Origin: Alphaproteobacteria bacterium
Lineage (GTDB): Bacteria > Pseudomonadota > Alphaproteobacteria > UBA9219
Length of the DNA stretch: 64,000 nucleotides
Direction: 5' to 3'
Assembly: GCA_028683655.1 (NCBI GenBank)
Contig: JAQUHK010000001.1
Coordinates: forward strand, 11,526 to 75,525
Shown: positions 1 through 64,000 of the stretch, piece by piece
Layout: every line of letters starts with the position of its first letter
How positions within the stretch are numbered: position 1 is the stretch's first letter
The notes under the pieces: model-generated
Told to the model about the DNA's origin: nothing
Databases searched by the model: none
Seen by the model: only the letters and a program-made list of their open reading frames with translations
Position numbers and translations under genes: made by a program

Positions 1-155
1 TTCCTGTTCTGGCGTGGAGACACGGGCGAGAATAACGGCTGGTTTCATGGGCGGCACCTCATAAGCTGAAGAAAGGACCCCTCGATCATGGACGATAAGC
101 AAAAAGCGTCAATAGCCCCCTACGGGATATAGTTCGAAAAAACCAACAAACGGCG

Positions 156-347
156 TTATTTATCAGTGCGATGAGGCCCTGAAAATTTATTTTGCTCCTC
201 GATCTGCATCAAGGTCGTGACAAAGCCGACAAGGTTGTGAAACGCCTCAATGGCCTCGGATTCTGTGAAGGGCTTGTCAGGGCAATAGGCATTCAACTTG
301 GCTTGGAACTTTTTATAATCGACGGGGACGATCATCGGCTCCTCCAT
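156..347 (-). CDS. hypothetical small protein (63 aa)
   Basis: Six-frame ORF only. No recognisable motif. Sits at the left edge of the putative acquired region. Confidence 0.25.
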   Translation of the reverse strand: MEEPMIVPVDYKKFQAKLNAYCPDKPFTESEAIEAFHNLVGFVTTLMQIEEQNKFSGPHRTDK

Positions 348-573
348 AAAAAAAGCCCGTCTGGAAAACCATGACGGGCGGTGGGTGGAAGTAGAAAATT
401 AGTCTTGTTAAACCTTAACCACAGCTGTGTAGTTGGAACTATATTAACAAGCTATATCAGTCAGTTGCCGGCCACCTCCTATCGCTAGAGTCTTCGCACC
501 CAAACAGAAAGTAATGTTTTATTAAGTAAGGCTGGAACAGATGTGGTTTCTCGGATAAAATGCAACAAAGGGG

Positions 574-972
574 TTGTCAGCCTCTGAGGCTACGATTTGG
601 AGTATCCGAATGTTTTCAGACGATACGAACATCACCAAACCACAAGATGAAACAGGGGTAAAATCCGCTGGGGAGGGGTTATGCTTATACCAGCAAAGCG
701 CGACAGCGCAGTTCAACGGCTCTCCCCTTGACGAATTGAAAGACGTTCTTGTTGCTCGCGGAGAACGAAAAATAGAAGAAACTTCTGACCGGCTTATTGC
801 ACAGTTGCACGAAGGCAAGCTGCTCAGCGAAGAAGCAATATCCCGCATTTCCGGAGAAGTTGCCGAAAAGGTTGTTTCAAAGATTTTTCCTGCGGATGTC
901 GAACCCCAAAGGGACTTCGTCAGTTCAGTTAAAAGGCTGGTACGCACCCCAAGCAAGGCCTTGGGGTTTTGA
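574..972 (+). CDS. hypothetical protein (132 aa)
   Basis: ORF with a protein-like composition. The overlapping minus-strand ORF 522..956 is Ser-rich low complexity and was not chosen. Confidence 0.25.
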   Translation: MSASEATIWSIRMFSDDTNITKPQDETGVKSAGEGLCLYQQSATAQFNGSPLDELKDVLVARGERKIEETSDRLIAQLHEGKLLSEEAISRISGEVAEKVVSKIFPADVEPQRDFVSSVKRLVRTPSKALGF

Positions 973-1083
973 TAAAATAAGGTAAACGCACATTTACCAA
1001 TATTTCTTTGCTAATCCTCTATTTTTCTCCCCCTAAATTAACCCGCCGCTAATCATGGCAACGTAAGCTTATCAAATATTCTG

Positions 1084-2091
1084 TTGGGGCATTTGATGGC
1101 TGTTCGTTTAACCGAAGATTTTTTACGCAAGTCTATTTCTGCGTTTACAGAAGGTGAACGCGAAAACGACCCTGTTGCTTTGCAAGCGCTGATTGTATTT
1201 CTGAAGAAGGCAGCACAGAATTCGGAAACATTCGCAAAAGCTCGTAAGAGCCTTCATAGTAACACCGCGATTTTAAGCTTCATTGAGGAAATACGAGAAG
1301 ACACTTTTAAACAAGATAGTGAGTTGCGCAAGAAAACGATTGAACAAGTTCGCCTCCAAATTGCCGAAGAGGTGCGCACAGAAATAGAGCCAAGTCTTCG
1401 CCCAGAGATAGAAAAGAGGATTAGGCAAGAATTTGAGCAGAGTTCAAAGAAAGAACTTAAACAAAGCACCGAGGAAATCATTCGTCTTGTAAAAGAAATG
1501 GACTCGAAATTATCGAGCCAGTCGCAGACGACGCACGGAAAGCTCGAAACGGCAGAAATCAGAGCTGATCGTCTTGGTATGCAGCTCAGCAAAGCCCATG
1601 ACAAACTGGACTCTACAACAGAGCAGTTAAAACAAGCCTCCACTGAAATTGCAAAGCTAAAAACCGAGCTTGTGAAAGCTGGGCAGAAAGGCAAACGGGA
1701 TTTCCGTGTTGGGACTGCCATAGGGATAATTGGGCTTGTTATTGGATTGATCAGTCTTAAACCCATGCTTTCAGATTTGTTAAACAACAACCAAACAGAT
1801 GACGATAAAGCCACATCTGAAAAACAACAAACACAAGGATATCAAAACAAAGAGCCTGATCCAAAGAATGACAATTATTCAGCCCCCACGAACAATAACG
1901 AACAAAGGCAAGGCATGCGTCCAAAGGATCCAAGCGCGGAAGGCCACGAGCCATTGAAGGTCGTTACTTTGTTCGGGAAAGCAAAGCGAGCCGTGGCCCA
2001 CGGTCGGCACAAAGCTTATAAGCAAAACCATCGTCCCCACTGCAAGGGCTCTTGGAAAATAAGAGGACAAAAGCAACATAGGCCGTCCTGA
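1084..2091 (+). CDS. hypothetical coiled-coil protein with one predicted transmembrane helix and a basic C-terminal tail
   Basis: Long heptad-like E/K/Q-rich region. Hydrophobic segment GTAIGIIGLVIGLISL. Lys/Arg/His-rich C-terminus. No family recognised. Confidence 0.4.
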   Translation: MGHLMAVRLTEDFLRKSISAFTEGERENDPVALQALIVFLKKAAQNSETFAKARKSLHSNTAILSFIEEIREDTFKQDSELRKKTIEQVRLQIAEEVRTEIEPSLRPEIEKRIRQEFEQSSKKELKQSTEEIIRLVKEMDSKLSSQSQTTHGKLETAEIRADRLGMQLSKAHDKLDSTTEQLKQASTEIAKLKTELVKAGQKGKRDFRVGTAIGIIGLVIGLISLKPMLSDLLNNNQTDDDKATSEKQQTQGYQNKEPDPKNDNYSAPTNNNEQRQGMRPKDPSAEGHEPLKVVTLFGKAKRAVAHGRHKAYKQNHRPHCKGSWKIRGQKQHRPS

Positions 2092-2277
2092 TGTTGCTTT
2101 TTGCGTCAAACTCGTCAATCTGATCGCCTAAACGTAAAGGTTCGGTCTCAAAACAACCCCGTTGTTTTCTCCGCCCAATCCCCCCCCCCTAAAAGCCACA
2201 CGCGTTGTAAAACCTGCGCTTCTTGCGGCCTAAACCCATAAAGCGGTTGACGCGAATCCCCTACGTCTTTAGTTTTA

Positions 2278-5200
2278 TTGACGAATCATGCGGGTATTCA
2301 TACCCATGCATTTGCTTGCCTGAAGCACACTCCTGTACAGAAGAAGGATCATCTTGTGCCTGTATTCCGTTTGAAGCCCTTTGTCTTTGTTGCCGTTTTG
2401 GTTATTGCGGCAATGTCTCTTCCTCTTACGGTCGCTGCGGGGACATGGAGCGGGCAGAAATCGGCTTATCAGTTGATTTTGGACAAGCTGGGCAAGGCTG
2501 ATCCCAAAAGCATGAATCTGGAGCAGGCACAGGCGTTTATCGAAGACCTTAAATCCCTTGCGCAAACGGAAGCGCTTCTTCCTTCGTCCATCTATGGCAA
2601 CAGCGCGACGGGGGCGAGTGGTCGCGAGGCGAGCGCGTGGGAAAAACGGGCGGCGTCGCAGGCTGTGGCGGTGGGGCAGACTCTGAGTGCGTCCAGCACG
2701 GCGGATGTGGCGGCGACGTTGGCGCAGAGCGGGCAGGCTTTGCTGCCGGACGGATCGGGCGCGGCACAGGGCTGGATGCAGGACAAGCTGCGCGGCGCGT
2801 TGGGGCAGACGGATAACAAGATGGCGGCGGGCGCGATCAATGGCGCGACCAGCGAGCTGGCAAGGGGCACCAGCAATCTGGCCAGCGGTTATGCCACGTC
2901 ACAGATCGGCCTGTCGGACGGCGTTGATGCCAGCAGCAGCCTGAACCAGATGGCGCTGCGCACGGGGCTTGAGGGCGCCAAGGGCGCGGCGGCGGCCAGC
3001 TCGGTCTATGCGTTGAGCCACATGGAGATGGACTATACCCTGTCGGGCAGCGGGATCGACGAGTACTTGGCCTTGATGGTGCAGCCGCTTTGGAACAACA
3101 ACGACCTGCATCACAATATCTTTATACAGGGTTCCTATTCCAACAAGGACGTGACCGACGCGTGGGCGGATACAAGCTCGCGCCGCGATACGGTGAACAC
3201 AGGTCTGGCGTACCGCTGGATCACGCCGGATGAACAGCATATGTTCGGGGTGAACAGCTTCTTTGACCACCAGTGGCCGTATCACCATAACCGCATGTCG
3301 CTGGGTCTGGATTACAAGAACAGCCTGTATGGCGTGGCGTTCAACAAGTACTTCGGCCTGTCCGATTGGCGCGGACGGGTTGACGTGTATGAAGAAAAGG
3401 CTCTGGGTGGCGAAGACCTTGAGTTCTCGGGTCGGTTGAGACAGGCCCCTGAGCTTGAGCTGTTCGTGAAGGGCTATCACTGGGCCCAGGAAGCGACGGC
3501 GGTAGTGAACCCCGACGGGGACGACATCTGGGGCTATGAGCTGGCGGCAGAATACGCGCCGATCAACGCCTTCTCGGTGCGTAGCGCGATCAGCAAGGAT
3601 AACGAGATGGACCGCGCGGCGGGCGAGATCACGCTGCGGCTGAACTATGCGTTTGGGCAAGGCTGGGATGATTTGTGGAGTCGACCCCATTATGACCTGA
3701 GTTCGGTGGTGTCGCGGCGGTTTGAGAAAGTGCGGCGCACGAACGAGATACGGGTGCAGACGCGCCAGAACCTGAGCGTGACGGCGCGGGTGACCTATGC
3801 GCAAGGCGCGAATGTGAGCGTGGGGCAAAGCTTGGCCTTTGGCACGACGATAACGACCAGCAGCGCAGCTGGCAATGCCGCAACGGTTCTGTTCGGCAGC
3901 GGGGCGCGGCTTGATATGGGGCAAAGCACCTCGGTCCGGCTTGAGAAGGACAAGGTGGTCTTGATATCCGGCCTTATGCAGTACACGAGCGGCACAGGCG
4001 GGATCACGACGATTACGGTGCCCAACGGCACGATCAACCTGCTGGGCACGGACGTAGATGTGCGCGTGTCGGGCAGCACGACAACCCTGCGCGTCCGCGA
4101 CGGCGCAGCGAACTTCAAGGATGAAAGCGGTACGACCCGCGTGGATAAGGAAGAGCTGGCGGAAAGCCAGCCCAATGACAGCGCCGCGCCACAAATCCGC
4201 GCATCGAGCACGTCGATTTACGAGACGCATGCGAGCGAAGCGCACGAACAGCTTGACCTTGTGGGCCCAACCCCGACGAGCGCAAAGGCCGCGCCCTATG
4301 CGAAGGCAGATGTGAGCGTGAGCGGCACGATGTCTGTGGGACAGACCCTGACCTTTACGGTGCCGCTGAGCGCAGCGGTGAATGTAAGCGGTTCGCCGCA
4401 ACTGGCCTTTACGCTGGGCGGGCAAGACCGGCTGGCGGACTATGCAAGCGGCAGCGGGACGACGAGCCTGATCTTCACCTATACGGTTGTGAGCGCGGAT
4501 GAAACCCTGTCCACGATCATCGCACAAGAAGTCCAGAAGAACGGCGGCAGCTTAACAGGCAGCAACGGTGCTCCCATGGTGTTGACCGTCTCTGGTACCT
4601 CGACCGGCACCGTGCCCGATCTGGTAGCCCCCACGATTACGGCCCTGACGGCGGTAACGAGCGGCAGCACACCGGCAGGCACCAACGACGTGATCACTTT
4701 TACGCTGGATGCGAGTGAAACGCTGGTCAAGAGCGGCAACCCGACCCTGACCTTAGACATTGGCGGTGTAACCCGCACGGCGACGTTCGCAAGCATCACA
4801 TCGGGCAATGCGATCTTCACCTATACGGTGCAGGCTGGCGACAGCGACACGGACGGGATCACGGTGACGGCGCTCAACATAGCCGCCACTGAGCTGACGG
4901 ACGGATCTGGCAATGATCTGGATACAACGCTGACCCTGCCGCAAAATATGAGCATCACGATCACAACATTGATGGGCCTGTCAACTTGCCCCAGCGGCGA
5001 CCTGTCGGCCCCGACGAACGCGGGCTGTGCCAGATTGTTCGGCAGCGACCCGACGAGCCTGAACGACGTGATGGTGTACGCGGGCGACGTTCCGGGCACA
5101 ACGACGGACTTCTTCGTCCGGCGTTGTGACCTCGGCATGACATGGAGCACCGCGACCTCGTCCTGCACCGGCACGCGCAGCACGATGCAGTGGAAGGACA

Positions 5201-5634
5201 GCCTGACGCAGTCGGCCACGACGGACATAGGAACCGGCACGGCATGGGATAATGACAATGCCGCGAACGGCCCGAACAACACGGCCTTGCTCGTGGCGGA
5301 CGCGACGGGCGTGCACGCTGCGGCAGAAACCTGTAACGCATTGGCTGGCGGCGGCTGGTACTTGCCTGCGATCTCTGAGCTTGACGTGATGTATGCCAAC
5401 CTGATTGGCACGGATGATGTGGATCATCCGCTCCCGACGGTGAACAGCGATCTGGATGATGACCACAGCGGCACGACAGGCCCCCTCAGGGCAAGCTTTA
5501 ACACAAGTGGTTCATACTACTGGTCGTCCTCAGAGGGCAGTACTAATGGCGCGTGGATTCAGCGGTTCAGTGACGGCAATCAGAGCAACTACGGCAAGAC
5601 GACCAATTACTATGTTCGGTGTGCCCGGAGATGA
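2278..5634 (+). CDS. inverse autotransporter (intimin/invasin-family, type Ve) adhesin with Ig-like passenger repeats and C-terminal DUF1566 (C-type-lectin-fold) domain; DGR target protein
   Basis: Signal-peptide-like FVFVAVLVIAAMSLPLTVAAG; the true start could be the GTG at 2356. The region NIFIQGSYSNKD...GLDYKNSLYG...ITLRLNYAFGQGWDDLWSRPHY resembles the intimin/invasin beta-barrel. Repeated Ig-like modules (TFTV..SG.P.L.FTLGG....A.Y.SGSGT..L.FTYTV). The C-terminal WYLPAISEL...YYWSSSE..AW.QRFSDG.......YYVRCAR matches the DUF1566/Lcl C-terminal framework. The last 116 bp are the DGR VR. Confidence 0.8.
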   Translation: MTNHAGIHTHAFACLKHTPVQKKDHLVPVFRLKPFVFVAVLVIAAMSLPLTVAAGTWSGQKSAYQLILDKLGKADPKSMNLEQAQAFIEDLKSLAQTEALLPSSIYGNSATGASGREASAWEKRAASQAVAVGQTLSASSTADVAATLAQSGQALLPDGSGAAQGWMQDKLRGALGQTDNKMAAGAINGATSELARGTSNLASGYATSQIGLSDGVDASSSLNQMALRTGLEGAKGAAAASSVYALSHMEMDYTLSGSGIDEYLALMVQPLWNNNDLHHNIFIQGSYSNKDVTDAWADTSSRRDTVNTGLAYRWITPDEQHMFGVNSFFDHQWPYHHNRMSLGLDYKNSLYGVAFNKYFGLSDWRGRVDVYEEKALGGEDLEFSGRLRQAPELELFVKGYHWAQEATAVVNPDGDDIWGYELAAEYAPINAFSVRSAISKDNEMDRAAGEITLRLNYAFGQGWDDLWSRPHYDLSSVVSRRFEKVRRTNEIRVQTRQNLSVTARVTYAQGANVSVGQSLAFGTTITTSSAAGNAATVLFGSGARLDMGQSTSVRLEKDKVVLISGLMQYTSGTGGITTITVPNGTINLLGTDVDVRVSGSTTTLRVRDGAANFKDESGTTRVDKEELAESQPNDSAAPQIRASSTSIYETHASEAHEQLDLVGPTPTSAKAAPYAKADVSVSGTMSVGQTLTFTVPLSAAVNVSGSPQLAFTLGGQDRLADYASGSGTTSLIFTYTVVSADETLSTIIAQEVQKNGGSLTGSNGAPMVLTVSGTSTGTVPDLVAPTITALTAVTSGSTPAGTNDVITFTLDASETLVKSGNPTLTLDIGGVTRTATFASITSGNAIFTYTVQAGDSDTDGITVTALNIAATELTDGSGNDLDTTLTLPQNMSITITTLMGLSTCPSGDLSAPTNAGCARLFGSDPTSLNDVMVYAGDVPGTTTDFFVRRCDLGMTWSTATSSCTGTRSTMQWKDSLTQSATTDIGTGTAWDNDNAANGPNNTALLVADATGVHAAAETCNALAGGGWYLPAISELDVMYANLIGTDDVDHPLPTVNSDLDDDHSGTTGPLRASFNTSGSYYWSSSEGSTNGAWIQRFSDGNQSNYGKTTNYYVRCARR

Positions 5635-5636
5635 AT
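5516..5636 (+). repeat. DGR variable repeat (VR) including the putative IMH at its 3' end
   Basis: Aligns to 6443..6563 without gaps. 11 of 14 mismatches sit where TR has A (VR has G/T/C), all inside TR AAC/AAT codons. The last two mismatches (cgg vs cgt, aga vs agt) are non-A and lie at the GC-rich 3' end, as expected for IMH versus IMH*. Confidence 0.8.
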
Positions 5637-5746
5637 TATTTAATCCTTTAATCATTTTCTTCTGTTCCCGCGAAGCGGGGCGCGGAAAATTTTTAAGGGA
5701 TCATGATGTGTGACATGCGTTTGGGCGGTTAGAAAGTGGTGCGCTA

Positions 5747-6109
5747 ATGGCACAGTACAAACATTTACCGATATATAAGGCCGCTTATGACCTTTTGCTT
5801 CGGTTGATGATGGCGACAAAGGATTTTCCGCGTGATTATAAATACACATTGGGCGAGAAAATGCGGGATGAGGTGTTGGAGCTTATCCTATTTATCTATC
5901 GCGCCAACAGCGCGGCGGATCGCACGGCGCATATCACAGAAATTCTTGAACGCATCCAGCTTGTGGAGGTCATGCTGCGCATGGCCCACGATCTGCGCGT
6001 TCTGCCCCGTGGCAAATATGCGGGGCTTGTAGAAATGACAGACAGCTTGGCGCGTCAAGCGCAAGGCTGGCTTAAAAGTTCGGGGAAGAGGAAGCCAGAA
6101 CAAGTTTGA
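5747..6109 (+). CDS. avd: DGR accessory variability determinant Avd (four-helix-bundle protein)
   Basis: 120-aa basic helical protein between target and TR. Size, position and sequence character (KDFPRDYKYTLGEKMRDEVLEL...) fit the Avd/four-helix-bundle family of DGRs. Confidence 0.7.
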   Translation: MAQYKHLPIYKAAYDLLLRLMMATKDFPRDYKYTLGEKMRDEVLELILFIYRANSAADRTAHITEILERIQLVEVMLRMAHDLRVLPRGKYAGLVEMTDSLARQAQGWLKSSGKRKPEQV

Positions 6110-6442
6110 GTCAAGGCTCGGCTTGGAGAGCGCATTCATCTCGGATAGCGGCGGTGTGCGGAAAAGGAGGTTAACCAGACAAGCTTTACAAGAAACGAGT
6201 GCCCAGCCAAAAACGTCTCGATTTCCTATCCACAGACCTGACGACCTTCGCGCCCAGTATCTTGAAACTGTTTTGTATCACGTCCTTCAAAGCCCACCAA
6301 AGCAGAGGCGAAGGACCTGCCTACGCCAAGGCTTCCGCCGTCGTTCTTCGAACTATGGCGGACAAGTCGGCAAGGCAGGGTCGCTGAAGTCGCCTGTGGT
6401 GAGTCTTCGCCATGGGCGTTCATAAGATCGCTATCAAACGTA

Positions 6443-6563
6443 ACTACTGGTCGTCCTCAGAGAACAATACTAATAACGCGTGGATTCAGCGGTTCAGTGA
6501 CGGCAATCAGAACAACAACAATAAGACGAACAATAACTATGTTCGTTGTGCCCGGAGTTGAAT
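6443..6563 (+). repeat. DGR template repeat (TR)
   Basis: Intergenic copy of the target 3' end. Translated in the VR frame it is Asn-rich (nine AAY codons), typical of a TR. It ends about 40 bp before the RT start codon. Confidence 0.8.
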
Positions 6564-6602
6564 CCTCTTTCCCGATTCAATCTTGTTTTCATAAGGCCTG
6601 TT

Positions 6603-7733
6603 ATGCCCTTTACCCCCGCTGAGCTGACGCTTGAAGTGCTGTTTGATGCCTATTTTGACTGCAGACGCCATAAGCGCAATACGCTGCATCAGTTGGCCTT
6701 TGAAGCCGATCTGGAACGCAACCTTATGTCCCTATGGTATGATTTGCGCGACGGAAATTACCATATCGGGCGCAGTATCGCGTTTGTCGTGACCTATCCC
6801 AAAGCGCGCGAGGTCTGGGCGGCCAGCTTTCGGGATAGGATCGTGCATCACCTGATTTACAATGCGATCAAGGGGCGTTTCTATGCGCGGTTTATCAGGG
6901 ATACCTATGCCTGCATTCCCACGCGCGGGGCGCATGATGGTTGTCGCCGTGTGTCCGGCTTCGCGCGGTCTGTGACTCGCAACTGGACGCGGCCCGCTTT
7001 TGTGTTGAAGGCTGATGTTGCGAGTTTTTTCACCAGCATCAATCACGGCATTCTTCTGGATATTTTACGCCCCCTCGTTCCCGAAGTGTGGTTGTGGGAT
7101 TTGATTTGCCAAGTCGTTCATCACAATCCCCGCGAAGATGCCATTTTTCGCTCAACGAACAGGCTATTCAATCTGGTGCCACTGCATAAAAGCTTGCTTC
7201 ATGCACCTCATGACAGAGGGCTTCCCATCGGCAACCTGACAAGCCAGTTTTTCGCCAATGTCTATATGAACGAGTTGGATCAATTCGCCAAGCACGCGCT
7301 TCGCGCCAAATACTATGGCCGCTATGTCGATGACATTGTGATGTTCGACGAAAGCGCAGAGGTGTTGAACGAACATTATGCGCGGATGGAGACGTTTCTT
7401 TTGGACTATCTCGATTTGCGGCTTCATCCCGATAAAAAGAAACTCCACCCTGCCGCGCAGGGCATTGACTTTGTTGGCTTCGTCATCAAACCCAACCGCA
7501 CCTACCTGCGCAATATGTCGGTTGCACGTTGCAAGCAAAAGATTGCGGCATGGGAGCATAAGGGCTGTCCGTTGGAGCCGGAAGGCCTTGCCAAACTAGG
7601 CGAGTCCGTCACCAGCTATCTGGGTATGTTGCGCCGTGTGAACGGCTACCGCGCCCGAAAATCCCTATGTGGGCATTTCAACAACCTGTTTATCTATCCC
7701 GATAACGAATTTACGAAACTGATTGTGCCTTAA
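6603..7733 (+). CDS. DGR reverse transcriptase
   Basis: RT motifs including RYVDDIVMF (YxDD) and LPIGNLTSQFFANVYMNELD (DGR-typical I/LGxxxSQ motif). The six-frame ORF begins at 6546 inside TR. The first ATG after TR (6603, MPFTPAEL...) is taken as the start. Confidence 0.85.
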   Translation: MPFTPAELTLEVLFDAYFDCRRHKRNTLHQLAFEADLERNLMSLWYDLRDGNYHIGRSIAFVVTYPKAREVWAASFRDRIVHHLIYNAIKGRFYARFIRDTYACIPTRGAHDGCRRVSGFARSVTRNWTRPAFVLKADVASFFTSINHGILLDILRPLVPEVWLWDLICQVVHHNPREDAIFRSTNRLFNLVPLHKSLLHAPHDRGLPIGNLTSQFFANVYMNELDQFAKHALRAKYYGRYVDDIVMFDESAEVLNEHYARMETFLLDYLDLRLHPDKKKLHPAAQGIDFVGFVIKPNRTYLRNMSVARCKQKIAAWEHKGCPLEPEGLAKLGESVTSYLGMLRRVNGYRARKSLCGHFNNLFIYPDNEFTKLIVP

Positions 7734-9004
7734 GCCACCAACTCAAACATCGGCCTACCGTAATCGTCGGCCTTGGCGGTGGTTTGCAGTGGCCGTGCCG
7801 GTGGGATGGGGAAGCCAGCTGCGCCTTGGGGCATGGCGGCGAAGTCCATAGAAGCCGGAAGCATGGGGTGCGGGCCAAGCTTGCGGGTTGTGAGGCCTAG
7901 CTCTTTCAGAGCGGCTGTTATCTCAGGCTCGTTCAGAACGTGGATGCGAATGATCGGTTGTTTGCTGCCGATGATTGGGTAATCATCCGCTGTGCCGCGC
8001 TTTGGCACAAACAGCTCATCCGCGCTTGAGCCATAGGCGGCGCGAAGGATTTCATCGCGGTGGGCCGTGATCGGGATGATGGGGCTGCGTTTTGATTTTG
8101 TTGTGGGTGCGGTTGGCTGTCCCCATCTTCTGTCCTCGATCTCGTCGGATCCCACGCGGATCAGGGAAACCAGCACGTCCTTCAGCTCGCTTCCTTTTGG
8201 CAGATGGCCGTTGCTTGTGATCTGCACCCGCGTCACAGTTTGATCCGTGAAGGTTGAATAGCCTTCCGTAAAGCTGGCCGCGATCTGTTGCGTACCACTG
8301 CCGTTTTCCCAGTGGTTTACAAAGATGCGCCTTGCGGGTGTGCCGTTTGCGGTGAGAATCTCCCGCGTTTCAACCTCCATCGGCCAGCGGGGCTTGAGGT
8401 GATAAAGCCCATCCAGTTCAAAAACCGCGTCTTGTGTTGCTATGCCGAGGCTTGCACCAAAGTGATCGAGCAAAGCAATCATATTGGTGCTGTGCGCCGA
8501 GAATTCGCCGATGCGGCCTCGTGGTGTTGCTCCAAACAGCGGACTGCCTTCGGTCAGCATTTTGCGCATTCGCTCTTGCTCGAAGAGTAAGCCAAGCTGG
8601 GTGCCGCTGTAACAAGGCCTTCCGTTACGATCTTTCAGGAGGGCTTTGATCTGTTCGGGTAACAGGCATGTGTCCTCGCCATAGGTCGCGGCGTAGTGGA
8701 CAATCTGGTTTCCTTCACGGACACCCATAACCGTGGGGAACTCAATCGCTACGCCTATTGGCCTTGGGGTGCAGTTCTCCCACGCGGCCAATAGGAACTG
8801 GGCTTGAATCTTTCCCGTGCGTACCGCATGGATGATGCGGCTGGCCCGCGCCGGATCAAAATATGCGCCGTGGGTTTTGGCTTCATGCCGAATCGCGTCT
8901 TCAAGGGTTTTTCCCAGCATGGCACAATGCACCGGATCATGCGGGTTCATCGTGACAACAGCCAGTTGAAAGCCGCCCAGTCTTTGAAGAAGCGGCTGTT
9001 CCAT
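7730..9004 (-). CDS. hypothetical protein (424 aa), translationally coupled to upstream XRE-family regulator
   Basis: Long ORF of good coding quality. Its start codon overlaps the stop of the 9004..9654 gene. No HipA, Fic, HExxH or nucleotidyltransferase signature could be confirmed by eye. Confidence 0.5.
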   Translation of the reverse strand: MEQPLLQRLGGFQLAVVTMNPHDPVHCAMLGKTLEDAIRHEAKTHGAYFDPARASRIIHAVRTGKIQAQFLLAAWENCTPRPIGVAIEFPTVMGVREGNQIVHYAATYGEDTCLLPEQIKALLKDRNGRPCYSGTQLGLLFEQERMRKMLTEGSPLFGATPRGRIGEFSAHSTNMIALLDHFGASLGIATQDAVFELDGLYHLKPRWPMEVETREILTANGTPARRIFVNHWENGSGTQQIAASFTEGYSTFTDQTVTRVQITSNGHLPKGSELKDVLVSLIRVGSDEIEDRRWGQPTAPTTKSKRSPIIPITAHRDEILRAAYGSSADELFVPKRGTADDYPIIGSKQPIIRIHVLNEPEITAALKELGLTTRKLGPHPMLPASMDFAAMPQGAAGFPIPPARPLQTTAKADDYGRPMFELVA

Positions 9005-9654
9005 TATTTACCCCGTCTTTTGGCGGGTGTGTCTGCCTTCGACCAGAAAAGCTCAAACTCTTGAACATAACGCTCGGTCAAAAACTTTGAATGGATCGTG
9101 ATGAACTCTTTTTTGTGGCTCGACTCGTTGAGCGACATGACGAGATAATCATCATAAATGTAATAGGGCGCCATGACCGCATAGGCCTTATCGAGAGTGC
9201 GATACTCACAGTAAGCAAGGGGTAAGTTAACCTCACCCTTAATGGCCAAGACTTGTGCATCAAGCCCATCAATCTCGCCCATGCGCTGTGTGTGTTCGCT
9301 GACAAAATTATCGGCATAAGGCAAATAGCGTTCGTCACCAAAGTTAAACTGGCGAATACGTCCACCGTCTTTGAGTGTTTCATAAATGTGATCGAGAAGT
9401 TGGCGATAGCCCGCTTTGCCGGAATAGATACGCATATTCTGCTTGCGTATCTTCACGCCTTCATCTTCCAGAAACTCTACGCCGTGCTTGTCAAAAGCAG
9501 CAAGGATGCGGGTTAGTGTTTTTTCTTGGGGCTGCACAAGATCGGATTCAATCTTGCTAATCGTCACACGCGTGGTGCCTGCCTTTTTGGCAAGGTCTTC
9601 GGCCTTCCACTCTAACAGGCCTCGCGCTGCGCGTATTTGACGTCCTGTAATCAT
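9004..9654 (-). CDS. XRE-family helix-turn-helix transcriptional regulator with C-terminal domain of unknown function
   Basis: N-terminal HTH (QIRAARGLLEWKAEDLAKKAGTTRVTISKIES). About 150 aa of unassigned C-terminal sequence. Confidence 0.6.
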   Translation of the reverse strand: MITGRQIRAARGLLEWKAEDLAKKAGTTRVTISKIESDLVQPQEKTLTRILAAFDKHGVEFLEDEGVKIRKQNMRIYSGKAGYRQLLDHIYETLKDGGRIRQFNFGDERYLPYADNFVSEHTQRMGEIDGLDAQVLAIKGEVNLPLAYCEYRTLDKAYAVMAPYYIYDDYLVMSLNESSHKKEFITIHSKFLTERYVQEFELFWSKADTPAKRRGK

Positions 9655-9722
9655 GAACTATCCATACCATAAACAGGTTGGTTAATTCCATGCGAAAGTG
9701 ATGTTTTTAACCTTTCAGCCCC

Positions 9723-10640
9723 TCAACTGGGGGCTGGGACGGGCAAAACAGGCTGTTTGGCTTTCATAAACTCGACCGCCCGCGTGGCATGGGCGGCGGC
9801 GGTGAAGATCAGTTTCTTGTCGCTTTTAAGGGCTTTGAGCCAATGGTCGATATAGGCGGCATGATCCTCGCGGATTTCTGGCGTGATGCCTAAATCCGCG
9901 CAAAGGAAGGCCGCGCCAATCTCGGCAACAAGCTCTTCCTTGGCATAGCCTTCATCACCCCACACGACACGACCAAAGTCGCGGTCAAGGCGGCTCTTGT
10001 GTTTTGTCCAGTGCGTTGTCTCATGGGCAAGCGTGGCGTAATAACTTTCTGCGTCTTTGAAAGCATCGAAGGACGGCATCTGGATATGATCGCTGCCTTC
10101 TGCGTAATAGGCCCTGCCGCCGCCATGCCGGATGACGACTCCCGTATTCATCATAAAATCATCGACGGATACAAGGCGTTCGATAAGGGACGTTTCAGGC
10201 AAAGCCTCTGGGCGAATAAGGAACCGCTCCGGCAAGCCTTCAATCTGTTCGACATTGAACACATTGTACCCGCGCATAAAGGGAATATGTCGCTCGACAT
10301 CCGCGCCCGTCATGGAGTCGGCCTCAAGCTTTGTAATCTTGTCGGCATAAACGATAAAGGAAGATTTCTCACCCTTGCGGACATGCGCCCCATAGACTTC
10401 AGCTTGTTTGAAGGTCATCCAAGTCGGGTTCTGATAACCGCCGCGTAAGGCAGCATCCCATAGGAGTAAAACATTCACGCCGTTATAGGCCTCGCCATTA
10501 TGGCGCAAGGGGCGCATGATACGGCTTGCGGTACTGTCGCCGCTCCAAGGTTTTTGCCAAGGGCGCACCCCTTGCTCAAGATCAGCAATAATCTTTTGCG
10601 TCACACGATCATAGACGTTGAGTTTGGTCGGTTCTGTCAT
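9723..10640 (-). CDS. ardC: ArdC-like antirestriction protein (N-terminal ssDNA-binding DUF1738 domain + C-terminal zincin-like metallopeptidase domain)
   Basis: N-terminus NVYDRVTQKIIADLEQGVRPWQKPW...NGVNVLLLW matches the ArdC N-domain. C-terminal HExxH (LAHETTHWTKH). Confidence 0.8.
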   Translation of the reverse strand: MTEPTKLNVYDRVTQKIIADLEQGVRPWQKPWSGDSTASRIMRPLRHNGEAYNGVNVLLLWDAALRGGYQNPTWMTFKQAEVYGAHVRKGEKSSFIVYADKITKLEADSMTGADVERHIPFMRGYNVFNVEQIEGLPERFLIRPEALPETSLIERLVSVDDFMMNTGVVIRHGGGRAYYAEGSDHIQMPSFDAFKDAESYYATLAHETTHWTKHKSRLDRDFGRVVWGDEGYAKEELVAEIGAAFLCADLGITPEIREDHAAYIDHWLKALKSDKKLIFTAAAHATRAVEFMKAKQPVLPVPAPS

Positions 10641-10738
10641 GCGCTGTCTCCTTTGCTTATGTTAAAAACCCACGCACTCGGACAAGCGCATGGCATTACG
10701 GGCTTTGGGCCTGTAATTTCTGGTGATGATTTGTGCTG

Positions 10739-12127
10739 TTACCGTTGCGGCGGTGTGAACGGGACAAACCCAATGGGTGCGAGTTCCGGCCACAGGGTAA
10801 AAAACCGCGCAGGGAACTTGTGACCCCAGACTTTCCAATCGAGGATCGCCGCTTCCGGCCAGCCTTTCTTGGTGGGTGCTGGTCTTGTTGGGGTTGGTTC
10901 TTGCCTCTTGGGTGATATATGTACGGCTTTAATGGAAACGGGACGCAGCGGTTTGTTTGTCTCGGGGGTGTGCGCAGAAGCAAGATTGAATCCAGCCCCT
11001 CCGCCACATGATCTACGCTTGCCCCCATGCTTCTTGGAATTCATACAGCGCATGAGTTCCGAGACAGGGCGCGGACGTAGCGCGGCAAGGTCTGGGAACT
11101 TCTTGTTCAACCCCTTCGCCACGTCCTTGCCAAGCAGTCGATCCAGATTATGCCGCTCACCGTTGCCGTCGATAATGGCAAAACCCTTTAACCCGCGTCC
11201 CAGCGCATACCCCTTCTTGTTGAGGCTTGCGAAGAACGCCGCGCCGGACTTGCTGGCGCGATAGGCCCGTTGCACGCCCTCGCGCACCTGTTGCAGGTCT
11301 GTCGGTTCTTTCTTCTCACGCGGTGCATTGGCTTTAAGCGGCTTACACGCCTTTACCAGTTCGGCATGATCCGGATAATTTTCGCGCTCAATGCCCACGA
11401 GCTTCTGACGCAAGTCAGCCAGCTTCTTTCCCTCAATCTGTCGCATGAGGCCGTGGGTGTCCCCGAACCTATCCACCAGCACCAGTTGACCGCGCTGCCC
11501 CTTCGTTAAAACAAAGCCAGCTTTATCAAGCGCGGCGATAAACTCTTGCGTTGTCGCGTTAGCATGAAAGATGGCCGTAACATCCTTGCGCATCTTGCGC
11601 GGATCAATGCCTGTGCGCTTGCCGCGTTGCATCTCCCATGTCCGTGCGGCCTTACCTTTGATATCTGTTGTCGAGAGGCCAAAGATTTCTTCAAGGCCAC
11701 GAGAGATTTTCCATTCCTTGGTTTTTGACCATTTAAGCTCATGCGTCTTGCCCGTAGTCGGGTTAATAATGTTGAACACAAGGTGAAAATGCTGCTTGCC
11801 CTTCTTCCAATGTTCGACAAGCGCGCAATCATGCCCCACAAGGCCCATATGTTCGGCATAGTACGCCACCATAAATTTTTGTTGAGCCGCGTTTAGGGTT
11901 TCGCCATAGGCAGGGGCAAGGATGGCGTGATAAAGATTGCGCTTCTGCCCCTTGCCATAACCTATAGCTTCCATCTGGCGCAGGGCTTTGGTCAGGTTGC
12001 CACTCGTCAGCCCGTCAAAGGCAAAGCCGCCGAGTTCCTTAACGGAAACAGACTCGTTCTCTTCGGTTTTCTGTAAATGATAGGCGAGGTCTTTCGCACC
12101 GCCGCGTCTGCGCCCCTGAATCCACAT
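10739..12127 (-). CDS. MobA/MobP-family relaxase (mobilization nuclease domain protein)
   Basis: N-terminal relaxase domain (IQGRRRGGAKDLAYHLQK..., histidine motif HFHLVFNIINP). Long basic/Pro-rich C-terminus. Confidence 0.8.
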   Translation of the reverse strand: MWIQGRRRGGAKDLAYHLQKTEENESVSVKELGGFAFDGLTSGNLTKALRQMEAIGYGKGQKRNLYHAILAPAYGETLNAAQQKFMVAYYAEHMGLVGHDCALVEHWKKGKQHFHLVFNIINPTTGKTHELKWSKTKEWKISRGLEEIFGLSTTDIKGKAARTWEMQRGKRTGIDPRKMRKDVTAIFHANATTQEFIAALDKAGFVLTKGQRGQLVLVDRFGDTHGLMRQIEGKKLADLRQKLVGIERENYPDHAELVKACKPLKANAPREKKEPTDLQQVREGVQRAYRASKSGAAFFASLNKKGYALGRGLKGFAIIDGNGERHNLDRLLGKDVAKGLNKKFPDLAALRPRPVSELMRCMNSKKHGGKRRSCGGGAGFNLASAHTPETNKPLRPVSIKAVHISPKRQEPTPTRPAPTKKGWPEAAILDWKVWGHKFPARFFTLWPELAPIGFVPFTPPQR

Positions 12128-12726
12128 CAGCGGTTGCGCTTCGTGTGTTCGTCAATGGCAAGATGAATAATATCGCCAATGTGTTTGTCTTCATGTAAGG
12201 CTAAAGATAGTTTGGCGGCTTGACGCTCGATGGCATAGAGAAAAGACGAAAGGCTCCTGTCGTCCGACCGTCCCATATTAACGTTCTTAACGGCCTGATT
12301 AAACCCATGCCCCAGCTTGGTCAGCTCGTCTTGAAAGTGGTAAAGATTGATCCCGTGAGGTAGCCTTCCGCCATGAAGAGCGTTGGTCAAAACTGACGCT
12401 GCATGGATCAATTGGCTGTGGGTGGCGGCTAAACCCTCCACGTCTGGCAACGCGGACTTGAGCTGCTTACAATTGCCGCCGATCTTGTTCACGATGCCCA
12501 GCAAGTCATGCAGCTCCGTAAAACAGGCCACGGGGCGGCGTTTAAGTGCCTTCAAACAACTTTGTGGCAAGATACGGACGCGCACCAACACCATGAGGAT
12601 AAAGCTTGAAAGCTGCAAACCCTCGCGTTCTGCTGCTTGAACAACAAGGGCTTTTTGTTCGGCATTAACACGCACGACGATCATGCTGTTGCGAGCGCGT
12701 TTTACAGGCATCTTGATTTCTGTCAT
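12127..12726 (-). CDS. mobC: MobC-family mobilization (relaxosome accessory) protein
   Basis: RHH-like segment SMIVVRVNAEQKALVVQAAEREGLQLSSFI. Immediately upstream of, and overlapping, the relaxase gene. Start chosen at the ATG (MTEIKM...) preceded by an AGAGGTG RBS. Confidence 0.65.
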   Translation of the reverse strand: MTEIKMPVKRARNSMIVVRVNAEQKALVVQAAEREGLQLSSFILMVLVRVRILPQSCLKALKRRPVACFTELHDLLGIVNKIGGNCKQLKSALPDVEGLAATHSQLIHAASVLTNALHGGRLPHGINLYHFQDELTKLGHGFNQAVKNVNMGRSDDRSLSSFLYAIERQAAKLSLALHEDKHIGDIIHLAIDEHTKRNR

Positions 12727-12797
12727 AAACACCTCTTGTGTTCTTATTAGGGGAATGAAGCGGGTGCATGGGCGGCAGCCCTGTAAGGCTTCTTTTC

Positions 12798-12838
12798 CAA
12801 AACGTATGACGTTTTGCGAAAGGGCGGGTTCGTATGAC
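12798..12838. promoter_or_regulatory. candidate oriT: perfect inverted repeat CAAAACGT-ATG-ACGTTTTG followed by a repeated CGTATGAC motif, upstream of mobC
   Basis: Seen directly in the sequence. The position relative to mobC/relaxase is typical for oriT. A near-identical palindrome recurs at 15283..15300. Confidence 0.35.
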
Positions 12839-12888
12839 AACGTAATACAACCCACTCCTTGCGAAGCCTGCGACGAAGACTAAAACCC

Positions 12889-13149
12889 TTACTCGTCTGA
12901 CCAGTCACAGCGGCACAGGGGGATCAGGAAAGTGCTGCCGCCCTGTGCCCGTGGCACCTGAATAAAAGTCGTCGTTTCATCATGAAGACCGCATGTTGTG
13001 CGAAACATAAACTCGGTCAGGATCACGGCCATCTGGTCCGGCCATTCGTGGGCAATGGCTTCATAAACAGCGTCAGGCTCCATCTCCATGTAACGCTCGA
13101 TGGCTTGCGTTAAGGCAAGATCAATCAGCTCAGACATATTGGTTCTCAT
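12889..13149 (-). CDS. hypothetical protein (86 aa)
   Basis: ORF only. Confidence 0.3.
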   Translation of the reverse strand: MRTNMSELIDLALTQAIERYMEMEPDAVYEAIAHEWPDQMAVILTEFMFRTTCGLHDETTTFIQVPRAQGGSTFLIPLCRCDWSDE

Positions 13150-13429
13150 GCGAGGCCTACCTTTCTACGATGTGAGGGAAGAGGAAACGCGGGGGTGCAA
13201 TCGGCGTACGTTTCATGCGCCGTTGAAGCTTTTAAAGGCTATAGAAATGGAATGCGGAGAAACAAAAAACCGCCCGTCAAAAAGAGGGGCGGCTGGGTAG
13301 CTTTGCGGCATTTAGACGTATTGCTACGATAACGAATTGATACCAGAAAACATGACCTGCGTCAACGGAAAAGTTATGCTTAATGCAAGATAGTTACGCT
13401 TCGTGTAACGGCGTGTAATATACTTAACA

Positions 13430-13915
13430 TTAACCAAGCTTCCATAACTTAGCCAATGCCTCAAGGGCGCGGTGCAGGGTGCGAAGCTTGACTGTACCGC
13501 CCGCCCATTCATCATGGCCACAAACAGAAATGATAAGAGCCTTCTGCGTGGGCGTTAAAACGCCATAGGCTTCACGCAAGACCCGCTCACTGTGTACAGG
13601 CGTAATGAAGGCCATTTCTGGATCGCCATGAGCTCCTGCGCCTGTGTCTTCTGCGTGAATGCGCAGAACAGCCCGCAAATACGCCGCCTTGAACTTGATC
13701 CCTACACGGTGTTCATCTTGGGTGATCTTGCCACGCAAAAGATAGGCATCCAGCGGCGTATCGCCAATGACCTTATAGCGGCACATAAGGACTTTGTTAT
13801 CGGTATCGCGATCAATGACCTCAGTCACGATCCGGCTTTGGTTGCGCCGCTCCGGTGTCGGGCCTTCGCCCACACGAACTGGAATGCTCTTTCTCTTATG
13901 CAGCCGCGTCGCCAT
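13430..13915 (-). CDS. hypothetical protein (161 aa) of mobile-element backbone
   Basis: ORF of good coding quality. No motif recognised. The overlapping plus-strand ORF 13592..14053 was judged a shadow. Confidence 0.4.
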   Translation of the reverse strand: MATRLHKRKSIPVRVGEGPTPERRNQSRIVTEVIDRDTDNKVLMCRYKVIGDTPLDAYLLRGKITQDEHRVGIKFKAAYLRAVLRIHAEDTGAGAHGDPEMAFITPVHSERVLREAYGVLTPTQKALIISVCGHDEWAGGTVKLRTLHRALEALAKLWKLG

Positions 13916-14147
13916 CGTGCGTTCCTTGGGCTTATGGTTATCTCTTTAATAAATATGCACCACACCAATCAAAACAACTATGCAACAAGTCCTTCTTCCC
14001 AACCCATAGCAAGATTGTTCCGGTTTGTCAACGGTAATTATCATTGCGTATAGTCTAAATATACATGGCATACTTATCAAGAGGCCGTTGTTTGGGAACG
14101 ACAATCAAGGTTTTATGATTAACAGCTCCTACCAAACCCGAAAAAAC

Positions 14148-14195
14148 TTGACTTTTGTTATGCGGGCGTTACATAATGCGTAATCATATGTAACG
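14148..14195 (+). promoter_or_regulatory. sigma70-like promoter (TTGACT-N16-TACATAAT) overlapped by inverted repeat CGTTACAT-N13-ATGTAACG; putative autoregulated operator of the downstream XRE gene
   Basis: Hexamers and palindrome read directly from the sequence. Confidence 0.35.
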
Positions 14196-14212
14196 TGCGT
14201 TTGCGCCACGTT

Positions 14213-14680
14213 ATGCTCACCACCAAAAGAACAAGAAAGGGCACTGCATTGACGGGCACCCCACAGATTCCTAACCGTATCAAGGAACTTCGCGAAGAGC
14301 GGGGCCTATCGTCGCGTGAGCTTGCCAAGCGGATTGGCACCTCCGCGCCCCACATGAGCCGCCTTGAAAACGCCCAGTCACCGCTTAGCATTGAATGGAT
14401 ACTCAAGATCGCGGCGGCTTTGGATGTTAATAGCCACGAGATTATGGACTTGCCGCTTGATCGCAAGCTGGCGGCAAGCTGTGACGATGCACTTCTCGGC
14501 TCGGCCTTGGGCTGGCTTATGGAAGCCGCAGACCGCCACAAGATTAAACTCACCCGCCAAGCCCTCGCGAAATGGGCGAGCTACGTTTACAAAGAAGCCC
14601 TCTCGCAGCCCCTCAACGCCAAGCAAACCAAATACCTCGCCACCACCATCATCAAAGTCCTATCCCAGTCTAAGAAATAG
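14213..14680 (+). CDS. XRE-family helix-turn-helix transcriptional regulator
   Basis: HTH IKELREERGLSSRELAKRIGTSAPHMSRLENAQ. The ORF frame opens at a GTG at 14195; the ATG at 14213 is preferred. Confidence 0.6.
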   Translation: MLTTKRTRKGTALTGTPQIPNRIKELREERGLSSRELAKRIGTSAPHMSRLENAQSPLSIEWILKIAAALDVNSHEIMDLPLDRKLAASCDDALLGSALGWLMEAADRHKIKLTRQALAKWASYVYKEALSQPLNAKQTKYLATTIIKVLSQSKK

Positions 14681-14786
14681 CACACAGGCCATTTAACCAA
14701 GCGCAAGCGGTCGAATCTTGTTGAGATTCAACACCTCTTGCTTGTATTCTTTTCGAATTGCGTCTATTAAGGGACGCCACAAAATG

Positions 14787-14810
14787 ACCGCCCTTCAGGG
14801 CGGTTTTTTT
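14787..14810 (+). terminator. rho-independent terminator (ACCGCCC-TTCA-GGGCGGT + T7)
   Basis: Perfect 7-bp GC stem followed by a T-run. Confidence 0.6.
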
Positions 14811-15516
14811 GTGGCGTGCGCCTCCGCGCGTTCGAACCCGCAGGGTTCGACAAAACGCTTGGTGAGGGCACACCGCAGCCTCCAGCTCGTGAATGAGCCG
14901 CGTCTTCAACAAGGACCCCTTTTTATTGCGGGGTATTTTTGCTGGGGTGATGGAAACTTTCCTGATTTTAGTCTCGCGTGAAAGATGTTTTAGAATATCG
15001 TTATATATCAACAGGTTGGTGGGTGGTCTCGATTTTGAGAAAGCTGTTATACATCAACGACTTAGCCTAAAAAGACTCCCGAACAGACCCGTGAGCGTAC
15101 CAAATGAGGGCTCAGCTCGCTCTCAGAGCCCTTTTTTGTCTCGGTTCGTTGATTCTAAAGGGTTTTTTCTGAATCGAAGAGGCGGCCTTCTGTACCCCGT
15201 TTTTTGAGGGGGCGAGAGGCTTAGAGCCTGTTTACAAAGTGACATCGGATTCGAAAAACAGGGTCATTCCGGCACAGGGCGACAAAACGTATACGTTTTG
15301 CGCGGAGGGCCGTAAGGCCCGAAGTCCGAGGCTTGCCGAGGATACAAACAGGCAAAAAGCCTGTTTGTACAAATCCAGCGGCACGCCCCGCATCAAGTGC
15401 GGGGCAGGCTAGCGGACCAAAAGAGTCTTATGCGCGGCAGACGCCGCGCCACTGGACTCCGGCTTTCGCCGGAGTGACGCAGTTAGGGATAATGTCACAA
15501 GATTGTAAACAGGCTC

Positions 15517-15846
15517 TTACCGTCCCTGCACGATGATGCGGTATTGATAGACGTGGAGCTCGTTGTCGTCGTCGCGGGAGCGGATGATGAGGTTGGTTTC
15601 CCCGATGCCGCCCGTGGCGATCAGGCTGACCACATCGGTGGCTTGCTCGGCCTTGACGATGGAGGGATCGCCGACGGCGACAGACTGGACACGGCCTTGG
15701 TCGGGCATTTCGACTTGGGTGGCCATGCCGACCGTGATGCGGATATCCGGCATGTTGGTCGAGGCTTGGATGATCTTGGGGCTGCTTGAGGCGCAAGCGC
15801 AGGCGGCCAGCAGAACCAGAAGAAGAGAGGCTGTTTTCTTGAACAT
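15517..15846 (-). CDS. small lipoprotein with pilus-assembly N-terminal (CpaC/secretin N-domain-like) fold
   Basis: Lipobox LLAACAC. The segment RITVGMATQVEMPDQGRVQSVAVGDPSIVKA...NLIIRSRDDDNELHVYQYRIIV resembles the T2SS/T3SS pilus N-terminal domain. Confidence 0.45.
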   Translation of the reverse strand: MFKKTASLLLVLLAACACASSSPKIIQASTNMPDIRITVGMATQVEMPDQGRVQSVAVGDPSIVKAEQATDVVSLIATGGIGETNLIIRSRDDDNELHVYQYRIIVQGR

Positions 15847-15945
15847 GGCGATCCTCGTGCAAAAGCGGTTGTCTGGAGCCAGAGTCCCGCTATTGCGCCT
15901 GTGAGTCAAGGTTTTTCCGTGGTGGCGGGCAGGGTGGAGCCTGTT

Positions 15946-16926
15946 TTACGCCGCATTAATCATCGCTTCGAACGCTTCCTCCCATGTGCCTTGGGTGGCG
16001 GCGCGGCTATATTCCGTGGCGCGGGCTTCAAAGAAGTTGGCGTGCTCCGCCGCGTTCATCATTTCGTCCATCCACGGCAGCGGGTTTTTCTCGACGTGAT
16101 AAACGGGTTGCAGATTAAGCTGCTGCAAACGGCGGTCGGCGATATAGCGGATATAGTTTTTCACGTCTTGAGCCGTCATGCCTTCGATGCCGCCCATCTC
16201 AAACGCGAGGTCGATAAAGGCATCTTCATGCGTGACGATTGTTTGGCAAGACTCGGTGAGTTCTTGCTGGAATTGCGGCGTCCAGACCTCGCGGTTTTCT
16301 TCGATAAAGGTGTGGAAGAGGCGGATGATGGACAGCGTGTGCAGCGTTTCGTCTCGCACCGACCATGTGACGATCTGGCCCATGCCTTTCATTTTGTTAA
16401 AGCGCGGAAAGTTCATCAGCATCGCGAACGAGGCGAAGAGTTGCAGCCCTTCTGTAAAGCCGCCAAAGACCGCGAGCGTGCGGGCGATTTCCGTCGGGTT
16501 ACTGCAATTGAAGTTTTGCATGTACTCATATTTGTCCTTCATTTCCTTGTAATGAAGGAAGGCGGAATACTCGATCTCTGGGATGCCGATCGTGTCGAGC
16601 AAATAGGAATAGGCCGCGATATGGATCGTCTCCATATTGGAAAAGGCCGAGAGCATCATCTGGATTTCTGTCGGCTGAAACACCTGCGCATAATGTTTCA
16701 TATAGCAGTTGTTCACTTCCACGTCGGCTTGCGTGAAAAAGCGGAAGATTTGCGTGAGCAGATTCTTTTCGGTATCCGTCAGCTTGCCCGTCCAGTCCTT
16801 GATGTCGTCGGCCATGGGCACTTCTTCGGGCAGCCAGTGAAGCTGTTGCTGCCGGTGCCAGCATTCATACGCCCACGGATAGCTGAAGGGTTTATAGACG
16901 GGATTATGTTCGAGCAGTTTTGACAT
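15946..16926 (-). CDS. nrdB: ribonucleotide reductase class I beta subunit
   Basis: Full-length match to R2 proteins, with a di-metal/tyrosyl region (..SNMETIHIAAYSYLL..). Confidence 0.9.
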   Translation of the reverse strand: MSKLLEHNPVYKPFSYPWAYECWHRQQQLHWLPEEVPMADDIKDWTGKLTDTEKNLLTQIFRFFTQADVEVNNCYMKHYAQVFQPTEIQMMLSAFSNMETIHIAAYSYLLDTIGIPEIEYSAFLHYKEMKDKYEYMQNFNCSNPTEIARTLAVFGGFTEGLQLFASFAMLMNFPRFNKMKGMGQIVTWSVRDETLHTLSIIRLFHTFIEENREVWTPQFQQELTESCQTIVTHEDAFIDLAFEMGGIEGMTAQDVKNYIRYIADRRLQQLNLQPVYHVEKNPLPWMDEMMNAAEHANFFEARATEYSRAATQGTWEEAFEAMINAA

Positions 16927-16938
16927 GAGGGGATTCCT

Positions 16939-18744
16939 TTATTGGCAAGCAAGGCATTCTTCATAGTTGGCGTTGGCCGGTTCGTGTTGAGCTTCCACGA
17001 TTGGCAGGTCTGTTGCTTTTTCGGCGCGTTGAAGCGATTTGGAGCGGCAGTAATAGAGGCTCTTCACACCCTTCTTCCACGCCAGATAGTGCAGCATGTG
17101 CAGGTCTTTCTTATGCACATCGGCGGGCAGGAACAGGTTGAGGCTTTGAGACTGACAAATGAACGGCGTTCTGTCTGCCGCTAAATCTATGACCCAGCGT
17201 TGATCCAGCTCGAACGCCGTTTTGAACACGGCTTTCTCATCATCGGATAAGAAGGCGAGATGCTGGACAGAGCCTTCATGGATCGTGATCTCGCTCCATG
17301 TGTCTTCGTCGTTGCGTCCGTATTTTTCAAGAACGGCGGCCAGATATTTGTTGCGGACGGGGAAACTGCCTGAGAGTGTTTTGTGCAGAAAACTGTTGGC
17401 CGCAATCGGCTCAATCCCCGGACTCGCGCCGCCACAGATGATAGAGATAGAGGCCGTTGGCGCAATCGCGATCTTGTTGGAAAAACGCTCCATGATGCCG
17501 TACTCGGCGGCATCGGGGCACGCGCCGCGCTCATGCGCTAGCTCGCGAGACGCTTCGTCGGCTTGCTGTTTGATGTGCTGGAACATGCGCTTGTTCCAGA
17601 CCTTCGCCATCACGCTTTCAAACGGGATGTGCTGGCTTTGCAGGAAGGAGTGAAAGCCCATGACCCCAAGGCCTACGGATCGCTCACGCATCGCGGCATA
17701 TTTCGCGCGTGCCATGCTGTCGGGGGCGCGGCGGATAAAGTCGGACAGGACGTTGTCAAGGAAGCGCAGGCAATCTTCGATAAAGGTCGGGTGAGTCTCC
17801 CACTCCTTGAACTTCTCAAGATTGAGCGAGGAGAGACAGCAAACCGCTGTGCGCTCGCCGCCATCTTTATCTTCACCTGTCGGCAGCGTGATCTCGCAGC
17901 ACAGGTTGGACATTTTGACATTCAGGCCCGCCAGCTTGTGATGCTCTGGCACCGCGCGGTTGACGGTGTCGATGAAAAGAAGATAGGGCTCGCCCGTTTC
18001 GATGCGGGCGGTCAGCAGGCGAATCCACAAATTACGCGCACTCACCTTGCTGATGACTGCGCTATCCTTGGGGGAGGTGAGGGCCCATTCCTCATCGTTT
18101 TCCACGGCGCGCATAAAGGCATCGGTGATAACGACGCCGTGGTGCAGGTTCAGTGCCTTGCGGTTGATGTCACCGCCGGTTGGCCGCCGCAGCTCGATAA
18201 ACTCTTCGATTTCGGGATGGCTGACGGGCAGATAGCAAGCGGATGAGCCGCGCCGCAAGCTGCCTTGGCTGATCGCCAGCGTCAGGCTGTCCTGTACGCG
18301 GATAAAGGGCACGATGCCAGAGGTCTTGCCGCTGCGGCCCACATCCTCGCCAATGGAGCGCAGGTTGCCCCAATACGATCCAATGCCGCCGCCCAGCGAC
18401 GCGAGCCACACATTCTCGTTCCACAGATCGACGATGCCCTGCAAGCTGTCGCCGCATTCGTTCAGAAAGCAGGAGATGGGCAGGCCTCGCTTTGCGCCGC
18501 CGTTGCTGAGCACCGGTGTGGCGGGCATGAACCACAGATGGCTGATATAATCATACATGCGCTGCGCGTGATCCGAATCATCCGCAAAAGTCATGGCGAC
18601 GCGTGCGAACATATCTTGTGGTTCTTCGTCGGGAAGGAGATAGCGATCTTTCAACGTCTCGATACCGAATTTCGTCAGGAGGCCGTCGCGCGTGCGCTCG
18701 AGGGTCAGCTCGGTGCCATTTTCGACTTGCATCAGATTGAACAT
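16939..18744 (-). CDS. nrdA: ribonucleotide reductase class I alpha subunit (short form without N-terminal ATP-cone)
   Basis: Catalytic-core motifs present (..NLCCEI.., C-terminal Cys pair CLACQ). 601 aa. Confidence 0.85.
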   Translation of the reverse strand: MFNLMQVENGTELTLERTRDGLLTKFGIETLKDRYLLPDEEPQDMFARVAMTFADDSDHAQRMYDYISHLWFMPATPVLSNGGAKRGLPISCFLNECGDSLQGIVDLWNENVWLASLGGGIGSYWGNLRSIGEDVGRSGKTSGIVPFIRVQDSLTLAISQGSLRRGSSACYLPVSHPEIEEFIELRRPTGGDINRKALNLHHGVVITDAFMRAVENDEEWALTSPKDSAVISKVSARNLWIRLLTARIETGEPYLLFIDTVNRAVPEHHKLAGLNVKMSNLCCEITLPTGEDKDGGERTAVCCLSSLNLEKFKEWETHPTFIEDCLRFLDNVLSDFIRRAPDSMARAKYAAMRERSVGLGVMGFHSFLQSQHIPFESVMAKVWNKRMFQHIKQQADEASRELAHERGACPDAAEYGIMERFSNKIAIAPTASISIICGGASPGIEPIAANSFLHKTLSGSFPVRNKYLAAVLEKYGRNDEDTWSEITIHEGSVQHLAFLSDDEKAVFKTAFELDQRWVIDLAADRTPFICQSQSLNLFLPADVHKKDLHMLHYLAWKKGVKSLYYCRSKSLQRAEKATDLPIVEAQHEPANANYEECLACQ

Positions 18745-19039
18745 GGAAGAGGATTCCTTATCAGGCGACTAAATGTGGTGTTTAGAATGATTACAATATG
18801 CTATATCTTGCCGTCTGTCACGAAAGAAAGACTTCCGAAACGGAGGGCGGTTAAAGGGGCAACCCGCTTGTTCTTCAACGTAAAACAGGCGCTTTAGTTT
18901 CGGGACATATCATTTCTTTCTTTGCCCACCTGTCCTTGCTTTGGCAGGAATGAGGCGAAAAATCTTTCAAAAGAGCATAATTTTGACATGCTGATCGTGT
19001 TTGATAACAGCATCAATCCCCATCTAAGGAGGAGACCCC

Positions 19040-19615
19040 ATGAAAAAGAAAAACCTTATCTTAGCTTCCGCGCTTTTGTCCGTTTTGCTGGTGTCGGGTC
19101 TGGCTCAGGCCAAGACGACCGAGGCAACCACAACAGCAACAGCGGCGGCAACGACCAAGACGGCCCAAACGATGCCTGTCAAGAAGGGAATGGGGGCTGG
19201 CCTCGGGTTGTCCGAAGCCGGTCAAAAGCTTATGCATGACTCGATGACAAAGCAGCATGAAGAAAACAAGGCAACCTTTGAGGCCTTGATGGCTAAGCAA
19301 AAGGAGCTGGACGCAATCTTGAAGGCACCTACCTTCGACAAGGACTCATTCCTTGCCAAGGATGCGGAGATTCAGGCGTTGAGCCAGAAGATGATGCGTG
19401 CGCGTAGTGAATCCTTTGCCGAGATTGCGTCCCAGATGACACCGGAAGACCGGGCGAAGCTGGCCGAAAGTCGTGGCCCGCATTTTCGTATGGACGGTAT
19501 GGGCCCTCATGGCAAAGGGATGATGAAAAAGGGCATGGGATGCACCGATCCTGACGATTGCCCGATGAAAGGTAAGGGACTGGCCCCCGAGGCCGTTCCT
19601 GAAAAGGCTGAATAA
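19040..19615 (+). CDS. periplasmic Spy/CpxP-family-like protein
   Basis: Signal peptide. Helical with LTxxQ-like motifs (MTKQHEEN, MTPEDRAKL). Gly/Met/Lys-rich C-terminus. A good RBS (aggagg) precedes the ATG. Confidence 0.45.
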   Translation: MKKKNLILASALLSVLLVSGLAQAKTTEATTTATAAATTKTAQTMPVKKGMGAGLGLSEAGQKLMHDSMTKQHEENKATFEALMAKQKELDAILKAPTFDKDSFLAKDAEIQALSQKMMRARSESFAEIASQMTPEDRAKLAESRGPHFRMDGMGPHGKGMMKKGMGCTDPDDCPMKGKGLAPEAVPEKAE

Positions 19616-19705
19616 GCCGTAAAGTGTAAGGGGAGGGCAGGACCGCCGGGTTTGTGCCCTCCTCTCGACTTCCACAGTTTTGCCCCCTTTATTGGAGGTT
19701 CCGTC

Positions 19706-20152
19706 ATGACAAAAGTTTCTTCTTTCCTTTTTGCGCTTGTGGCGTTCAGCTTTTTGCTGGGGGCGATGCCTGCCAAAGCGGATACGGATATCTATGTCTC
19801 GCTTAATTCTCCTTATCACGCGCGCGGTCGCCATGATCATGGCCCACGCTATCATCATCGCCGCGATTGGCGTCCAGAGCCGATTTATTATGCGCCTGCC
19901 TACAGGCCGATGCCCCCGCGTTATATGCCGCCGATGAGGACCGTTGTCTATGAAACGACGGTTGTGCGGCCCCAAACGCAATATGTTGTGCCAGCCAGCA
20001 TGATGGCCTCGCAAACATCGCCAACCTATATGAGTGCTGCTGGCCAGACGTGCCGCGAATATACGACGCAGAGCTGGATCGGCAACGATTTGCAAAATGT
20101 TTATGGGACCGCCTGTCTGCAATCTGATGGCGCATGGCGGATTGTCGATTGA
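19706..20152 (+). CDS. secreted hypothetical protein with conserved C-terminal Cys pair (CREYTT...YGTACLQSDGAWRIV)
   Basis: Signal peptide from MTKVSSFLFALVAFSFLLGAMPAKA. Pro/Tyr/Arg-rich middle region. Confidence 0.45.
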   Translation: MTKVSSFLFALVAFSFLLGAMPAKADTDIYVSLNSPYHARGRHDHGPRYHHRRDWRPEPIYYAPAYRPMPPRYMPPMRTVVYETTVVRPQTQYVVPASMMASQTSPTYMSAAGQTCREYTTQSWIGNDLQNVYGTACLQSDGAWRIVD

Positions 20153-20715
20153 GCGTGAGCGAGGAAAAGCAAGCCCTGCGTCGGGAGCTGCGCCAGAAAA
20201 GAGCGGCTGCCACGTCGCTTGAGGCGGCACAAAGGCTGGCCGCTGTTTTTGATAAGGGCCTGTCCCTGCCGCCCGAAGCGTTGGTCGCGGGTTATAGTGC
20301 CGTTGGTGACGAGATAGACCCCCGTCCGTTGATGGAGAGCCTCACCCAGCGCGGTCACAGGCTCTGCCTGCCCTGCACAACACCGGACGGCGAGGCTTTG
20401 TCTTTTCGTGCTTACGGATTAAAGGACATGCTGCGGATCGGCGCGTGGTTGATCCCCGAGCCGATGCCCGATGCGCCGCTTGTTGTGCCCGATGTTCTGT
20501 TGGTCCCTTTACTGGGCTTTGACCGAGAGGGCTATCGTCTGGGGCAGGGCGGAGGCTATTACGATCGCACGCTGGCCGCCTTGCGCAAGCAAGGAGGCTG
20601 TCTATCTGTCGGGCTAGCCTACGCGGCGCAGGAGGTTGAGGTGCTTCCTGTCGAAGCGCACGATGCTAAACTTGATGCTGTCGTGACAGAGGCTCGGTTA
20701 ATCCTTTTTCCGTAA
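20134..20715 (+). CDS. 5-formyltetrahydrofolate cyclo-ligase
   Basis: GYRLGQGGGYYDRTL motif and overall MTHFS-like layout. The exact start is uncertain. Confidence 0.7.
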   Translation: MADCRLSVSEEKQALRRELRQKRAAATSLEAAQRLAAVFDKGLSLPPEALVAGYSAVGDEIDPRPLMESLTQRGHRLCLPCTTPDGEALSFRAYGLKDMLRIGAWLIPEPMPDAPLVVPDVLLVPLLGFDREGYRLGQGGGYYDRTLAALRKQGGCLSVGLAYAAQEVEVLPVEAHDAKLDAVVTEARLILFP

Positions 20716-21209
20716 GGCGCGTTGGGTTCGAAGAGGGGGCTGGGCTAGCGGCTCGCCCGCCTTTTCTGCCTTCGGTTTCTGCCTCGTTTTTGATTTGGAA
20801 AAAGTCATTTAGAATCAACGAATCAAGGCTAAAAAGGGCTCTGTGACGCACGGGAGGGCGTCTTGGGTACGCTCGAGGGGCTGTTCGGGAGTCTTTTTGG
20901 CCTAACCCATTGATCTGTAACAGCTTTCTTGAAATCGAGAGTAACGGGCAACCCCTTGATCTAAAACGATTTCTTCAAATCACCTTTTACGGAGAGATAA
21001 AATCGACGAAGTTGGCGTCCAGCGTCTTCCGCTCCTTTCCCCCTTCTGATTTTGGTGCTGATGGAACCTGCCTCGAAACAAAGCGAGTCGTAACGGCAAC
21101 ACTTTGTGAAATGGTTAGCAAAGCGTTAATCAAACGGTTGCGGCGTGAATCCCTGACTCTTACGCTGGCCATGGTGATTCGTTTTCGGTTACGGTCGGTT
21201 TCGGGGATT

Positions 21210-21704
21210 ATGGCAACGCAACCTCTTTTGGTTTTGTTTCTTTCGACGGGGAATGCTTCGCGCAGCCTCGTCGCTGAAGCCTTGCTCAATGCCCGCCAAA
21301 GCGGCTTGTACAGGGCGCGGAGCGCGGGGATATCGCCAGCTGCGACCGTGGATCCAGAGACCGTTGCCTTGCTGCAATATAACGGCTTTGACGTTGCCAA
21401 ACTCCATCCCAAGAAAGTGCAGGATTTTTACGCTGCCGCTTCTTATGTCAAAGTCGATGTCATTATCACATTGTCGGAAGAGGCCCGTTCCTTGTGTCCC
21501 GTCGATTGGCCGGGCGATCCAGTGCGTGTGCACTGGGATGTTGACAATCCGCTGGGGGCTGTGCGGCCCGATCAGCGTGAGTGGAAGTTGCGCAAGCTCT
21601 ACACAACACTGGAGGCGCGTATCGATATGCTTATGCGCTATCGTCCGGCTGGTTCACCGATGGAAACGCTGTTGATGCTCAAGGATATCGGGATGGTCGT
21701 TTAA
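21210..21704 (+). CDS. low-molecular-weight phosphotyrosine phosphatase / ArsC-like protein with catalytic Cys replaced (STGNASRS instead of CTGNxCRS)
   Basis: LMW-PTP fold signature VLFLSTGNASRSLVAEALL...DVIITL. The start is taken at ATG 21210; the ORF frame extends back to 20910. Confidence 0.55.
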   Translation: MATQPLLVLFLSTGNASRSLVAEALLNARQSGLYRARSAGISPAATVDPETVALLQYNGFDVAKLHPKKVQDFYAAASYVKVDVIITLSEEARSLCPVDWPGDPVRVHWDVDNPLGAVRPDQREWKLRKLYTTLEARIDMLMRYRPAGSPMETLLMLKDIGMVV

Positions 21705-21713
21705 GACGAGGCT

Positions 21714-22688
21714 TTAGCCCTGGCCGTGCATGATAGCCGAAACCTTGAGAGCGGCTGGTCCAATCAGAACGATAAACAACGGCGGCAAGATAAACAGGAT
21801 CATCGGGATGGTCATGATCGCGGGCAACGCGGCGGCTTTTTCTTCGGCCTTCATCATGCGGTCATTACGCATTTCACCGCCCAAGGTACGCAGTGCGGCG
21901 GCCAGTGGTGTACCGTATTTCTCGGTCTGGATCAGCGTATTGACCAAGGCCGTCACGCTAGGCAGGGGAACGCGGTCGGACAGGCCGCGCAGGGCCTTGT
22001 GACGTTCGGGAAGAAAGTTCAATTCAACGCCCGTCAGGCCCATTTCTTCCGCCAACTCGGCGCAGGTTGGCGCGATTTCGCGGCTGACGCGGTCAAAAGT
22101 GGCATCGAGGCCCAGACCGGCCTCGGCGCAGATAACCATCAGGTCGAGCGCGTCCGGCATGGCTTTGCGGAGGACTTCTTCGCGTTTCTGGCTCATGTTT
22201 TTAAGGAACATGTCAGGGAACATCCATCCGGCAGCCGTGGCAAGCAGGGGGGCCAGAAGGAGGAACATAGGGTCCATATCGACAACCTTGACAACAAGGA
22301 AGAAAAACACGGACGTGGCAGCAAAGCCGATCATGCAGGCGAGTTTGGCGAACAAAAAGACGAACATCGAGTCGCGGGAGTGATAGCCCGCCCGTCGCAG
22401 CTTCAGGCGTAGCTCGTCCATGCTTCGACCCTGAGCGAGTTTGAAGCGTTCAACGATCTGTTTGATGAGGCTGATTTTCTGGATTTGGGAACGGCGCGAG
22501 TTCTTCTTTTTGGTTGTAATCGATTCAAGGCTGTCCCGATGTTGGGTAACGGCTTTCAGTCGATCGGCGGCAGGCCCGCGATCAATAAAGGTAACCCACA
22601 ACAACACGACGACGGCCGACGCCACGATTCCGCACAAAGTTGAGAGGAAGTTGATGTTGTGGGTGAGGGAGTCGATGTCATCAAACAT
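21714..22688 (-). CDS. tadC: Flp pilus assembly protein TadC (T2SS-F family inner-membrane protein)
   Basis: GspF-like TM topology, in the tad operon. Confidence 0.8.
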   Translation of the reverse strand: MFDDIDSLTHNINFLSTLCGIVASAVVVLLWVTFIDRGPAADRLKAVTQHRDSLESITTKKKNSRRSQIQKISLIKQIVERFKLAQGRSMDELRLKLRRAGYHSRDSMFVFLFAKLACMIGFAATSVFFFLVVKVVDMDPMFLLLAPLLATAAGWMFPDMFLKNMSQKREEVLRKAMPDALDLMVICAEAGLGLDATFDRVSREIAPTCAELAEEMGLTGVELNFLPERHKALRGLSDRVPLPSVTALVNTLIQTEKYGTPLAAALRTLGGEMRNDRMMKAEEKAAALPAIMTIPMILFILPPLFIVLIGPAALKVSAIMHGQG

Positions 22689-22690
22689 GG

Positions 22691-23680
22691 CTAAATCTCG
22701 AAATTGACCATTTGGCGCATAACAAGGACGCCCATGCTAAGCCATGTCAAGCCGCCAGCCAGAAGCATGCGTCCGCCTGAGGTGTTAAAGAGAGTCATGA
22801 CATAGTCTGGATTGACGAACATCAACATGGTGAACATCAGGAATGGCAACGAGCCGATAATCATGGCCGAAGAGCGCGCTTCGGAAGACATGGCCTTAAT
22901 CTTCAGCTTAAGCTGGCGGCGTTTGCGGAGCAGATCGGCCAGATTACCCAGCGTTTCTGCCAGATTACCGCCTGTTTCACGCTGAATGGCGAGCGCAATA
23001 ATGAAGAAGCGATATTCCGGTGTATCCAGTCGCGGAGCCACTTCCCACATGGCTTCTTCGATCGAGCGGCCCATTTTGACACCGTCGCTGATGCGGGTGA
23101 ACTCGATCCCGATCGGATCCGGTAATTCGCGCCCCACTGTCGCGACCGTTTCGGTAATCGGAAGGCCAGAGCGAAGACCACGGCAAATGGTATCAATCGC
23201 TTCAGGGAATCCTTCGTTGAACTTTTTTAGGCGGCGTTTGATCATGCTTCCCGTGACCATATGGGGAAAAAGCAGGCCGATGGCAATGGCCGCCGAAGTG
23301 GCGATAGGGCGGGGCCACATAATGATGAAGGCAAAAACAAAGAAAAGCGTGCCGACAAGGGCCGTGTTGACCATCAGGTATTCGCCCAGACCGATGTTTC
23401 TTCCCGTGCAAGCCAGCCTGTGGCGCAATTTTTGGGGATTGGGCAAAAATGTCTTGATCAGGAAGTTCAGCGCGACAAAGTTACTGTCTTTTGTTTCTTT
23501 GAGAAGCTTGGCCTGTTCCTGACCCTTCTTTTTCTGTTTGCGCACGGGCGCGCCGCCAACCCGCTCAATACGCTTTTTTATAAGGGTGTCGTGTTCGCCG
23601 CCAGAAAAGGCGATGACGGCGATCAAAATCATGAAGAGACCGCCACCAAGAATAAGAATCAGCTGCGGGTTCAAGGACAT
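22691..23680 (-). CDS. tadB: Flp pilus assembly protein TadB (T2SS-F family)
   Basis: GspF-like protein, in the tad operon. Confidence 0.8.
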   Translation of the reverse strand: MSLNPQLILILGGGLFMILIAVIAFSGGEHDTLIKKRIERVGGAPVRKQKKKGQEQAKLLKETKDSNFVALNFLIKTFLPNPQKLRHRLACTGRNIGLGEYLMVNTALVGTLFFVFAFIIMWPRPIATSAAIAIGLLFPHMVTGSMIKRRLKKFNEGFPEAIDTICRGLRSGLPITETVATVGRELPDPIGIEFTRISDGVKMGRSIEEAMWEVAPRLDTPEYRFFIIALAIQRETGGNLAETLGNLADLLRKRRQLKLKIKAMSSEARSSAMIIGSLPFLMFTMLMFVNPDYVMTLFNTSGGRMLLAGGLTWLSMGVLVMRQMVNFEI

Positions 23681-25389
23681 GCTATGGCCTCCATCAGCTC
23701 TTTTTCAAGGCCGAAATAGGCGGCTTTAGGCAAGCAGTGGGGACGCAAGCCGTTATTCCTGAACTCGACCGTCAGGCGACCATCGGGCAACTCGCCCGTC
23801 ACATCGCAAATAAACAAGTCTTGCAAGGAGATAACATCACCTTCCATGCCCGTGATTTCGGAAATATAGGTCACGCGGCGTGAACCGTCGCGCATGCGGC
23901 TGACCTGAATGATCATATCGACAGCCGAAGCAATTTGCTGGTGAATGGCGCGTGGGGCCAGATTGGCACCACCAAGACCGACCATGTTCTCCAAGCGCAT
24001 AATCGCTTCGCGCGGACGGTTGGCGTGGACGGTGGAAAGGGAACCATCATGGCCTGTATTCATAGCCTGAAGCATGTCGATGGCTTCACCACCACGCGTT
24101 TCACCGACGATGATACGGTCAGGGCGCATACGCAACGCGTTTTTAAGCAGATCGCGCATTGTGATTTCGCCAGCCCCCTCAAGGTTAGGGGGGCGGGTTT
24201 CAAGACGGACGATGTGCGGCTGTTGCAGTTGCAATTCGGCAGCATCTTCGATGGTGACAATACGTTCGCCGTGATCGATAGTCTGTGACAACGCGTTGAG
24301 CAGGGTGGTTTTACCCGAACCCGTACCACCGGAAATCAAGATGTTAAGGCGGCACCGGCCCGCAATGCGCAGAACGCGCGCCATTTGTGGCGAAATACTC
24401 TCAAACTTCACCATCGTATCGAGCGTAATCTTCTTTTTGGAGAATTTACGAATGGTGATTGAGGGGCCGTCGATGGCCAGAGGCGGAACGATGATGTTAA
24501 CGCGGCTGCCGTCCATAAGACGCGCATCGCAAAGCGGCGAACTTTCGTCGATGCGACGACCGATGGCCGTCACGATGCGGGTTGCGATCGACATGACGTG
24601 AGCATTGTCGCGGAATTTGACATCGGTGATTGAAAGCTTGCCGCGGCTTTCGCAGTAAACCTGTTTGGGACCGTTGACCATGATTTCCGAAATGTTTTCG
24701 TCGGCCAAAAGGGGCTCAAGCGGACCAAGTCCCAGCATATCGTTCAAAAGCTGTTCGACAAGATCAACGCGTTCGGCGGCGTTCAATTGGATCTTTGTTT
24801 CGAAAAGCAGTTCGCCGACAATACCCTTTAAATCGCGGGCAAGGTCTTCTCGCGCCATATGAACGGCGGCGGATGTATCGATACGTTCCAGCACCATCGG
24901 CTGGAGTTTGATCTTTGCCTGATCCACACTGGCGCGGCTGGCCACATTAAGCGGCTTCTCGGCGGGTTTGGGCGCGGTTTCGGGTTCTCGTTCCGACTCG
25001 GCGGAGGCCCCGTTATCGGCGGGCGGTGATTCGGCGGTGACATCCATATCGGCCATCGATTGAGGGGCCGACGGTTTTTGAAGGGCTTGCAAGATGTCTG
25101 ATGCTGCCATATTGCCGGGGTCTGCGTGGGTTGAGGCCCCCAAAATGGATGTTGCCAGAATGCTGACCAGATCGCGCTGGTCCAGAAGGTTGAGTTCAAC
25201 ACCCTGACGGCGCAAGAAATCCGTCGCGTATTTTTTGACTTCGCGCACCACTTCGGGGCGCGACATGCGGGCCGCTTTTTCTTCTGTGATTTCCGTTTTC
25301 AGGCCAGGCAGGATGCGCGTGATCAAGGCAGAGATCGAGTTATCGCTCCCTGTCTCGTCAGACCCTGATTTGCCTATGGAAAAACTCAT
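23671..25389 (-). CDS. cpaF: Flp pilus assembly ATPase CpaF/TadA
   Basis: Walker [10 protein letters not shown] and secretion-ATPase motifs. Acidic/Pro-rich N-terminal extension. Confidence 0.9.
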
Positions 25390-26609
25390 TTTTTAGACGC
25401 TCCCTTAACAAACACCTTGAACAGAAGGGCCATCAGGCTGCTGTTTGATTTCTTGTTCTTCTTTGGGTTCGCTTCGTCTCCGTTTGAGCCCATAAGATGT
25501 TCCGCCAGTTTGTGGATGGCAAGGGTTACCGGCGAAGAGGGGGCGATGGCGTCAAGCATTTTACCGCTGTTGCTTGAGGCAACCATGGCTTTATGATCGT
25601 CGGGAACGATGAAGTCGAGCGAGGCCTGTGTGCCTTTGGTAAAGGTTTGCTCGTCAACGGCTGCCGGGCGAGTCGGGCCTATTTTCGTTGCAACCTGGGT
25701 GACGCGTGCCGTAATGCCCAAGTTCTTGAGCGTCGAGCGAATGCGCAAAGTATCGCGAATGCCGACAAGCGACATCTCGGTGACCAGAACGATTTCCTGT
25801 GCCGTTGCCAAAAGGCGTTTTTGTGTAGGCAGCAGGTATTTCGGCATATCGATGATGATAGCCTGATGCGTGATGCGCATTTCTTTCAGGAGAGCCATGA
25901 TGGCTGTCGGGTCGATATGAACGATTTCATCAAGCGGTTCTTCGGCGCTGAGGATGCCCAGCGTATCGCTTTCGGTTACAAGGGCACCTGCAATCATCAG
26001 GCCGTCGACGCGCTGGGGCGAACTGAGAACGTCCCTGAGCCCATGGCCCGGTTCAATATCCATCGCCAGTGCGCTGGTTCCGTATTGAAGGTCCAGGTCG
26101 AGAAGGGCGCATTTAATCTTACTTCGGTGGGATAGTGTCCAGGCTAGATTGGTGGCAAGAGCACTTGCGCCCACGCCGCCGCGCACACCGATAAAGATGA
26201 TGTTTTTTGAATCCTTGATTTCTCCGCCCGTGGTGCTCGTGCCCCGCGTTGCGGCCAAAAGGGTCTGGGTCAATGCTTCAGGGGTGATGGGTTTGACCAG
26301 ATAGTCGGCCATACCCGCCCCAAGCATGCCGCGGAAGAGGGTGACATCGTTGGCCGATCCCATGGCAACAAGGCGGCAAGACGGTCCGCAAAGGCTGACG
26401 AGACGGGCGGCAAGCTGAACGGGTTGTTCTTGTTTGTCAAAATCGACGAGGGCGAACTTTGGCGGCGCGTCGAAATCAAGCATCGACGTGAACAACTCCG
26501 GCCCCCCGCTTTGCACGGCTTCCGCAGGAAAGCTTTGTCGATCCGCCCAAACACGAATGATGCGTGCTGTGTCGTCGTCGTTCACAAAGGCCATAAAATC
26601 GTTATGCAT
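25386..26609 (-). CDS. cpaE: pilus assembly protein CpaE (receiver-like domain + MinD/ParA-like ATPase)
   Basis: GVRGGVGAS deviant Walker A. In the operon between cpaD and cpaF. Confidence 0.8.
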   Translation of the reverse strand: MHNDFMAFVNDDDTARIIRVWADRQSFPAEAVQSGGPELFTSMLDFDAPPKFALVDFDKQEQPVQLAARLVSLCGPSCRLVAMGSANDVTLFRGMLGAGMADYLVKPITPEALTQTLLAATRGTSTTGGEIKDSKNIIFIGVRGGVGASALATNLAWTLSHRSKIKCALLDLDLQYGTSALAMDIEPGHGLRDVLSSPQRVDGLMIAGALVTESDTLGILSAEEPLDEIVHIDPTAIMALLKEMRITHQAIIIDMPKYLLPTQKRLLATAQEIVLVTEMSLVGIRDTLRIRSTLKNLGITARVTQVATKIGPTRPAAVDEQTFTKGTQASLDFIVPDDHKAMVASSNSGKMLDAIAPSSPVTLAIHKLAEHLMGSNGDEANPKKNKKSNSSLMALLFKVFVKGASKK

Positions 26610-26651
26610 TAGGTCACCTTTACGCAGAAGGGGCGTCGAAGAAAAAAGGGA

Positions 26652-27068
26652 TTACTTCGGTGTTTCTCCTGAGCCAGTCGAGTTTGAAGTAGAGGAAGGT
26701 GCTTCGGCTTTCGCGTCCATCAGTTCCTTTGTCTTACCAGCGCGATAGTCGACGATGGAAGCAGAGGAAACCACGGGATCTGGATGGCCAAGTTCCTTCG
26801 GCGTTGTCAGATCAGCAGGGTTCTCGACCTGCATAGCAAGGTTTCGGGCCATCGCACAGCCGAGCTGCGGTGATGTGCCATTGTTCCACGGATCAAGGAG
26901 CGTGTCTTGGCTGACGCATTCCGGCGGCACGGCCAAAGTCGCCTTGCCGTTGGCCGAGGGGACTAGCTTGACGCTGTAATCAGGATGAAGCGCTGGCTCT
27001 GCACAGGCCGCCAGTGTGATTGCTACGGAAAAGATGGCCAGCGTTTTTGAAAGAGCAAAGGACTTCAT
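26652..27068 (-). CDS. cpaD: pilus assembly lipoprotein CpaD
   Basis: Lipobox ITLAAC. Position between cpaC and cpaE. Confidence 0.65.
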   Translation of the reverse strand: MKSFALSKTLAIFSVAITLAACAEPALHPDYSVKLVPSANGKATLAVPPECVSQDTLLDPWNNGTSPQLGCAMARNLAMQVENPADLTTPKELGHPDPVVSSASIVDYRAGKTKELMDAKAEAPSSTSNSTGSGETPK

Positions 27069-27072
27069 GGCA

Positions 27073-29049
27073 TTACTCCACAATAAAGCCGCCCGGCCCG
27101 GCTAAAGCCGGTTGGAACGAATCCGAGGCAGGGGCTTGGGTTTGAACGGATTTGGATTGGGCAGGGGCTTCCTTGGCCTTGGGGGGCGCGGGGAGAGACT
27201 GGGCTGTAGGCTCTTGCGCCTTCGGCTCTTGCTTTGGAGCCACTTCTTCTTTTTGAGCCTCAGGCTTTGCCTCTATGGGCTTTTCCACCGTGGCCGGCAG
27301 GGCTTCTTCCTTTGGTGTTTCCGCTTTGGGGGATTCAGCGGCTTTTTGTGGGGCCGCTGTGTTGATCACAGACTTGGCCACAGGAGCCGCATGCTTCTTG
27401 GCCGGTTTCTCTTGAGCCACAGTTTCAGGATCGGGGCGCGCAGCGATTTCTTCGGGCGTCTGGAAACGATGGACAGCCTTCGGTTCGGCAAGAGCCGACG
27501 GTTTTACGTTGACAGGAGCCGGAAGTGCCGGAGGCGGCGCCATATTGTTGCCGTTCGTGACAACGGGAACAGGTGCTTTCGCCGGGGCTGGAGCCATGTC
27601 ATAGATGGGGGCATCGACCTTTGCCGCCACAGGTTCGCCAGTGATGGGCTTGGCGTTCGGGTCGCTGCTTGTCTCGCGCATCTTAAAGAACAAATCGGTG
27701 TCTGACGGTGTTGTCCGACCATCTGTTGGAAGGGCCAGCTTGTTAGCCGTAGATGGCTTGACGACATAGGGGGTGATAATGATGACCAGCTCAGTTTCGC
27801 TGTTCTGAAAGCGTGTTGAGCGGAAGAGAGGCCCAAGGATGGGGACATCGCCAAGGAAGGGGAATTTGCTGACCGACTGGGTTTGTTGGTTGTTGAGCAA
27901 GCCTGCAATCGCAAAGCTCTGACCGCTCGCCAGCTCAAGTGTTGTTTCAGCGCGACGGGTGGTCAGGGCGGGGATGGCTACATTGTCTAAGGTAATCGAA
28001 CCGGCATCGGACAATTGGCTGACTTCGGGCCGGACGTGCAGGTTAATGCGGTCGCCGCTCAGGATTGTCGGTGTAAAGGCCAAGGAAACACCGTATTGTT
28101 TCCATTCGATCGTGATTGAACCGCCATCTTGGGGGACAGGGATTGGAAACTCGCCGCCCGCCAGAAAGCTTGCCGTCTGGCCCGACATGGCTGTCAGGGA
28201 CGGTTCGGCCAGAATGGTGACAAGGCCATTCTTGGCCAGCGCGTCAATCATGCCGTTGACGCTGAAATGGCCGTTGTTGAAGCTTCCGGCAAAAACGTCT
28301 TGTGTTTCACCATCAAGATTTGTGCGGGTCCAAAGTTCTGTTGTTTCAGAGTCAAGAAAATCAGGGCCATGCGCAACACCAAGCATAAAACTACCGATTG
28401 AAGCACTGTTTTCCCAGTTGATGCCAAAGCGCTTGTCAACTTCGCGCGCGACTTCAGCAAAGCGGACGCGAATTTCAACCTGATTGTTCGCTTTGACGTG
28501 AAGATGGTTGATAATATCGCCTTCTGCCGTGATATAGCGGCGGGCCAAGCGACGAGCATCTTCGACGGCCGTTGGGTCTTTGACGGTACCTGATAAAACC
28601 AAGCCATCGGGAATTGACTCGACTTGAATATCACTGTCGGGAATAGCCATCCGAAGGGTGGTGCGCAAATCGTCAAGGTTTTGCTTGACGTGAATGGTCC
28701 GGCTTAAAATAACGCGGCCATTCTCATCCGAAATTTGCAATGACGTATCGCCGACTTTCTTGCCGTAAACAGTGACGGAGAGCGGCGAATTGACCTGAAT
28801 ATCCGCGATAAGGGGGTTGGCGATAAAAACGGAAGAGGCGGGTTTCTTGAACTGGAGCGGGACACTCTTGTCGACCATCACATCCAAAGAAGCGGTGCCG
28901 CTCTGTTGATGAGAAGACGGCCCACCTTGAGCTGCCAGAACGTCAGGCGTGAGAAAGGTAGTCCCGACAATCAGGCCTGCGAGCAATGCTATCGCAGGCA
29001 GCGAAGCAAAAGATAAAGAACGCGGAGATTTCATGACCGGCTTCCTCAT
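27073..29049 (-). CDS. cpaC: Flp pilus secretin CpaC/RcpA with ~190-aa Pro/Ala/Lys-rich C-terminal extension
   Basis: Signal peptide, pilus N-domain and secretin domain (..ELVIIITPYVV..). Then a low-complexity PAPAKAPVP...KPEAQKEEVAPKQEPKAQEP tail. Confidence 0.85.
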   Translation of the reverse strand: MRKPVMKSPRSLSFASLPAIALLAGLIVGTTFLTPDVLAAQGGPSSHQQSGTASLDVMVDKSVPLQFKKPASSVFIANPLIADIQVNSPLSVTVYGKKVGDTSLQISDENGRVILSRTIHVKQNLDDLRTTLRMAIPDSDIQVESIPDGLVLSGTVKDPTAVEDARRLARRYITAEGDIINHLHVKANNQVEIRVRFAEVAREVDKRFGINWENSASIGSFMLGVAHGPDFLDSETTELWTRTNLDGETQDVFAGSFNNGHFSVNGMIDALAKNGLVTILAEPSLTAMSGQTASFLAGGEFPIPVPQDGGSITIEWKQYGVSLAFTPTILSGDRINLHVRPEVSQLSDAGSITLDNVAIPALTTRRAETTLELASGQSFAIAGLLNNQQTQSVSKFPFLGDVPILGPLFRSTRFQNSETELVIIITPYVVKPSTANKLALPTDGRTTPSDTDLFFKMRETSSDPNAKPITGEPVAAKVDAPIYDMAPAPAKAPVPVVTNGNNMAPPPALPAPVNVKPSALAEPKAVHRFQTPEEIAARPDPETVAQEKPAKKHAAPVAKSVINTAAPQKAAESPKAETPKEEALPATVEKPIEAKPEAQKEEVAPKQEPKAQEPTAQSLPAPPKAKEAPAQSKSVQTQAPASDSFQPALAGPGGFIVE

Positions 29050-30002
29050 GGTTGATAAAGGTCAAAGACGGTATCTGTCGCCATCTGACCCCTGATAACT
29101 GTCACTTTTTGGGTTGTGCCGGCAGACCGCTGGGCGGGGCTAGGCATAACCTTGCTCACATCGCTGTCCCATGTATAGGCACCGAGAGCAGGTGGATTTT
29201 TGGCATCTTGAGTCGCCAGCGCAGCAGCGTCAAGGATAACATCGGGGACTTTCCCCCCCTCGACGGTCTGTGTGGTTTCACCTTCGGCGGTCGCTTCGGT
29301 TGTGACGCTGCAAAGTGAAAGCGAAATGGTTCCCATCTGGGCCATCAGCGCGACGGTTTCTGCCTGCTTGGGAGAAACCTCAAGTGTGGCAACCTGAGCC
29401 AGTTTCGGTTCCGTAATTTGATCGCCCATCTTCTGGTCGAGGGCTAGAACGCGAATATTTTTCAGCATTGTTTCGCTAACGTGCCGCTCAACCTGGCTGC
29501 GTTCCGTACCGGACGGCAGGACGCTGTGTGTAACGATGACATCGACACGGTCGCCAGGGAAAACGAATCCGGCAACGCCGGCAACAGGCGTAACAGCAAT
29601 AGAAACAGCGCGTTTGCCAGCCTCCAAAGCGGCGGCCATAAAGCCCTGCTCTCCCGGTTTGACGGTGCGGCCTTGGGTAAGGGGTTCACCCGTTCTCATA
29701 CCGTAACGAACGACGTTGCCGACATAGTTCTGGATATCCTGTTGTCCCTTGACGGCATAACTGGCGGCATTCTCATCCTTCGGCCAAACTTGCCATTTCA
29801 GATCATTAGCCTTGATCAACGAACCGGAAGGTAAATCCTGAGCGGCGACAAGGACTTCCTGAGTCTCTTGCTGGGCCTGTGCCTGAATCATGGGGGTGGA
29901 TTCTGGCTGGGACATCATGCCGCGTGAAAGAAAGATCGTGGCGACGCCGACGAGGAGGGCGACCACAAGAAGCATGATTTTCTGAGACGTTTGCATAGGC
30001 AT
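29046..30002 (-). CDS. cpaB: Flp pilus assembly protein CpaB (SAF-domain)
   Basis: N-terminal TM anchor and CpaB-like sequence. Confidence 0.8.
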   Translation of the reverse strand: MPMQTSQKIMLLVVALLVGVATIFLSRGMMSQPESTPMIQAQAQQETQEVLVAAQDLPSGSLIKANDLKWQVWPKDENAASYAVKGQQDIQNYVGNVVRYGMRTGEPLTQGRTVKPGEQGFMAAALEAGKRAVSIAVTPVAGVAGFVFPGDRVDVIVTHSVLPSGTERSQVERHVSETMLKNIRVLALDQKMGDQITEPKLAQVATLEVSPKQAETVALMAQMGTISLSLCSVTTEATAEGETTQTVEGGKVPDVILDAAALATQDAKNPPALGAYTWDSDVSKVMPSPAQRSAGTTQKVTVIRGQMATDTVFDLYQP

Positions 30003-30014
30003 GACAAAACCTCC

Positions 30015-30521
30015 TTAGACCTTCCCGGACGAAAGGCCCGCGTGTGACAACAGAAACAGAACCCCAAGACCGCCTAAAGCAATAGCTATGCCATAGGGAA
30101 TGGGGGTCGAAAGAATAGACACTTTCTTTTCTTCTTTGGACAAACGCTGTTTGACGGCAGCCAAAGCCAAAAGACCAGCTGAAAGAATACCGCCAGCAAA
30201 AGCGGTAATAACGATAAACTCGGCAATATGAGCCAGACCTGCCCACAAAGAGACGACGGCAAGCAGTTTGATATCCCCGGCTCCCGCTAGATTCTTGAGA
30301 TAAATGAGGTAGCCGATAAGCAGAACGCCGCCAAATATGAAAACATCGGCCTGCCAGCGCACAGGGGTGGGTGACAAAGCGGCATAGGGAACGTAGAGAA
30401 CGAACAGAGCCAAACAGGCAGCGTTGGGTATCCGGAAAGTACGCGCATCACTGTACGCTGCCCACAAAAGAGCGGCAACGGCAAGAGAAAGAGACGCGTT
30501 ATAGGCCAGAACGGATAGCAT
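30015..30521 (-). CDS. cpaA: prepilin peptidase CpaA/TadV (A24 family)
   Basis: Polytopic membrane protein with conserved Asp residues. First gene of the operon. Confidence 0.75.
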   Translation of the reverse strand: MLSVLAYNASLSLAVAALLWAAYSDARTFRIPNAACLALFVLYVPYAALSPTPVRWQADVFIFGGVLLIGYLIYLKNLAGAGDIKLLAVVSLWAGLAHIAEFIVITAFAGGILSAGLLALAAVKQRLSKEEKKVSILSTPIPYGIAIALGGLGVLFLLSHAGLSSGKV

Positions 30522-30820
30522 TTTACAAATGAGGTTGGTTCAAGGACGCACAGGAAAAGCCCATGCTTGCGGCTAACTATGCGATAGATATGATTAATAG
30601 GTTGTGAATGGGACGCAAAAACTTTTGGAGTTGTTTCAAAAGGGCACCTTGTTCTCGCAACTGGCATGGACCCCGACTACATACTTGAGTACCAATGCTA
30701 TTTTTCCGGGTTTTGTCGGGTAGCGAGAAGATCATTAAAGTGATTTTAACGAAAAGAGTGCTTAGTTTGCCAAGCCGGAAGAGGGTGTCTCTCCGGTTTG
30801 TTTTCTTTGGGTGCTAAGCA

Positions 30821-31696
30821 ATGCAGTTGAACTTTGTGATAGGCGTTGTAACAGCCGTCGCGTGTACGCTGGGTGGCTATGTCGGTGCGGGTGGTCACTT
30901 GTCCGTTCTGGCTGATGCGGCACCTCTGGAAATCGTCATCATGGGCGGCACGGCAGCAGGCGGCTTTATTATCGCCAACACCAAGACGATCAAGAAGCGG
31001 ACGGCGAAAGCCATGAAGCTTTTGTTTCAGAAGCCCAAATACACAAAAGAATCCTACATCGAACTTTTGTCAATGATGTACCAGATGTTCAAACTGGCCA
31101 AAACAAAAGGCATGCTGGCCCTTGAGGCCCATGTTGAAAAGCCGGAGGAAAGCTCTATTTTCCAGGCTTTTCCAGGCTTTCTGAACAATCATCATGCGGT
31201 CGAGTTTTTCTGCGATTATCTTCGCCTGTTCACGCTTGGGGCGGACAAGCCTTTCGAAATTGAAGCACTGATGGATGAGGAGCTGGAAGTTCATCACGCC
31301 GAAAACGAAGCCATTCCGACGGCGATCACCAATGTCGCTGACGCGATGCCTGCCATCGGTATCGTGGCCGCCGTGCTGGGTGTTATTCATACCATGGGTG
31401 CCATTTCCGAGCCGCCGGAAGTTCTGGGTAAACTGATCGGTGGCGCACTTGTCGGAACTTTTATGGGCGTTTGGACATCCTATGGGTTCATTGCTCCGAT
31501 GGGGCAGTTTGTCAAAGCGACACTGGACGCTGAATCGCGCTATTTACAATGCCTGAAAGTCGGCATGCTTGCGCATTTGCAAGGTTTCGCGCCATCCATT
31601 TCCATTGAGTACGCACGTAAGGCCTTGATGACCGATGTGCGGCCCAGCTTCATGGAAGTTGAAGAGGCGACGCAAGCCCTCTCCGCTCCCTCGTAA
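30821..31696 (+). CDS. motA: flagellar motor stator protein MotA
   Basis: Four-TM MotA/TolQ/ExbB family with long cytoplasmic loop. Confidence 0.9.
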   Translation: MQLNFVIGVVTAVACTLGGYVGAGGHLSVLADAAPLEIVIMGGTAAGGFIIANTKTIKKRTAKAMKLLFQKPKYTKESYIELLSMMYQMFKLAKTKGMLALEAHVEKPEESSIFQAFPGFLNNHHAVEFFCDYLRLFTLGADKPFEIEALMDEELEVHHAENEAIPTAITNVADAMPAIGIVAAVLGVIHTMGAISEPPEVLGKLIGGALVGTFMGVWTSYGFIAPMGQFVKATLDAESRYLQCLKVGMLAHLQGFAPSISIEYARKALMTDVRPSFMEVEEATQALSAPS

Positions 31697-31707
31697 AGGA
31701 AGGCAGA

Positions 31708-32706
31708 ATGGCCGATCACAATCAGCCCGTCATTATCATAAGAAAAAAGAAAAGGGGCGGACATGCTGGCCATCATGGCGGCGCGTGGAAGGTTGCCTAT
31801 GCCGACTTCGTGACAGCGATGATGGCCTTTTTCCTTTTGATGTGGCTGTTGAATGTCACCACATCGGATCAGCGTAAGGGCATTGCCGATTACTTCTCGC
31901 CGATGGCTATTTCCAAGTCGGAAGGTGGCTCTGGTGGTGTGATGGGGGGGATGAGCATAACGTCGCCAACGGGTGCCGAGATTTCTGATTCCTCGCCTCC
32001 CGGCATGGAAGATCGTTCCACGGCCACGGCAGGCAAGGGAGATCAGGGTGAAGAGGACGTTACCGGCAAATCGGATACGCCTCCGACGAATGAAGAACTG
32101 AATGCGGCTTTGCAGGATAAGGCAACCAAAGACGCCGTCGCACTAGCCAAGGCGATGAAGAAAGAAGAAGAGAAATTCAAAGAAGCGGAAAGCTCTTTGA
32201 TGCGCGCCATTCTTGAAACGCCGGGGATGCAAGACCTTGCCCAGCATCTGATCATTGATCGCACGCCTGAAGGTCTGCGCATCCAGATTATTGATCGTGA
32301 CAAATTTTCGCTTTTCCCGTCAGGCTCTTCCAGTCCTTATGAGCGCGGGCGTGATTTGCTTCGGCTTGTTGGCAAGGTCATCTCGTTTTTGCCCAACAGA
32401 ATATCGGTGACGGGCCATACGGACAGCAGTCCTTTCGCGGCTGGATCACGTCGTGACAATTGGGATTTGTCAACAGATCGCGCCAATGTCAGCCGTACAG
32501 AGCTTGAGGTTAGCGGTGTGCCAGATCATCGCGTCGCCCGTGTCGTCGGGCTTGCTGATCGCGATCCCTTTGTACCCGAAGACCCCAAAGATTCCCGTAA
32601 TCGCCGCATCAGTATTGTGCTTTTACGTCAAATACCACGCGCTGAAGAAGCTCTGGCAGCGCCTCCGGTTCCTGTTTCAGAGCCTGTTAAAGAAAAGTCC
32701 CCGTAG
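31708..32706 (+). CDS. motB: flagellar motor protein MotB (OmpA-like C-terminal domain)
   Basis: Single TM with conserved Asp (YADFVTAMMAFFLLMWLL). OmpA-like peptidoglycan-binding domain. Confidence 0.85.
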   Translation: MADHNQPVIIIRKKKRGGHAGHHGGAWKVAYADFVTAMMAFFLLMWLLNVTTSDQRKGIADYFSPMAISKSEGGSGGVMGGMSITSPTGAEISDSSPPGMEDRSTATAGKGDQGEEDVTGKSDTPPTNEELNAALQDKATKDAVALAKAMKKEEEKFKEAESSLMRAILETPGMQDLAQHLIIDRTPEGLRIQIIDRDKFSLFPSGSSSPYERGRDLLRLVGKVISFLPNRISVTGHTDSSPFAAGSRRDNWDLSTDRANVSRTELEVSGVPDHRVARVVGLADRDPFVPEDPKDSRNRRISIVLLRQIPRAEEALAAPPVPVSEPVKEKSP

Positions 32707-32726
32707 CAAAAAGAAAGGATCAGTTA

Positions 32727-33515
32727 ATGACTAAAATTACACCAGGAATGATGACGCCACTCGCCTTCAAAAAAGGGCTTATCATGGGCATTGCCAATGA
32801 TAGCTCGATTGCGTGGGGCTGCGCTTGTGCCTTCCGTCGCTTTGGCGCCGAACTCGCTGTGACGTACCTGAATGAAAAGAGCAAGAACTATGTCGAGCCT
32901 TTGGCCGAACGTTTGGGCTCGGAATTGTTGCTCCCTTGCGATGTGCGGGAAGAGGGACAGCTGGAGGCCGTCTTTGATGCGATCAAGAATCGGTGGGGCG
33001 AACTCGATTTCGTGCTTCATTCCATCGCTTTTGCGCCGCGCGAAGATTTGCACGGGCGTTTGACGGATTCCTCGCGCGCAGGCTTTATGGAGGCGATGGA
33101 CATTTCGTGCCATTCGCTGATCCGCACGGCACGTATGGCCGAGCCGTTGATGAAGAATGGCGGCAGCATTTTCGCCATGAGCTATTACGGCGCAGAGAAG
33201 GTTGTTGAGCATTACAACCTGATGGGGCCTGTAAAGGCTGCTCTTGAGGCTAGCGTGCGTTATATGGCGTATGAGCTGGGTGGCAAGGGCATTCGTGTCC
33301 ATGCGATTTCGCCGGGTCCGATCCGCACACGTGCGGCCAGCGGCATCGACCGCTTCGACGAACTGATGGAAAACGCGGCCTCGCGTGCGCCAATCCAGCG
33401 TCAGGTTTCGATCGAAGATGTTGGTCAAGCCACCGCTCTTCTGGCAACAGACGCAGCGAAATTGATGACGGGCGATACGCTGTATATCGATGGCGGTTTG
33501 CACGTCGTCGGCTAA
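32727..33515 (+). CDS. fabI: enoyl-[acyl-carrier-protein] reductase (NADH) FabI
   Basis: SDR-type FabI motifs (GIANDSSIAWG..., YxxxK region). Confidence 0.9.
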   Translation: MTKITPGMMTPLAFKKGLIMGIANDSSIAWGCACAFRRFGAELAVTYLNEKSKNYVEPLAERLGSELLLPCDVREEGQLEAVFDAIKNRWGELDFVLHSIAFAPREDLHGRLTDSSRAGFMEAMDISCHSLIRTARMAEPLMKNGGSIFAMSYYGAEKVVEHYNLMGPVKAALEASVRYMAYELGGKGIRVHAISPGPIRTRAASGIDRFDELMENAASRAPIQRQVSIEDVGQATALLATDAAKLMTGDTLYIDGGLHVVG

Positions 33516-33537
33516 GCAAGCCAGGACAAAGAAAAAG

Positions 33538-33568
33538 GGAGCGACAATCCGTCGCTCCCTTTTTTGTT
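33538..33568 (+). terminator. rho-independent terminator after fabI (GGGAGCGAC-AATCC-GTCGCTCCC + T6)
   Basis: Perfect 9-bp stem followed by a T-run. Confidence 0.65.
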
Positions 33569-33584
33569 GGTTGAAGCCCTGTGA

Positions 33585-34025
33585 TCAGGCCGAGGTGACA
33601 AGGGGGCGACCCTGCATCGTATCGGGCTGGCTTGTCATCATCGCCGAAGAGGCGGTTTCTTCTGTTTTCTTGCGCAACCCGTTGGCGATATTGCGGTTGA
33701 TGCTGACAAGGCCGCCCAGAAGGGCTTTGTCGCGTGTTCCAAGGGCCCGGAAGGTCGTCTTGTCGACATAGGCACTGATGTTCAGCAATAAAACCTTCAA
33801 ATCGCGCGGCAACTGGTTGTCGGGATCGCAAAGGCAAGCCTGAAAAAGGGTCCAAAGCTGTTGGTTGTGGTGCAAAGCATCGGCAAAGAATTCCTTTGAG
33901 CAGTCCTGCTGCCGTGCGGCTTCAAGACGATTGGCGCAGCTTAAAAGCGCACGTGCTTCTGTCTCGCGCACATCCTCGTCGCCGCGTTGGTGTGTGTTGT
34001 AGGCAGAGAAGGCTTCTTTATTCAT
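33585..34025 (-). CDS. flaF: flagellar biosynthesis regulator FlaF
   Basis: Alphaproteobacterial FlaF pattern (..AYN....VRETEARALL..A.RLE...D......AL..NQQLW...). Confidence 0.7.
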   Translation of the reverse strand: MNKEAFSAYNTHQRGDEDVRETEARALLSCANRLEAARQQDCSKEFFADALHHNQQLWTLFQACLCDPDNQLPRDLKVLLLNISAYVDKTTFRALGTRDKALLGGLVSINRNIANGLRKKTEETASSAMMTSQPDTMQGRPLVTSA

Positions 34026-34035
34026 CGGTTACTCC

Positions 34036-34464
34036 TTAAAGGGCGGCTGTGGAGGGGGTGGTTTCTTGTTCGTCGTTGGAAATAGAAACCTGTTGTTGGG
34101 CTGCCAGAAGCTTGTGGGCCAGCTTCAAGGCTTTAAAAGCTTCGCCGTTGCTCAAATGGTCAACGATTGCATCAACCTCACTGGTCAGCGCAGGATAGAG
34201 CTTGGTAAAACTTTTAAGCGTGTTCACGACAAGATCGTCAAGGGGCTCGCCCTTGCCCTTGAAAAGGTAGACGACTTGTAAAAGAAAATAGACGTTTGAT
34301 ACATCAGACTCGCCGCGTTTTTCGATGTTCATCATGTAATCGTCGCGCAGGACGGGGCTGTCGGAGAGAATAAGAAGTTCCGCAGGTCGTGATCCGACAT
34401 TTTTAAGAACGGCCCCCCCGGCAAAAATTTTGCCTTCGGGTTTAACGCGAATTTTAAGCGGCAT
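34036..34464 (-). CDS. flbT: flagellar biosynthesis repressor FlbT
   Basis: MPLKIRVKPEGKIFAGGAVLKN.. is typical of the FlbT N-terminus. Adjacent to flaF and flagellin. Confidence 0.7.
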   Translation of the reverse strand: MPLKIRVKPEGKIFAGGAVLKNVGSRPAELLILSDSPVLRDDYMMNIEKRGESDVSNVYFLLQVVYLFKGKGEPLDDLVVNTLKSFTKLYPALTSEVDAIVDHLSNGEAFKALKLAHKLLAAQQQVSISNDEQETTPSTAAL

Positions 34465-34598
34465 GTCTCGACTCCTTCGATTGAAAAGAGGGCTCTCTCC
34501 CTCTCCTAAGCAACAAAACAAACATAAAACAGATAAAGCCCGAAAATAAATGGAAAGATCGAGCGTGGGGTTGCCCCCACGCTCTTTCTTTTCGGTTC

Positions 34599-36356
34599 TT
34601 AGAACAACCGCAAGATAGCCTGCGCCTGCTGACCCGAGATGCCGAGGGCAATAATACCCAAGGAGCTCGAAGCCTGCAGAGATTGCAGGTTTGCGCCTTC
34701 TTCGTTGGTATCAGCCAGAACCAGGTTATCAGACGCTGTTTGCAGCGTTGTAATCAGGTTCGAGGTGAAGTCCTGACGAGTCGACACGATCGTGTTGTTG
34801 TTACCCAGTGAAGACGCCGCAGAACGCAGGGTCTTCAACGCATCCGTCAATTGGTTCTTGGCGGATGTGAGGGCATCAGCCGTCACAATCGTACGATCGT
34901 CTGACAGGATCGAGGCACCGGTCAACGTCACATGCGCGTCTTTTGCCGCGTATGTTGCCGCTGCCGTACCAACTTGCGTGGCCGTAACGTCAGCAACCGC
35001 AACACCAGTGATCGTGGCTCCAGTTACGTCATACGCCGTGCCGCCCGTTGTTGTACGGGTGCCTGCGGATGTGTAGCTGGAAAGCGCCGAGTCAATGGCC
35101 GTCACGTCTGTGCCAACAGCAGCGTCGGACGAGTCAACAATGGCGTTGCCGCCAAGTGTCGCCGAAGCCGACGTCGGGATCGAGAGACCTGTCGTGGCGA
35201 CTGTACCAGCCGTCAACTTGAAGGTTCTCGTCACGTTCGCCTGAGTGTTGGCCGCCGTCACCGTGTCCGCAGCATCCGACAACGTAAAGGAGATGTCGTT
35301 AGCTGTGGTGTTGGTGATGACGGTTGTTTTGACCGTTGTCGAACCGTCATCATAGATGACGGACATCGATTGACCGGCACCAAGGGTGATCGAGTTCGCT
35401 GTACCAGCCGTCAGAACGCCCGTGGAAGAGGTGTAGGTTGACCCTGCACCGCCTGTGGCTGTGAACTGACCTGTGATGTTCAGGCTGACTGAATTACTTG
35501 TTGCGCCACCGACTGTTGTTGAACGTGTCACGCCTGCGATTGACGTGGTGCTCGTGTTGTCGATAGAACCAAGTTTTGCAACGAGGTTGGTCACTGTGCC
35601 TGACGCTATACTGGCAACGGTTGCACCGTCTGTCGCACCGCCATAGGTTGACGAGCTACTGGCGATTGTCGCACCGACGCCTGAACTCGCGCCGCTGGAA
35701 GCACCACCCGTAACTGACAGACCGCTGAGCGTACCGCTATAGACCTGGCTGGTGAGAGTCTGGTCAACGGCAGAAACGTTCATTGTATGCGTTACCGTAT
35801 CAACAAGCGTTGTGCTTGAGAAGTTGGCAAGCGCATCACCAACGCCGAGACCCGATGATGTCAGGTTTGTACCTTGAATCGTCAGGTTGTCATTGGCATC
35901 TGTTGAGCTGAACGAAACCTTCAGCGAAGAATTGATGCTGTTGACGAGGTTGGTACCGTTGAAAGTACCGTCCGCAACCAACAGATCGAATTGATCGATA
36001 AGGGCGTTGTACTGGGTTGCCAGGTCAGACCGGGTATCAGCATCGGTCGTTTGAAGGGCCGAGTTAACAATACCTTGGAGCTGTTCGACAACGGTTGAGA
36101 GAGCCTCAATCGTGTCGGAAGCGGCCTGGATGGTTTGCAGAGCCGTTGACATGCTGTCCTTCAAGCTGGACAAGTCATTAGCGCTGTTTAAGAAGCCTTG
36201 CGAGGCGAAGTAGGACGAAGCGTTGTCAAGCGCCGAGTTGACCTTCTTGCCAGAAGCAAGACGAGCCTGTGTCTGACCAAGCAACTTTGATGTTGATTGA
36301 AGAGACAGCAGGTTTTGCCGTGCGGATGAACTAAGGGATACGTCACCGATAGACAT
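34599..36356 (-). CDS. flagellin (585 aa) with long Ser/Thr/Gly/Ala-rich central variable region
   Basis: Conserved flagellin N-terminal (..QARLASGKKVNSALDNASSYFASQ..) and C-terminal (..GANLQSLQ...LGIIALGISGQQAQAILRLF) helices. Confidence 0.85.
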   Translation of the reverse strand: MSIGDVSLSSSARQNLLSLQSTSKLLGQTQARLASGKKVNSALDNASSYFASQGFLNSANDLSSLKDSMSTALQTIQAASDTIEALSTVVEQLQGIVNSALQTTDADTRSDLATQYNALIDQFDLLVADGTFNGTNLVNSINSSLKVSFSSTDANDNLTIQGTNLTSSGLGVGDALANFSSTTLVDTVTHTMNVSAVDQTLTSQVYSGTLSGLSVTGGASSGASSGVGATIASSSSTYGGATDGATVASIASGTVTNLVAKLGSIDNTSTTSIAGVTRSTTVGGATSNSVSLNITGQFTATGGAGSTYTSSTGVLTAGTANSITLGAGQSMSVIYDDGSTTVKTTVITNTTANDISFTLSDAADTVTAANTQANVTRTFKLTAGTVATTGLSIPTSASATLGGNAIVDSSDAAVGTDVTAIDSALSSYTSAGTRTTTGGTAYDVTGATITGVAVADVTATQVGTAAATYAAKDAHVTLTGASILSDDRTIVTADALTSAKNQLTDALKTLRSAASSLGNNNTIVSTRQDFTSNLITTLQTASDNLVLADTNEEGANLQSLQASSSLGIIALGISGQQAQAILRLF

Positions 36357-36459
36357 GTTGGAACTCCTTTCAAGAGTAAACGCGGACTCCTTCCGCGAGG
36401 GTTGATGCCGCCATCTTGGCTTTCATGTGTGAAAATCAACTTAACGGCACCCTTAGGGA

Positions 36460-36475
36460 TGCGAAAATCGTGCCA
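36460..36475 (-). promoter_or_regulatory. sigma54-type promoter (-24 TGGCAC / -12 TCGCA) about 100 bp upstream of flagellin
   Basis: The reverse complement reads TGGCACGATTTTCGCA, which is GG-N10-GC spacing. Confidence 0.35.
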
Positions 36476-36921
36476 GATTAGTGTGTTAATGATGCGTTGT
36501 TGGTTTTGAGCCAATGGCGCGTTTCGTTGTTAAGAGTTCAGATCAGTAGGGCGGCAATTTTTTCCCACTTAAGGCGGTGTGCGGCAAAAAAAACTGGGCA
36601 AGTTTTTCCGTGGGGTGCTCTTTTTTTGCCTTCTGTTTGTTCGAGATGGTCGTGTCTGTCCTCCCTTTAACAGAAAGGACAAGAGACGTGGGCGTGGTGT
36701 TGCGGACAGAAGCGGGCGGTAGTTCTTTTTTAAGCGTACCGGCGCAAGGGGCTTGAATAAAAGGATAAATAATACAGGCAGCTTCACAAGATGATAAGCT
36801 TGTCAAGAGAAAAAAAATATGCTACAATGAAACATAATGGTTTTGCAATTTCCATTTCTCTGCAAGTCTTTTTTCGGTCATGTATTGATCTGGTTGTGAT
36901 ACTATTCTGGGGTCGATTCAC

Positions 36922-37248
36922 GTGAATCGGCCAGAGAGAGACGGGGAGATGATCGAGTCGATTGGCACTGCTGCATCTGGAAACGTCGGCGTTGTGAAAA
37001 CAGCCGCGGCGTCTTCGTCTGCCTCGGCGTCATCCGGCAGTGGCAGCGGAGTCGTCTCTGAGCCTATTTCTCCGCGCATGATGGAAGATCCCGTGGCGGG
37101 CGTGGTAATTGCTCAATATCTTTCATCCGATGGCAATATCGCCAGCCAGTTTCCCTCCAGCACCGTCGTCGCTTATCTGCGTTCCGGTCTGTCGGCCACG
37201 GGCCTGCCTATTCACGATCAAGCTGCGTCCGTCCAATCGGAAGTCTAA
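36922..37248 (+). CDS. hypothetical protein, possibly FlaG-like flagellar protein
   Basis: Small Ser/Ala-rich protein next to the flagellin locus. The C-terminus loosely resembles FlaG. Confidence 0.3.
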   Translation: MNRPERDGEMIESIGTAASGNVGVVKTAAASSSASASSGSGSGVVSEPISPRMMEDPVAGVVIAQYLSSDGNIASQFPSSTVVAYLRSGLSATGLPIHDQAASVQSEV

Positions 37249-37358
37249 CCCTCCTTCTATGTTGTGCTCCGCCATGCCCCGCCTTCAAAGCGGGGTTTTT
37301 TATGGGCATAAAAAAGCCTCCGACTTGGGGCCGGAGGCTTTGAGGATGGGGGGGTGGG

Positions 37359-37910
37359 TTACTCTGCGCCGGTGTTGTCGGTGCCGGTTGGGGTGGTGTC
37401 GCCAGAGGTGCGGCGGGCTTTGTGGGCTTGGATCTTTTCCTTGATCTCAGCAGTTTTTTCCTGATGGGCGGCTTGCGCGGCTGCGCGGCCTTCTCTGGCT
37501 TTCGCGCGCAAGGCCTTTGCCTTTTCAACATCGGCCTTCAATTGTTCAACTTCGGGCTTCATCTTCTCGCGCATGGTCTTGATCTTTTCGCGGTCAACTT
37601 TCAAGGTATCGCGGCGGGTTTTAATTTTTTCCTGAAGAGCCTTCATCTCAGCCTTCTCGGCGTCGGTCAGAGCCGCTTTGGCTGTTGTCGCCGCTGCCTG
37701 TGAAGAGGTCGTGTCGGCAGCATAAAGCGGGGCTGGTGCAAAGAGTGTCAGCAAGGCAAGGCAAAGCAGGGCGTGGCGCAGGGTGAGTATGAAGGGGCCT
37801 CTTGAGAGAGAAAGGGGAGGGGGAAGAAAAGAACCGCGCTTATTCTTCCAGCCTTTTCCCTTTCTGGCAAGTGAGGCTTTGCGTATGTGTTTTACACCAC
37901 ATCTTCCCAA
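37359..37910 (-). CDS. secreted coiled-coil protein (hypothetical)
   Basis: Hydrophobic signal-like segment LLCLALLTLFAPAPLYAADTT followed by a K/E/A-rich helical region. The true start is uncertain. Confidence 0.4.
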   Translation of the reverse strand: MGRCGVKHIRKASLARKGKGWKNKRGSFLPPPLSLSRGPFILTLRHALLCLALLTLFAPAPLYAADTTSSQAAATTAKAALTDAEKAEMKALQEKIKTRRDTLKVDREKIKTMREKMKPEVEQLKADVEKAKALRAKAREGRAAAQAAHQEKTAEIKEKIQAHKARRTSGDTTPTGTDNTGAE

Positions 37911-39013
37911 AGGCGGCGAACGGTGGCGGGATCGACATCGTTGGCGATGAAGGCCTGTCCGATCCCCTTGGCGAGGATCAGCGTCAGCTTGCCGTCGCGC
38001 GCTTTCTTGTCTTGAGCCATCAGGGCCATCAGCTCGCTGATGTTATAGTCCATGACGGGCGGCGTAACGGGAAGGCCCAAGTTGGTGAAGTGGGTTTGGA
38101 CCGTTTGGGCGTCTTCGGGCGGGCAAAGCCCCATGCGGACGGACAAATCGAAAGCCATGACCATGCCGACAGCAACGGCCTCGCCGTGAAGAAGCGAGCC
38201 GTCATAGCCCGTGGTGCTTTCAAGGGGGTGGGCAAAAGTGTGGCCGAGATTGAGGAGGGCGCGGGTGCCGGCCTCGCGTTCGTCCTGCGCCACAATCGCA
38301 GCCTTGTAGGCGCAGCTTTTTTGAACGGCATAGGCGCGGGCGGCGGCGTCGCCATGCAAAAGCTGGGTCGCGTGCTGGTCGCACCAGTCGAAGAAGGCGC
38401 GATCCTGAATCAGGCCGTACTTGACGATCTCGGCATAACCCGAGGCAATTTCCCGTGCGGGCAGGGAGTCCAGCGTGGCGATATCGGCAATCACGATACG
38501 GGGTTGGTAAAACGTCCCGACGGTGTTTTTGCCGTAAAGACTATTGATGCCGGTCTTGCCACCGACCGAGCTGTCCACCTGTGCCAGCAGCGTCGTCGGG
38601 ATTTGCACAAAATCAAGGCCGCGCAGCATGATGGAGGCCGTAAAGCCCGTCAGATCGCCGATCACGCCGCCGCCCAGCGCGATGAGCAGCGTACCTCGAT
38701 CAATATTCCGTTCGAAAAGATGCCCCGACAGCTCGTGCATGATGGGCAGGCTTTTGGCCGACTCGCCAGCCGGAATGATAATGGAGGGCAGAACGTCGTG
38801 TCCGGCAACCGTCAGGACGGCTTCAAGCCTTTTCAGGAAAAGAGGGGCGACCTTGTCGTCCGTGATGATGATGCTCCGCCTGGGCCCCAGCTTGCGGGCA
38901 ATCAGCTCTCCCGCCTTGCCCAGAAGGTCGTGGCCGATCACGATGTCGTACTCGCGCGGAACGGGGGGCAGGTCGATATGGATGACGTCAGTGCTGATCG
39001 GGGGCGTAGCCAT
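37892..39013 (-). CDS. aroB: 3-dehydroquinate synthase
   Basis: Full-length AroB similarity with NAD/metal-binding motifs. Confidence 0.9.
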   Translation of the reverse strand: MATPPISTDVIHIDLPPVPREYDIVIGHDLLGKAGELIARKLGPRRSIIITDDKVAPLFLKRLEAVLTVAGHDVLPSIIIPAGESAKSLPIMHELSGHLFERNIDRGTLLIALGGGVIGDLTGFTASIMLRGLDFVQIPTTLLAQVDSSVGGKTGINSLYGKNTVGTFYQPRIVIADIATLDSLPAREIASGYAEIVKYGLIQDRAFFDWCDQHATQLLHGDAAARAYAVQKSCAYKAAIVAQDEREAGTRALLNLGHTFAHPLESTTGYDGSLLHGEAVAVGMVMAFDLSVRMGLCPPEDAQTVQTHFTNLGLPVTPPVMDYNISELMALMAQDKKARDGKLTLILAKGIGQAFIANDVDPATVRRLWEDVV

Positions 39014-39022
39014 GGGCGGAAC

Positions 39023-39586
39023 TCATGAGGCGGAGAGGAAGGGAGCAAGGGCCTGAACGACGCGCTCGGTCGTGGCATCGATGGGGACATCGTCGCTGGA
39101 AACGGTCAGATCGGCAAGCGCAAAGGTTGGCTCGCGCTTGTCCATCAGGTCGCGCAGGATGGATGCGGGATCGCCTTTTTGAAGAAGAGGGCGGTCATTG
39201 GTGCGTGCGGTGCGCTCAAGAAGAATATCAAAATCGGCCTTCAACCATATGGAGATGCCTTCTTTTTTGATGAGCTCGCGCGTCTGTTCATTCATGAAGG
39301 CCCCGCCGCCGGTCGAGATAACCTGTTTCGGGCCGCCGAGCAGACGGGCGATCACCTTGCGCTCGCCGTCCCGAAAAGCGGGTTCGCCGAGCTTTTCAAA
39401 AATCTGGGGAATGCTCATGCCCGCGGCGGCTTCGACCTCGTGATCGGAATCGCAAAAGCCCAGCCCGAGACAGGTCGCCAGTCTACGTCCGATCGTCGTC
39501 TTGCCCGCGCCGGGCATGCCGATCAGGACGAGGCTCTTGGAAAGCTCTTTTCCGGTTGCGATATGGTTCACGTTTACGGCCCGCAC
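39023..39586 (-). CDS. aroK: shikimate kinase
   Basis: Walker A LVLIGMPGAGKTTIGRRLA. The long ATG-initiated ORF to 39829 would overlap the divergent gene, so a GTG start near 39586 is preferred. Confidence 0.75.
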   Translation of the reverse strand: MRAVNVNHIATGKELSKSLVLIGMPGAGKTTIGRRLATCLGLGFCDSDHEVEAAAGMSIPQIFEKLGEPAFRDGERKVIARLLGGPKQVISTGGGAFMNEQTRELIKKEGISIWLKADFDILLERTARTNDRPLLQKGDPASILRDLMDKREPTFALADLTVSSDDVPIDATTERVVQALAPFLSAS

Positions 39587-39820
39587 ATCAAATTTCTGTG
39601 CCGTATTTATGACAGGAGATTTCAGGCCCCGCAACAAAGCGTTTTCCCGGAAGAGAAGATATACTCGGTTTCCTTGGAAAGCCGAGTATGCCTTGCCTGC
39701 AAAAAACAAGCGGTCACGAAGTGATCCGCCTTTTTTGCAGGGGTTTTTTTCGGGTTTCAAAGAAACCCAACAATAAGGTAAACTCTGCCGGCTCAAGCGT
39801 GACTGGAAGGGGATGTACCT

Positions 39821-42115
39821 ATGAAACAAGCGGTTTGGGGCTTATCAGTCCTGTTGTCGTTGGCCGTTCCGGCTGGGGTGACCTATGCGCAGGAAGAGGC
39901 GACGCCCTCGATGACCGATTTGTCTGCCAATCAGGCTTCGACGGCTCCATCGGCTTCTCAGGCGACAAGCGATGTCGTGGACGATCGCGAAGCCAGCTTC
40001 CTGCGGCCCCCCGCTTCGATCCTGCCCTTGCCTGAGCCTGCCGCCAAGACCGAGCCTGTGGTCGAGGTGCCGGAGGCTGCGGCGGCCCCCGTTGCTGCGG
40101 CCAAGGTGCAACCTGAAGCCCAGGTCGCGCCAGCCGCCGCTTCCAATATCAACAAACAATCGTCGCCGCCGCTCACAACCCCACCACCGATGAAGCAGAA
40201 GGCGGCTAAACCGGTGGCCAACGCCGCCGCCGAGGCTTCGGTTGTAACGGCTAAGGCCGCGCCCATGCCCCCGATCAAGCCCGTTGTGATCGAAGCGCCG
40301 GTGGCGGCTTCCGGCACCGATTTGCCCCCGCCTGTTGTTGTCGAGGGAACGGCGTCTGTCGCTGCCTCAAGCGGAGCTTCGTCTGTCCAGCCCGAGGCCC
40401 CCGTTGTTGTGCCCTCTGCGGGGGGAGCGACCCCATCCCCGCCTGCCGCTGTTGTCCCGACCACCGTTCCGGCTTCGATTGCAACACCCGTTGCGGCGAC
40501 TTCGCTTGCCGATATCGATCCCGAATCGATTGGGTTGCTATCGGCATCAAACGGGGGGCTGGGGGCTTCGCTTTGGAAAGAAACGTCGCGGCTTTTGGTG
40601 GATCGTTTGATGCCTTCGGTGGGCTTGCCGACCGCCTCGGCCACCATGAATGAATTGGCTCGTCGCTTGTTTATGTCCACGGCGGCTCCTCCGGCCTTGG
40701 CTGGCGGTGAGAAACCCTCCCGCAGCCTGTTGGCCCAGCGTCTGGAGGCCCTGATGGCCCTTGGGGCCGTGACGGAGGCGTGGAAAATGGCCGTGCAGGC
40801 CGATCCGCGTCTGGTCGATCCTGTGACCCTCCGTCAGTTGACCGAGGCCGCCTTGATCGGGCCGGATAGCAAAGAGATTTGCGACAAGATTCCTTCGCTT
40901 ATGGCGGCGCATGCCAAGACGGCGGAGAGTGGCAATGAATGGCAAAAATCGTTACTTGTCTGCCAGTTGCGGGATGGAGATAAGAAAGCGGTTCAGCTTG
41001 GCATCGACATGATGCGCGACCAGCAAGAGGGGGGTGTGCGCGACGCGATTTTCCTCTCGCTGCTCAGCAAGAATGCGCTGGGTGGCAGTGACAAATTGCC
41101 GCGCCAGATGACGCCGCTCAAGCCTTCCGTCCTTGCCGTGTTGCGCCAATTGAACCTCCCCTTGGCGTCAGAGCTTTATGTGCGCGCCGATGCTGTTTTG
41201 ATCCCGGAACTTCTCAAGACAAAGGCGGTGGATGAAAAGGCGCGTCTTGAGCTGGCTGAACGCGCTGCGGGGCAGGGCCTTTTAACGGCAGCCCAGCTTG
41301 CCGCTGCTTATCAAAGCGTCCCCTTCAAGCCGCAGGAGCTGGAGGATGCCGCCGGGTTGCTGGATGTCTCGTCCGTCAGCCGTGCCAAAGCCTATCAAGC
41401 TGCGCTGATGGCTGCCGATCCTTCCAAGAAAGTCGAGCTGGTACAAAAAGGTATGACTGGTCTTGATGACGTTACTTTAGCTGGAAGTCACGCAATCCTT
41501 CTGTCCGGCCTTCTGGATTCGGTGCCCGTGACGGTTGCTCAGGGCGCTTTTGCTTCGCAGGCTGCGCGGCTTTATGCGTTGGCCGGGCAGCCCGACAAGG
41601 CGACGGCATGGCTCGGCATCGCCCATGGGGCAACAGCACAGGAGGTCATAAAATCTTTGGCCCAAAACTGGCCGCTGTTTGCTTTGTCTGGCCTTGTGCC
41701 GGATGCAGATTACGCGGCTGGCTTTAAAGGCTGGTTTGCTTCAGTCCGCCCCGTCGAAGCCGATGATGGCAACGCTCAGTACAACAAGCGTGAAAAGGCG
41801 GGGAAGGTCATGCTGCTTTTATCCGCCGCAGGCTATGGCGTGCCCGAGGAGGGCTGGATCGAGGTGATCGAGGGTGGGCCGCTGGTCCGTCAATATGATC
41901 CCTCACCGGTCTTGCTGGAACGCATGCGCCAAGCCGCCTCAGCGGGTCGCAAGGGCGAAGCCGTCTTGCTCGGCCTGTCCATGGTTGGCAGCGGCAAGGA
42001 AGATGTGCCTTTCGGGCTCTGGGTCGAGCTTGTCCGCGCCTTGCGTCTTGTCGGCCTGCAAGTCGAATCTCGCGCCTTGGCGCGCGAGATCCTTCTGCGC
42101 TTGTCGCTTCTTTAA
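39821..42115 (+). CDS. large secreted protein: Pro/Ala/Val-rich N-terminal half and Ala/Leu-rich helical C-terminal half (hypothetical)
   Basis: Signal peptide MKQAVWGLSVLLSLAVPAGVTYA. About 250 aa of low complexity PAAxVxP, then a structured domain. Confidence 0.55.
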   Translation: MKQAVWGLSVLLSLAVPAGVTYAQEEATPSMTDLSANQASTAPSASQATSDVVDDREASFLRPPASILPLPEPAAKTEPVVEVPEAAAAPVAAAKVQPEAQVAPAAASNINKQSSPPLTTPPPMKQKAAKPVANAAAEASVVTAKAAPMPPIKPVVIEAPVAASGTDLPPPVVVEGTASVAASSGASSVQPEAPVVVPSAGGATPSPPAAVVPTTVPASIATPVAATSLADIDPESIGLLSASNGGLGASLWKETSRLLVDRLMPSVGLPTASATMNELARRLFMSTAAPPALAGGEKPSRSLLAQRLEALMALGAVTEAWKMAVQADPRLVDPVTLRQLTEAALIGPDSKEICDKIPSLMAAHAKTAESGNEWQKSLLVCQLRDGDKKAVQLGIDMMRDQQEGGVRDAIFLSLLSKNALGGSDKLPRQMTPLKPSVLAVLRQLNLPLASELYVRADAVLIPELLKTKAVDEKARLELAERAAGQGLLTAAQLAAAYQSVPFKPQELEDAAGLLDVSSVSRAKAYQAALMAADPSKKVELVQKGMTGLDDVTLAGSHAILLSGLLDSVPVTVAQGAFASQAARLYALAGQPDKATAWLGIAHGATAQEVIKSLAQNWPLFALSGLVPDADYAAGFKGWFASVRPVEADDGNAQYNKREKAGKVMLLLSAAGYGVPEEGWIEVIEGGPLVRQYDPSPVLLERMRQAASAGRKGEAVLLGLSMVGSGKEDVPFGLWVELVRALRLVGLQVESRALAREILLRLSLL

Positions 42116-42128
42116 GTTGTGTTGAAGA

Positions 42129-42719
42129 CTAACGAGTCGTCAATTCTCTCAAAGGCAGAGAGGCGCGGGGCTTGGGGGTTTCTTGTCTTCTAAGCTGGTC
42201 TATCAAGCCAGCTTGCGTCGCGTAAAGGAAAATGCCGTTGACGGGGTCAAGGATGCAACGTTCCTGAACGCTTTCAAGGGTGAGCCCTGAATCGATCTGG
42301 TGAACCGTGCGTGCCGCTGTCCAGCAAACGGTTTCGGCGGCACTTTTCTCATTCCCCAACGCTGTGGCAATGACGTTAAGCCTGTCTTTCTCCGTTTTTT
42401 CATAAGTATTAGCCATGGCCAGAAACCACGTTTTAAAACGTATCGTGGCTGACAGGGCTTGCCACGGGTCTGCCGTGTTGCAGGCGTTAAAGCCGGATTC
42501 GACAAAAGCGGTTTCTTGCGTACTGTCCGCCTTGAAGTTGCCCTGTTCGACCAGATAGGCGGCGGTGCCGAGAACATAATTCCCGCACACTTGTTGGCGA
42601 GCGTTGACAAAGGCCTTATGAAGGGGGGCATAGGAAGGTGGTGGAGCAGCTTGAGCGGATAGGCCGATCAAGGTAGAGGTAAGAAACGCAAAGGCGATCA
42701 TAAGATAGCGGCGGTTCAT
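42129..42719 (-). CDS. secreted hypothetical protein
   Basis: Signal peptide MNRRYLMIAFAFLTSTLIGLSAQA. Confidence 0.45.
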   Translation of the reverse strand: MNRRYLMIAFAFLTSTLIGLSAQAAPPPSYAPLHKAFVNARQQVCGNYVLGTAAYLVEQGNFKADSTQETAFVESGFNACNTADPWQALSATIRFKTWFLAMANTYEKTEKDRLNVIATALGNEKSAAETVCWTAARTVHQIDSGLTLESVQERCILDPVNGIFLYATQAGLIDQLRRQETPKPRASLPLRELTTR

Positions 42720-43411
42720 GGCGGGAGCAACTGGCGGTTTGTTGTAACGGCGGTTGGCGCAGGGGTCCCTTTGGGTGCAGCTACAGCTGTCATCCTTGAC
42801 ACAAGGCCGGAGGCATAGAGGAAATATTGGGCTCCGTAAACAGGCGTGGTTTCACACAGGCCGGAGGCGGAAGGATTAATAGGACGGCCACTGTTTTGGG
42901 CAAGACTGCGTCCGGCCTGACATAATTCCGTTGCCGTCAGGTCAACAATTCCCTGAAGGCCGGTTTCTCTTAGCTGGGCGCGATTGTCGTCGAGATCTGT
43001 CATGAGGAAGGAGGCCAACCGCACACGATAGCGGATACTTGCCGTCAGAGCCTTTTTGTAGTTTTCCCGGTAGTCGCAATTTTTCTGGGACTCTTGCAAA
43101 AAACGATTCTGTGCCCGTGCTGAATGAAGCGTGCCCGCTTCACGCATGTAATCGGACAAGATCGAGGCCGTCGTCGAGCATTCGACGGATGAGGTGTCGA
43201 GATATTGTTCTTCTAACGCCTGATAGTCGGCCTCAAATCCGGCCACGGCAGGCGCAAGATGAAGCGGCGGAAGGTTAACCTCCTTTGCTGTCTGCGGTTG
43301 GGGCGCAGGAGATGAAGGGCCGGTCGTACATCCGGCGCAAAAAAGTGTAGCGGCGGCGGCAAGGGGCCACAACCAACGTACGGGCGAAGAGGCTTTACTG
43401 TGGGAAGACAT
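42716..43411 (-). CDS. hypothetical lipoprotein
   Basis: Lipobox LFCAGC. The start overlaps the stop of the downstream gene. Confidence 0.45.
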   Translation of the reverse strand: MSSHSKASSPVRWLWPLAAAATLFCAGCTTGPSSPAPQPQTAKEVNLPPLHLAPAVAGFEADYQALEEQYLDTSSVECSTTASILSDYMREAGTLHSARAQNRFLQESQKNCDYRENYKKALTASIRYRVRLASFLMTDLDDNRAQLRETGLQGIVDLTATELCQAGRSLAQNSGRPINPSASGLCETTPVYGAQYFLYASGLVSRMTAVAAPKGTPAPTAVTTNRQLLPP

Positions 43412-43685
43412 GGGTAATTCCTTAAAGCAAGGGCGGACTATACGCCTTTATCCGTTTCGCGTAAAGAACGGCATTGCTTGCAAGGAGAGGGACGTAGCAG
43501 GGTTAAAACGACATTTCTACCCTCTGTAGAAAACAATACCTAATGCGGGATCATGGGCACCCCTTTTGGACGTTTTTATTCCTTCTGGCCATTTCCCCCT
43601 ACCGGCCCCTTTTCGCCTCTCTGCGCGCCGAAAAAGGGCCTTTCTGACGAGTAACCAAGAAGGACTGTTCGAAGCGCATAGTCTT

Positions 43686-44720
43686 CTAAGGACAGGCACT
43701 TGTAGGCATGCACTGGCTAAATGCAGGCTTGATTGTGCCAACTTGACTTCCTGGTGAGCAATAATAGAGCATACAGCCAGTCTGCCCATTTGAGGTTACG
43801 CATGGTTCCGTCCATGACGTGTTGGCCGCATGAAGGGTTGTTCCGGCAACACAGTCGCCATAGTTCACGGTTTGTGGTTGATCCGTCGCAGCGGCAGTCC
43901 CACTCGGGTAAAGTTCACCACTTAGGGAGTTGTTTTGTTCAAGAGAAGGTGTTTGTTGTGTTGATGTGGCTGGTGTGCAGACCGTAACACTTTCGGTGGC
44001 TTGCACAAGGGCTGAAGTAACAGACTGAATGGACATTCTGTATCGGCGAACAATATCCCACGCCTTTACCAACGTTGCTTTGGCTGTGTCGCACACACCA
44101 TCTCGAGCCTCCCCTTCAGCTTGGAGGGCGAGCTTGATCGCTTCTTCTTTTGCTAAACTAAGCGAAGGGTCCGTTTCCTTGCAATTTTCAACCATATCTG
44201 CAAGCTGCGTTTTTATTAATGAGATGGAGATATAACCATTCAGGTTATTAGCCTCAGCCTTGCCAATAAAACTATTGTATGCGGCTAGTCCTTCAGGACA
44301 CTCACCGTTTTTGAAATGCGCCTGACTCGTCAAAGCAAGATTCATAGCAAGAGTCAACGGCGTGTCTTCTCTTCCAAGTAATTTGTTGGCATAGGATGAG
44401 ACACCAGTAAGACCAGAAACACCACGGCATTGGGCAATAGATCTCGCCGCCGCTTCCACTTGTATATTTTCAACGCTATTTTGCGTAACAAAAGCGGATA
44501 ATTTGTTAAAATAGCGCTCGGCCTCGTCACATGCTTTTCTAGATGACGCTAGAATAACCTGATTCAACAGCATGTCTGCTTTGCGGCGATTGTTCATCTG
44601 TGTGATAGTGGTATTTTCAGCAGCCCAACTCGCTGGAGAGCACGTTACAGACAAAGCAATAAGCGTCAAAAGGAGCACGGTGTTTCGCGATGGTATTTTT
44701 CTGTATGTGGAGCAGGGCAT
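43686..44720 (-). CDS. secreted hypothetical protein (344 aa)
   Basis: Signal peptide. Helical and Cys-containing. No family recognised. Confidence 0.45.
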   Translation of the reverse strand: MPCSTYRKIPSRNTVLLLTLIALSVTCSPASWAAENTTITQMNNRRKADMLLNQVILASSRKACDEAERYFNKLSAFVTQNSVENIQVEAAARSIAQCRGVSGLTGVSSYANKLLGREDTPLTLAMNLALTSQAHFKNGECPEGLAAYNSFIGKAEANNLNGYISISLIKTQLADMVENCKETDPSLSLAKEEAIKLALQAEGEARDGVCDTAKATLVKAWDIVRRYRMSIQSVTSALVQATESVTVCTPATSTQQTPSLEQNNSLSGELYPSGTAAATDQPQTVNYGDCVAGTTLHAANTSWTEPCVTSNGQTGCMLYYCSPGSQVGTIKPAFSQCMPTSACP

Positions 44721-44911
44721 ATCATCCTCAAGTGTTAATCGGTTAGAATTATTAGGATAGGAGGAAGGTTACAAAGATAATGTAAGGGTTCTCCATGTCT
44801 TCCCTGGAAGAGCATTATGGATGACGTAACTTGCGGAAGTATTAATTTGTTTTCTGATTCAGAGCTTAATATTTTCTTAAGCTGGGTAATAGAAAATAAG
44901 TTGTCGTATTT

Positions 44912-45454
44912 ATGGAGGGTATATCTATGTTAACGAAATGTCGTGCCATTTCTTTTTCTTTGGTTTTTGCGGTGCTGTTCTCAAGTCCTTCGCAAGCTGC
45001 GGTTGATCAGGGTACCTTTTGTTCTCCATCAGAACCACTGAATGGGGCTTATTGTTTGAACCAGACATGTTCCCCTGCACAGCTTGGGGCATCAATGTTA
45101 GACAAAGACATGCAGAACGTCGTTGTTTGTCTGAAGGATGCATCGTCGGGGCGAAATATCTGGAAAGCCATGAATGGCACGGCGGTAACGCAGTCCGTTG
45201 GTGGCGGTGGCGCGGTTATTACACTGTATAATACGGCGGCGTGTCCTGCTGGCTGGACTCCTGTGTTTTCGGGACAGGCTTACGCGGGGGTTGTAAGTGC
45301 GGGTGTGACGGGCACTGCGGCGACGGATGTTTTCTGTGCCCCCGCGTCGCTGGGAACATCGGGCGTGGCTAATGTGGGGGTTAACCTTAAGAGTGTTTAT
45401 TATGATGTTGGGGGTAGCGACGTAACAATGAGTTGTATCATGTGTTCTAAATAG
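44912..45454 (+). CDS. secreted Cys-rich hypothetical protein
   Basis: Signal peptide. Ten Cys residues. Gly/Ala/Thr-rich. Confidence 0.45.
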   Translation: MEGISMLTKCRAISFSLVFAVLFSSPSQAAVDQGTFCSPSEPLNGAYCLNQTCSPAQLGASMLDKDMQNVVVCLKDASSGRNIWKAMNGTAVTQSVGGGGAVITLYNTAACPAGWTPVFSGQAYAGVVSAGVTGTAATDVFCAPASLGTSGVANVGVNLKSVYYDVGGSDVTMSCIMCSK

Positions 45455-45497
45455 AAGGCTAGGGACGCATTTGAGTTAAACCCAAACAGTCATAGGA

Positions 45498-46421
45498 ATG
45501 GCGTTTGTGACGTTGCCCTTTCTTGATGCTTTTCTCGATATGCTGCTGGCCGAGCGCAATGCGGCGGTGAATACACGCCTCGCTTATCGGCGCGATCTGA
45601 TGGACGCAGCGGCTTTTTTGGCTGGGCGTAAGATCTCTTTGGAGAAGGCAGGCGAAGAGGATGTGCGGGCCTATATCGTATCTTTGAAAGACCTGTCGGC
45701 GCGTACGCAGGCGCGGCGGCTTTCCGCGCTGCGCCAGTATTTCCGTTTTCTCTGCTCCGAAAAACAGCGCGACGCCGACCCCACGCGCTGTATCGACGCG
45801 CCCAAACAGGGCCGCTCTTTGCCCAAGTATCTCGATGAAAAGGAAGTGTTCTCTCTGTTGAAAGTGGTTGGCCGGAAAAAGGGCTATGAGGGGGCACGCC
45901 TACGGGCGATGATGGAGCTGGTCTATGCGTCGGGCCTGCGCGTCAGCGAGCTGGTGAGCCTGCCCGCCCGCGCTGTTTTGTTTGATCGCGGCCTTGTGCA
46001 GGTGCGCGGCAAAGGCGGTAAGGAGCGCGTCGTGCCGCTGGGTGATCCGGCCATCGAAGCGTTGCGTGACTGGATGTTGTGCCGGCGGACCGAGGGCAAA
46101 CAGCTGCAATCTTCCGCCTTTCTGTTTCCGTCCGCCAGTTCGAAAACCGGTTATCTCACGCGCCAGCGGTTTTTCCAGCTGCTCAAGGGCATCGGAATCG
46201 AGGCTGGGGTCATGCCGGACCGCCTCAGCCCCCACGTTTTGCGCCATGCTTTCGCGACGCATCTGATCGAACATGGCGCGGACTTGCGAAGCGTCCAGAC
46301 CATGCTGGGCCACGCGGACATTGCCACCACCCAAATCTATACCCACGTCGCGAGCGACCGCCTGACCCAAACCGTCACCGCTCACCACCCGTTGGCCGGT
46401 CCACAGCGCAAGCGTAGGTAA
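45498..46421 (+). CDS. xerD: tyrosine recombinase XerD
   Basis: Full XerD pattern including R..HxxR..Y catalytic residues (LRHAFATHLIEHGADLRSVQTMLGHADIATTQIYTHV). Confidence 0.9.
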   Translation: MAFVTLPFLDAFLDMLLAERNAAVNTRLAYRRDLMDAAAFLAGRKISLEKAGEEDVRAYIVSLKDLSARTQARRLSALRQYFRFLCSEKQRDADPTRCIDAPKQGRSLPKYLDEKEVFSLLKVVGRKKGYEGARLRAMMELVYASGLRVSELVSLPARAVLFDRGLVQVRGKGGKERVVPLGDPAIEALRDWMLCRRTEGKQLQSSAFLFPSASSKTGYLTRQRFFQLLKGIGIEAGVMPDRLSPHVLRHAFATHLIEHGADLRSVQTMLGHADIATTQIYTHVASDRLTQTVTAHHPLAGPQRKRR

Positions 46422-46485
46422 AAGACGCATTCCCTCCTGCGCTGTTTTTTGATAGGAAGAAATTAGTTTTTGAAAGGATAAAACA

Positions 46486-47187
46486 ATGATTCAATCCCTT
46501 CTTCATCAAGCCGCCCTAACGGGCAAGGTCGTGATTGGTCTTTTTGGCGCAGGCGGCTGCGCGCGCGGTGTGATGCCGATTGTGGTCGAGACGATCAAAG
46601 CCGTTCAGGCCGCGCATCCCGATGTGACTTTCGAGCCTTATTTTGTCGAGCGGGAGCCCACAAAAGCAACCGTGAATGGCATTCCGCTTCTTTCCGAAGA
46701 AGCCTTCTTTGCCCTTGAGGCCGATACGCGCTTTTTCAATGTCGCGATTGCCGAGTCAAAGCTGCGTCAAAAGATCACGGAAACCTGTCTGGCGCGTGGC
46801 CTGCGTCCTTTGTCGCTCGCCGCGTCCCAGACGATTTGCTATGACGATGTGGAAGTGGGTGAGGGCGCGATCTTGTGCGCCAATACGATGCTGACTTCAA
46901 ATATCCGTATCGGGAAGTTTTTCCACGCTAACATCTATTCCTATGTCGAGCATGATTGCGTGATTGGTGACTATGTCACCTTCGCGCCCGCCGTGCGTTG
47001 CAATGGCAACGTGCATATCGGTGACCATGCCTATATCGGCACCGGCGCAATTCTCAAACAAGGCTCGCTGGACAAACCCTTGCGGATCGGGGAAGGGGCC
47101 ATCATTGGCATGGGGGCCGTCGTCACCAAAGAGGTCCCCGCCCACACCACCGTCGTCGGCAACCCCGCCCGCCCGATGGGCAAATAG
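46486..47187 (+). CDS. NeuD/PglD/WbpD-family sugar N- or O-acetyltransferase (left-handed beta-helix)
   Basis: N-terminal Rossmann-like GLFGAGG followed by hexapeptide repeats. Confidence 0.7.
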   Translation: MIQSLLHQAALTGKVVIGLFGAGGCARGVMPIVVETIKAVQAAHPDVTFEPYFVEREPTKATVNGIPLLSEEAFFALEADTRFFNVAIAESKLRQKITETCLARGLRPLSLAASQTICYDDVEVGEGAILCANTMLTSNIRIGKFFHANIYSYVEHDCVIGDYVTFAPAVRCNGNVHIGDHAYIGTGAILKQGSLDKPLRIGEGAIIGMGAVVTKEVPAHTTVVGNPARPMGK

Positions 47188-47410
47188 CGTCCTTCCCCCG
47201 TGCGCCGCGAGGCAACACGGCCCTAGAATCCAGATGTTTAGCCTCTGGCCGGTCGTCAGGCGGGGTGTATTATTAAGACTTTTTTATGCATGGTTCCGTA
47301 CACTGGTCGCACGTTGGTCTTGGCACGTGCCGTGGTTCATTTGGTGATGTTTGAATAGGGGTCTGATCTGTTATTGTCGTGCCAATTACCCCTTAATGAA
47401 AGGTTTTGAC

Positions 47411-48289
47411 ATGTCCAAACGATATTTCCACAAAGGCTTGCTGTTGGTTTCATTGACATTGTTGTTTATCTCACTATCAGAACTCTCATATTCATCAAGC
47501 TCGACTTCTTCGACTCCGGAGCGGGAAGCGATGTGGATTCAATCTGTAAATCAAGCTTGCAAAATGGCTGTCGTTCAATCCGAAAAGGGTGATTGTAAAG
47601 GGGCTCTGCGACTTCTTGCCGAAGCTTCCTCCAAAATCAGTGCGATGAAAATAACCGACGAGTTCACTTCATCTGCTTATAAGGAAGCACTTCAGGCACT
47701 GGGGCGTTGTGGGGCAGTCCAGTCAGATGGTTCGGCCGAAGATACTGAAAACACTGCTATCGCCAACGAAACAGCGGCTCCGTCCAACAAGCACACCCAC
47801 CAAGAATCCGCAGGAGATCAATGTGCACACGAAGGTGAAGCGTGGCATGAGTCTTGTCCGAGTGCGCTTCTTGAAGGCAAAGTCACAAAACAATGCAAAA
47901 GGGGTCGTATTGTGACGGTGACCAACACCTGTAAAGAAGCCGAGTTCTGCGGCGATCATTTAAGTGGAACCACTTGGGTTGAAGATGGCTGTCCGGAGGG
48001 TACAATCGGCTCGATGAAATATCGTTGCAACATGGGTAAAAAATTCAGAGTTTATGAAGATCAGTACATGTGCAAAGAAACCCAATGTATCCTTCCAGAT
48101 GGCAGCACAATGGCGGTTGGGAAAAAAACAAGCAAACAATGCGGAGACGTCAGGCGTATGTTTGCTGGAACGCGTGTTTATACGGGGTTCACTGGTGATC
48201 TTGGCGTTGCCATTCTTTCCTGTCAAAACATTGGATCAAGTGCCAAGATTTTGATTAATGGCAATAGCTGTACAACAGCCAATAAATAG
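47411..48289 (+). CDS. secreted Cys-rich hypothetical protein
   Basis: Signal peptide MSKRYFHKGLLLVSLTLLFISLS. More than 20 Cys residues. Confidence 0.45.
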   Translation: MSKRYFHKGLLLVSLTLLFISLSELSYSSSSTSSTPEREAMWIQSVNQACKMAVVQSEKGDCKGALRLLAEASSKISAMKITDEFTSSAYKEALQALGRCGAVQSDGSAEDTENTAIANETAAPSNKHTHQESAGDQCAHEGEAWHESCPSALLEGKVTKQCKRGRIVTVTNTCKEAEFCGDHLSGTTWVEDGCPEGTIGSMKYRCNMGKKFRVYEDQYMCKETQCILPDGSTMAVGKKTSKQCGDVRRMFAGTRVYTGFTGDLGVAILSCQNIGSSAKILINGNSCTTANK

Positions 48290-48412
48290 GAGCCAATCCT
48301 ACCCCGTCTATGTACCGCCCAACTGCTTCGGGGCTTCACGATTGTGTATGGTTTTTGCCGTGCGTGAGCCGTTTTATTTGTGGAGCATATCACATGGTTT
48401 TGGCTTAATGCT

Positions 48413-51133
48413 TTACCCCGCTGCGCCGTGACAGTGTTTGTACTTTTTTCCGGAGCCGCAGGGGCAGGGGGCGTTGCGCGGGGTGTTGCCCCACGTGTCG
48501 GCATTCTGAGGATCGAAGGCGGCGCGCGTTGGGGCGAGGCGATAGCTTGCGGCAGCGGCGTGAGCCTGCTCCTCGGTTGGCGCATCGGGCGAGTCGGCGT
48601 GCAGTTCGTGCATTTCCTGCTGCTGACGTGCCGCAACATATTCCTCCAGCGTCGGCATGCGGATCTCGATATGCATTAGGGCACGAGTGACCTTTTCGCG
48701 CACATCGTCCAGCATCATGTGGAACAGATCGAACGCCTCGCGGCTATATTCGTTGAATGGGTCGCGCTGGCCATAGCCGCGCAGATGGATGCCTTGGCGC
48801 AGCTGGTCAAGGGCGAGCAAGTGATCCTTCCACGCAATGTCCAAAAGACCGAGCAGGGCGGCTTTTTCGGCGGTTGCCATGCGCTCTGGCCCCACCAAGG
48901 CTTCTTTGGTGTCCATGACGTCCTTGGCCGCTTTTTGCAAGCGCTCTTCGATTTCTCTTTCGGCAATGCCTTCTTCCTTGCCCCACCGAAGGATTGGCAG
49001 GTCGAGGTTCAGGACTTCCTGCACGCGGTTTTTCAGCCCCTCCATGTCCCATTGCTCGGGATAGGAGTGGGGCGGAATGGCCTTGACGACCATGGCGTGA
49101 ATGATGTCCTCGCGCAGCTCGCGGATGGTGTCGGAAACATTTTCCGTTTCCATGATCATCTTGCGCTGTTCGTAAATCACCTTGCGCTGGTCGTTCATGA
49201 CATTGTCGAACTTCAGCAGGTTTTTACGAATGTCGAAGTTGCGGGCTTCAACCTTTTGCTGGGCTTTTTCAAGCGCGGTGCTGATCCATGGGTGGGCGAT
49301 TTTCTCGCCGTTGCGCAGCCCCAGCTTGGCCAGAACGCCTTCCATGCGCTCAGAGCCAAAGATGCGCATCAAATCATCTTCTAGCGAGAGATAGAACATC
49401 GAGGCACCCGGATCGCCCTGACGCCCAGAGCGGCCACGCAGCTGATTGTCGATGCGGCGGGATTCGTGCCGTTCGGTGCCGATCACGAACAAACCGCCAG
49501 CCTTGCGGGCAAGAATCGCATCGGCGGCGATATCGGCGCGGATTGCTTCAATCTGGCGGGCGCGTTCGGTTTCATCGGTGATGGACGAAAGCTCTTGCTC
49601 GACGCGCATATCAAAGTTGCCGCCCATCTGGATGTCGGTGCCGCGACCGGCCATGTTGGTTGCGATGGTCACCGCGCCAGAGCGTCCGGCCTGCGCGATG
49701 ATGGTGGCTTCTTGTTCGTGATAGCGGGCATTGAGCACGCTGTGCCTGACGCCGCGCTTTTTCATCAGCTCAGAGAGAATCTCCGACTTCTCAATCGACA
49801 CGGTGCCGACCAGAACTGGCTGGCCGCGCTTTTGGCAGTCCATGACGCGCTCAACGATCGCGTTGTATTTTTCGGTTAGCGTGCCGTAAACCTCGTCTTC
49901 CATGTCGAGTCGGGCGGCGGGGACGTTGGTCGGCATTTCGACGACCTCAAGCCCGTAAATCTCCGCAAACTCGGCTGCTTCGGTCATGGCCGTGCCTGTC
50001 ATGCCTGCCAGTTTGGGATAGAGGCGGAAATAGTTCTGGAACGTGATAGAGGCCAGCGTCTGGTTCTCGCGCTGGATTGAGACACGCTCTTTGGCTTCAA
50101 GGGCCTGATGCAGCCCGTCGGAGAAGCGGCGGCCATCCATCATGCGGCCCGTGAACTCGTCGATGATGATGACCTTGTCGTCCTTGACGATATAGTCCAC
50201 GTCCTTGGTGAACATCTTGTGGGCGCGAAGGGCCTGATTGACGTGATGTACAACGGTGATGTTCTGGGCATCGTACAGTCCGCCTCCGGGCGTGAGCAAA
50301 CCCGCTTCGCCCAAAAGCCGTTCAATCGTTTCGTTGCCTTGTTCGGTCAGCGTCGCCGTCTTGGCTTTTTCGTCGGCTTCATAATCTTCCTTGGCCAAAA
50401 GCGGGACTAGCGCGTCGATCTTCTGGTAAAGGTCAGAGGAATCTTCGGCGGGGCCAGAGATAATCAGCGGGGTACGCGCCTCGTCGATCAGAATGCTGTC
50501 CACCTCGTCCACGATGGCGAAGTTGAAGGGACGCTGGCACAGCTCTTCGGCGCGGAACTTCATATTATCGCGCAGATAGTCAAAGCCGAACTCGTTATTG
50601 GTGCCATAGGTAATGTCGGCGGCATAGGCGGCCTTGCGCTCTTCGTCGGTCAGGCCGTGAATGATGCAATCGGTGGTCATCCCCAAAAAGCCATAGATGC
50701 GGCTCATCCAATTGCTGTCGCGTTTGGCCAGATAATCGTTGACGGTGACAACATGCACGCCCTTGCCGGTCAGCGCGTTGAGATAAACGGGCAGGGTGGC
50801 GACCAGCGTCTTGCCTTCGCCCGTCTTCATCTCGGCGATCTTGCCGCTGTGCAAGACCATGCCGCCGCGCAGCTGGACGTCGAAATGACGCTGGCCCATC
50901 ACACGCTTGGCCGTTTCGCGCACCGTGGCAAAAGCTTCGGGCAGCAAATCGTCCAGCGTCTCGCCCTTGGCTAACCGATCCTTGAACTCCGTTGTTTTGG
51001 CGCGAAGCTCCTCGTCGGTCAGCTTGATAAACTGCGCTTCCAGCGCATTGATGGTCGCAACGGTCAAATCTTGGGAACGGAGAACGCGGTCATTGTGCGT
51101 GCCAAAAAACTTGCGAGCCAAAGCGGTGAGCAT
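48413..51133 (-). CDS. secA: preprotein translocase ATPase SecA
   Basis: Full-length SecA with DEAD motor and C-terminal zinc finger [14 protein letters not shown]. The start is taken at [11 protein letters not shown]. Confidence 0.9.
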
Positions 51134-51288
51134 AACAGGAAAACCTCGATCCAAAGACAAAAGGCCGCGTGGCCACAGGGTCTCCCCACGGCTTTCGCGC
51201 AACCGTTTCTATATGGGGGTGGGGGCGCAGAAATGCAAGACCTTCCCGCAGAAAAAGAAAAGGCTTTTTGTTCTATCCCCGCCCGTAA

Positions 51289-53394
51289 TCAGCCCAGCCG
51301 GAAGTGGGTTAACGGCTTGGGCAGCGTGGCGTGGATTTGCTCGATGATGCTGATCGCGCCGCCAACGGTGGCGGCGGCATGGACGAAGCCTTTTTGCTTC
51401 CGGCCATCATGGGCCGTATTAAGAAGCTTGTCGGCTTCTCTATCACCCAAAAAGGCCCGCATAAAAGGCTCGTGAAAAGCGTTGGGGCCACGGCCTTGAG
51501 GCTGGTGAATGTCCCCGTTCCAATAGATCATATGCGTTTGCTGCATCAGATCGGGAACAAGCGCGTGCAGAAGGTGAACAGCGGTTTGCTCGACAGCGGA
51601 ACCCTTGCCGCCAGCCGCACAGACGACGGCGTGACAGGGATGCACAATATCGACCGTCCTTGTATAGAGATCGGACACAAGTGACCATGAATCACAGGGC
51701 GGAATCTCGCTATTTTCTGTTTCAGAGGCCACCAAGGGCGGTGTGCTGGTACAGATGGAATGGACGCCGTTTGCTTGCCGATAGGTCATGTGATAGGCCC
51801 CCATGGCGTGCTTGTCACCGCCGCCGGAGCTAATGGCATGGCCGTTTTGTGCGGCGTAGTTAGCCAGTTCCCGAAGGAAGGTCAGGTTGACAAGATTGTC
51901 GTTGCTGGCCGAGGTAAAGGCCGCGAGGGTTAGAAGGTTCTGAACGGGATCTATGCCGCCCTGATTGCACTGGGTGTTCAGGGTGTGGTGGGCGTTAAAG
52001 TGCCGGTAATCACGCAGGCTGTGGGCCAGAATCTCTTTGGCGGCGGCTTCCATATCGCCCAGTTTTTTGCCGCGCACGATGTGCATATCACTGAAAGCGA
52101 GATGCTCACATTTTGCGTTGAGTTTAAGTGGCTTTCTGTCAAAAAAGGGCTGGCGGACATATCGTTTGGCCATGCCCATATTGGCGAGATAGGTCAAAAG
52201 GTCGAGCTTTTGGGTCCAGCTTCCGTCATCCAGCACGATCAGGGGTTTGCTCATTTCTGCGGCTTCAAAATCGCGCACCGTGGCCGTGGCCAAAAGTTGA
52301 AACCCCATTTGCAATTGTTCGCGCGGGGACAGGCCCGTCAGCGGATAAAAAATACGGGCATCGGCTTTTTCATAAGCAGCCAAAGGGTTAATCGCCTGAA
52401 TCATACGCGCCCGTGGTGGTGCGTTCTTGGGAAGGAGGCGCGGCACGGGTGGTTTTTTGGCTTCGTAAACACGGAATGAGCCTATATCCACTTTCTGGCG
52501 TTTAAGGGAAATAGGGGCACGTGGTGCGTCGGCAGGAAGGCCCGTTAAATGTTCGTACATGGTCATAACCAACGCGCGGCGCACGCTGTGGCCCGTCAGG
52601 AATTCTTCAAATTTCTTGATGTTCGGGGTGCCGTTAAAAGCTGGAGCGGATAAAAACTCAGCGGTAAGATTGATTTGGCTGGGGTCGAGGAGAAAGGGCT
52701 TTTTAAGGTTGCCATTTGTGGCCAAATGAAGGGGAACGGATAGATCCAGTTTGGTCGGACCTGCCTCAACGGCTGTGCCCAGCCTGTAAAAGGAAGCGGC
52801 GACTTGGTCAATAAGCTCGATAATATCTTTGGGTTTGTATCCCGATTCAAGGGCCGAGGTGCGAATCCAATTCACAAAGTTCTCTATGCTGACCGCTGCG
52901 ATGATCGGGCCTGTTTCTGCGCCCGGACCGGCGTTCTTACCATGGTTGTCGGCACTGTTCAGAACCTCTTCGGGGACCAAAGGCACATGTTTTTTGCGCA
53001 GGATGTCCCAAACTTCTTTGGGGACCTCAAGCGTGCTGTCTTCGCCCATAAAAAGGATATTGTTCGGAATGAAGGACAGAGCGTAATCGGCACAGACTTC
53101 TTTAATCAGTTTTTGATAAGCAGGGTTGGTCTGGAACTCGCTGACCTTGTCTTTGATCGCGCGTGTTTTTTGAAGGCTGTTTTCAACGCGGCTGCCCGTA
53201 TCTTCCGGCGCGGCGTGATAGGCGGCGAGAATGGTGTTCAGGCTTAAATAAAGTATAGGCACATTATTCGCGCGGGCGATGGCGTTATAATGTTCCAGCT
53301 TTTCATTGGTCGAGGTGGCGACGAAGCAGATAAAGGGTCCTGCGTTTTTGATGCCGCACTGTGCCGTTGATGTATTTTTAAGTGGCTTGTTCAT
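51289..53394 (-). CDS. large cytoplasmic hypothetical protein (701 aa)
   Basis: Long ORF with good coding statistics. No signal peptide. No family confidently recognised; only a weak Ham1/Maf-like resemblance at the N-terminus. Confidence 0.55.
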   Translation of the reverse strand: MNKPLKNTSTAQCGIKNAGPFICFVATSTNEKLEHYNAIARANNVPILYLSLNTILAAYHAAPEDTGSRVENSLQKTRAIKDKVSEFQTNPAYQKLIKEVCADYALSFIPNNILFMGEDSTLEVPKEVWDILRKKHVPLVPEEVLNSADNHGKNAGPGAETGPIIAAVSIENFVNWIRTSALESGYKPKDIIELIDQVAASFYRLGTAVEAGPTKLDLSVPLHLATNGNLKKPFLLDPSQINLTAEFLSAPAFNGTPNIKKFEEFLTGHSVRRALVMTMYEHLTGLPADAPRAPISLKRQKVDIGSFRVYEAKKPPVPRLLPKNAPPRARMIQAINPLAAYEKADARIFYPLTGLSPREQLQMGFQLLATATVRDFEAAEMSKPLIVLDDGSWTQKLDLLTYLANMGMAKRYVRQPFFDRKPLKLNAKCEHLAFSDMHIVRGKKLGDMEAAAKEILAHSLRDYRHFNAHHTLNTQCNQGGIDPVQNLLTLAAFTSASNDNLVNLTFLRELANYAAQNGHAISSGGGDKHAMGAYHMTYRQANGVHSICTSTPPLVASETENSEIPPCDSWSLVSDLYTRTVDIVHPCHAVVCAAGGKGSAVEQTAVHLLHALVPDLMQQTHMIYWNGDIHQPQGRGPNAFHEPFMRAFLGDREADKLLNTAHDGRKQKGFVHAAATVGGAISIIEQIHATLPKPLTHFRLG

Positions 53395-53480
53395 GCTGTC
53401 CTGTATGCTTTAAATTATTCACTCAAATAAATTGGGTTAGATAGGTAAAAGGCGCGGTTTGATCCGCGCCTTTGGTAGTG

Positions 53481-53933
53481 TCAATCGACCATAATATCTT
53501 CATTCCAAAGCTCGGGCTTGTCCTTGATGAATTGCTCCATCATGGCGATACAGGTGGGATCGTTCGCGATCACAACATCGACGCCACGCGATTTCAGGAA
53601 CTCTTCGTTGCCGCCAAAGGTGGTGTTTTCGCCGATCACGACGCGGGGAATGCCGAACTGGACCGTGGTGCCCGAACACATCATGCAGGGCGACAGGGTG
53701 GTATAAAGCGTGGTGTCCTTATAGGTGCGCTGGCGGCCCGCGTTAAAGAAAGCGTCCATTTCGCCGTGCAGGATGGGATTGTCTTTTTGAACGCGCTGGT
53801 TGTGCCCTGCGCCGATGACCTCATCGCCGCGCACCAAAACCGCACCGATGGGAATGCCACCTTCCGAAAGGCCTTTTTGAGCTTGTGCGACGGCCAGAGA
53901 AAGGAACTTCTTGTCGGCTTCGGTCATAGGCAT
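53481..53933 (-). CDS. nucleoside deaminase (CMP/dCMP-type zinc deaminase; TadA/guanine-deaminase-like)
   Basis: HGEMDA...PCMMCSG zinc-binding motifs. Confidence 0.8.
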   Translation of the reverse strand: MPMTEADKKFLSLAVAQAQKGLSEGGIPIGAVLVRGDEVIGAGHNQRVQKDNPILHGEMDAFFNAGRQRTYKDTTLYTTLSPCMMCSGTTVQFGIPRVVIGENTTFGGNEEFLKSRGVDVVIANDPTCIAMMEQFIKDKPELWNEDIMVD

Positions 53934-54076
53934 GGGCGGCTCCGTGCTGGTTGAGGGCGTTAACCATGAGCCGGTGCTCATGGCGATCCGTTAGCGCGTC
54001 TTATACATCCTCGCACCCTGCAAGAAAACCTGTTTCATTACTTTCACGAAAGGAGGTTGGTGGTGGGCCTATAAAC

Positions 54077-54248
54077 TTCTCCCCCCTGGCGGGGGAGAAA
54101 GCAAAATCTTAGGCTTACGAAGTAAGTCTTAGATTTTGCAAGAGTGGGGGTAAGACCCAGCGGCCTCTTTTACCCCCTCACCAGCAAAATCTAAGACTTG
54201 CCAAGCGGCAAGCCTAAGATTTTGCAACCTCTCCCGCAGGGGGAGAGG
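54077..54248. repeat. array of five imperfect palindromic elements (REP/MITE-like)
   Basis: TTCTCCCCCCTGGCGGGGGAGAA. Two copies of a ~40-bp hairpin built on GCAAAATCT(T/A)AG(G/A)CTT. CCTCTCCCGCAGGGGGAGAGG. Confidence 0.6.
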
Positions 54249-54260
54249 GCAAGAGAGGGA

Positions 54261-56156
54261 TTATCCCCTCTTAAACTCAGGGACGAGCTCTTCAAGGCGG
54301 GCGATGGCGGCGGTTTCGGTCATGCCGGCTTGGAGCAGGGTGGCAAAATTGTTGATGGATTGCTGAAGCTGGGGCAGCTCGACCGTCGGTGATTTGGCCA
54401 GAAACACGCCGTCAACGCCCGCGTGAATCAGCTCCTCGGACGGCGAGAACAACTCCTCATACAGCTTTTCACCCGGACGCAGGCCTGTGAACTCGATCTT
54501 GATATCCTCATCGGGGCGCAGGCCGGCAAGGCGGATCATCTGCCGCGCCAGATCGACGATTTTTACGGGCTGGCCCATGTCCAGAACCATGACTTTGCCG
54601 CGCACCTCGCTGGGCTGGATTCCAAACGCCATGGCTTGTAGCACGAGCTCCACCGCCTCGCGAACCGTCATGAAATAGCGGGTAATGTCGGGATGCGTGA
54701 CGGTGATGGGCCCGCCTTTGGCCAGCTGGTCTTGAAAACGCGGCACGACCGAGCCGGTGGAGCCCAGCACATTGCCAAAGCGCACGGTGACAAAGCGCGA
54801 GGCGGGAGAGAGAATGTCGAGGGCCTGAATATACATCTCGGCCAGCCGCTTGGTCGCGCCCATGACGTTGGTGGGGTAAACCGCCTTGTCGGTGGAGATC
54901 ATCAGCATCGCCTCCGCGCCCGACTGGGCCGCGCAATCCGCGACGATATGCGTGCCGACGGCGTTGGTCAAAATGGCTTCGCGGGCGTTGAATTCGGCGA
55001 TGGGCACATGCTTGATGGCGGCAGCGTGAAAGACTAGCTCCGGTTTTTCATCCTTGAAAATCTGGACAAGGCGCGTGCGGTCGCGCACGTCGGCCAGATA
55101 GGCGCGTTTGCTGACCAGCGGAAAGCTTTCGGTCAGCTCCATCTCGATCTTGTAAAGGTTGAACTCGCACAGATCGAGCACGGTCATATGCGCTGGAGCC
55201 AGCGCGGCAATCTGGCGCACGAGTTCGGAGCCGATGGTGCCGCCCGCGCCCGTAATCAGCACGCGCTTGCCCGTAATCAGCTTGGTGATCGCCTCGCGGT
55301 TCAAGATGGTTTCAGGGCGGCCCAAAAGGTCTTCCAGAGCCAGCGGCTGATCGGGCAGCCTTGCGCTGCGCACATCGTTTTGCAGCTCGGTCAGGGCAGG
55401 AAGGCGCGAGAGTTTAAGCCCCAGCGTTGTGCATTGATCCAAGAGGGTGGCCATCATGGCCGCATTCATGCGCGTGGTCGAGCGCGTGATGACAAGGCGG
55501 CTGGGGGCCATGTTCTTCTCGCGCAGTTTCTCGATAATGTCGGCAAGCTCGGCGACGGTGCCCAGTACCTTGATGCTATGCACATTGCGGCCTACGCGCT
55601 TGTCGTTTTCACCGATGATCCCGACGATGCGGAAAGGGGCCTGCGGGTTGCTGGCCACCGCGCGGATGAACAGGTCGGCCTCGTCGCCCGCGCCGACCAA
55701 CAGGACATTGACGCGCCCGCCGCCCGATTTCTCCCAAAGGGCAGAAAGGCGACGCTCACGCAAAAGGCGCAGGAACAGGCGCGAGCCGCCCAGAAAGGCG
55801 AGCAGGATAAACCAGACGATGACGGGCAGCGTGCGGGGCACGCCCTCAAGCCGCATGACGAAAAAGGCGACCATGGTGAAGGCGACAACGGCGATGGATA
55901 CGGCTTGGAAAATGCGCTTCAAATCGCTGACGGACGAAAAGGCCCAGATGCCGCGATAAAGGCCGCTGGCCAGAAAGACAACGGTGCAAGTCACGGTAAA
56001 CAAGCCGCCACCGGCGAGAATCAGGCTGACAGGCGTGGTGACGATATCGTCCCCGACGCGCAGGTAAAGGGCCAGCAAATAAGCCAAAGCGGCCATAACG
56101 ATATCGTGCGCAAGCGCAAGGCCAAAACGGTTCAGGCGGGGAAGGGGCAGTTTCAT
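54261..56156 (-). CDS. membrane-bound UDP-sugar 4,6-dehydratase (WbpM/PglF/CapD family)
   Basis: Four N-terminal TM helices. VLITGAGGTIGSEL NAD-binding motif and CapD-like catalytic domain. Confidence 0.85.
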   Translation of the reverse strand: MKLPLPRLNRFGLALAHDIVMAALAYLLALYLRVGDDIVTTPVSLILAGGGLFTVTCTVVFLASGLYRGIWAFSSVSDLKRIFQAVSIAVVAFTMVAFFVMRLEGVPRTLPVIVWFILLAFLGGSRLFLRLLRERRLSALWEKSGGGRVNVLLVGAGDEADLFIRAVASNPQAPFRIVGIIGENDKRVGRNVHSIKVLGTVAELADIIEKLREKNMAPSRLVITRSTTRMNAAMMATLLDQCTTLGLKLSRLPALTELQNDVRSARLPDQPLALEDLLGRPETILNREAITKLITGKRVLITGAGGTIGSELVRQIAALAPAHMTVLDLCEFNLYKIEMELTESFPLVSKRAYLADVRDRTRLVQIFKDEKPELVFHAAAIKHVPIAEFNAREAILTNAVGTHIVADCAAQSGAEAMLMISTDKAVYPTNVMGATKRLAEMYIQALDILSPASRFVTVRFGNVLGSTGSVVPRFQDQLAKGGPITVTHPDITRYFMTVREAVELVLQAMAFGIQPSEVRGKVMVLDMGQPVKIVDLARQMIRLAGLRPDEDIKIEFTGLRPGEKLYEELFSPSEELIHAGVDGVFLAKSPTVELPQLQQSINNFATLLQAGMTETAAIARLEELVPEFKRG

Positions 56157-57172
56157 GATGATTTATTTGTTCCGGCAAGAAGACTCAGTTTCGCCAAAAG
56201 AAGGCCAAGGACTCCTACACCAAGGGCAAGGCCAAGCCAAGGGTTTCTCATGGCGCCATAGGCGCTGCCTAACAAAAAAACATTTCCCGCCGCAATCCAC
56301 AGAACAACGGGCACCGGCGATCCGGTGCCGCTCGTGGCGCGCTGATAAAAGTGGGTGCGGTGGGGCTGCCATATTTTCTCGCGGCGCAGGGCGCGGCGGG
56401 TGATCGTGATCCCGCTATCCGCCAGATAATAAAGCGGGATAAGAAGGGCGGGGATGAGGTGTCCGGCGCAAGCCAGTTTGAGCAACAGAAAGCCGATCAC
56501 AAAACCAAGCGGCACGCTGCCCACATCGCCAAGGAAGATTTGCGCGGGGTGCCAGTTCATTTTAAGGAAACCAAGAGCCGCGCCGCATACCAGTGCGGCA
56601 AGAAGAAGGGGAAAGATCATCTCGCCCGAAGAAAGGGGATAGAGGAGGAGGCCAACCCCCGCCGCGCAGCAAGCCGTTTGCATGCCCGTGATGCCGTCGA
56701 TGCCGTCCATGAAGTTCGTGAGATTCATAAACCAGCCCCAGCCTAGGATCATGACAAGGCGATCAAGCCAAAAGGGCAGGGCACCGCCCAAGACCATCGC
56801 CTGATCGCCGCCAAGGGAATCAAGGGCAAAACTGCCGATCAGCGCGGCGAGCAGGTGGGTGGCAAGCCGAATGCCCGCGCCCAAACTCCTTCGGTCATCC
56901 ATCCATGAAATGGTGACAAGCAACGCAAGCGCGGCCAAGAGCAGCAGGGTTGGCTCCAGCGAGGTTGTGTCGATCAGCAAAAGAAGCCCCGCCCCAATCG
57001 TAGCCACAACCGCAAGGCCGCCCCCGCGCGGCACAGGCACGCTGTGCATACTGCGCTCGTTGGGCGTGTCCATGACCTGCTTGGCCAGAAGATAGCGGCG
57101 CACCCGCAAAGTCAAAAGATGACAGGTGCAGGCCGCAGCGAGCGTGATAAAGAAGAGCGTCGGCAGGAGCAT
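56153..57172 (-). CDS. undecaprenyl-phosphate HexNAc-1-phosphate transferase (GT4, WecA/WbpL/MraY family)
   Basis: Polytopic. DTPNERSMHSVPVPRGGG motif. Confidence 0.8.
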   Translation of the reverse strand: MLLPTLFFITLAAACTCHLLTLRVRRYLLAKQVMDTPNERSMHSVPVPRGGGLAVVATIGAGLLLLIDTTSLEPTLLLLAALALLVTISWMDDRRSLGAGIRLATHLLAALIGSFALDSLGGDQAMVLGGALPFWLDRLVMILGWGWFMNLTNFMDGIDGITGMQTACCAAGVGLLLYPLSSGEMIFPLLLAALVCGAALGFLKMNWHPAQIFLGDVGSVPLGFVIGFLLLKLACAGHLIPALLIPLYYLADSGITITRRALRREKIWQPHRTHFYQRATSGTGSPVPVVLWIAAGNVFLLGSAYGAMRNPWLGLALGVGVLGLLLAKLSLLAGTNKSS

Positions 57173-57220
57173 TGTACCTCTCAGACATCAAGAATTGGGG
57201 CTAACCTCAAAGGGAATTTG

Positions 57221-58135
57221 TCATTTATCCTTTGTGTTTTGACGGGCGGCAATCGCCTCCCCCAGCCCTTCGTGCCAGTCGGGCTGGGCGAGGCCATAAC
57301 GTTCCTGTGTTTTGCGGCAATCAAGCGCGGTGCGCAAGGGGTCGCGCAGCGGCGAGTCGATCTCGCTGCTCATGGTGGCGGTCAGCGTCGGGCCTCGTCC
57401 TGTTCGAATGGCATAAATATCGCGCACAGTACAGCCGAAATCATAGACGGAAAGGGCAGGTGTCCCACAGAAGTGATAGGTGCCGAACCCATCCACTTTT
57501 CCGCCCAGAAGCTCTTGGGCGATATGCACAAGAGCGCGGGCCAGATCAGGCGCATAAGTTGGGGCAAAGAACCTGTCCACAGGCAACCGCAGCGGCCCTT
57601 CGCCGTCAAGTTGGCCCAGCAAGCGCGTCAGCGGATTTTGCGGTGCCTTCACAGCACTGAAAACGCCAGAGCTGCGCACAATGACATGCCATGCCAGCTC
57701 GTGGCGCAGGGCTTCCTCGCCCATCATTTTGCTGCCGCCATAGGTGGAGAGCGGGTTCATCTTGTCGTCGGGGGTATAGGGCGCGGCTTGGCGGCCATCG
57801 AAGACAAGATCGGTCGAAAGCTGGATCATCGGCACATCAAGGACCGAAGCTTGCGCCGCCATTTGGGCTGGCGCATGAAAATTGACCGCCATGGCCGCCG
57901 CTTCGTTGGCTTCGGCCTTGGCGATGTCGCTCATTTCGGCGGCGTTGAGAATAAGTGAGGGTGCCGTATCCTGAATGAAGCCGCGCAGCTGGGCCGGATT
58001 GGCAATATCGCACGCCGCGCGGCTTGGCGCGCAGAGCGTCCACGAAACCGGCCATGCGTCTGTTTGAGTCAAAGCCTGCAAGGCTTGCCCCACCGGACTA
58101 CTAATCCCGAAAAGGAGGAAGCGTTCTGGAGTCAT
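57221..58135 (-). CDS. NAD(P)-dependent sugar-nucleotide reductase/epimerase (RmlD-like)
   Basis: STDLVFDG....PYTPDD..NPLSTYGGSKMMGEE resembles dTDP-4-dehydrorhamnose reductase. Confidence 0.6.
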   Translation of the reverse strand: MTPERFLLFGISSPVGQALQALTQTDAWPVSWTLCAPSRAACDIANPAQLRGFIQDTAPSLILNAAEMSDIAKAEANEAAAMAVNFHAPAQMAAQASVLDVPMIQLSTDLVFDGRQAAPYTPDDKMNPLSTYGGSKMMGEEALRHELAWHVIVRSSGVFSAVKAPQNPLTRLLGQLDGEGPLRLPVDRFFAPTYAPDLARALVHIAQELLGGKVDGFGTYHFCGTPALSVYDFGCTVRDIYAIRTGRGPTLTATMSSEIDSPLRDPLRTALDCRKTQERYGLAQPDWHEGLGEAIAARQNTKDK

Positions 58136-58476
58136 GGGGACTTCTTTCCTTTCAAGGAGAGTGAAGGGGTAGCGTATAGGTGACTTTTACCGTTTTTTGT
58201 GGAATGTTGCATAAATAAGATCATGAGGACGACAACGGAAAGAAGTTTTCGTCTTTCCGGAGAAACTTTCTCTTCGACGCTGCTTAGCGGCGAAAGAAAG
58301 TTTAATCCGGAATCCAGTTTTACTCTGAAACATTCACTGGATTCCGGATCTGCGCACCTCAGCCCTCACGGGCTTCGGCACTTGTCCGGAATGACGATTT
58401 GTATTTGCTGTAGGCTTTCTAGGAGCCATCAAACGCTTGTTGCCCTCTTTTATCGAAAGAAAGGTGCCTTCTGTCA

Positions 58477-59355
58477 ATGACTGCGCAGAATCTTGTTTCC
58501 GTTATCATGGTGACGCGCCATACGGGGCCAGCCCTTGACCGCGCGATCGAGTCCGTTTTGGCTCAAAAAGGAGCGGTCGAGCTTGTCTTGGTTAATAATG
58601 GCAATCCGCCGGAGGTCGAGGCCGCCCTGACGGCGCGTTTTAAAGACGCCCCCCATGTGCGCTTGATGACGGGGCATGGCGATGTTGGTTTTGCGCGAGG
58701 CTGTAATCTCGGAGCCCGTGTGGCTTCGGGGGATCATTTGTTGTTTTTAAGCCCGTTTTGCCGCCTGCCTGACGGGATCATCGCTGCGCTGGGCGAGAAC
58801 GAAGAGGCTTTTAAAAAGCCTTTCGTCCTCGGCGTGCGTCTTGTGGATGGGCAGGGCACTGAAATCGCCTGTTCGCGTCGCCCGATCCTGACGCCAGAGG
58901 GTCTTATCGTCTCGGTCCTGCGGCTGGCCAAGCATTTCCCCAAACTGCATCTGGACCTGCACAAAAAGGCTTTGCCGTCGCACACGGTCCGAATGCCCGC
59001 AATCAGCCGCCATTTCATGGTGATGCTCAAAGCGGATTTTATCGCCATGGGCGGGTTCGATCCGGCCTATCTTTACCACAGCGAGGATGCGGACTTTCTG
59101 CTGCGCTTTAAAGAGCGGGGCGGCCATATCTATTTCAGGCCCGATCTGACGGTTCCCTGCCTGCTGGGTGGGGCGGCTTCGCTGGCCGATGATAAGCAAA
59201 AGATGAAGGATTCGATCCGCTATATCCATGACCATTACGGGGCCAGCTATTTCCATCCCTTTTTATGGCTGATTTATGCGGGCTATGGGCTGAGCTATCT
59301 GGCCAAAAGGGGGCAGGCCCGTCTGGCGACCTATCAGGCCCAAAAGAAGCGGTAA
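58477..59355 (+). CDS. family 2 glycosyltransferase
   Basis: VSVIMVTRHTGPALDRAIESVLAQ. Later acidic residues fit a DxD-type GT2 fold. Confidence 0.7.
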   Translation: MTAQNLVSVIMVTRHTGPALDRAIESVLAQKGAVELVLVNNGNPPEVEAALTARFKDAPHVRLMTGHGDVGFARGCNLGARVASGDHLLFLSPFCRLPDGIIAALGENEEAFKKPFVLGVRLVDGQGTEIACSRRPILTPEGLIVSVLRLAKHFPKLHLDLHKKALPSHTVRMPAISRHFMVMLKADFIAMGGFDPAYLYHSEDADFLLRFKERGGHIYFRPDLTVPCLLGGAASLADDKQKMKDSIRYIHDHYGASYFHPFLWLIYAGYGLSYLAKRGQARLATYQAQKKR

Positions 59356-59501
59356 TAGGATACCACAACTATTTTCTGCCGTGGACACGGGTTTCTGTTG
59401 ACTCCGTCCCGTCCTCTGCGTACAACCACCCTTCGTTATTACGGCCTCTTCGCCCAAGGTGCGGGCAAAGAACAGGGTCGTCAGATTGAAAGGGTATTCC
59501 T

Positions 59502-60002
59502 ATGGCTGGAAAGATCAAGCTGTCCAAGCGTAGCGTTCAAACGCAAAGCTATGCCGCCAAGCACGGTGAACAGGACAAGAATTGGGTTCTTTTTGACGCG
59601 GACGGCGTCATCTTGGGTCGTTTGGCGGCTGAAATCGCCATGACGTTGCGCGGCAAGAAAAAGCCGATCTTCACACCGTCTGTCGATTGTGGCGACAATG
59701 TCATCGTCATCAACGCCGACAAGGTCGCGATGACGGGCAAGAAGGCGACTGAGAAGGAGTTCTTCTGGCATACCGGTTACGCTGGCGGCATCAAGAGCCG
59801 TACACGCGCCGCGATCCTTGCGGGCAAGTATCCTGAACGCGTCATTGAAAAGGCTGTCGAGCGCATGTTGCCGCGCGGCCCGCTTGGTCGTCGCCAGATG
59901 GGCAATCTCAAGGTTTATGCGGGCGCCGAGCATCCTCATGCGGCCCAGAACCCGACGGCGATCGACTTCGCTGCCGCCAATCGCAAGAACAAAAGGAACT
60001 AA
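59502..60002 (+). CDS. rplM: 50S ribosomal protein L13
   Basis: [21 protein letters not shown]... is a full L13. Confidence 0.9.
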
Positions 60003-60007
60003 TCATC

Positions 60008-60538
60008 ATGGCCACGACTCGTAAATCTTCTCTTTCTGGGATCAAGGCTGCCGTGAAGGAAGCCTCCGTCGCCGCGCCTGAAGCTGCTGCACCTGTTGCT
60101 GCCGCGCCTGTCGCCGAGATTGTCGTCAAGTATGAGCGCAAGGTCGATGCCAAGGGCCGTTCCTATGCCACCGGCAAGCGTAAAGACGCTGTCGCCCGCG
60201 TGTGGATCATGCCGGGTAAGGGCAAGATCACGGTGAACGGCAAGGACATCACGACCTATTTCGCGCGTCCCGTTCTGCAAATGATTGTTAACCAGCCTTT
60301 CGCGGTTGTGGATCGCGTTGGCCAGTTCGACGTTGTCTGCACCGTCATGGGCGGCGGTCTGTCGGGACAAGCCGGTGCCGTCAAGCACGGCATTTCCAAG
60401 GCCCTGACCTATTTCGAACCCGATCTTCGCCCCGTGTTGAAGGTTGCCAAGTTCCTCACCCGCGATTCGCGCGTTGTCGAACGTAAGAAATATGGCCGCG
60501 CCAAGGCCCGTAAGCGGTTCCAGTTCTCCAAGCGTTAA
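60008..60538 (+). CDS. rpsI: 30S ribosomal protein S9
   Basis: ..[27 protein letters not shown]...[16 protein letters not shown]. Confidence 0.9.
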
Positions 60539-60564
60539 GCTCTGGGGACTGTCTCCAAAGAAAA

Positions 60565-60590
60565 GGGAGCCGAAAGGCTCCCTTTTTTGT
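60565..60590 (+). terminator. rho-independent terminator after rpsI (GGGAGCC-GAAA-GGCTCCC + T6)
   Basis: Perfect stem followed by a T-run. Confidence 0.65.
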
Positions 60591-60608
60591 TGCGCGAAGA
60601 AAAGACCT

Positions 60609-61097
60609 TTATCCCTTTGTATAAGCCTTCGCCGCGACCGTCGCCAGTCCTGACAAATCGCCGGGACGATAGGGTGTTTCCGTTGGAACTGTCGTTGGTT
60701 CGCCGGCAGGCGTTGAAGAAAGTTTGTTGTAAAGAACATGGGGTTGTTTGATAAAAAAGGGAAGCCCTAGCCCCGAAAAGGAAAAAACTGGTAAAGGCAT
60801 GGACCAAATTGGATCTACTTTTCGTTCATGCAGTTCAATTTCATCAGAAGGACGCATCATTATCTGGGAGAAAGGAGGCTTTTCACCAGAGGTATGCTCC
60901 ATTGCTTTTCTTACTGCGTCGAAGGCTGATGTCCCTTTTACAGCCATATCGTAATGAACCGTTTTTCCATTGACCGTTGCTGTGCAGTAATCTGCGCCAA
61001 GTCTTGAGTGAGTAGGGCGATTGCTCATAAGGAGTATTGTGTAAGGTTTGCTCATCTCTTTAATATCAGATGAAGTAACAAATGTAGTTTCTTTCAT
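60609..61097 (-). CDS. hypothetical protein in low-GC insertion
   Basis: ORF in an AT-richer segment. Confidence 0.35.
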   Translation of the reverse strand: MKETTFVTSSDIKEMSKPYTILLMSNRPTHSRLGADYCTATVNGKTVHYDMAVKGTSAFDAVRKAMEHTSGEKPPFSQIMMRPSDEIELHERKVDPIWSMPLPVFSFSGLGLPFFIKQPHVLYNKLSSTPAGEPTTVPTETPYRPGDLSGLATVAAKAYTKG

Positions 61098-61196
61098 GAA
61101 AACTCTCCTTAAAATGGCAGTGTCCTAATAGCTTGCGTTCATTTTATCATAAAAAAAGCATGAAAGCATTTTTTTGCGAAAGTTAAGTTTGTGCCT

Positions 61197-61532
61197 TTAA
61201 ATTCCCAAAACGCCAAGGGTATGCCGGAAAGCGCGTGGCGGCGGGGCGTTATTAAGGGCAGGGTTAAGGCCGATGGAGTGAATGGCTTTGCTTTGTGGGA
61301 GCGAAATGACGGTAAAGCTACCTTTTACCTCGTTGATTTTCTCTAAGAGCCCCATATTTGTTTTATCCTCAATCCAGAGGTCAAAAGGAACTTCCTTGCC
61401 TTCTATGATGGCCATATGCGTCGGTAGCTCTGTAGAGTCTGCGGGGCGGTTCTTTAAAAGAAAGGCATGAAAAGGCGTGGTGATAGGGGATATCCCCAGT
61501 TCTTCAATGTAACGTGTCATCATAATCTCCAA
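61197..61532 (-). CDS. hypothetical protein in low-GC insertion
   Basis: ORF only. Confidence 0.35.
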   Translation of the reverse strand: MEIMMTRYIEELGISPITTPFHAFLLKNRPADSTELPTHMAIIEGKEVPFDLWIEDKTNMGLLEKINEVKGSFTVISLPQSKAIHSIGLNPALNNAPPPRAFRHTLGVLGI

Positions 61533-61586
61533 AATAAAAAGGCCCCTTCTTATAACACAAAAACCCTCAAAAGAGGCCTTTTGAAA

Positions 61587-61612
61587 GTAAAAAAGGGAGC
61601 CCGAAGGCTCCC
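61587..61612 (-). terminator. rho-independent terminator (GGGAGCC-TTCG-GGCTCCC + T-run on minus strand)
   Basis: Hairpin with a downstream T-run in the minus orientation. Nearly the same hairpin as the rpsI terminator. Confidence 0.5.
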
Positions 61613-61645
61613 TTTAGGGGGATTTTGAAGGTTTTACGTGGCCCC

Positions 61646-61954
61646 TTACGCTGGTCTGTAATCAGCCCGCCGGATGCAGATGACGGTGCCTTGCGTGAGC
61701 TCAGGAAAGCGTTCGGTAGGGGGGACTTGTCCCTGAAAAGCAAAAGTTCTTGTCTTTGGTGGTTTTCTGCCATTCGCCATTGTGACTGTGGCGACATAGC
61801 AAGAGGAGGGCGAAGCCCCTTCGCCGGTAATCTCTTTTTTAACGCCTTCTCCCTTGCCTGCGCGGGTTGTCATTCGTGCTGTCATTGGTCCCCTCCCTGA
61901 TGCAAAGGTGAAAAAGCGTCCTACAAGATCAAGTGTGACCGATAACGAGCCCAA
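61646..61954 (-). CDS. hypothetical protein
   Basis: ORF only. Confidence 0.3.
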   Translation of the reverse strand: MGSLSVTLDLVGRFFTFASGRGPMTARMTTRAGKGEGVKKEITGEGASPSSCYVATVTMANGRKPPKTRTFAFQGQVPPTERFPELTQGTVICIRRADYRPA

Positions 61955-62115
61955 AAAGAAGGGGTTTTAATAGTTTCATGCGTGATTTTGCTAAATTTTC
62001 CGGTTATACCTGCGAGGTTTTGCTCTTCGCTTGGGGAAAAGGGAGGGCTTGAAGCCAGCGCGTCAGGGCCCTATATATCTTCCGACCCACGTTTATGATG
62101 ATGTCAGGATAGAAA

Positions 62116-62706
62116 ATGACCAGTGAAACCGAGACCCTCGTACCCGAAACAGCTCAAGAAACCGCTCAGGCGACTGAAAACACGGCCGAAACCGAAAAAG
62201 ACGGGGCTGAAGACGCGCTAGAGCAGGCGCAAACCGAGATCGGCAAGCTGAAGGACCAGATTCTCCGCGCGATGGCTGAGACAGAAAATACCCGCCGCCG
62301 CATGAAGAAAGAAGTCGAAGACGCTCAAAAGTTCGCGCTGGGCTCTTTCGCGAAGGAGATGCTGGTCGTTGCCGACAATTTCCGCCGCGCGCTGGACGCC
62401 GTGCCCAAGGACGGCGCAGACGGCGATACGCTGAAGAACCTTGTCACCGGCGTCGAGGCGACCGAGCGCCAGCTTTTGGCCGCCTTCGAACGCTTCGGGA
62501 TCAAGAAAATAAGCCCCCTCGGCGAGGTCTTTGATCCGCATTATCATCAAGTGATGATGGAGATCGACGATCCCTCCAAACCCGCAGGTCAGATCGTTCA
62601 GGTCTTACAAGAAGGCTATATGATCCATGATCGCCTCCTGCGCGAAGCCATGGTCGCCGTCGCCAAAGGCGGTCCCACCGCCCACAAAGTCGATACGCAG
62701 GCGTAA
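62116..62706 (+). CDS. grpE: nucleotide exchange factor GrpE
   Basis: Coiled-coil N-terminus and GrpE C-terminal domain (..DPHYHQVMMEIDD..). Confidence 0.9.
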   Translation: MTSETETLVPETAQETAQATENTAETEKDGAEDALEQAQTEIGKLKDQILRAMAETENTRRRMKKEVEDAQKFALGSFAKEMLVVADNFRRALDAVPKDGADGDTLKNLVTGVEATERQLLAAFERFGIKKISPLGEVFDPHYHQVMMEIDDPSKPAGQIVQVLQEGYMIHDRLLREAMVAVAKGGPTAHKVDTQA

Positions 62707-62821
62707 AAGAGGGGGCTAAACTCGCTTCTCCACAAAAAAGTGCTTCGCTTGCGGCGAAGATGGCATTTTGCGCTTGTATTTCGCGCCGGAGTGAGTAATT
62801 TACCGCTTCACCTCGACGTGT

Positions 62822-62897
62822 GGGGCCATAGCTCAGCTGGGAGAGCGCAACAATGGCATTGTTGAGGTCAGGGGTTCGATCCCCCTTGGCTCCACCA
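62822..62897 (+). tRNA. tRNA-Ala (anticodon GGC)
   Basis: Cloverleaf folded by hand. G3:U70 Ala identity pair. Anticodon loop ATGGCAT. T-loop TTCGATC. 3' CCA encoded. Confidence 0.9.
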
Positions 62898-62913
62898 TCT
62901 ACCTTCCTAAAAT

Positions 62914-63022
62914 ATGTGGCTCTCCCCCAAAGGATGGGGCGGGGGTTGAGGTTATCATAGCGAGGCCTCCGGCAGGTGGCCACACAAAACAATGGCTCTC
63001 TCCCAAAGGATGGGGCGGGGGG
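62914..63022 (+). repeat. two direct copies of a ~30-bp G/C hairpin repeat (GGCTCTCCCCCAAAGGATGGGGCGGGGG) immediately 3' of tRNA-Ala
   Basis: Copies at about 62916..62945 and 62991..63022, separated by a ~45-bp spacer. Confidence 0.55.
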
Positions 63023-63040
63023 GAGAGACCTATAAATGAA

Positions 63041-63538
63041 TTATGTGCCAAAGCCTTTCTTCTCCAAGGAAGAATTCGATTGGGGCTGAGTTGTATTTCG
63101 GCTTGGCACCATCAGATTCAAAGTTTCTTGCGCGACTTTGTAGAGAAAAGTTTCTCGCGTGATCTCGTCTAACACGCTATCAGGAAATCTTCCGCTGCTG
63201 GGAACAAAGCCGTGCTTCTCAGTAGCCCTTAGGGTAAGCGAAGTTCTATCCCAACCAGCATATTGTTTTGCTTTTTCGACAGCGGCTTTTGCTGCCTCTG
63301 GGTCATCTTCATGCCAGCGTAAAGCAAGTTCTTTGAATGTATTGCGTAATGCTGGGGCATTTTCGCTGGAGTACAGGCGACGCGTAAGTTTATCAAACGT
63401 AGAACCTTTGTTGTTTTCAAACTCTTCGCGGAGATCGTTACAGAATGCAACTTGCTCTTGATCAATGAACAGCTTTGTCGGTTGGGCTTTATTCCGCCGA
63501 AATATATTTGGCAACCACATAATCAAACACTCCTTCAT
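63041..63538 (-). CDS. hypothetical protein (low-GC region downstream of tRNA-Ala)
   Basis: ORF of moderate quality in an AT-richer segment. Confidence 0.35.
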   Translation of the reverse strand: MKECLIMWLPNIFRRNKAQPTKLFIDQEQVAFCNDLREEFENNKGSTFDKLTRRLYSSENAPALRNTFKELALRWHEDDPEAAKAAVEKAKQYAGWDRTSLTLRATEKHGFVPSSGRFPDSVLDEITRETFLYKVAQETLNLMVPSRNTTQPQSNSSLEKKGFGT

Positions 63539-63788
63539 GCAACGAGTTATTTTCGGAGAAGGTTACCACAATTTTGAGTAACCTAATTACTTTCTCAAAC
63601 AGCCAATCGTTAAAATTTGTCGTTTGGCCCTCAATTTGGGGATCGAGTAGTACTTTGTCGTCGAGGCCAAAATAGCTTGAAAAGCTTCTGATTTCTTCAA
63701 TAATCGCACCCCATTTTATGAGTTTGATAAAGACATTGGGGGGCAATCTTTTTCCCCTTACGTCCACCATCACCCTTTCCAAAGACAT
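63489..63788 (-). CDS. hypothetical protein
   Basis: ORF only. Confidence 0.25.
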   Translation of the reverse strand: MSLERVMVDVRGKRLPPNVFIKLIKWGAIIEEIRSFSSYFGLDDKVLLDPQIEGQTTNFNDWLFEKVIRLLKIVVTFSENNSLHEGVFDYVVAKYISAE

Positions 63789-64000
63789 CCATTAACATCC
63801 AAAAGCGTTGGTTTGACGACGACATACTGACACCCAGGTCCATTACTGCCCATGAAAATCCATTGACGGCCACAGGTTCTTGGGGGGCGTGGGATACACT
63901 GACGACAGTGAAGTGGAGGTTGATGCAGCCATAGAGCTGGCCTGCTATCTGAAAACGAAAGAGCCACGATAGTCGAACACGGCTCTGTAGCTTCTAAGGA

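Follow-up and report, generated by a model that had tools for sequence, protein, structure and literature searches.

Two near-identical palindromes at an alphaproteobacterial mobilizable island: a probable repeat of the transfer origin and a probable hairpin of a dispersed repeat

The 64-kb window (the whole stretch of DNA analysed here) contains an integrated mobilizable element with a diversity-generating retroelement (DGR), ArdC, an XRE regulator, a relaxase and a NikA-like gene. The relaxase gene (10739..12127, minus strand) encodes a 462-aa protein that matches PF03432 at 58 bits and scores 42 bits, a weak match, with the NCBIfam TraI/MobA(P) model (cut-off 250); its H-x-H motif, HFHLVFN, is kept without change in 23 homologues. 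The NikA-like accessory gene (12127..12726, minus strand) lies between the relaxase gene and an oriT-like region, and encodes a 199-aa protein with an RHH N-terminus and the motif LLGIVNKIGGNCKQL. This protein matches PF21983 at 29.1 bits (cut-off 27) as well as TacA1 RHH, and its structural model predicts an extended N-terminus followed by helices at residues 22-35 and 39-49; the N-terminal strand, SMIVVRV, occupies residues 14-20. Searches of a plasmid database in near and distant modes with the mob region, copy 1 and copy 2 (the two palindromes described below) returned nothing useful, the sole match being a 56-nt hairpin in Niveispirillum plasmids. As for the right end of the island, the closest chromosome among relatives of nrdB, L077, is syntenic from the tad genes to nrdAB and diverges directly after nrdB, so that positions 14783-15945 may be either island or chromosome. 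The sequence TTCGAACCC at 14830-14850 was considered as a tRNA fragment or att site and found unsupported, as ARAGORN and Rfam give only a tRNA-Ala at 62822.

Two near-identical palindromes had been predicted at 12798-12816 and 15283-15300, and the sequence reads exactly so. Copy 1 is CAAAACGTATGACGTTTTG; after it come CGAAAGGGCGGG and, at 12831-12838, a second CGTATGAC. Copy 2 is CAAAACGTATACGTTTTG, followed by CGCGGAGGGCCG. The copies lie 2.5 kb apart and share 8-nt arms, and copy 2 equals copy 1 minus one base, G12808, which completes the family-specific heptad GTATGAC. The pattern AAAACGT-N0-6-ACGTTTT occurs in the 64 kb at these two sites only (expected 0.00 from 100 shuffles). Since about 17 perfect palindromes in the window have arms of at least 8 nt, we estimate the chance that two of them share an arm at well below 1%, and because pure chance is so unlikely some link between the copies may exist. 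The identity ends at the palindrome plus "CG", and the 100-nt flanks of the two copies, on both sides and in both orientations, resemble each other at the level of shuffled sequence. Elsewhere, the 19-mer of copy 1 occurs at L034 beside GTATGA-N16-TCATAC, which we take to be NikR-box-like, upstream of an apparent TonB-dependent receptor, and the palindrome occurs at L041 (Bartonella) between convergent housekeeping genes that, judged by sequence, are presumably uppP and engB. Both are unrelated to transfer.

Copy 1 lies 72 bp from the nikA-relaxase operon, on its upstream side, and belongs to an ordered arrangement of core, IR-A, spacer, IR-B, GC-rich block and ribosome-binding site that is common to the window and 10 related loci. 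Copy 1 (12798..12816) fills the slot of IR-B, the nic-distal repeat; in it, one heptad, GTATGAC (plus strand, 12804-12810), is flanked by the outer arms CAAAAC/GTTTTG. The spacer CGAAAGGGCGGGTTC (12817..12831), which is AGAAAGGGCGG-like in the relatives, separates it from the nic-proximal inverted repeat IR-A, GTATGAC-AAC-GTAATAC (12832..12848). IR-A keeps its position in 11 of 11 loci; 6 of its 9 pairs show compensatory changes and 94.9% of cells are paired, values that none of 500 shuffles reached. GTATKAC occurs five times in the 64 kb, three of them within 12804-12848. On the operon side of IR-B, a GC-rich block (12762..12783, minus strand; CAGGGCTGCCGCCCATGCACCC in the mob sense) precedes the nikA ribosome-binding site in all relatives and is a probable promoter-proximal element; a sigma-70 scan called no promoter at copy 1.

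Directly 3' of IR-A on the plus strand is a conserved block, ACCCACTCCTTGCGAAGCCTGCGACGAAG (12849..12877), with an invariant core AGCCTGCGAC at 12865-12874 (family form AGC(C/T/A)TGCGAC), and this block most likely contains nic. MOBP relaxases nick at the consensus (C/T)ATCCTG(C/T) (PMC3772185); this sequence was not found about 8 nt from the repeat in the copy 1 region. The best candidate, AAGCCTGC (AAGCCTG|C), agrees with YATCCTG|Y at 6 of 8 positions, and our best guess places a putative nic after G12870 on the plus strand, with the core 22 nt from IR-A against the classical distance of about 8 nt and with the variable C/T/A position lying inside the core. A 7-nt match, GAAGCCT, lies next to copy 1 in the orientation opposite to that of the core and is, in our judgement, no more than chance would give. 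The original prediction, which took copy 1 as an oriT candidate, holds in that an oriT-like region does lie upstream of a NikA/MobC-like gene and a MobA/VirD2-type relaxase gene, whereas copy 1 itself is its variable nic-distal repeat. The "nic-like motif" GCGAAAGGGCGGG named beside it is only the spacer between IR-B and IR-A, the likeliest nic block being 12849-12877, and the second CGTATGAC is indeed present, but what lies there is the conserved nic-proximal repeat IR-A rather than copy 1. The 12.7-12.9 kb fragment proposed for cloning is the right one, containing the oriT-like region upstream of these genes.

Across the related loci, the 7-bp half-sites of IR-A and IR-B co-vary with the N-terminal strand of the NikA-like protein. 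Strands of the form xFLSIR accompany the heptad GTGTGAC (L001, L003, L004/7 and L009), RLSVRM accompanies GGGTGAC (L084), MIVVRV accompanies GTATTAC or GTATGAC (the window, L008, L010 and L081), and LIIGVRV accompanies GTTTAAC (L082). Because half-sites and strand change together, the half-sites of both repeats are most likely binding sites of the NikA-like accessory protein. The window protein is 86-88% identical to those of L001 and L003, yet it has the MIVVRV N-terminus and the heptads that go with it; to the right of IR-A, the window and these loci share about 95% DNA identity, and the IR-B of the window holds one half-site only. From this comparison, the window lineage appears to have gained another specificity module by recombination, comprising NikA residues 1-20 and the sequence that extends from IR-A up to the start codon; the N-terminus of the protein and its binding sites seem to have been swapped as a unit of about 180 bp.

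Copy 2 (15283..15300) is P1, the first hairpin of a three-hairpin core (15281..15372) that also holds hairpin P2 (GGGCCGTAAGGCCC, 15307-15320), GAAGTCCGA and hairpin P3 (15344-15368), which shows two compensatory changes. The core lies within a MITE-like element of about 310 nt (15207..15533), closed by terminal inverted repeats (15216-15237 and 15503-15524) and containing an inner inverted repeat, GTCATTCCGG (15263-15272 and 15469-15478); the element sits between convergent genes, an XRE gene ending at 14680 and ORF130 ending at 15517. Over 92 nt, the core shares 80-83% identity with a repeat in another alphaproteobacterial MAG, STD2_238, where at least 6 copies on 6 contigs are 94-97% identical to one another and adjoin genes for ATP synthase, EF-P, 5S rRNA and PPase. 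The 18-mer of copy 2 recurs at six housekeeping intergenic sites in that genome, although conservation of the palindrome itself is biased there, the repeat family having been found by exact palindrome match; no mob or XRE homologues were found near the six sites. Both the window element (z = -11.3) and the STD2_238 element (z = -7.0) fold into closed structures of several hairpins, the latter likewise closed by a terminal stem. Their terminal repeats differ while the inner hairpins are common to both, and the repeat modules recur in mosaic fashion. The 64-kb window has one copy of the dispersed repeat, its multi-copy state being seen in STD2_238, and a covariance model of the three-hairpin core found no further copies over 348 kb of sequence. 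Rfam, at gathering and E-value thresholds, gave no family for the mob region or the copy 2 region.

Taken together, the evidence makes it reasonably probable that the two palindromes are two different things, copy 1 being the oriT IR-B of a mobilizable island and copy 2 a dispersed-repeat hairpin. The suggestion that copy 2 is a duplicate oriT finds no footing at its surroundings: copy 2 has no counterpart of IR-A or of the conserved 27-nt block, no AGCNTGCGAC core within 800 nt and no NikA heptad (its centre is GTATAC, not GTATKAC), and it is a member of a dispersed intergenic repeat. The outcome named as refuting the original prediction, a repeat widespread in genomes and unconnected with mob genes, holds for copy 2 but not for copy 1. 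A related reading, which we consider quite unlikely, takes copy 2 as an orphan MOBP-type transfer origin carried on the MITE-like repeat, an origin that this or another relaxase could nick on the minus strand, mobilising flanking DNA. The geometry that invites this reading lies on the minus strand, where the repeat is followed by TCGCCCTG|T and CCTG|T stands at a distance of 8 nt. Among 128 palindrome flanks (genome scan plus window), 3 have CCTGY at 8-9 nt, all alphaproteobacterial, against a chance expectation estimated at about 0.5. One of these, L037, reads repeat, CG and TATCCTG|T, a perfect consensus; another, L040, reads repeat, C and TATTCCTG|C and has a PF03432 relaxase at a distance of 600 bp; the third is copy 2 itself. 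Extra oriT copies are known outside the transfer genes of staphylococcal plasmids (PMC8136818). Against this, the core hexamer of copy 2 is GCCCTG and not the ATCCTG needed by RP4 TraI and VirD2 (PMC3772185), CCTG is missing at this place in the six STD2_238 copies, and the L040 relaxase is unrelated to that of the window beyond the Pfam domain. If the reading were true, relaxases of the island or of plasmids could nick a repeat scattered over the chromosome and thereby start transfer of the chromosomal DNA next to it, with a bearing on chromosome mobilization. In a weaker version of it, the IR-B of the island would have been rewritten by templated copying from the neighbouring host repeat.

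A single DNA-binding protein (an island XRE, NikA or a host factor) might instead read AAAACGT-N2-3-ACGTTTT at both copies, copy 2 then being a second operator or relaxosome site. The 8-nt arms and adjoining CG are identical in the two copies, their size and symmetry fit a helix-turn-helix dimer and the island has two XRE genes, but we hold this to be unlikely. L001-L003 lack AAACGT-N0-8-ACGTTT, yet their XRE161 is 96% identical and XRE216 of L001 92% identical; the inverted repeats in the promoter region of XRE161 are of another sequence (GTTACATA...TATGTAAC), the spacing of the half-sites differs by 1 bp between the copies, and the heptad and the housekeeping sites described above also speak against it. 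Least credible of all is the view that the palindromes are direct-repeat ends of an orf86-orf161-XRE sub-module, or a product of recombination; the copies do bracket these three genes over 2.5 kb, but the same genes stand in the same order, 94-98% identical, in L001-L003 without either palindrome, the similarity of the window to L003 continues unbroken through XRE and ends at 14779-14782 rather than at a palindrome, and the flanks of the two copies show no duplication. Both the XRE-operator and the sub-module-boundary ideas of the original prediction are therefore disfavoured, since neither palindrome is present in relatives whose XREs are near-identical and whose genes stand in the same order.

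In the reading that we prefer, copy 1 would act as the distal repeat IR-B of a transfer origin combined with the mob promoter region. The NikA-like RHH protein would read the 7-bp heptads GT(A/G)T(G/T)AC, of which IR-A holds two and copy 1 a single one at its centre. Once bound, the protein would bend the DNA, assisting the relaxase in reaching nic on the plus strand in the invariant block just 3' of IR-A, and would probably also repress the nikA-relaxase operon. Copy 2, as the first hairpin of the structured MITE/ERIC-type repeat of about 310 nt, would have no role in island transfer, and the common 8-nt arms may have arisen by convergence or by short templated copying between nearby palindromes rather than from a common function.

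This organisation is like that of R64 NikA/NikB, RP4 TraJ/TraI and RA3 MobC/Nic, in which an accessory RHH gene also lies between oriT and the relaxase gene, inverted repeats stand 5' of a nick block conserved on one strand, and the mob operon is on the repeat side. The accessory protein of the window also carries a GxxNxIGxNxxQL motif resembling the GxNxNQ-type motif reported for MOBP auxiliary proteins (PMC4175270). Autoregulation is likely; RA3 MobC autoregulates mobC-nic. The window differs from these systems in the weak match of its relaxase to the TraI/MobA(P) model, in its core (AGCNTGCGAC instead of YATCCTGY, 22 nt and not about 8 nt from IR-A), in having two heptad-based repeats, IR-A and IR-B, and in being a chromosome-integrated element with a DGR. 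In pWBG749 of Staphylococcus aureus, residues of the N-terminal strand of SmpO, an RHH protein that binds ossA and ossB, set oriT specificity; relatives have switched specificity, and recombination has exchanged their oriT sequences (PMC8136818). The likeness lies in an RHH accessory protein with N-terminal specificity and two sites, for which the window side comes from sequence comparison; the window belongs to a different phylum and has a different relaxase family, and in its family the protein N-terminus and the sites appear to have been exchanged together. MITE, ERIC and RIME elements are types of intergenic palindromic repeat, and the copy 2 element resembles them in its length of about 310 nt, its non-coding, intergenic nature, its terminal inverted repeats and nested hairpins, and in being multi-copy and near-identical within one genome (STD2_238); it differs from them in matching no Rfam family.

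A common palindrome alone is insufficient to call a second transfer origin, and copy 2 would instead count as a host-type dispersed repeat. The bases that the analysis singles out for mutation lie in the heptads (12804-12810 and 12832-12848) and in the core (12865-12874). The apparently swapped specificity parallels the staphylococcal SmpO system, and the preferred reading would locate the transfer origin in a family of mobilizable islands of Alphaproteobacteria that is so far uncharacterised and includes DGR carriers.

Both near-identical palindromes of the original prediction, copy 1 (CAAAACGTATGACGTTTTG, 12798-12816) and copy 2 (CAAAACGTATACGTTTTG, 15283-15300), are present as placed, and they are the only two sites in 64 kb matching the relaxed pattern AAAACGT-N0-6-ACGTTTT (none expected by chance). 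Perfect palindromes with arms of at least 8 nt number about 17 in the window, so an arm common to two of them is improbable by chance. The copies are alike over the palindrome and 'CG' alone, with flanks at shuffled-level similarity in every orientation, and the GTATAC centre of copy 2 lacks exactly the base that completes the 7-bp half-site (heptad) in copy 1. Convergence, a short templated copy across 2.5 kb, and a common factor are candidate explanations for the common arms. A second arm-sharing pair, AGGGAGCC-nnnn-GGCTCCCT, lies at 60564-60583 and 61594-61613, 1 kb apart; repeated hairpins are thus not unique to copies 1 and 2.

The contig belongs to an alphaproteobacterial MAG whose nrdB is nearest to Rhodospirillales-type genomes. 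The mob module, on the minus strand, comprises an uncharacterised 424-aa gene (7730-9004), an XRE regulator (9004-9654), ArdC (9723-10640), a PF03432 relaxase (10739-12127), and a NikA-like gene (12127-12726) whose start was placed from the ribosome-binding site and ATG. To its left is a complete DGR (2278-7733) with a target gene carrying inverse-autotransporter beta and Lcl C-terminal domains (2278-5634), bAvd (5747-6109), and a reverse transcriptase (6546-7733); identity between its variable (5516-5636) and template (6443-6563) repeats is 88%. The relative L001 ends in the same reverse transcriptase, with ParDE inserted ahead of it. To the right are two small uncharacterised genes, a plus-strand XRE gene ending at 14680, 0.8 kb of hairpin-rich non-coding DNA, a minus-strand 130-aa ORF with a T2SS-T3SS pilus N-terminal domain (15517-15909), and nrdB/nrdA. 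In the closest syntenic chromosome, L077, a different gene occupies the position of the pilus-domain ORF. A repeat of ~130-150 nt, 84-89% identical and inverted (15027-15159 and 20808-20940), brackets this ORF, nrdB, nrdA, a metal-resistance gene and the 5-FTHF cyclo-ligase gene; one copy ends in a terminator-like hairpin, and the pair may represent paralogous genes for small RNAs or a further family of repeats.

Relaxase and NikA relatives were fetched from metagenomes and the DNA upstream of nikA was aligned for 10 further loci. All share one order (mob-sense, the window minus strand): TTCGTCGCAGGCTTCGCAAGGTGTGGGT, a nic-proximal inverted repeat (IR-A), a CCGCCCTTT-like spacer, a second, variable palindrome (IR-B), GATGACGCAGGGGCTnCCGCCCCATGCACCC, the ribosome-binding site and nikA. 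Copy 1 fills the IR-B slot (12798-12816). The 'GCGAAAGGGCGGG' originally proposed as a nic-like motif is the short spacer between IR-B and IR-A (12817-12831), and the 'second CGTATGAC' belongs to IR-A itself (GTATGAC-AAC-GTAATAC, 12832-12848), which is followed by a conserved block (12849-12877). The IR-A dyad is kept in 11 loci with compensatory changes at six of nine pairs; 94.9% of cells pair, a level reached by 0 of 500 shuffles, and slid controls give 20-59%. Only one stretch, GTCGCA(G/A/T)GCT (AGC(C/T/A)TGCGAC on the plus strand), is invariant when L011, the most distant relative, is included; its sole exact match near the mob genes is at 12865-12874. The original reading is partly right: copy 1, proposed as an oriT candidate, is part of a real oriT-like region, but probably as an accessory-protein site and not as the nick-proximal repeat.

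The NikA-like protein matches NikA-like and RHH-antitoxin profiles, and its predicted model has the ribbon-helix-helix layout (residues 1-21 extended, helices 22-35 and 39-49). It carries LLGIVNKIGGNCKQL, similar to a motif that auxiliary proteins of MOBP relaxases are reported to have (PMC4175270). Among 16 aligned homologues, residues 14-18, directly ahead of helix 1, are where most of the variation lies, and R19 is invariant. Across the loci compiled, the class of this strand (residues 14-20) and the heptads of IR-A and IR-B match without exception: SFLSIR(M/V) with GTGTGAC (L001, L003, L004/L007, L009), ARLSVRM with GGGTGAC or GGATGAC (L084), (S/A)MIVVRV with GTATTAC or GTATGAC (window, L008, L010, L081), and LIIGVRV with GTTTAAC (L082). 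Three of the five GTATKAC sites of the whole window fall at 12804-12848. IR-B is an inverted heptad pair in most relatives (CAACGTATGAC-AAC-GTCATACATTG in L010, CAACGTATGAC-ACT-GTCATACGCTG in L081); in the window it is one heptad within a short palindrome (CAAAAC-GTCATAC-GTTTTG, mob-sense), analogous to GGC-GTTAAAC-GCC in L082. On this evidence the NikA-like protein is the most likely reader of the repeats. The same strand-to-site pattern is experimental for SmpO of pWBG749-family plasmids, an RHH accessory factor that binds two sites per oriT and whose specificity is switched by a single N-terminal residue (PMC8136818), whereas NikA binding is inferred here. The system belongs to a known type, the MOBP-like relaxosome whose specificity factor is an RHH protein.

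Read along the plus strand, the repeats come 5' of the conserved block, with the mob operon on their side of it; RP4 and R64 have this layout too. The window core, AAGCCTG/CGAC (slash, candidate nick), agrees with the MOBP nick consensus (C/T)ATCCTG(C/T) (PMC3772185) at six of eight positions but is 22 nt from IR-A, compared with ~8 nt in classical MOBP systems. This resemblance and the layout place the putative nic within 12849-12877; after G12870 on the plus strand is our guess. By sequence the core falls outside the classical MOBP nick class, but the system is taken to work in the same way.

Copy 2 is a hairpin of a dispersed repeat and is unrelated to the oriT-like region. A scan of one genome per species with CAAAACGTAT-N0-1-ACGTTTTG matched 61 stretches, roughly our chance estimate, six of which are on different contigs of one other alphaproteobacterial MAG, STD2_238. 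In that MAG the 18-mer lies within a ~230-330-nt repeat (copies 94-97% identical) in housekeeping intergenic regions beside ATP synthase, EF-P, 5S rRNA and pyrophosphatase genes, with no homologues of island proteins near the copies. Window positions 15281-15372 are 80-83% identical to this repeat and share with it the palindrome, the second hairpin (GGGCC..GGCCC), GAAGTCCGA and the third hairpin, in which two changes are compensatory. The whole element (15207-15533) is closed by 22-nt terminal inverted repeats and an inner repeat GTCATTCCGG and folds far better than shuffles (z = -11.3); a long terminal stem closes the STD2_238 element as well (z = -7.0). No Rfam family matches, and a search of 348 kb of sequence with a covariance model of the core yielded no further copy. 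The element is most readily classed as a MITE/ERIC-like dispersed repeat. The stop codon of the pilus-domain ORF falls within its right terminal repeat. AGCCTGTTT occurs four times within 720 nt (15225-15946), in both terminal repeats, the third hairpin and just ahead of the nrdB stop codon, and five times in the window (0.7 expected).

Other readings of the pair were weighed. As a duplicate oriT, copy 2 lacks IR-A, the conserved core and the heptad. Sub-module boundaries are disfavoured by the relatives L001-L003, which have no such palindrome anywhere yet carry orf86, orf161 and XRE, 94-98% identical and in unchanged order. XRE operators are unlikely as well: XRE161 is 96% identical in L001-L003 and XRE216 92% in L001, where the site is absent, and different repeats are found in the XRE161 promoter region. 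Similarity to L003 stops at ~14780, the position of a tyrosine integrase in L003 that is missing from the window. A long hairpin resembling a bidirectional terminator (14774-14817) starts there in the window, followed by the palindrome TCGAACCCGCAGGGTTCGA (14832-14850).

One observation speaks for a connection between the two palindromes: among 128 flanks examined, CCTGY stands 8-9 nt after the repeat in only three scan palindromes (~0.5 expected by chance, our estimate). L037, from a Rhodospirillales MAG (2240-2300), has the repeat, CG and TATCCTG/T; the sequence after the palindrome, CGTATCCTGTCCCC, is a perfect MOBP consensus at the classical distance, ATCCTGC is on the other strand 21 nt away, an rve-domain gene is close by, and the 5 kb covered contain no relaxase. 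L040, a plasmid-like Magnetovibrio blakemorei contig with iterons, has the repeat, C and TATTCCTG/C, and a PF03432 relaxase gene lies 600 bp away in divergent orientation. At 2536-2775 of L040, a 75-aa ORF (RHH-like by eye, without a Pfam match) has its stop codon overlapped by CAAAACGTAATACGTTTTG, after which come TATTCCTGC, an AT-rich stretch and six iterons (GCGTGACACAGGC). The third is copy 2, with TCGCCCTG/T on the minus strand. Given this excess, the palindrome type seems to serve as the nic-proximal repeat in some alphaproteobacterial elements. This supports the general idea behind the original prediction. That copy 2 is a nickable site of that kind is improbable: it shares CCTG/T at the same distance, but the AT of ATCCTG is missing from its hexamer, the STD2_238 copies lack CCTGY, and the L040 and window relaxases are unrelated beyond their common domain. 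In another match, L034 (6820-6915), a NikR-box-like GTATGA-N16-TCATAC element is found with additional GTATGA repeats upstream of what, by its sequence, looks like a TonB-dependent receptor gene; this explains the match without a link to transfer.

Between the window and L001 or L003, NikA is 86-88% identical and the DNA right of IR-A ~95% identical, but the first 20 residues of NikA, and the DNA from IR-A up to the nikA start (12666-12848), are of the MIVVRV/GTATKAC type, unlike L001 and L003. With NikA otherwise so similar and its strand and heptads of another class, a ~180-bp segment with the recognition strand and its sites appears to have been swapped as one unit by recombination, which would make the window's mob region a neat natural example of module swapping.

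What the first reader, a model, noticed from the sequence alone, without database searches (positions are those of the whole stretch)
21210..21704. LMW-PTP/ArsC-fold protein with both catalytic cysteines replaced by Ser/Ala (STGNASRS), next to the tad operon
The P-loop of LMW phosphotyrosine phosphatases and Spx-type arsenate reductases is C-T-G-N-x-C-R-S. Here it reads S-T-G-N-A-S-R-S, so the nucleophilic Cys and the second Cys are both absent while the Arg is kept. Either the nucleophile has changed (Ser) or this is a catalytically dead pseudo-phosphatase, a phosphotyrosine-binding regulator. It is encoded convergently at the 3' end of the Flp-pilus operon.
Basis: partly seen in the sequence, partly recalled or inferred. 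Interest (0 to 1): 0.5.

Follow-up and report, generated by a model that had tools for sequence, protein, structure and literature searches.

The report
Cysteine-less arsenate-reductase-like protein family
This gene encodes a small protein descended from a bacterial arsenate reductase whose reactive cysteines have been replaced by serine in a whole group of uncultured Alphaproteobacteria, so it is most likely a non-catalytic ligand-binding protein, and its position beside the pilus operon looks coincidental.

Summary
Window 21210-21704 (+) encodes a 164-aa protein of the LMW-phosphatase/ArsC fold whose P-loop reads STGNASRS.

It is not a one-off. More than 100 database proteins and about 35 species-level genomes carry S-T-G-N-A-A-R-[S/G]. 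All are uncultured Alphaproteobacteria.

- **Lost:** against thioredoxin-coupled ArsC, Cys10 and Cys82 are Ser in every full-length member.
- **Relaxed:** Cys89 and the general-acid Asp105, which is Asn in the window protein.
- **Kept or gained:** the P-loop Arg and backbone stay near-invariant. A new motif (E-W-K..K-C) and a C-terminal ...GMVV tail are conserved.

The closest Cys-bearing relatives (CTGNSARS) sit with arsenic genes. This family never does.

The tad link is not conserved: it appears in only 2 of 38 loci. The usual neighbour is a divergent thrS.

Best reading, by inference only, is an ArsC-derived pseudoenzyme that binds an oxyanion or phospho-ligand. A serine-based enzyme or phospho-acceptor is not excluded.

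A side finding is a conserved promoter with paired GANTC sites, including a TGATTCG box that matches GcrA/CcrM-type cell-cycle promoters.

Public labels calling relatives "arsenate reductase ArsC" are probably wrong. Interest is moderate.

The parts
21210..21704 (+). CDS of the 164-aa Cys-less ArsC/LMW-phosphatase-fold protein, identical to MDD2324417.1, which is labelled 'hypothetical protein'
   Evidence: ORF. Pfam LMWPc E = 5.3e-14. 100% identical to P0001. AlphaFold model pLDDT 92.3. Foldseek top hits are ArsC structures.
21243..21266 (+). P-loop codons, residues 12-19, S-T-G-N-A-S-R-S. Ser12 replaces the nucleophilic Cys10 of pI258 ArsC. Arg18 is retained.
   Evidence: Sequence and alignment to 8p5n. 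S12 and R18 are invariant, and T13, G14 and N15 are at least 98% conserved in 93 family sequences. Ser12 codons are all TCN with all four third bases used.
21474..21476 (+). Ser89 codon (TCG), the equivalent of redox-relay Cys82 of ArsC
   Evidence: ITLSEEA aligns with ITVCDRA of 8p5n. Ser in 100% of the family against Cys in 100% of 71 sister sequences.
21495..21497 (+). Cys96 codon, the equivalent of ArsC Cys89 and the only Cys in the window protein
   Evidence: Conserved in only 87% of the family against 99% of sisters. Some members have no Cys at this position or at position 130.
21543..21548 (+). Asp112-Asn113 codons. Asn113 replaces the general-acid Asp105 of ArsC. Asp112 is a family-specific acquisition.
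   Evidence: HWDVDNP aligns with HWPFEDP of 8p5n. Position 113 is D in 83% and N in 15% of the family, but D in 100% of sisters. Position 112 is D in 96% of the family, but P or E in sisters.
21570..21599 (+). Start of the last core helix, residues 121-130 (D-x-R-E-W-K-L-R-K-L), carrying the family-specific E124/W125/K126/K129 motif
   Evidence: Differential conservation. Helix 120-143 in the model. Its role as a new interaction or ligand surface is inferred.
21657..21701 (+). C-terminal extension helix and tail (…METLLMLKDIGMVV-COOH), conserved to the last residue
   Evidence: V164 is invariant, and V163, L157 and E152 are at least 90% conserved. Helix 150-161 in the model. The extension lies beyond the 131-residue pI258 ArsC used in the alignment.
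21138..21181 (+). Inferred promoter and leader. -35 TTGCGG (21138-43); spacer with GAATC (21147-51) and GACTC (21155-59); -10 TACGCT (21161-66); TGATTCG box (21175-81), 34 nt before the ATG.
   Evidence: The architecture is conserved across loci. YGAKTCG is present at -60..-15 in 31 of 38 loci against 0.0075 expected per locus. It fits the GcrA box definition and its reported positions (PMC9976885). The consensus scanner did not pick it, so the promoter is inferred from conservation only.
21714..22688 (-). tadC (T2SSF family), the convergent neighbour and last gene of the tad/cpa operon 21714-30521. Context only; probably not functionally tied.
   Evidence: Pfam T2SSF. The same arrangement occurs only in L006.

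Best explanation
The gene encodes a member of a lineage-specific family of ArsC-derived pseudoenzymes. Its ancestor was a thioredoxin-coupled arsenate reductase of the LMW-phosphatase fold. In one uncultured alphaproteobacterial clade the gene left the arsenic-resistance context and lost the thiol chemistry: Cys10 became Ser, Cys82 became Ser, and Cys89 and Asp105 are no longer required. It kept the phosphate-binding cradle (P-loop backbone plus Arg18, with Ser12 as an H-bonding stand-in for Cys). It gained a conserved basic/aromatic patch at the start of the last core helix and a conserved C-terminal helix and tail. The most likely mode of action is non-catalytic. The P-loop would hold an oxyanion or a phosphorylated ligand, much as engineered Cys-to-Ser 'substrate-trap' mutants do, and the new surface would couple that binding to a partner protein. 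Transcription probably comes from a promoter carrying GcrA-type methylated-GANTC boxes, which would make it cell-cycle dependent.

**Shown:** the fold, the substitutions, their conservation, the loss of ars context, and the promoter motif.

**Inferred:** absence of catalysis, ligand binding, partner coupling, and GcrA/CcrM control.
For: **Fold and ancestry.** Pfam LMWPc. The best NCBIfam matches are ArsC models, but far below cut-off: 50.8 against 174 bits. The model has pLDDT 92.3. Foldseek top hits are ArsC2 of D. indicus (TM 0.88-0.91), then pI258 and B. subtilis ArsC.

**The substitution is a family trait.** All full-length homologues carry Ser, as do 35 species-level loci. Ser12 and Ser89 are invariant while their codons use all four third-position bases, which indicates purifying selection.

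**Redox relay gone.** C82 is Ser in 100% of members. C89 drops to 87% and D105 to 83% (15% Asn). The Ser after the Arg is Gly in 17%. No Cys is universal.

**P-loop kept.** T13, G14, N15 and R18 are 98-100% conserved. New family-specific residues E124, W125, K126, K129 and the MVV-COOH tail appear.

**Context.** Sister CTGNSARS proteins occur with MIP/AqpS channels and as ArsR fusions. No family locus shows an arsenic gene among the neighbour clusters I annotated.

**Promoter.**. GANTC is depleted in the window: 156 against 251±14.

**Degenerate orthologue.** P0103 lies between thrS and the same glycosyltransferase and has lost even Ser and Arg (GNTNSCLS).
Against: - No biochemical data exist, and inactivity is inferred from residues only.
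- Ser12 is never Ala or Gly in more than 130 sequences. That would also fit a chemical role for the hydroxyl.
- YwlE C7S shows that a Ser in this kind of P-loop can become phosphorylated (PDB 4kk4, listed).
- A near-invariant Asp112, acquired next to position 113, could substitute as an acid or bind a metal.
- No ligand or partner is identified.
- P0103 is a singleton and may simply be decaying.
- The GcrA link rests on motif matches. Neither methylation nor a gcrA or ccrM gene was examined.
- I could not map conservation onto the model coordinates.
Confidence: 0.5

Rival explanations
1. It is an active enzyme with changed chemistry. Ser12 could be the nucleophile or a stable phosphoryl acceptor, giving a phospho-Ser12 switch charged from a high-energy donor such as phospho-Arg, phospho-His or an acyl phosphate. 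Alternatively, water activated by the Asp112/Asp113 pair could attack directly.
For: Ser12 is absolutely invariant and Arg18 is invariant, and the P-loop is the best conserved segment. Asp113 is kept in 83% of members, and a second acidic residue, Asp112, is 96% conserved. A structure exists of YwlE C7S with a phosphorylated active-site serine (4kk4).
Against: Cys-to-Ser exchange in this superfamily normally abolishes turnover (established knowledge from LMW-PTP and ArsC mutants). The general acid is Asn in the window protein and in several separate sub-lineages. The nucleophile-activating Ser19 is Gly in 17% of members. Gly14 is Lys or Arg in L039 and L064, and Asn15 is Asp in several members. 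Orthologue P0103 lacks both Ser and Arg.
Confidence: 0.2
2. It is a pilus-associated regulator: a phospho-ligand-binding accessory of Tad or type IV pilus biogenesis.
For: It is convergent with tadC at 9 nt in the window, and next to tadC/B/A in L006. In about six other loci (L003, L011, L012, L015, L019, L029) a type IV pilin-like gene (N_methyl/PilS) follows directly on the same strand, overlapping the stop codon in L011. That makes two different pilus systems as neighbours.
Against: Only about 8 of 38 loci have any pilus gene adjacent. Most have thrS upstream and a glycosyltransferase or unrelated genes downstream. The pilin-linked loci are mostly close relatives of each other, so they are few independent events. 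The window has no homologue of that pilin. A convergent arrangement is not an operon.
Confidence: 0.12
3. It is still an arsenate reductase or tyrosine phosphatase, as public annotation of its orthologues says, using the remaining Cys96 or Cys130 or an external thiol.
For: Homology to ArsC. Orthologues are named 'arsenate reductase ArsC' or 'protein-tyrosine-phosphatase' in NCBI and JGI. Cys96 is present in 87% of members.
Against: The nucleophile Cys10 and relay Cys82 are absent in all members. Some members have neither Cys96 nor Cys130, for example P0039. The score is far below the ArsC equivalog cut-offs. No ars genes are nearby, whereas the Cys-bearing sisters have them.
Confidence: 0.04
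4. It is a decaying gene remnant with no function.
For: Catalytic residues are lost. One orthologue (P0103) is further degenerate.
Against: The ORF is intact in all loci at 161-167 aa. Mean column identity is 67% across proteins down to 41% identical, and 22 columns are invariant, including the very last residue. Synonymous codon turnover occurs at invariant Ser sites. The promoter motifs are conserved.
Confidence: 0.03

Closest known systems
Thioredoxin-coupled arsenate reductase ArsC of the LMW-phosphatase fold (S. aureus pI258 ArsC, B. subtilis ArsC, D. indicus ArsC2, PDB 8p5n/8p6m)
   Same: Same fold (Foldseek TM 0.78-0.91). Same P-loop frame x-T-G-N-x-x-R-S, and the same S-A-G, H-W and D-P landmarks. 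ArsC2 is 32% identical. The window protein has the same pattern as the engineered B. subtilis construct in PDB 2ipa: Ser at Cys10 and Cys82, no Cys at position 15 (Ser here, Ala in 2ipa), and Cys89 kept (alignment).
   Different: The nucleophile Cys10 and relay Cys82 are Ser, and Asp105 is Asn in the window protein. It has a roughly 25-residue C-terminal extension and a new E-W-K..K motif. There is no ars operon context. It scores 50.8 bits against the 174-bit equivalog cut-off.
CTGNSARS-type ArsC-like proteins of Rhodobacteraceae and Gammaproteobacteria (Leisingera, Ruegeria and others), some fused to ArsR
   Same: They are the nearest Cys-bearing relatives at 33-44% identity. They share Ala at the second P-loop Cys position, the W-P-G-x-P…H-W block and a homologous C-terminal helix (…L-x-x-Q-L-x-x-I-G).
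   Different: They keep Cys10, Cys82, Cys89 and Asp105 at 99-100% and sit with MIP/AqpS channels or ArsR domains. The family has lost all of this.
LMW protein tyrosine/arginine phosphatases (Wzb, MPtpA, YwlE)
   Same: Same superfamily, fold and P-loop geometry. The YwlE C7S structure with phospho-serine (4kk4) is a laboratory analogue of a Ser P-loop.
   Different: Only 16-22% identical. These enzymes need the Cys nucleophile and the Asp general acid. The family is closer to ArsC than to the PTPs in every search.
Eukaryotic pseudophosphatases of the Cys-phosphatase superfamily (for example MK-STYX with Ser for Cys; Drosophila LMW-PTP paralogues once classed as pseudophosphatases; trypanosome mt-SAF26)
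   Same: The same evolutionary theme: a phosphatase fold retained and the nucleophile lost, with the protein reused for binding or scaffolding. MK-STYX is cited from my own knowledge. Primo-1 and CG31469 are discussed in PMC7772506. mt-SAF26 is an LMWPc-domain protein built into a ribosome assembly intermediate (6sga).
   Different: These are unrelated lineages in eukaryotes, with no sequence relationship beyond the superfamily. I found no bacterial ArsC-derived example described in the literature searches.
GcrA/CcrM-dependent promoters of Caulobacter (for example PmipZ, PcsM)
   Same: The YGAKTCG box (TGATTCG) lies just downstream of the inferred -10/TSS, and a second GANTC lies in the -35/-10 spacer. 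These are the two positions reported for GcrA boxes (PMC9976885).
   Different: Sequence-level resemblance only. The TSS, methylation and GcrA binding are untested, and the organism is an uncultured relative, not Caulobacter.

Membership tests
LMW phosphatase superfamily (Pfam PF01451, fold level) | Four-stranded parallel beta-sheet Rossmann-like fold with an N-terminal P-loop between beta1 and alpha1 | tested here: met
   Pfam E = 5.3e-14. The AF2 model has pLDDT 92.3, with strand 6-12 followed by helix 18-29. There are 95 PDB matches at E <= 1e-3, all listed ones being ArsC or LMW-PTP.
LMW protein tyrosine phosphatase (catalytically competent) | Nucleophilic Cys at the first position of C-X5-R-(S/T) | tested here: not met
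   Ser12 in the window protein and in every full-length family sequence.
LMW protein tyrosine phosphatase (catalytically competent) | P-loop Arg that binds the phosphate | tested here: met
   Arg18 is invariant.
LMW protein tyrosine phosphatase (catalytically competent) | General-acid Asp in the D-P loop | tested here: not met
   Asn113 in the window protein (HWDVDNP against HWPFEDP). Family: 83% Asp, 15% Asn.
Thioredoxin-coupled arsenate reductase (TIGR02691 arsC_pI258_fam) | Cys10-Cys82-Cys89 disulfide relay | tested here: not met
   Ser12, Ser89 and Cys96: two of the three are missing in all members and the third is dispensable.
Thioredoxin-coupled arsenate reductase (TIGR02691 arsC_pI258_fam) | Score above the equivalog cut-off | tested here: not met
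   50.8 bits against 174.3.
Thioredoxin-coupled arsenate reductase (TIGR02691 arsC_pI258_fam) | Arsenic-resistance gene neighbourhood (arsR, arsB/acr3/aqpS, arsH) | tested here: not met
   None appears among the annotated neighbour clusters of 38 family loci. It is present around the sister clade.
Thioredoxin-coupled arsenate reductase (TIGR02691 arsC_pI258_fam) | Arsenate reduction activity | not testable with these tools
   Needs a Trx/TrxR/NADPH coupled assay.
Pseudoenzyme (pseudophosphatase / pseudo-ArsC) | Enzyme fold retained, essential catalytic residues missing, and sequence under purifying selection | tested here: met
   fold; residues; 22 invariant columns; synonymous turnover at invariant Ser codons.
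Pseudoenzyme (pseudophosphatase / pseudo-ArsC) | Demonstrated lack of catalytic activity | not testable with these tools
   Requires purified protein.
GcrA/CcrM regulon (promoter class) | GANTC site of the YGAKTCG type in the -35/-10 spacer or at +5 to +30 | tested here: met
   TGATTCG at 21175-21181, 9 nt after the inferred -10. GAATC at 21147-51 in the spacer. Found in 31 of 38 loci. The definition is from PMC9976885. The TSS is inferred, not measured.
GcrA/CcrM regulon (promoter class) | N6-adenine methylation of the site and GcrA-dependent activation | not testable with these tools
   The only indirect support is that GANTC is depleted in the window, 156 against 251±14.

The most novel reading that the evidence does not exclude
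The family is a natural serine P-loop phospho-switch. Ser12 would accept a phosphoryl group from a high-energy donor and hold it, as the trapped phospho-serine form of YwlE C7S does. The protein would then act as a slowly reversible phospho-signal carrier, made at a defined cell-cycle stage from a GcrA/CcrM-controlled promoter and read out through its new helix surface and C-terminal tail, possibly towards pilus or envelope biogenesis. That would be a new kind of bacterial signalling protein built from a dead arsenate reductase.
Probability: 0.08. Interest if true: 0.75.

Novelty: new variant of a known kind. Interest (0 to 1): 0.38.

Why it matters
- **Annotation.** Orthologues are currently labelled "arsenate reductase ArsC" or "protein-tyrosine-phosphatase". 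The residues say they can be neither by the known mechanisms, so arsenic-resistance inventories of these metagenomes are slightly inflated.
- **A clean pseudoenzyme example.** This is a dated case of pseudoenzyme birth in bacteria. The Cys-bearing, ars-linked sisters, the Ser family and a further degenerate orthologue can all be lined up. Bacterial pseudophosphatases are little studied compared with eukaryotic ones.
- **A ready-made substrate trap.** The protein naturally carries the substitutions at Cys10 and Cys82 that structural biologists engineer into ArsC to trap complexes, and it has no Cys at position 15 either. That makes it a good probe for what such a pocket binds in vivo.
- **A testable promoter.** The conserved paired-GANTC promoter gives a handle on GcrA/CcrM-type regulation in an uncultured alphaproteobacterial clade.

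None of this overturns current understanding, so the interest is moderate.

Tried and rejected
- **tad-operon link.** Rejected as a general feature. It occurs only in the window and L006.
- **Longer N-terminus** (TTG 20910 or ATG 21111; 195-197-aa gene calls in P0004, P0018, P0019, P0251). Rejected. The apparent peptide conservation ('..VIRF..') is translated promoter DNA (GTGATTCG), and other loci have in-frame stops there.
- **Structured RNA in the 494-nt upstream gap.** No Rfam match even at E <= 1. The GAATC…GATTC pair gives only about 5 bp, so a DNA-level element is more likely.
- **Functional reading of thrS synteny.** The neighbouring ThrRS proteins are 59-85% identical. The clade is therefore shallow enough for synteny to be inherited, and I draw no conclusion from it.
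- **Degenerate relatives.**
  - P0103 is a positional orthologue but a singleton.
  - P0106 sits on a 2-kb contig with only the glycosyltransferase side shared.
  - P0108 is not syntenic and lacks the promoter motif.
  - These give weak evidence only.
- **Small co-oriented downstream ORFs in L025, L028 and L032.** By eye they look like a BrnT/BrnA-type toxin-antitoxin pair. Irrelevant here.
- **Literature.** Two full-text searches for a described bacterial Cys-less ArsC or LMW-PTP found only eukaryotic pseudophosphatase papers.
- **AFDB Foldseek.** The library was unavailable.
- **Consensus promoter scanner.** It did not find the inferred promoter, because its -10 is weak.
Full report
**1. Observation**

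Window 21210-21704 (+) is an intact ATG-to-TAA ORF of 164 codons. Residues 12-19 read S-T-G-N-A-S-R-S. Pfam LMWPc matches at E = 5.3e-14 over residues 8-138.

The NCBIfam ArsC models match only weakly. TIGR02691 gives 50.8 bits against a cut-off of 174.3.

The best solved relative is D. indicus ArsC2 (8p5n, E = 2.7e-16). The printed alignment places:
- S12 under the nucleophilic Cys (LFLCTGNTARS),
- S89 under the second relay Cys (ITVCDRA against ITLSEEA),
- C96 under the third (NCP against LCP),
- N113 under the general-acid Asp (HWPFEDP against HWDVDNP).

It is already Ala in the nearest Cys-bearing relatives.

'Spx-type' is a mislabel. Spx belongs to the thioredoxin-fold ArsC family, not to this fold.

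**2. Start codon**

A longer reading is possible (TTG 20910, or ATG 21111, which gives 197 aa), and some pipelines use it (P0251; P0004, P0018, P0019). Three things argue against it:
- Nearly all homologues start 9-12 residues before the Ser.
- In L007, L020, L039 and L064 an in-frame stop lies 1-2 codons upstream of the matched region.
- The 'conserved' extension is a translated DNA motif (section 7).

**3. A family, not an accident**

The 5.8-billion-protein search returned 101 proteins, 47-100% identical. Every full-length one has Ser at the nucleophile position. The consensus is L-F-L-S-T-G-N-A-A-R-[S/G].

A scan of GTDB species representatives found the family in about 35 genomes. All are MAGs labelled Alphaproteobacteria, 'Rhodospirillaceae' or 'Bdellovibrionales'. 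NCBI places the alphaproteobacterial predator Micavibrio in Bdellovibrionales, so these labels are compatible with a single alphaproteobacterial clade. That last step is inference.

Below about 42% identity the hits switch abruptly to L-C-T-G-N-S-A-R-S proteins of Rhodobacteraceae and Gammaproteobacteria.

An exhaustive profile search found 11,019 superfamily members at E <= 1e-3 but only 19 at E <= 1e-30. The family is thus a small, sharply bounded clade, and a neighbour-joining tree recovers it as monophyletic.

Ser12 and Ser89 are invariant while their codons use TCC, TCG, TCA and TCT. The amino acid is held by selection.

**4. What changed and what was kept**

I compared 93 family sequences with 71 CTGNSARS sisters.

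| Category | Position (pI258 numbering, or window numbering where marked) | Family | Sisters |
|---|---|---|---|
| Lost | Cys10 | Ser 100% | Cys 100% |
| Lost | Cys82 | Ser 100% | Cys 100% |
| Relaxed | Cys89 | 87% | 99% |
| Relaxed | Asp105 | 83% Asp, 15% Asn | 100% |
| Relaxed | Ser after the P-loop Arg | 83% Ser, 17% Gly | 100% |
| Kept | T13, G14, N15, R18 (window numbering) | 98-100% | conserved |
| Kept | S-A-G, K68, H108-W109 (window numbering) | conserved | conserved |
| Gained | Ala for Ser14, Asp112, Leu115, E124-W125-K126, K129, Cys130 (89%), E152…L157…M-V-V-COOH | family-specific | absent |

V164 is invariant.

The Asn at position 113 occurs in several sub-lineages, including the window's. 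No cysteine is universal: P0039 has neither Cys96 nor Cys130.

The AlphaFold model is confident (pLDDT 92.3). It superposes on ArsC structures and adds a C-terminal helix at 150-161.

The pattern is loss of thiol and acid-base chemistry, strong retention of the anion-binding loop, and a new conserved surface.

**5. Genomic context**

The tad/cpa operon beside the gene is real:

| Gene | Coordinates (all on the - strand) |
|---|---|
| tadC | 21714-22688 |
| tadB | 22691-23680 |
| cpaF/tadA | 23671-25389 |
| cpaE/tadZ | 25386-26609 |
| cpaD | 26652-27083 |
| secretin | 27073-29049 |
| cpaB | 29046-30002 |
| cpaA | 30015-30521 |

Clustering the neighbours of 38 family loci gave the following:
- tad genes lie downstream only in the window and in L006 (68% identical).
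- 26 loci carry thrS. Where it is the adjacent gene it is divergent, with a 140-280 nt gap.
- In the window, L006 and L007 the upstream gene is 5-formyl-THF cyclo-ligase.
- Downstream partners vary. The commonest are a GT4 glycosyltransferase (convergent, 11 loci) and a type IV pilin-like gene with an N-methylation motif (co-oriented in about six loci, overlapping the stop codon in L011).

Two different pilus systems as neighbours is a weak recurring signal. I keep it as a minority hypothesis.

The adjacent ThrRS proteins are 59-85% identical. The clade is shallow enough for thrS synteny to be inherited rather than functional.

None of the recurrent neighbour clusters I annotated around the family is an arsenic gene. 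The sister clade is different: a MIP/AqpS channel lies within the flanks in 18 of 45 loci, and an ArsR HTH-LMWPc fusion was confirmed for L081.

**6. Interpretation**

The ancestry is an ars-linked, thioredoxin-coupled ArsC. The family left that context and dropped the residues needed for its chemistry, but preserved the oxyanion cradle and evolved new surface features.

The best-supported reading is a pseudoenzyme that binds an oxyanion or phospho-ligand and signals through a partner (confidence about 0.5).

The window protein has the same pattern as the engineered B. subtilis ArsC construct in PDB 2ipa, which was solved in complex with thioredoxin: Ser at Cys10 and Cys82, no Cys at position 15 (Ser here, Ala in 2ipa), and Cys89 kept (alignment).

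The main rival is altered chemistry, with Ser12 as nucleophile or phospho-acceptor. In its favour:
- Ser12 is invariant.
- Asp112 has been acquired next to position 113.
- The YwlE C7S phospho-serine structure exists (4kk4).

Against it:
- Asp-to-Asn exchanges at position 113.
- The Ser19-to-Gly sub-clade.
- Gly14 to Lys/Arg in L039 and L064.
- P0103, a positional orthologue lying between thrS and the same glycosyltransferase, whose loop reads G-N-T-N-S-C-L-S.

P0103 is a singleton, so this last point is weak.

Canonical arsenate reductase or tyrosine phosphatase activity, as public names claim, is very unlikely. Pseudogene decay is contradicted by the conservation.

**7. Side finding: a conserved promoter**

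Upstream of almost every family member lies the same architecture:

ATTGACC (-35), then a 17-18-nt spacer containing GGAATCC, then a TACAGT-like -10, then 9-10 nt, then (G)TGATTCG, which sits about 35 nt before the ATG.

| Window element | Coordinates |
|---|---|
| -35 TTGCGG | 21138-43 |
| GAATC | 21147-51 |
| GACTC | 21155-59 |
| -10 TACGCT | 21161-66 |
| TGATTCG | 21175-81 |

Supporting counts:
- YGAKTCG in the sense orientation occurs at -60..-15 in 31 of 38 loci, against 0.0075 expected per locus.
- GANTC density in the 110 nt upstream is 8.5 times background.
- GANTC is depleted in the window overall (156 against 251±14), and so is YGAKTCG (22 against 41±6.6). This is what I would expect for a genome with CcrM methylation (my knowledge).

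According to PMC9976885, GcrA recognises m6A-GANTC sites of the YGAKTCG type. These lie in the -35/-10 spacer (around -20 and -30) or at +5 to +30, which are the two places seen here.

The motif travels with the gene whether its neighbour is thrS or the cyclo-ligase. I infer GcrA/CcrM-type, cell-cycle-linked transcription. The TSS, methylation and GcrA dependence are untested, and the consensus promoter scanner did not pick this promoter. No Rfam family matches the region.

**8. Novelty and score**

Losses of the nucleophilic Cys are recurrent in this superfamily. Among the top 150 representatives I saw several other lineages with Ser, Gly or Asp at that position. Pseudophosphatases are a well-known concept in eukaryotes.

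Two literature searches found no description of this bacterial family.

I rate it a new variant of a known kind. It has moderate interest (0.38), useful annotation consequences and a testable regulatory motif. The tad association that made it look special is not supported.

Noticed in passing
window 21138-21181 (and L003-L039, L064 upstream of the gene): The conserved promoter architecture has a GANTC site in the -35/-10 spacer and a TGATTCG (YGAKTCG) box just after the inferred -10. The box is present in 31 of 38 loci against 0.0075 expected per locus, and it matches the published GcrA box definition and positions.
   Followed up: yes
window 21115-21130: TTAG-N7-TTAAT lies just upstream of the inferred -35 and resembles a CtrA box (TTAA-N7-TTAAC, from my own knowledge). 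Similar TTAN-N7-TTAA(C/T) strings were seen by eye in L006, L007 and L013, and half-sites in L008-L010. I did not test this statistically.
   Followed up: no
window 1-64000; cluster at 20812-21180: GANTC is strongly under-represented in the whole window (156 against 251±14 in shuffles), and YGAKTCG too (22 against 41±6.6). Yet seven GANTC sites crowd into the 370-nt intergenic stretch upstream of the gene. This is compatible with a CcrM-methylating genome.
   Followed up: partly
P0103/L087, P0106/L086, P0108/L088, P0123, P0139, P0168, P0187 and others: Several other lineages among the closest superfamily representatives lack the nucleophilic Cys (Ser, Gly or Asp instead), and some also lack the Arg. 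P0103 is a positional orthologue (thrS on one side, the same GT4 gene on the other) with a fully degenerate loop, GNTNSCLS. Cys-less ArsC-like proteins seem to be a recurrent and unstudied phenomenon.
   Followed up: partly
P0008, P0011, P0057, P0086, P0045, P0081 (public records): Family members are annotated 'arsenate reductase ArsC' or 'protein-tyrosine-phosphatase' in NCBI and JGI, although they lack the residues needed for either activity. The window's own protein (MDD2324417.1) is labelled 'hypothetical protein'.
   Followed up: yes
L003 6530-7168, L011 6489-7142, L012 712-1368, L015 6507-7136, L019 6492-7127, L029 6530-7234: A type IV pilin-like gene (N-terminal methylation motif G/A-F-T/S-L-x-E; PilS domain hit in L003) lies directly downstream on the same strand in about six loci, and overlaps the stop codon in L011. 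The window has no homologue.
   Followed up: partly
L040-L085 (sister loci), e.g. L047 6483-7139, L081 877-1668: The nearest Cys-bearing relatives (CTGNSARS) sit beside a MIP/AqpS-like channel in 18 of 45 loci. About a dozen are 270-300-aa forms, and L081 is confirmed as an ArsR-type HTH_20 plus LMWPc fusion.
   Followed up: partly
L025 6794-7072, L028 6511-7069, L032 6537-7077: Two small co-oriented ORFs downstream of the gene in three loci look by eye like a BrnT/BrnA-type toxin-antitoxin pair. I did not check them against any library.
   Followed up: no
window 21705-21713: Only 9 nt separate the stop codons of the convergent LMWPc-like gene and tadC, and no terminator-like hairpin was found there. 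The two transcripts probably overlap at their 3' ends.
   Followed up: no
window 19040-20715: The upstream block is conserved with L007: a Metal_resist (Spy/CpxP-like) protein, then a small protein with a weak 17-kDa-antigen match, then 5-formyl-THF cyclo-ligase. In the window's sub-clade this block replaces the thrS neighbour seen elsewhere.
   Followed up: partly

Follow-up and report, generated by a model that had tools for sequence, protein, structure and literature searches.

A tail-to-tail doublet of intergenic repeat units with a putative BoxC-type triplex-motif layout and an added hairpin in a Micavibrio-like alphaproteobacterium

The stretch of DNA analysed here (64,000 nucleotides, hereafter the window) belongs to an uncultured, metagenome-assembled Micavibrio-like alphaproteobacterium. 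The SecA encoded in the window is 100% identical to a protein listed at NCBI under "MAG: Alphaproteobacteria bacterium", and its next relatives come from Micavibrio-like MAGs. An array of five palindromes (54077-54248) occupies the intergenic region between two minus-strand genes. The upstream gene (54261-56156, minus strand) codes for a CapD/PglF-like polysaccharide dehydratase, and its stop codon precedes the nearer half of the array, unit 2, by 13 nt. The downstream gene (53481-53933, minus strand) codes for a protein with a cytidine/dCMP-deaminase fold and starts 143 nt after the array. A preliminary description of this DNA had placed the palindromes between a deaminase gene and a polysaccharide locus, and these gene coordinates confirm that setting. 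A sixth, small purine-first hairpin (AGAGGG..CCCTCT, ~54251-54273) overlaps the dehydratase stop codon; it is found in both alleles of the site described below, with sequence differences between them. At Rfam gathering thresholds a tRNA is the only match in the whole window and the array matches no RNA family, while permissive thresholds applied to 53000-55000 return sub-threshold microRNA-type noise only. Neither CcrM sites (GANTC) nor CtrA sites (TTAA-N7-TTAA) are present at the locus. The region 54077-54248 should be annotated as a repeat, not as a gene.

All five palindromes listed in the preliminary description are present in the sequence. The first (54077-54085 / 54091-54099) and the fifth (54228-54235 / 54241-54248) are perfect stems of 9 and 8 bp. 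The second (54101-54118 / 54122-54139) and the fourth (54184-54202 / 54207-54225) have arms of 18 and 19 nt, 89% complementary in each case. The third, central palindrome (54142-54153 / 54170-54181) lies inside the inverted repeat that we designate I2. The entire 172 nt can be read as a single imperfect inverted repeat with arms at 54079-54116 / 54210-54247 and 54124-54153 / 54170-54199. These palindromes and the stable fold of the array are far beyond chance: the RNA fold of 54060-54265 has z = -8.6 and -9.6 on the two strands, the DNA fold of 54077-54249 has z = -11, and in each of these three tests (RNA on both strands, DNA) none of 200 shuffles folds as well as the array. What does not stand is the view of the palindromes as five separate elements. 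They are parts of a composite, oriented unit of ~78 nt that is present in two inverted copies, and the array is a tail-to-tail doublet of this unit with the two copies on opposite strands.

Read from 5' to 3', the unit consists of hairpin A, a linker of 1-2 nt, hairpin B, a second linker of 1-3 nt and a G-rich tail. Hairpin A is made of a pyrimidine (Y) arm, a loop of 4-5 nt and a purine (R) arm, and the tail mirrors this purine arm. Covariance model R1, built from 35 units, scores unit 1 (alpha type, 54077-54153, plus strand) at 96.7 bits (E = 6e-21) and unit 2 (beta type, 54249-54170, minus strand) at 95.4 bits. In unit 1, hairpin A (54077-54099, plus strand) reads TTCTCCCCC, loop CTGGC, GGGGGAGAA. 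It is followed by hairpin B (54101-54139, plus strand), which reads GCAAAATCTTAGGCTTAC-GAA-GTAAGTCTTAGATTTTGC and contains a conserved T.T mismatch and a G.T wobble. The tail of unit 1 (54143-54150, plus strand) is AGTGGGGG, the mirror of the R stem GGGGGAGA with one A changed to T. A triplex finder delimits the stems of this unit as TCTCCCCC / GGGGGAGA / AGTGGGGG; the tail, its third stem, is of the reverse-Hoogsteen type. In unit 2, all on the minus strand, the Y stem CCTCTCCC (54248-54241) and the R stem GGGAGAGG (54235-54228) are followed by hairpin B (54225-54184) and the tail GGTGAGGG (54182-54175). Folded as DNA, units 1 and 2 reach -21.8 kcal/mol (z = -6.3) and -25.1 kcal/mol (z = -6.5). 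The central palindrome is nothing other than the two tails (GGGGGTAA / TTACCCCC) opposed across a spacer of 16 nt (54154-54169), which forms its loop. This spacer is homologous to the spacers of other doublets in the same species, and unit 1 is identical at 76 of 77 nt to copies at four other loci (L030, L031, L041 and L055).

Hairpin B is an imperfect A-tract/T-tract hairpin of 39-42 nt with the layout GCAAAATCTTAGGCTT..loop..AAGTCTTAGATTTTGC. Both arms read CTTAG; of 35 units, 32 have the T.T mismatch and 28 the G.T wobble, and both positions were left free in the search pattern. In the upper stem, compensating changes are found on both arms. Among 59 distinct versions, hairpin B is stabler on the triplex-capable strand in 51, with a mean difference of -3.8 kcal/mol (RNA parameters). 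This asymmetry suggests that the structure-forming strand is the G-rich one, either as single-stranded DNA or as RNA. RNA is unable to adopt a purine-motif triplex. Selection on RNA would account for the G.U-type wobbles in hairpin B equally well. A terminator consensus scan flags the upper stem together with TAGATTTTGC on both strands. One arm of hairpin B also differs by a single mismatch from WATCAANNNNTTR (an IHF site), a resemblance with a ~3% chance in a stretch of this size, which we record as a lead only.

The unit belongs to a dispersed family. Scans for exact matches to the hairpin B pattern yielded 62 loci, 20 from genomes and 42 from metagenomes. About 43 of them carry the complete unit of A, B and tail between unrelated flanks; their hosts are an Aliirhizobium, a Rhizobium, Devosia insulae, Micavibrio MAGs, a Rhodospirillaceae MAG and other alphaproteobacterial contigs. 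The remaining loci are chance pattern matches, AT-rich terminators of Firmicutes and Bacteroidetes. When the window was compared by blastn with the first 20 loci (L001-L020), the repeat alone matched, at 77-90% identity. The same genome and metagenome scans show that the GCAAAATCT hairpin, on whose genome-wide count the preliminary description had made its proposal depend, recurs, together with the C/G hairpins that flank it, at many intergenic sites without homology to one another, on contigs assigned to the same species and to other Alphaproteobacteria. Hairpin B is common to the Rhizobium, Devosia, Micavibrio-like and Rhodospirillaceae-like lineages at ~80-90% identity. A blastn search of PLSDB plasmids with the unit returned no copy of the hairpin B subfamily, a pattern scan of viral contigs gave no match, and a literature search by hairpin sequence led to unrelated primers only.

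In a search of 381 kb, covariance model R1 detected 81 units, 70 of them unique, which score 43-102 bits on the sense strand. On the antisense strand the match is confined to hairpin B (~32 bits), and the unit is therefore directional. The units are arranged in 28 tail-to-tail doublets, 4 head-to-head doublets, 1 triple and 22 singles. According to a crude ORF map, all arrays are intergenic, with 14 between convergent, 26 between tandem and 4 between divergent genes, and most lie 13-60 nt past a stop codon. The feature is thus a multi-copy, oriented, non-coding intergenic repeat, usually located just 3' of genes. Doublets usually pair two subtypes, typically alpha with beta, with homology between the spacers of different copies, which argues that the doublet is copied as a whole. 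Alpha units are near-identical at many sites. The 64-kb window contains one doublet only. One metagenome yields 15 matches on nine long contigs of ~0.96 Mb in total, a density to be read as an upper estimate since the contigs were chosen for having matches; contig 10000119 alone among the nine was shown to be of the window's species.

The site itself is polymorphic. Seven contigs of the same species from other samples encode an identical deaminase protein, and one of them (L063) is 97-98% identical to the window over 12 kb. Six contigs (L063-L068) cover the site in full; the seventh (L069) ends inside it. A segment of 143 nt (54096-54238) is present in the window and absent from all six, in which the intergenic region measures 183 nt as against 327 nt in the window. 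In the window this segment is bordered by GGGGG on each side (54091-54095 and 54239-54243), in place of the single GGGGG of the other strains. The six contigs retain the first 19 nt of unit 1, which belong to its hairpin A, and continue with a purine-rich stretch in which, over 22 nt, about four substitutions and two small gaps separate them from the window. Since these ~22 nt beside one breakpoint diverge far above the background of 2-3%, the difference is not a clean insertion or excision. Run unfiltered, the covariance model gives the remnant in the other strains 18.6 bits and reads it as a unit that lacks hairpin B, a score close to the 16 bits of the BoxC copies of E. coli. The breakpoints fall in the purine arms of both A hairpins, and neither allele is a clean empty site. 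Exact-sequence look-ups of the window's dehydratase, 701-aa protein and SecA gave no match and no second contig with the filled allele. Together with the recurrence at non-homologous intergenic sites, this strain polymorphism upholds the proposal of a repetitive extragenic palindrome family or a small non-autonomous element. The other options raised at the same time, a structured sRNA or a terminator cluster, find no direct support, though hairpin B is terminator-like in form.

The relation between tail and hairpin A points to the kind of structure the unit could adopt. The tail is the mirror image of the purine arm, with A either kept or changed to T; it is neither a repeat nor a complement. 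The pairs are GGGAGAGG with GGTGAGGG, GGGGGAGA with AG(A/T)GGGGG, and GGGGGAGG with GGTGGGGG. Under a rule that admits G.G, A.A and T.A, the mirror is perfect (8/8) in 53 of 66 unique units and a direct repeat fits 1 of 66; purine arm and tail moreover co-vary among subtypes to a degree reached by 0 of 2000 permutations, although both counts include related copies and overstate independence. A mirror-image tail is what an antiparallel purine-motif triple helix within one strand requires, and this arrangement matches BoxC. Both window units have perfectly paired Y and R stems with a first loop of 5 nt (CCTCTCCC/GGGAGAGG and TCTCCCCC/GGGGGAGA), and in both of them all 8 triads are of the allowed types (G.G-C, A.A-T, T.A-T). 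A strict class II triplex finder (8-nt stems, no mismatch) returns just units 1 and 2 in the 64-kb window and nothing in 20 shuffles, and it recovers the BoxC pair between hrpB and mrcB of E. coli. Judged by sequence, each unit thus has the predicted layout of a BoxC/PIT/TMECO class II purine-motif intrastrand triplex: a pyrimidine stem, a loop, a purine stem and a mirror-image stem of G, A and T. The folding tools used cover Watson-Crick and wobble pairs, and the energies given above are to be read as those of such pairs. As regards a G-quadruplex, each unit has only two long G runs. We also considered whether the tail could compete for Watson-Crick pairing with the pyrimidine arm, in the manner of an anti-terminator switch. 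We rejected this reading on the grounds that the polarity is wrong in alpha units and the conserved change of A to T creates a mismatch in beta units; the mirror and direct-repeat fits further rule it out.

BoxC and TMECO elements were reportedly studied by Bachellier in the 1990s and by Hoyne and Maher in 2000. The resemblance of the present locus to the hrpB-mrcB BoxC pair of E. coli is close. Unit 2 and the E. coli element agree at every base of the three 8-nt stems (CCTCTCCC / GGGAGAGG / GGTGAGGG), and the E. coli pair is likewise oriented tail to tail ~13 nt past a stop codon. More generally, BoxC/PIT elements share with the present family a multi-copy, intergenic occurrence shortly 3' of stop codons and tail-to-tail pairs of two subtypes. 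Holder et al. (2015) counted 23 BoxC/PIT elements in E. coli K-12 and 3610 in 262 proteobacterial genomes, intergenic without exception, and described five K-12 loci with inverted pairs, each consisting of a type A and a type B motif (PMC4666352). In that work, BoxC/PIT elements form a triplex in vitro, and NMR on BoxC favoured the triplex; in E. coli, a stable triplex was not seen in vivo (PMC4666352). The authors also linked the elements to local genomic instability, with partial deletions of paired copies that leave a hairpin, and found no transposase nearby (PMC4666352). The family described here resembles them in its strain-to-strain local instability, in what may be a partial deletion down to a hairpin and in the lack of a neighbouring transposase.

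Other features set the locus apart. Unlike E. coli, the present host is an alphaproteobacterium. The stems of unit 1 (TCTCCCCC / GGGGGAGA / AGTGGGGG) differ from those of BoxC. Against the TMECO consensus, CCCTCNCCC N3-6 GGGNGAGGG N3 GGGNGAGGG (PMC4666352), the stems of unit 2 are each one base short of the full 9 nt, and those of unit 1 are different. Most conspicuously, the second loop spans 44 nt in unit 1 and 45 nt in unit 2 and folds as hairpin B, in contrast to 3 nt in E. coli. This length exceeds the 1-6 nt over which BoxC loops have been studied and counts against the triplex part of the reading. Once hairpin B is removed, loop 2 shrinks to 3 nt in unit 2 (TT + T) and to 6 nt in unit 1 (AA + AAG). 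Among 46 unique perfect motifs, loop 2 measures 42-49 nt, corresponding to a single hairpin, in 35, 72-111 nt in 6, 3 nt in 4 and 16 nt in 1; the relative abundance of these forms is biased by the collection of the loci via hairpin B. Forms with a 3-nt loop 2 coexist in related loci. The published limits on the second loop are 3 nt for the TMECO consensus, 1-6 nt for the ITxF search and 0-10 nt for the PIT search (PMC4666352); searches that admit loops of at most 6 or 10 nt would therefore miss the hairpin-bearing form. The locus is largely a BoxC/PIT triplex-motif pair, set apart by its long loop 2 and by the stems of unit 1. The BoxC/PIT motif is already known, and the hairpin-in-loop form is probably new.

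As for how the element spreads and what it does, we infer a structure-driven process. Our preferred reading, to which we assign a probability of about 0.7, is that the array is a tail-to-tail doublet of BoxC-type triplex-motif units equipped with hairpin B, which changes by structure-driven slippage or recombination and provides structure at transcript 3' ends. When single-stranded, the G-rich strand would fold into hairpin A, hairpin B and possibly a triplex of A plus tail. Such structures might stall replication and favour slippage or recombination among the repeated stems that the element itself contains. These events would make and destroy copies, as for example in the 143-nt difference that ends in the two A hairpins. 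At the 3' end of the dehydratase transcript, the hairpins would make up a structure that may terminate transcription or protect the mRNA.

A less probable alternative, which nevertheless deserves weight, is that host selection at 3' ends is the primary cause and that the repeat character is secondary. Hairpin B would then be a bidirectional intrinsic terminator, an mRNA 3' stabiliser, or both. Its composition of A-tract, stem-loop and T-tract, just past a stop codon, is indeed that of bidirectional intrinsic terminators, and both window copies were scored as terminator-like. The chance pattern matches in Firmicutes and Bacteroidetes resemble ordinary terminators. The location of the arrays 13-60 nt after stop codons, their rarity between divergent genes and the G.U wobbles on the sense strand fit this alternative as well. 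On the other hand, the T run is just 4 nt long and paired in the full stem. Hairpin B is missing at this very site from the six full contigs of the same species, and units occur in either orientation relative to the upstream gene. Unlike ordinary terminators, hairpin B is a repeated sequence conserved across genera, and it sits between a purine arm and a triplex-motif tail; the mirror-image tail and the conserved triplex layout are left unexplained. In E. coli, PIT elements have neither promoter nor terminator activity (PMC4666352).

The array is a REP/BIME-like repeat, and we also considered an origin of the kind described for REPINs, in which a single-copy HUH/Y1 enzyme (RAYT or similar) would recognise the imperfect hairpin B and mobilise the doublet, a non-autonomous transposon, in single-stranded form. 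Like REP, BIME and REPIN sequences, the family consists of dispersed intergenic imperfect palindromes, mostly 3' of genes, with a copy content that varies between strains. Its inverted doublets are able to fold as one long hairpin, and a conserved mismatch gives the hairpin a different form on each strand. The predominance of inverted doublets, the homology of spacers among copies, the strand-specific conserved hairpin mismatch, the near-identity of alpha units at many sites and the presence or absence of the element between strains all correspond to properties of REPINs (PMC3337134). In contrast to REP sequences of 20-40 nt, the unit has 78 nt with two hairpins and a tail, and the GTAG or CGTC end tag of REPs (PMC3733652) is absent from the base of both hairpins in units 1 and 2. 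A CGTC-type extra hairpin is seen in some variants only (L042, L060 and L061). Both breakpoints are located within A hairpins of the element itself, a remnant is left and one junction has diverged; this was therefore not a precise excision. A tblastn search with E. coli RayT as the one query against the window and all loci (575 kb of partial genomes), in itself a weak test, gave nothing better than E = 0.17, and BoxC in E. coli has no associated transposase (PMC4666352). For the present element we consider an enzyme-driven mechanism like that of REPINs unlikely.

A bolder proposal, which we hold to be slightly less probable still, treats the hairpin-in-loop triplex motif as a distinct class of mobile element conserved across Alphaproteobacteria. 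The G-rich strand, when single-stranded, would fold into a DNA triplex and a hairpin with its fixed T.T mismatch; a protein would recognise this folded form and either copy the doublet or excise it. If this proposal were true, BoxC-type elements would be decayed members that have lost the hairpin.

A classical MITE, with the inverted units of ~75 nt as terminal inverted repeats for a DDE transposase and a target-site duplication, is very improbable. Long terminal inverted repeats, a length of ~170 nt, multiple copies and AT-rich flanks would suit such an element. However, the copies compared show no consistent target-site duplication and no insertion-site consensus past the AT-rich flanks, single units are common, and a parent IS with such ends was not seen. 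In the empty allele, moreover, 19 nt from the end of the element are present, together with a remnant of the motif that lacks hairpin B. Finally, a structured small-RNA gene or a cis-regulatory leader of the deaminase gene, suggested by the very stable predicted structure and by the position of the array 143 nt upstream of the deaminase start, is hardly credible given the mere noise in Rfam, the absence of a promoter-like site, the occurrence of the unit next to unrelated genes in both orientations and the strains that encode the identical deaminase protein and lack the array.

To our knowledge, the origin, spread and role of BoxC/PIT motifs, which are widespread in Proteobacteria, have gone unexplained since the 1990s. 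For annotation, the present locus counts as an ordinary repeat. What bears on the nature of BoxC-type elements in general is the strain pair, together with the hairpin-in-loop form and the conservation of this form across alphaproteobacterial orders. Triplex-motif repeats may be commoner and more modular than reported, especially in Alphaproteobacteria, where short-loop searches miss the hairpin form. The pair of filled and empty strains at one site offers a natural test case for gain or loss of the element, and the same pair can show whether the element affects the 3' end of a polysaccharide-synthesis transcript.

Palindromic mosaic repeats in intergenic regions have been described from Alphaproteobacteria before. 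RIME, Sm-repeats, the 'AB, C palindromes' of Sinorhizobium meliloti and Bru-RS1/2 of Brucella are ~100 nt long and of unknown function (PMC2573895). We liken the present family to these alphaproteobacterial intergenic palindromic repeats by description only; by analogy, the element may correspond to the rhizobial RIME, Sm-repeat or "AB, C palindrome". The layout of hairpin A, small hairpin and tail is shared by rhizobial repeats that read TTCTCCCC..GGGGAGAAGG-small hairpin-GATGAGGGG. One copy of this form is present in the Aliirhizobium, starting at position 4887 of locus L002.

The doublet, formed by two inverted ~78-nt units of the BoxC/PIT-type triplex motif arranged tail to tail (54077–54249), ends close to the stop codon of the CapD/PglF-like dehydratase gene. 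A small hairpin (54251–54273) takes its purine arm from the final codons of this gene (AAG AGG GGA TAA) and its other arm from the sequence immediately downstream of the gene. [quoted passage not shown] Since the last codons make up a hairpin purine arm, the end of the dehydratase gene may derive from, or may have been shaped by, an older copy of the repeat.

Copies at other loci carry further hairpins. In variant units at L042 (2850–2938), L060 (2365–2453), L061 (480–568) and L035 (7649–7741), an additional hairpin, CTTGACGCC-GAAG-GGCGTCAAG, precedes hairpin B, the hairpin located in loop 2. This extra hairpin resembles the CGTC-tagged REPs that are reported to be common in Alphaproteobacteria, including Micavibrio. 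A motif of the triplex layout is also present in Aliirhizobium terrae (L002, from position 4887: CTTCTCCC..GGGAGAAG GTGGCCCGAAGGGTCG GATGAGGG), where loop 2 is a 16-nt mini-hairpin. We take this motif to be similar to common rhizobial intergenic repeats, and its architecture is a hint that Alphaproteobacteria generally have loop 2 hairpins in such motifs. In several related contigs (L026, L041, L030, L049 and L021), the doublets are flanked on both sides by the inverted motif AACCCGAGTTATGGGG ... CCATAACTCGGGTT, which adds an outer palindromic layer; the window doublet lacks this bracketing motif. Within the polysaccharide locus, a 150-nt stretch (58249–58397) is 84% identical to positions 1058–1205 of another contig, L031, where the matching segment adjoins a doublet.

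A second repeat of ~200 nt occurs in the window at 14953–15178 (forward strand) and 20776–20982 (reverse strand), with further copies at L022, L033, L036, L041, L049 and L059. This repeat is non-coding and contains no conserved ORF. The copies are 74–86% identical to each other, share the invariant core AAAAAGACTCCCGAACAG..GCGTACC..CAGAGCCCTTTTT, and terminate with a stem followed by a T run. A search of Rfam returned no match. We consider this repeat a candidate multi-copy small-RNA family.

The tRNA-Ala(GGC) gene (62822–62897) precedes an element (62910–63035) that contains the direct repeats GGCTCTCCCCCAAAGGATGGGGCGGGGG. In the comparison with the same-species contig L048 (11352–12620), 99% identity to the window starts only at 62994, and part of the tRNA 3′ end (ATCCCCCTTGGCACCA) recurs in L048 ~100 nt ahead of this point. 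The late onset of identity together with this partial tRNA end suggests that tRNA-Ala(GGC) was the integration site of an island in the other strain.

Follow-up and report, generated by a model that had tools for sequence, protein, structure and literature searches.

Results

Genes and features at the tRNA-Ala(GGC) locus

The only tRNA in the window, by which we mean the whole 64-kb (64,000-nucleotide) stretch of DNA analysed here, is a tRNA-Ala(GGC) close to its right end (Table 1), and ARAGORN and Rfam both agreed with the assignment made in an earlier sequence-only reading of this DNA. An Rfam scan of the locus returned the tRNA alone above threshold; a permuted tmRNA (26 bits) and Atu_C3 (27.7 bits) scored far under the gathering cut-offs and were rejected. 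The left neighbour of the tRNA is grpE, and the pairing of the two genes is kept in four other loci (L007, L010, L011 and L026). The GrpE protein of the window is 80-82% identical to those of Micavibrio-like MAGs, with a best match of 82% among the genome representatives searched.

Table 1. Features around tRNA-Ala(GGC), in window coordinates
Feature	Position	Strand	Description
grpE	62116..62706	+	PF01025 GrpE, found on the identical product; conserved left neighbour of tRNA-Ala(GGC)
tRNA-Ala(GGC)	62822-62897	+	ARAGORN; Rfam tRNA, 61.6 bits; elements integrate at its 3' end (attB/attL core)
Candidate relic repeat, left copy	62882..62911	+	last 16 nt of tRNA plus 14 nt of flank
Convergent intergenic spacer right of tRNA-Ala(GGC), up to ORF159			143 nt; holds the ~90-nt element and the second repeat head
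Allele-specific segment	62898..62993		96 nt; the occupied allele instead contains an island (12 kb or more), the 49-nt repeat and a truncated head
Full ~90-nt element	62909..63001	+	head, conserved body and start of next head; nhmmer 3-copy profile, E = 3.6e-28
Repeat head, copy 1	62917..62945	+	TGGCTCTC(C/T)CCCAAAGGATGGGGCGGGGG
Terminator-like stem-loop	62985..63030	-	arms 63021-63030 / 62994-63004; tail AUUGUUUUG at 62993-62985
Repeat head, copy 2	62993..63021	+	TGGCTCTC(C/T)CCCAAAGGATGGGGCGGGGG; common to the occupied allele
ORF159	63041..63520	-	small protein, helical in the predicted model, from an uncharacterised family that is very rare; AAGGAG before start
ORF99	63489..63788	-	doubtful or decaying ORF; gene callers give 93 or 99 aa
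Candidate relic repeat, right copy	63754..63783	+	degenerate tRNA 3' end, candidate old attR; near the end of the low-GC tract
Window-allele junction			tRNA directly joined to TCTACCTTCC
Occupied-allele junction			tRNA directly joined to GAAGGCAATTCG
Predicted precise-excision product of the island			tRNA, 49 nt, AGGCTCTACCCC

Two direct repeats about 45 bp apart had been described immediately 3' of the tRNA, and they proved to be 29-nt copies, here called heads, with one mismatch and 47 nt between them. Beyond them the GC content falls to 0.435 over the 0.74 kb of 63041-63783 and to 0.455 over 63001-64000, compared with 0.545 in the rest of the window, which agrees with the drop to roughly 40-45% from 63041 that the sequence-only reading had reported; computed quantitatively, the composition is not uniform. 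The low-GC tract does not reach the window end but stops near 63783-63830. GC content between 63784 and 64000 is 0.507, and in one of the metagenome contigs described below (L070) it rises to 0.55-0.6 within a few hundred bases past the tract. Further low-GC patches (0.43-0.47) were seen at 1-2000 and 44001-45000 of the window, the second of these at 0.434. Comparison with relatives, which the sequence-only reading had proposed as a check, showed that the low-GC DNA is absent from all 60 related grpE loci, where neither blastn nor tblastx found a match to the tail of the window. Queries with the ORF159 family, with the repeat and with the window tail likewise matched no phage, plasmid or viral contig.

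As had been read from the letters, this DNA encodes only hypothetical minus-strand ORFs: ORF159 and ORF99 are its sole sizeable ORFs, and neither has a family in Pfam, PHROGs or PADLOC. A match of ORF159 to DUF6456 (13.8 bits) fell under the cut-off and was set aside. We found one 99% homologue of ORF159 among 5.8 billion proteins, and 1.84 billion representatives yielded six relatives, of which the nearest four are 60%, 42%, 51% and 33% identical and 157-197 aa long; the homologues lie on short contigs with uninformative neighbours. An AlphaFold2 single-sequence model of ORF159 is all helical (pLDDT 49). Because its relatives have conserved length, ORF159 is probably functioning, a live gene and not debris. 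ORF99 looks unconstrained, as each of the three nucleotide changes that separate it from the L070 allele is nonsynonymous.

Conspecific contigs carry an integrase island at the tRNA

Two metagenome contigs with an identical GrpE (L001 and L002) match the window at 99.9%, and the match extends to 62897, the final tRNA base, and no further. The genes behind the tRNA in these contigs code for a P4-type tyrosine integrase (Arm-DNA-bind_3, Phage_int_M and Phage_integrase domains), an MBL-fold protein, a hypothetical protein and a patatin. Another four contigs, shorter and with the same GrpE, are broken off inside the tRNA, a pattern explained by the fact that assemblers break at branch points.

The other side of this allele was seen in contigs that carry ORF159. 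L067-L069 encode a 99%-identical ORF159, and the same locus was recovered again in L070, L072 and L077-L079. From 64000 back to 62994, at the start of repeat copy 2, these contigs are 99.2% identical to the window, and then they diverge. Leftward from ORF159 they hold one repeat head and an abutting truncated head, and then an imperfect copy of the tRNA end of 64-68 nt. This attR copy consists of ATCCCCCTTGGC(TCC)ACCA followed by 49 nt, matching the sequence 3' of the tRNA in L001; relative to the L001 tRNA side it lacks 3 nt at one place and 1 nt at another, and two positions are mismatched. The direct repeat of the population island is the last 19 nt of the tRNA plus 49 nt. The heads, at or near which the sequence-only reading had placed an attL, are not att sites.

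Behind the attR copy lie genes for a DUF559/DUF2726 protein, an HTH protein, a hypothetical protein, AlpA, a DUF3631 protein split over two ORFs, a Tle1-like phospholipase and another MBL-like protein. The left and right halves of the island show no overlap; its size is at least 12 kb. Within the cargo (L001 10989-14910; L077 11861-19013), the two MBL-fold proteins have weak PADLOC matches (PDC-M48B, LmuA-like and RT-associated MBL). These proteins, the patatin and the Tle1-like phospholipase could serve in defence or predation.

Precise excision of the observed island would have left the 49-nt repeat segment behind; the window allele lacks this segment and is therefore not its product. One way to account for the missing segment is an imprecise deletion from the occupied allele, which would leave 62898-62993 as a scrap of the island interior; in the same direction, copies of the ~90-nt element on another metagenome contig, L074, sit among low-GC DUF5677/DUF5681 genes resembling mobile-element cargo. 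However, BLAST of 62898-62993 against the 12 kb of island seen found no similarity, L074 overlaps no island contig, and we consider such a deletion improbable.

The low-GC tract is not the start of a longer island

In the 99.2%-identical contigs, the DNA past ORF159 and ORF99 reaches a 183-aa hypothetical gene within 0.5 kb (GC 0.52-0.55) and then bactofilin, pfkB, alpha-2-macroglobulin, folC, accD, ybeY and corC (GC ~0.6); this context past 64000 is that of contigs carrying the other allele, not of the window strain. The sole distant homologue of the 183-aa gene lies in an unrelated tol/ruv context. In Azospirillum loci (L016-L042), the pfkB-bactofilin pair was seen 6-10 kb downstream of grpE and inverted relative to the arrangement inferred for the window lineage, which points to an old rearrangement whose breakpoint lay close to the tRNA.

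The sequence-only reading had taken the low-GC ORFs as the beginning of an intact island that starts at the tRNA, has its attL at or near the hairpin repeats and runs past the window to an integrase and an attR. The tRNA boundary, the GC drop, the ORFan genes and a tail without homologue in the 60 related loci all fit such an island, but other evidence speaks against it. No integrase was found among the ORFs of 62898-64000 by Pfam search, and none lies in the next 10 kb of the 99.2%-identical contigs, where the downstream integrase had been expected; in this population we saw one solely in L001/L002, which carry the other allele. Past 64000, contigs that share 99.2% identity with the window over 62994-64000 go on through the 183-aa gene, in DNA of normal GC content, to core genes, and the low-GC tract ends before the window does. 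Furthermore, the population island has as its att the 3' end of the tRNA with 49 nt added, not the hairpin repeat, and ORF159 and ORF99 are outside its attR. An intact island extending from this tRNA is thus close to refuted, and we assign it hardly any probability.

The grpE-tRNA-Ala(GGC) locus is a recurrent integration hotspot

Elements at this tRNA were also found outside the population. A second species (L011) has the identical tRNA and, directly behind it, an integrase that shares 69% identity with the one in L001; similar repeats of the GGGGTA type lie upstream of that integrase. In L007, the closest reference MAG (GrpE 80% identity), a large serine recombinase and a GpA terminase lie at the same tRNA, which indicates a prophage. 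The recombinase ORF of L007 (10630-12198, minus strand) overlaps tRNA-Ala(GGC) (10619-10694) by ~65 nt at its 3' end, with the GpA terminase next to it, and this arrangement suggests that the attP of the prophage lies within the end of its recombinase gene. In L010 and L026, ordinary genes follow the tRNA.

Since the population island, the 69%-identical L011 integrase and the L007 prophage are all at the same tRNA, the grpE-tRNA-Ala(GGC) locus is a true recurrent integration hotspot in this Micavibrio-like alphaproteobacterium. The tRNA-targeted island of the sequence-only reading was therefore correct as to the hotspot, with its breakpoint at 62897 and other elements at the same tRNA, but not as to its state, as the site in the window is not occupied by the population island. 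Nine islands have been described in Micavibrio aeruginosavorus ARL-13, of which four are flanked by tRNAs and seven have integrases (PMC3189940).

The occupied allele resembles tRNA-linked islands with P4-type integrases in that it is integrated at the tRNA 3' end with the integrase adjoining the tRNA, is bounded by direct repeats containing the tRNA 3' end and carries low-GC cargo. Compared with such islands its direct repeat is unusually long (64-68 nt, reaching 49 nt past the tRNA). Unlike them, the window has no integrase or mobility gene, and what is left is ~0.9 kb bounded by a 77%-identical repeat.

A degenerate tRNA end bounds the low-GC tract

The 30 nt at 62882-62911 recur in direct orientation 872 nt downstream, with 23 of 30 matches (Table 1). 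The next best match to this segment in 128 kb (both strands of the window) is 19/30; among 5000 dinucleotide shuffles of the tail none reached 23 matches and none went above 21. The right copy was picked out after the fact and falls within the first codons (5' end) of ORF99, and it is identical in the occupied allele. A second tRNA 3' end, which the sequence-only reading had expected downstream, outside the window, thus turned up inside it as a degenerate copy; the corresponding far-boundary repeat of the occupied allele is clear (64-68 nt). The tract that it bounds is atypical in composition and absent from relatives, although it is present in both alleles of the population.

From these observations we infer that the 23/30 repeat may be an old attR, and we favour, with moderate confidence, the interpretation that the window is a hotspot unoccupied by the population island that retains a ~0.9-kb relic of an older tRNA-targeted integration. 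An older element would have integrated at the 3' end of tRNA-Ala, and 62898-63783 would be its decayed remnant, the integrase having been lost. Later integrations, as in the other allele, would go in between the tRNA and the relic. Such insertion would be the usual tandem build-up at tRNA hotspots; in tRNA-linked islands, degenerate att copies pile up in tandem.

A different explanation is that the window holds a plain empty attB, that ORF159 and ORF99 are native lineage-specific orphans, and that the 23/30 repeat is unrelated to integration. ORF159, ORF99 and an unchanged 63754-63783 repeat are indeed common to both alleles, ORF159 belongs to a small real protein family of conserved length, and low GC content is found elsewhere in the window (0.459 over 60600-61850 and 0.434 over 44001-45000). 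This explanation does not readily accommodate a 30-nt direct repeat that includes the terminal 16 nt of the tRNA, reaches a score unmatched by shuffles and lies close to the point of GC recovery, nor a tail without likeness in relatives, and we regard it as unlikely, though less so than an imprecise deletion. The older-integration relic is the interpretation that we retain.

The repeat heads belong to a ~90-nt element

The heads next to the tRNA are parts of a longer, lineage-specific element of ~90 nt. A 20-nt core of the head has only two sites in 64 kb at up to 3 mismatches, and none of 100 shuffles gave any match; profile and core searches found no further full copy of the element in the 64-kb window. 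Among 241 million metagenome records the head 20-mer occurs in five stretches: two are the same locus, two are partial and unrelated, and one is L074, with two related, full elements at 587-689 and 2755-2849. The body between the heads (TTGAGG.TAGC..., GTGGCCACACAAAAC.ATGGCTCT) is conserved in L074. A CRISPR mini-array was considered and rejected, as there are only two repeats and the 47-nt 'spacer' is this conserved body. So far the element is known in full from two loci, once in the window and twice in L074; L074 was recovered from the sample that also yielded conspecific contigs, overlaps no island contig and may derive from the same genome.

The two alleles differ by a 76-nt unit between heads: the window has one full element and a head, the other allele two abutting heads, and the head spacing is 76 nt in the window and ~22 nt in L070. 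The elements are intergenic, and their orientation relative to neighbouring genes differs. A 16-nt inverted repeat (62913-62928 / 63019-63034) is 81% complementary, and no consistent target-site duplication was seen at the element. We infer that the ~90-nt element is, or once was, mobile.

Its closest, unproven analogy is to small REP/BIME- or MITE-like interspersed repeats, with three copies known. Like these, it is short, intergenic and GC-rich with a small internal palindrome, occurs at several loci and in either orientation, varies locally between strains in copy number and spacing, and has one copy that doubles as a terminator-like hairpin. Unlike them, it is known from three full copies only, which may not share one genome, its 16-nt terminal inverted repeat is imperfect (81%), it has no evident target-site duplication and no linked RAYT or transposase, and it folds no better than shuffles.

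L074 (1-6981 of contig Ga0209800_10000843) is itself a mosaic of low-GC genes (0.37-0.41; DUF5677 and two hypotheticals) and high-GC, repeat-rich spacers. The two ~90-nt element copies flank the DUF5677 gene, and a 120-nt inverted repeat (2565-2684 / 4529-4648, 78% complementary) and a 59-nt one (90%) flank the next gene. The arrangement resembles an array of cassettes or an invertible segment.

These features raise the possibility that the heads (29 nt) or the ~90-nt element are recombination sites of an undescribed gene-cassette system in Micavibrio-like predators, with the 76-nt unit as an empty cassette. Two direct-orientation elements in L074 bracket a single low-GC gene, low-GC genes there alternate with high-GC repeat-rich spacers, the head spacing differs between alleles (76 nt versus ~22 nt in L070), and the heads in the window lie between the tRNA hotspot and low-GC orphan genes. 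Nevertheless, slippage or recombination between repeats would explain the spacing variation equally, and the three known full copies come with no linked recombinase and no circular or alternative junctions seen. We therefore judge a cassette system highly improbable and keep the analogy to a small interspersed repeat.

A stem-loop behind ORF159 resembles a terminator

Each head had been described in the sequence-only reading as a hairpin of its own, but only copy 2, together with its 3' extension, stood out in the folds. The fold of head copy 1 (-13.5 kcal/mol, z = -0.6) does not improve on shuffles of C-run/G-run sequence of this kind. Head 2 together with its 3' extension GGAGAGACC forms, on the minus strand, a 10-bp stem of -15 kcal/mol (z = -2.41), and 1 of 200 shuffles was as good. 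A structured RNA spanning 62898-63045 was rejected, as the fold of this segment was no better than those of shuffles on either strand (z = -0.9 on plus and -0.55 on minus).

The hairpin lies 10 nt after the stop codon of ORF159 and plausibly terminates this gene. It resembles rho-independent terminators in having a GC-rich 10-bp stem at this distance from the stop codon, followed by a U-rich stretch and placed between convergent genes; it differs from them in its loop of 16 nt and its interrupted U-tract (AUUGUUUUG). A simple consensus terminator scan did not list the stem-loop at 62985-63030 because of the 16-nt loop.

Other variable blocks and dispersed repeats

The rpsI-grpE spacer (60540-61850, GC 0.459) is a second strain-variable low-GC block. 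Similarity to conspecific contigs stops at 60731 and resumes at 61852, and ORF162 (60609-61097, minus strand) shares only 47% identity with the 167-aa ORF that L001 has at this position. Copies of the terminator-like palindrome AAAAGGGAGCC..GGCTCCCTTTT bracket the block, one at 60561-60588 and the other at 61589-61615.

In addition, a dispersed repeat of ~200 nt was found in the window at 14985-15180 (plus strand) and 20781-20972 (minus strand) and in L001 at 9154-9380. The copies are 73-78% identical, share the invariant blocks AAAAAGACTCCCGAACAG, AGCGTACC, CAGAGCCCTTTTT and TCGTTGATTCTAAA, and match no Rfam family; they may represent a family of small-RNA genes or a further interspersed element. 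A short repeat of 31-78 nt (95-100% identical) occurs at 54078-54155 of the window, in the polysaccharide-gene region, and at 353-429 and 4689-4719 of L072, where its two sites are intergenic, near ybeY and folC on the far side of the hotspot.

Discussion

Our analysis gives base-level breakpoints for one hotspot, the tRNA-Ala(GGC) beside grpE, of a Micavibrio-like lineage that is uncultured. Across strains and species, this tRNA serves at least three different elements, and what is probably an older relic lies behind it. The locus is also a reminder that GC content can fall behind a tRNA where no live island is present, and that conspicuous repeats beside a tRNA may be something other than att sites. 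Hotspots of this kind are well known and the findings introduce no new principle; they help in the annotation of islands and of strain variation in predatory alphaproteobacteria.
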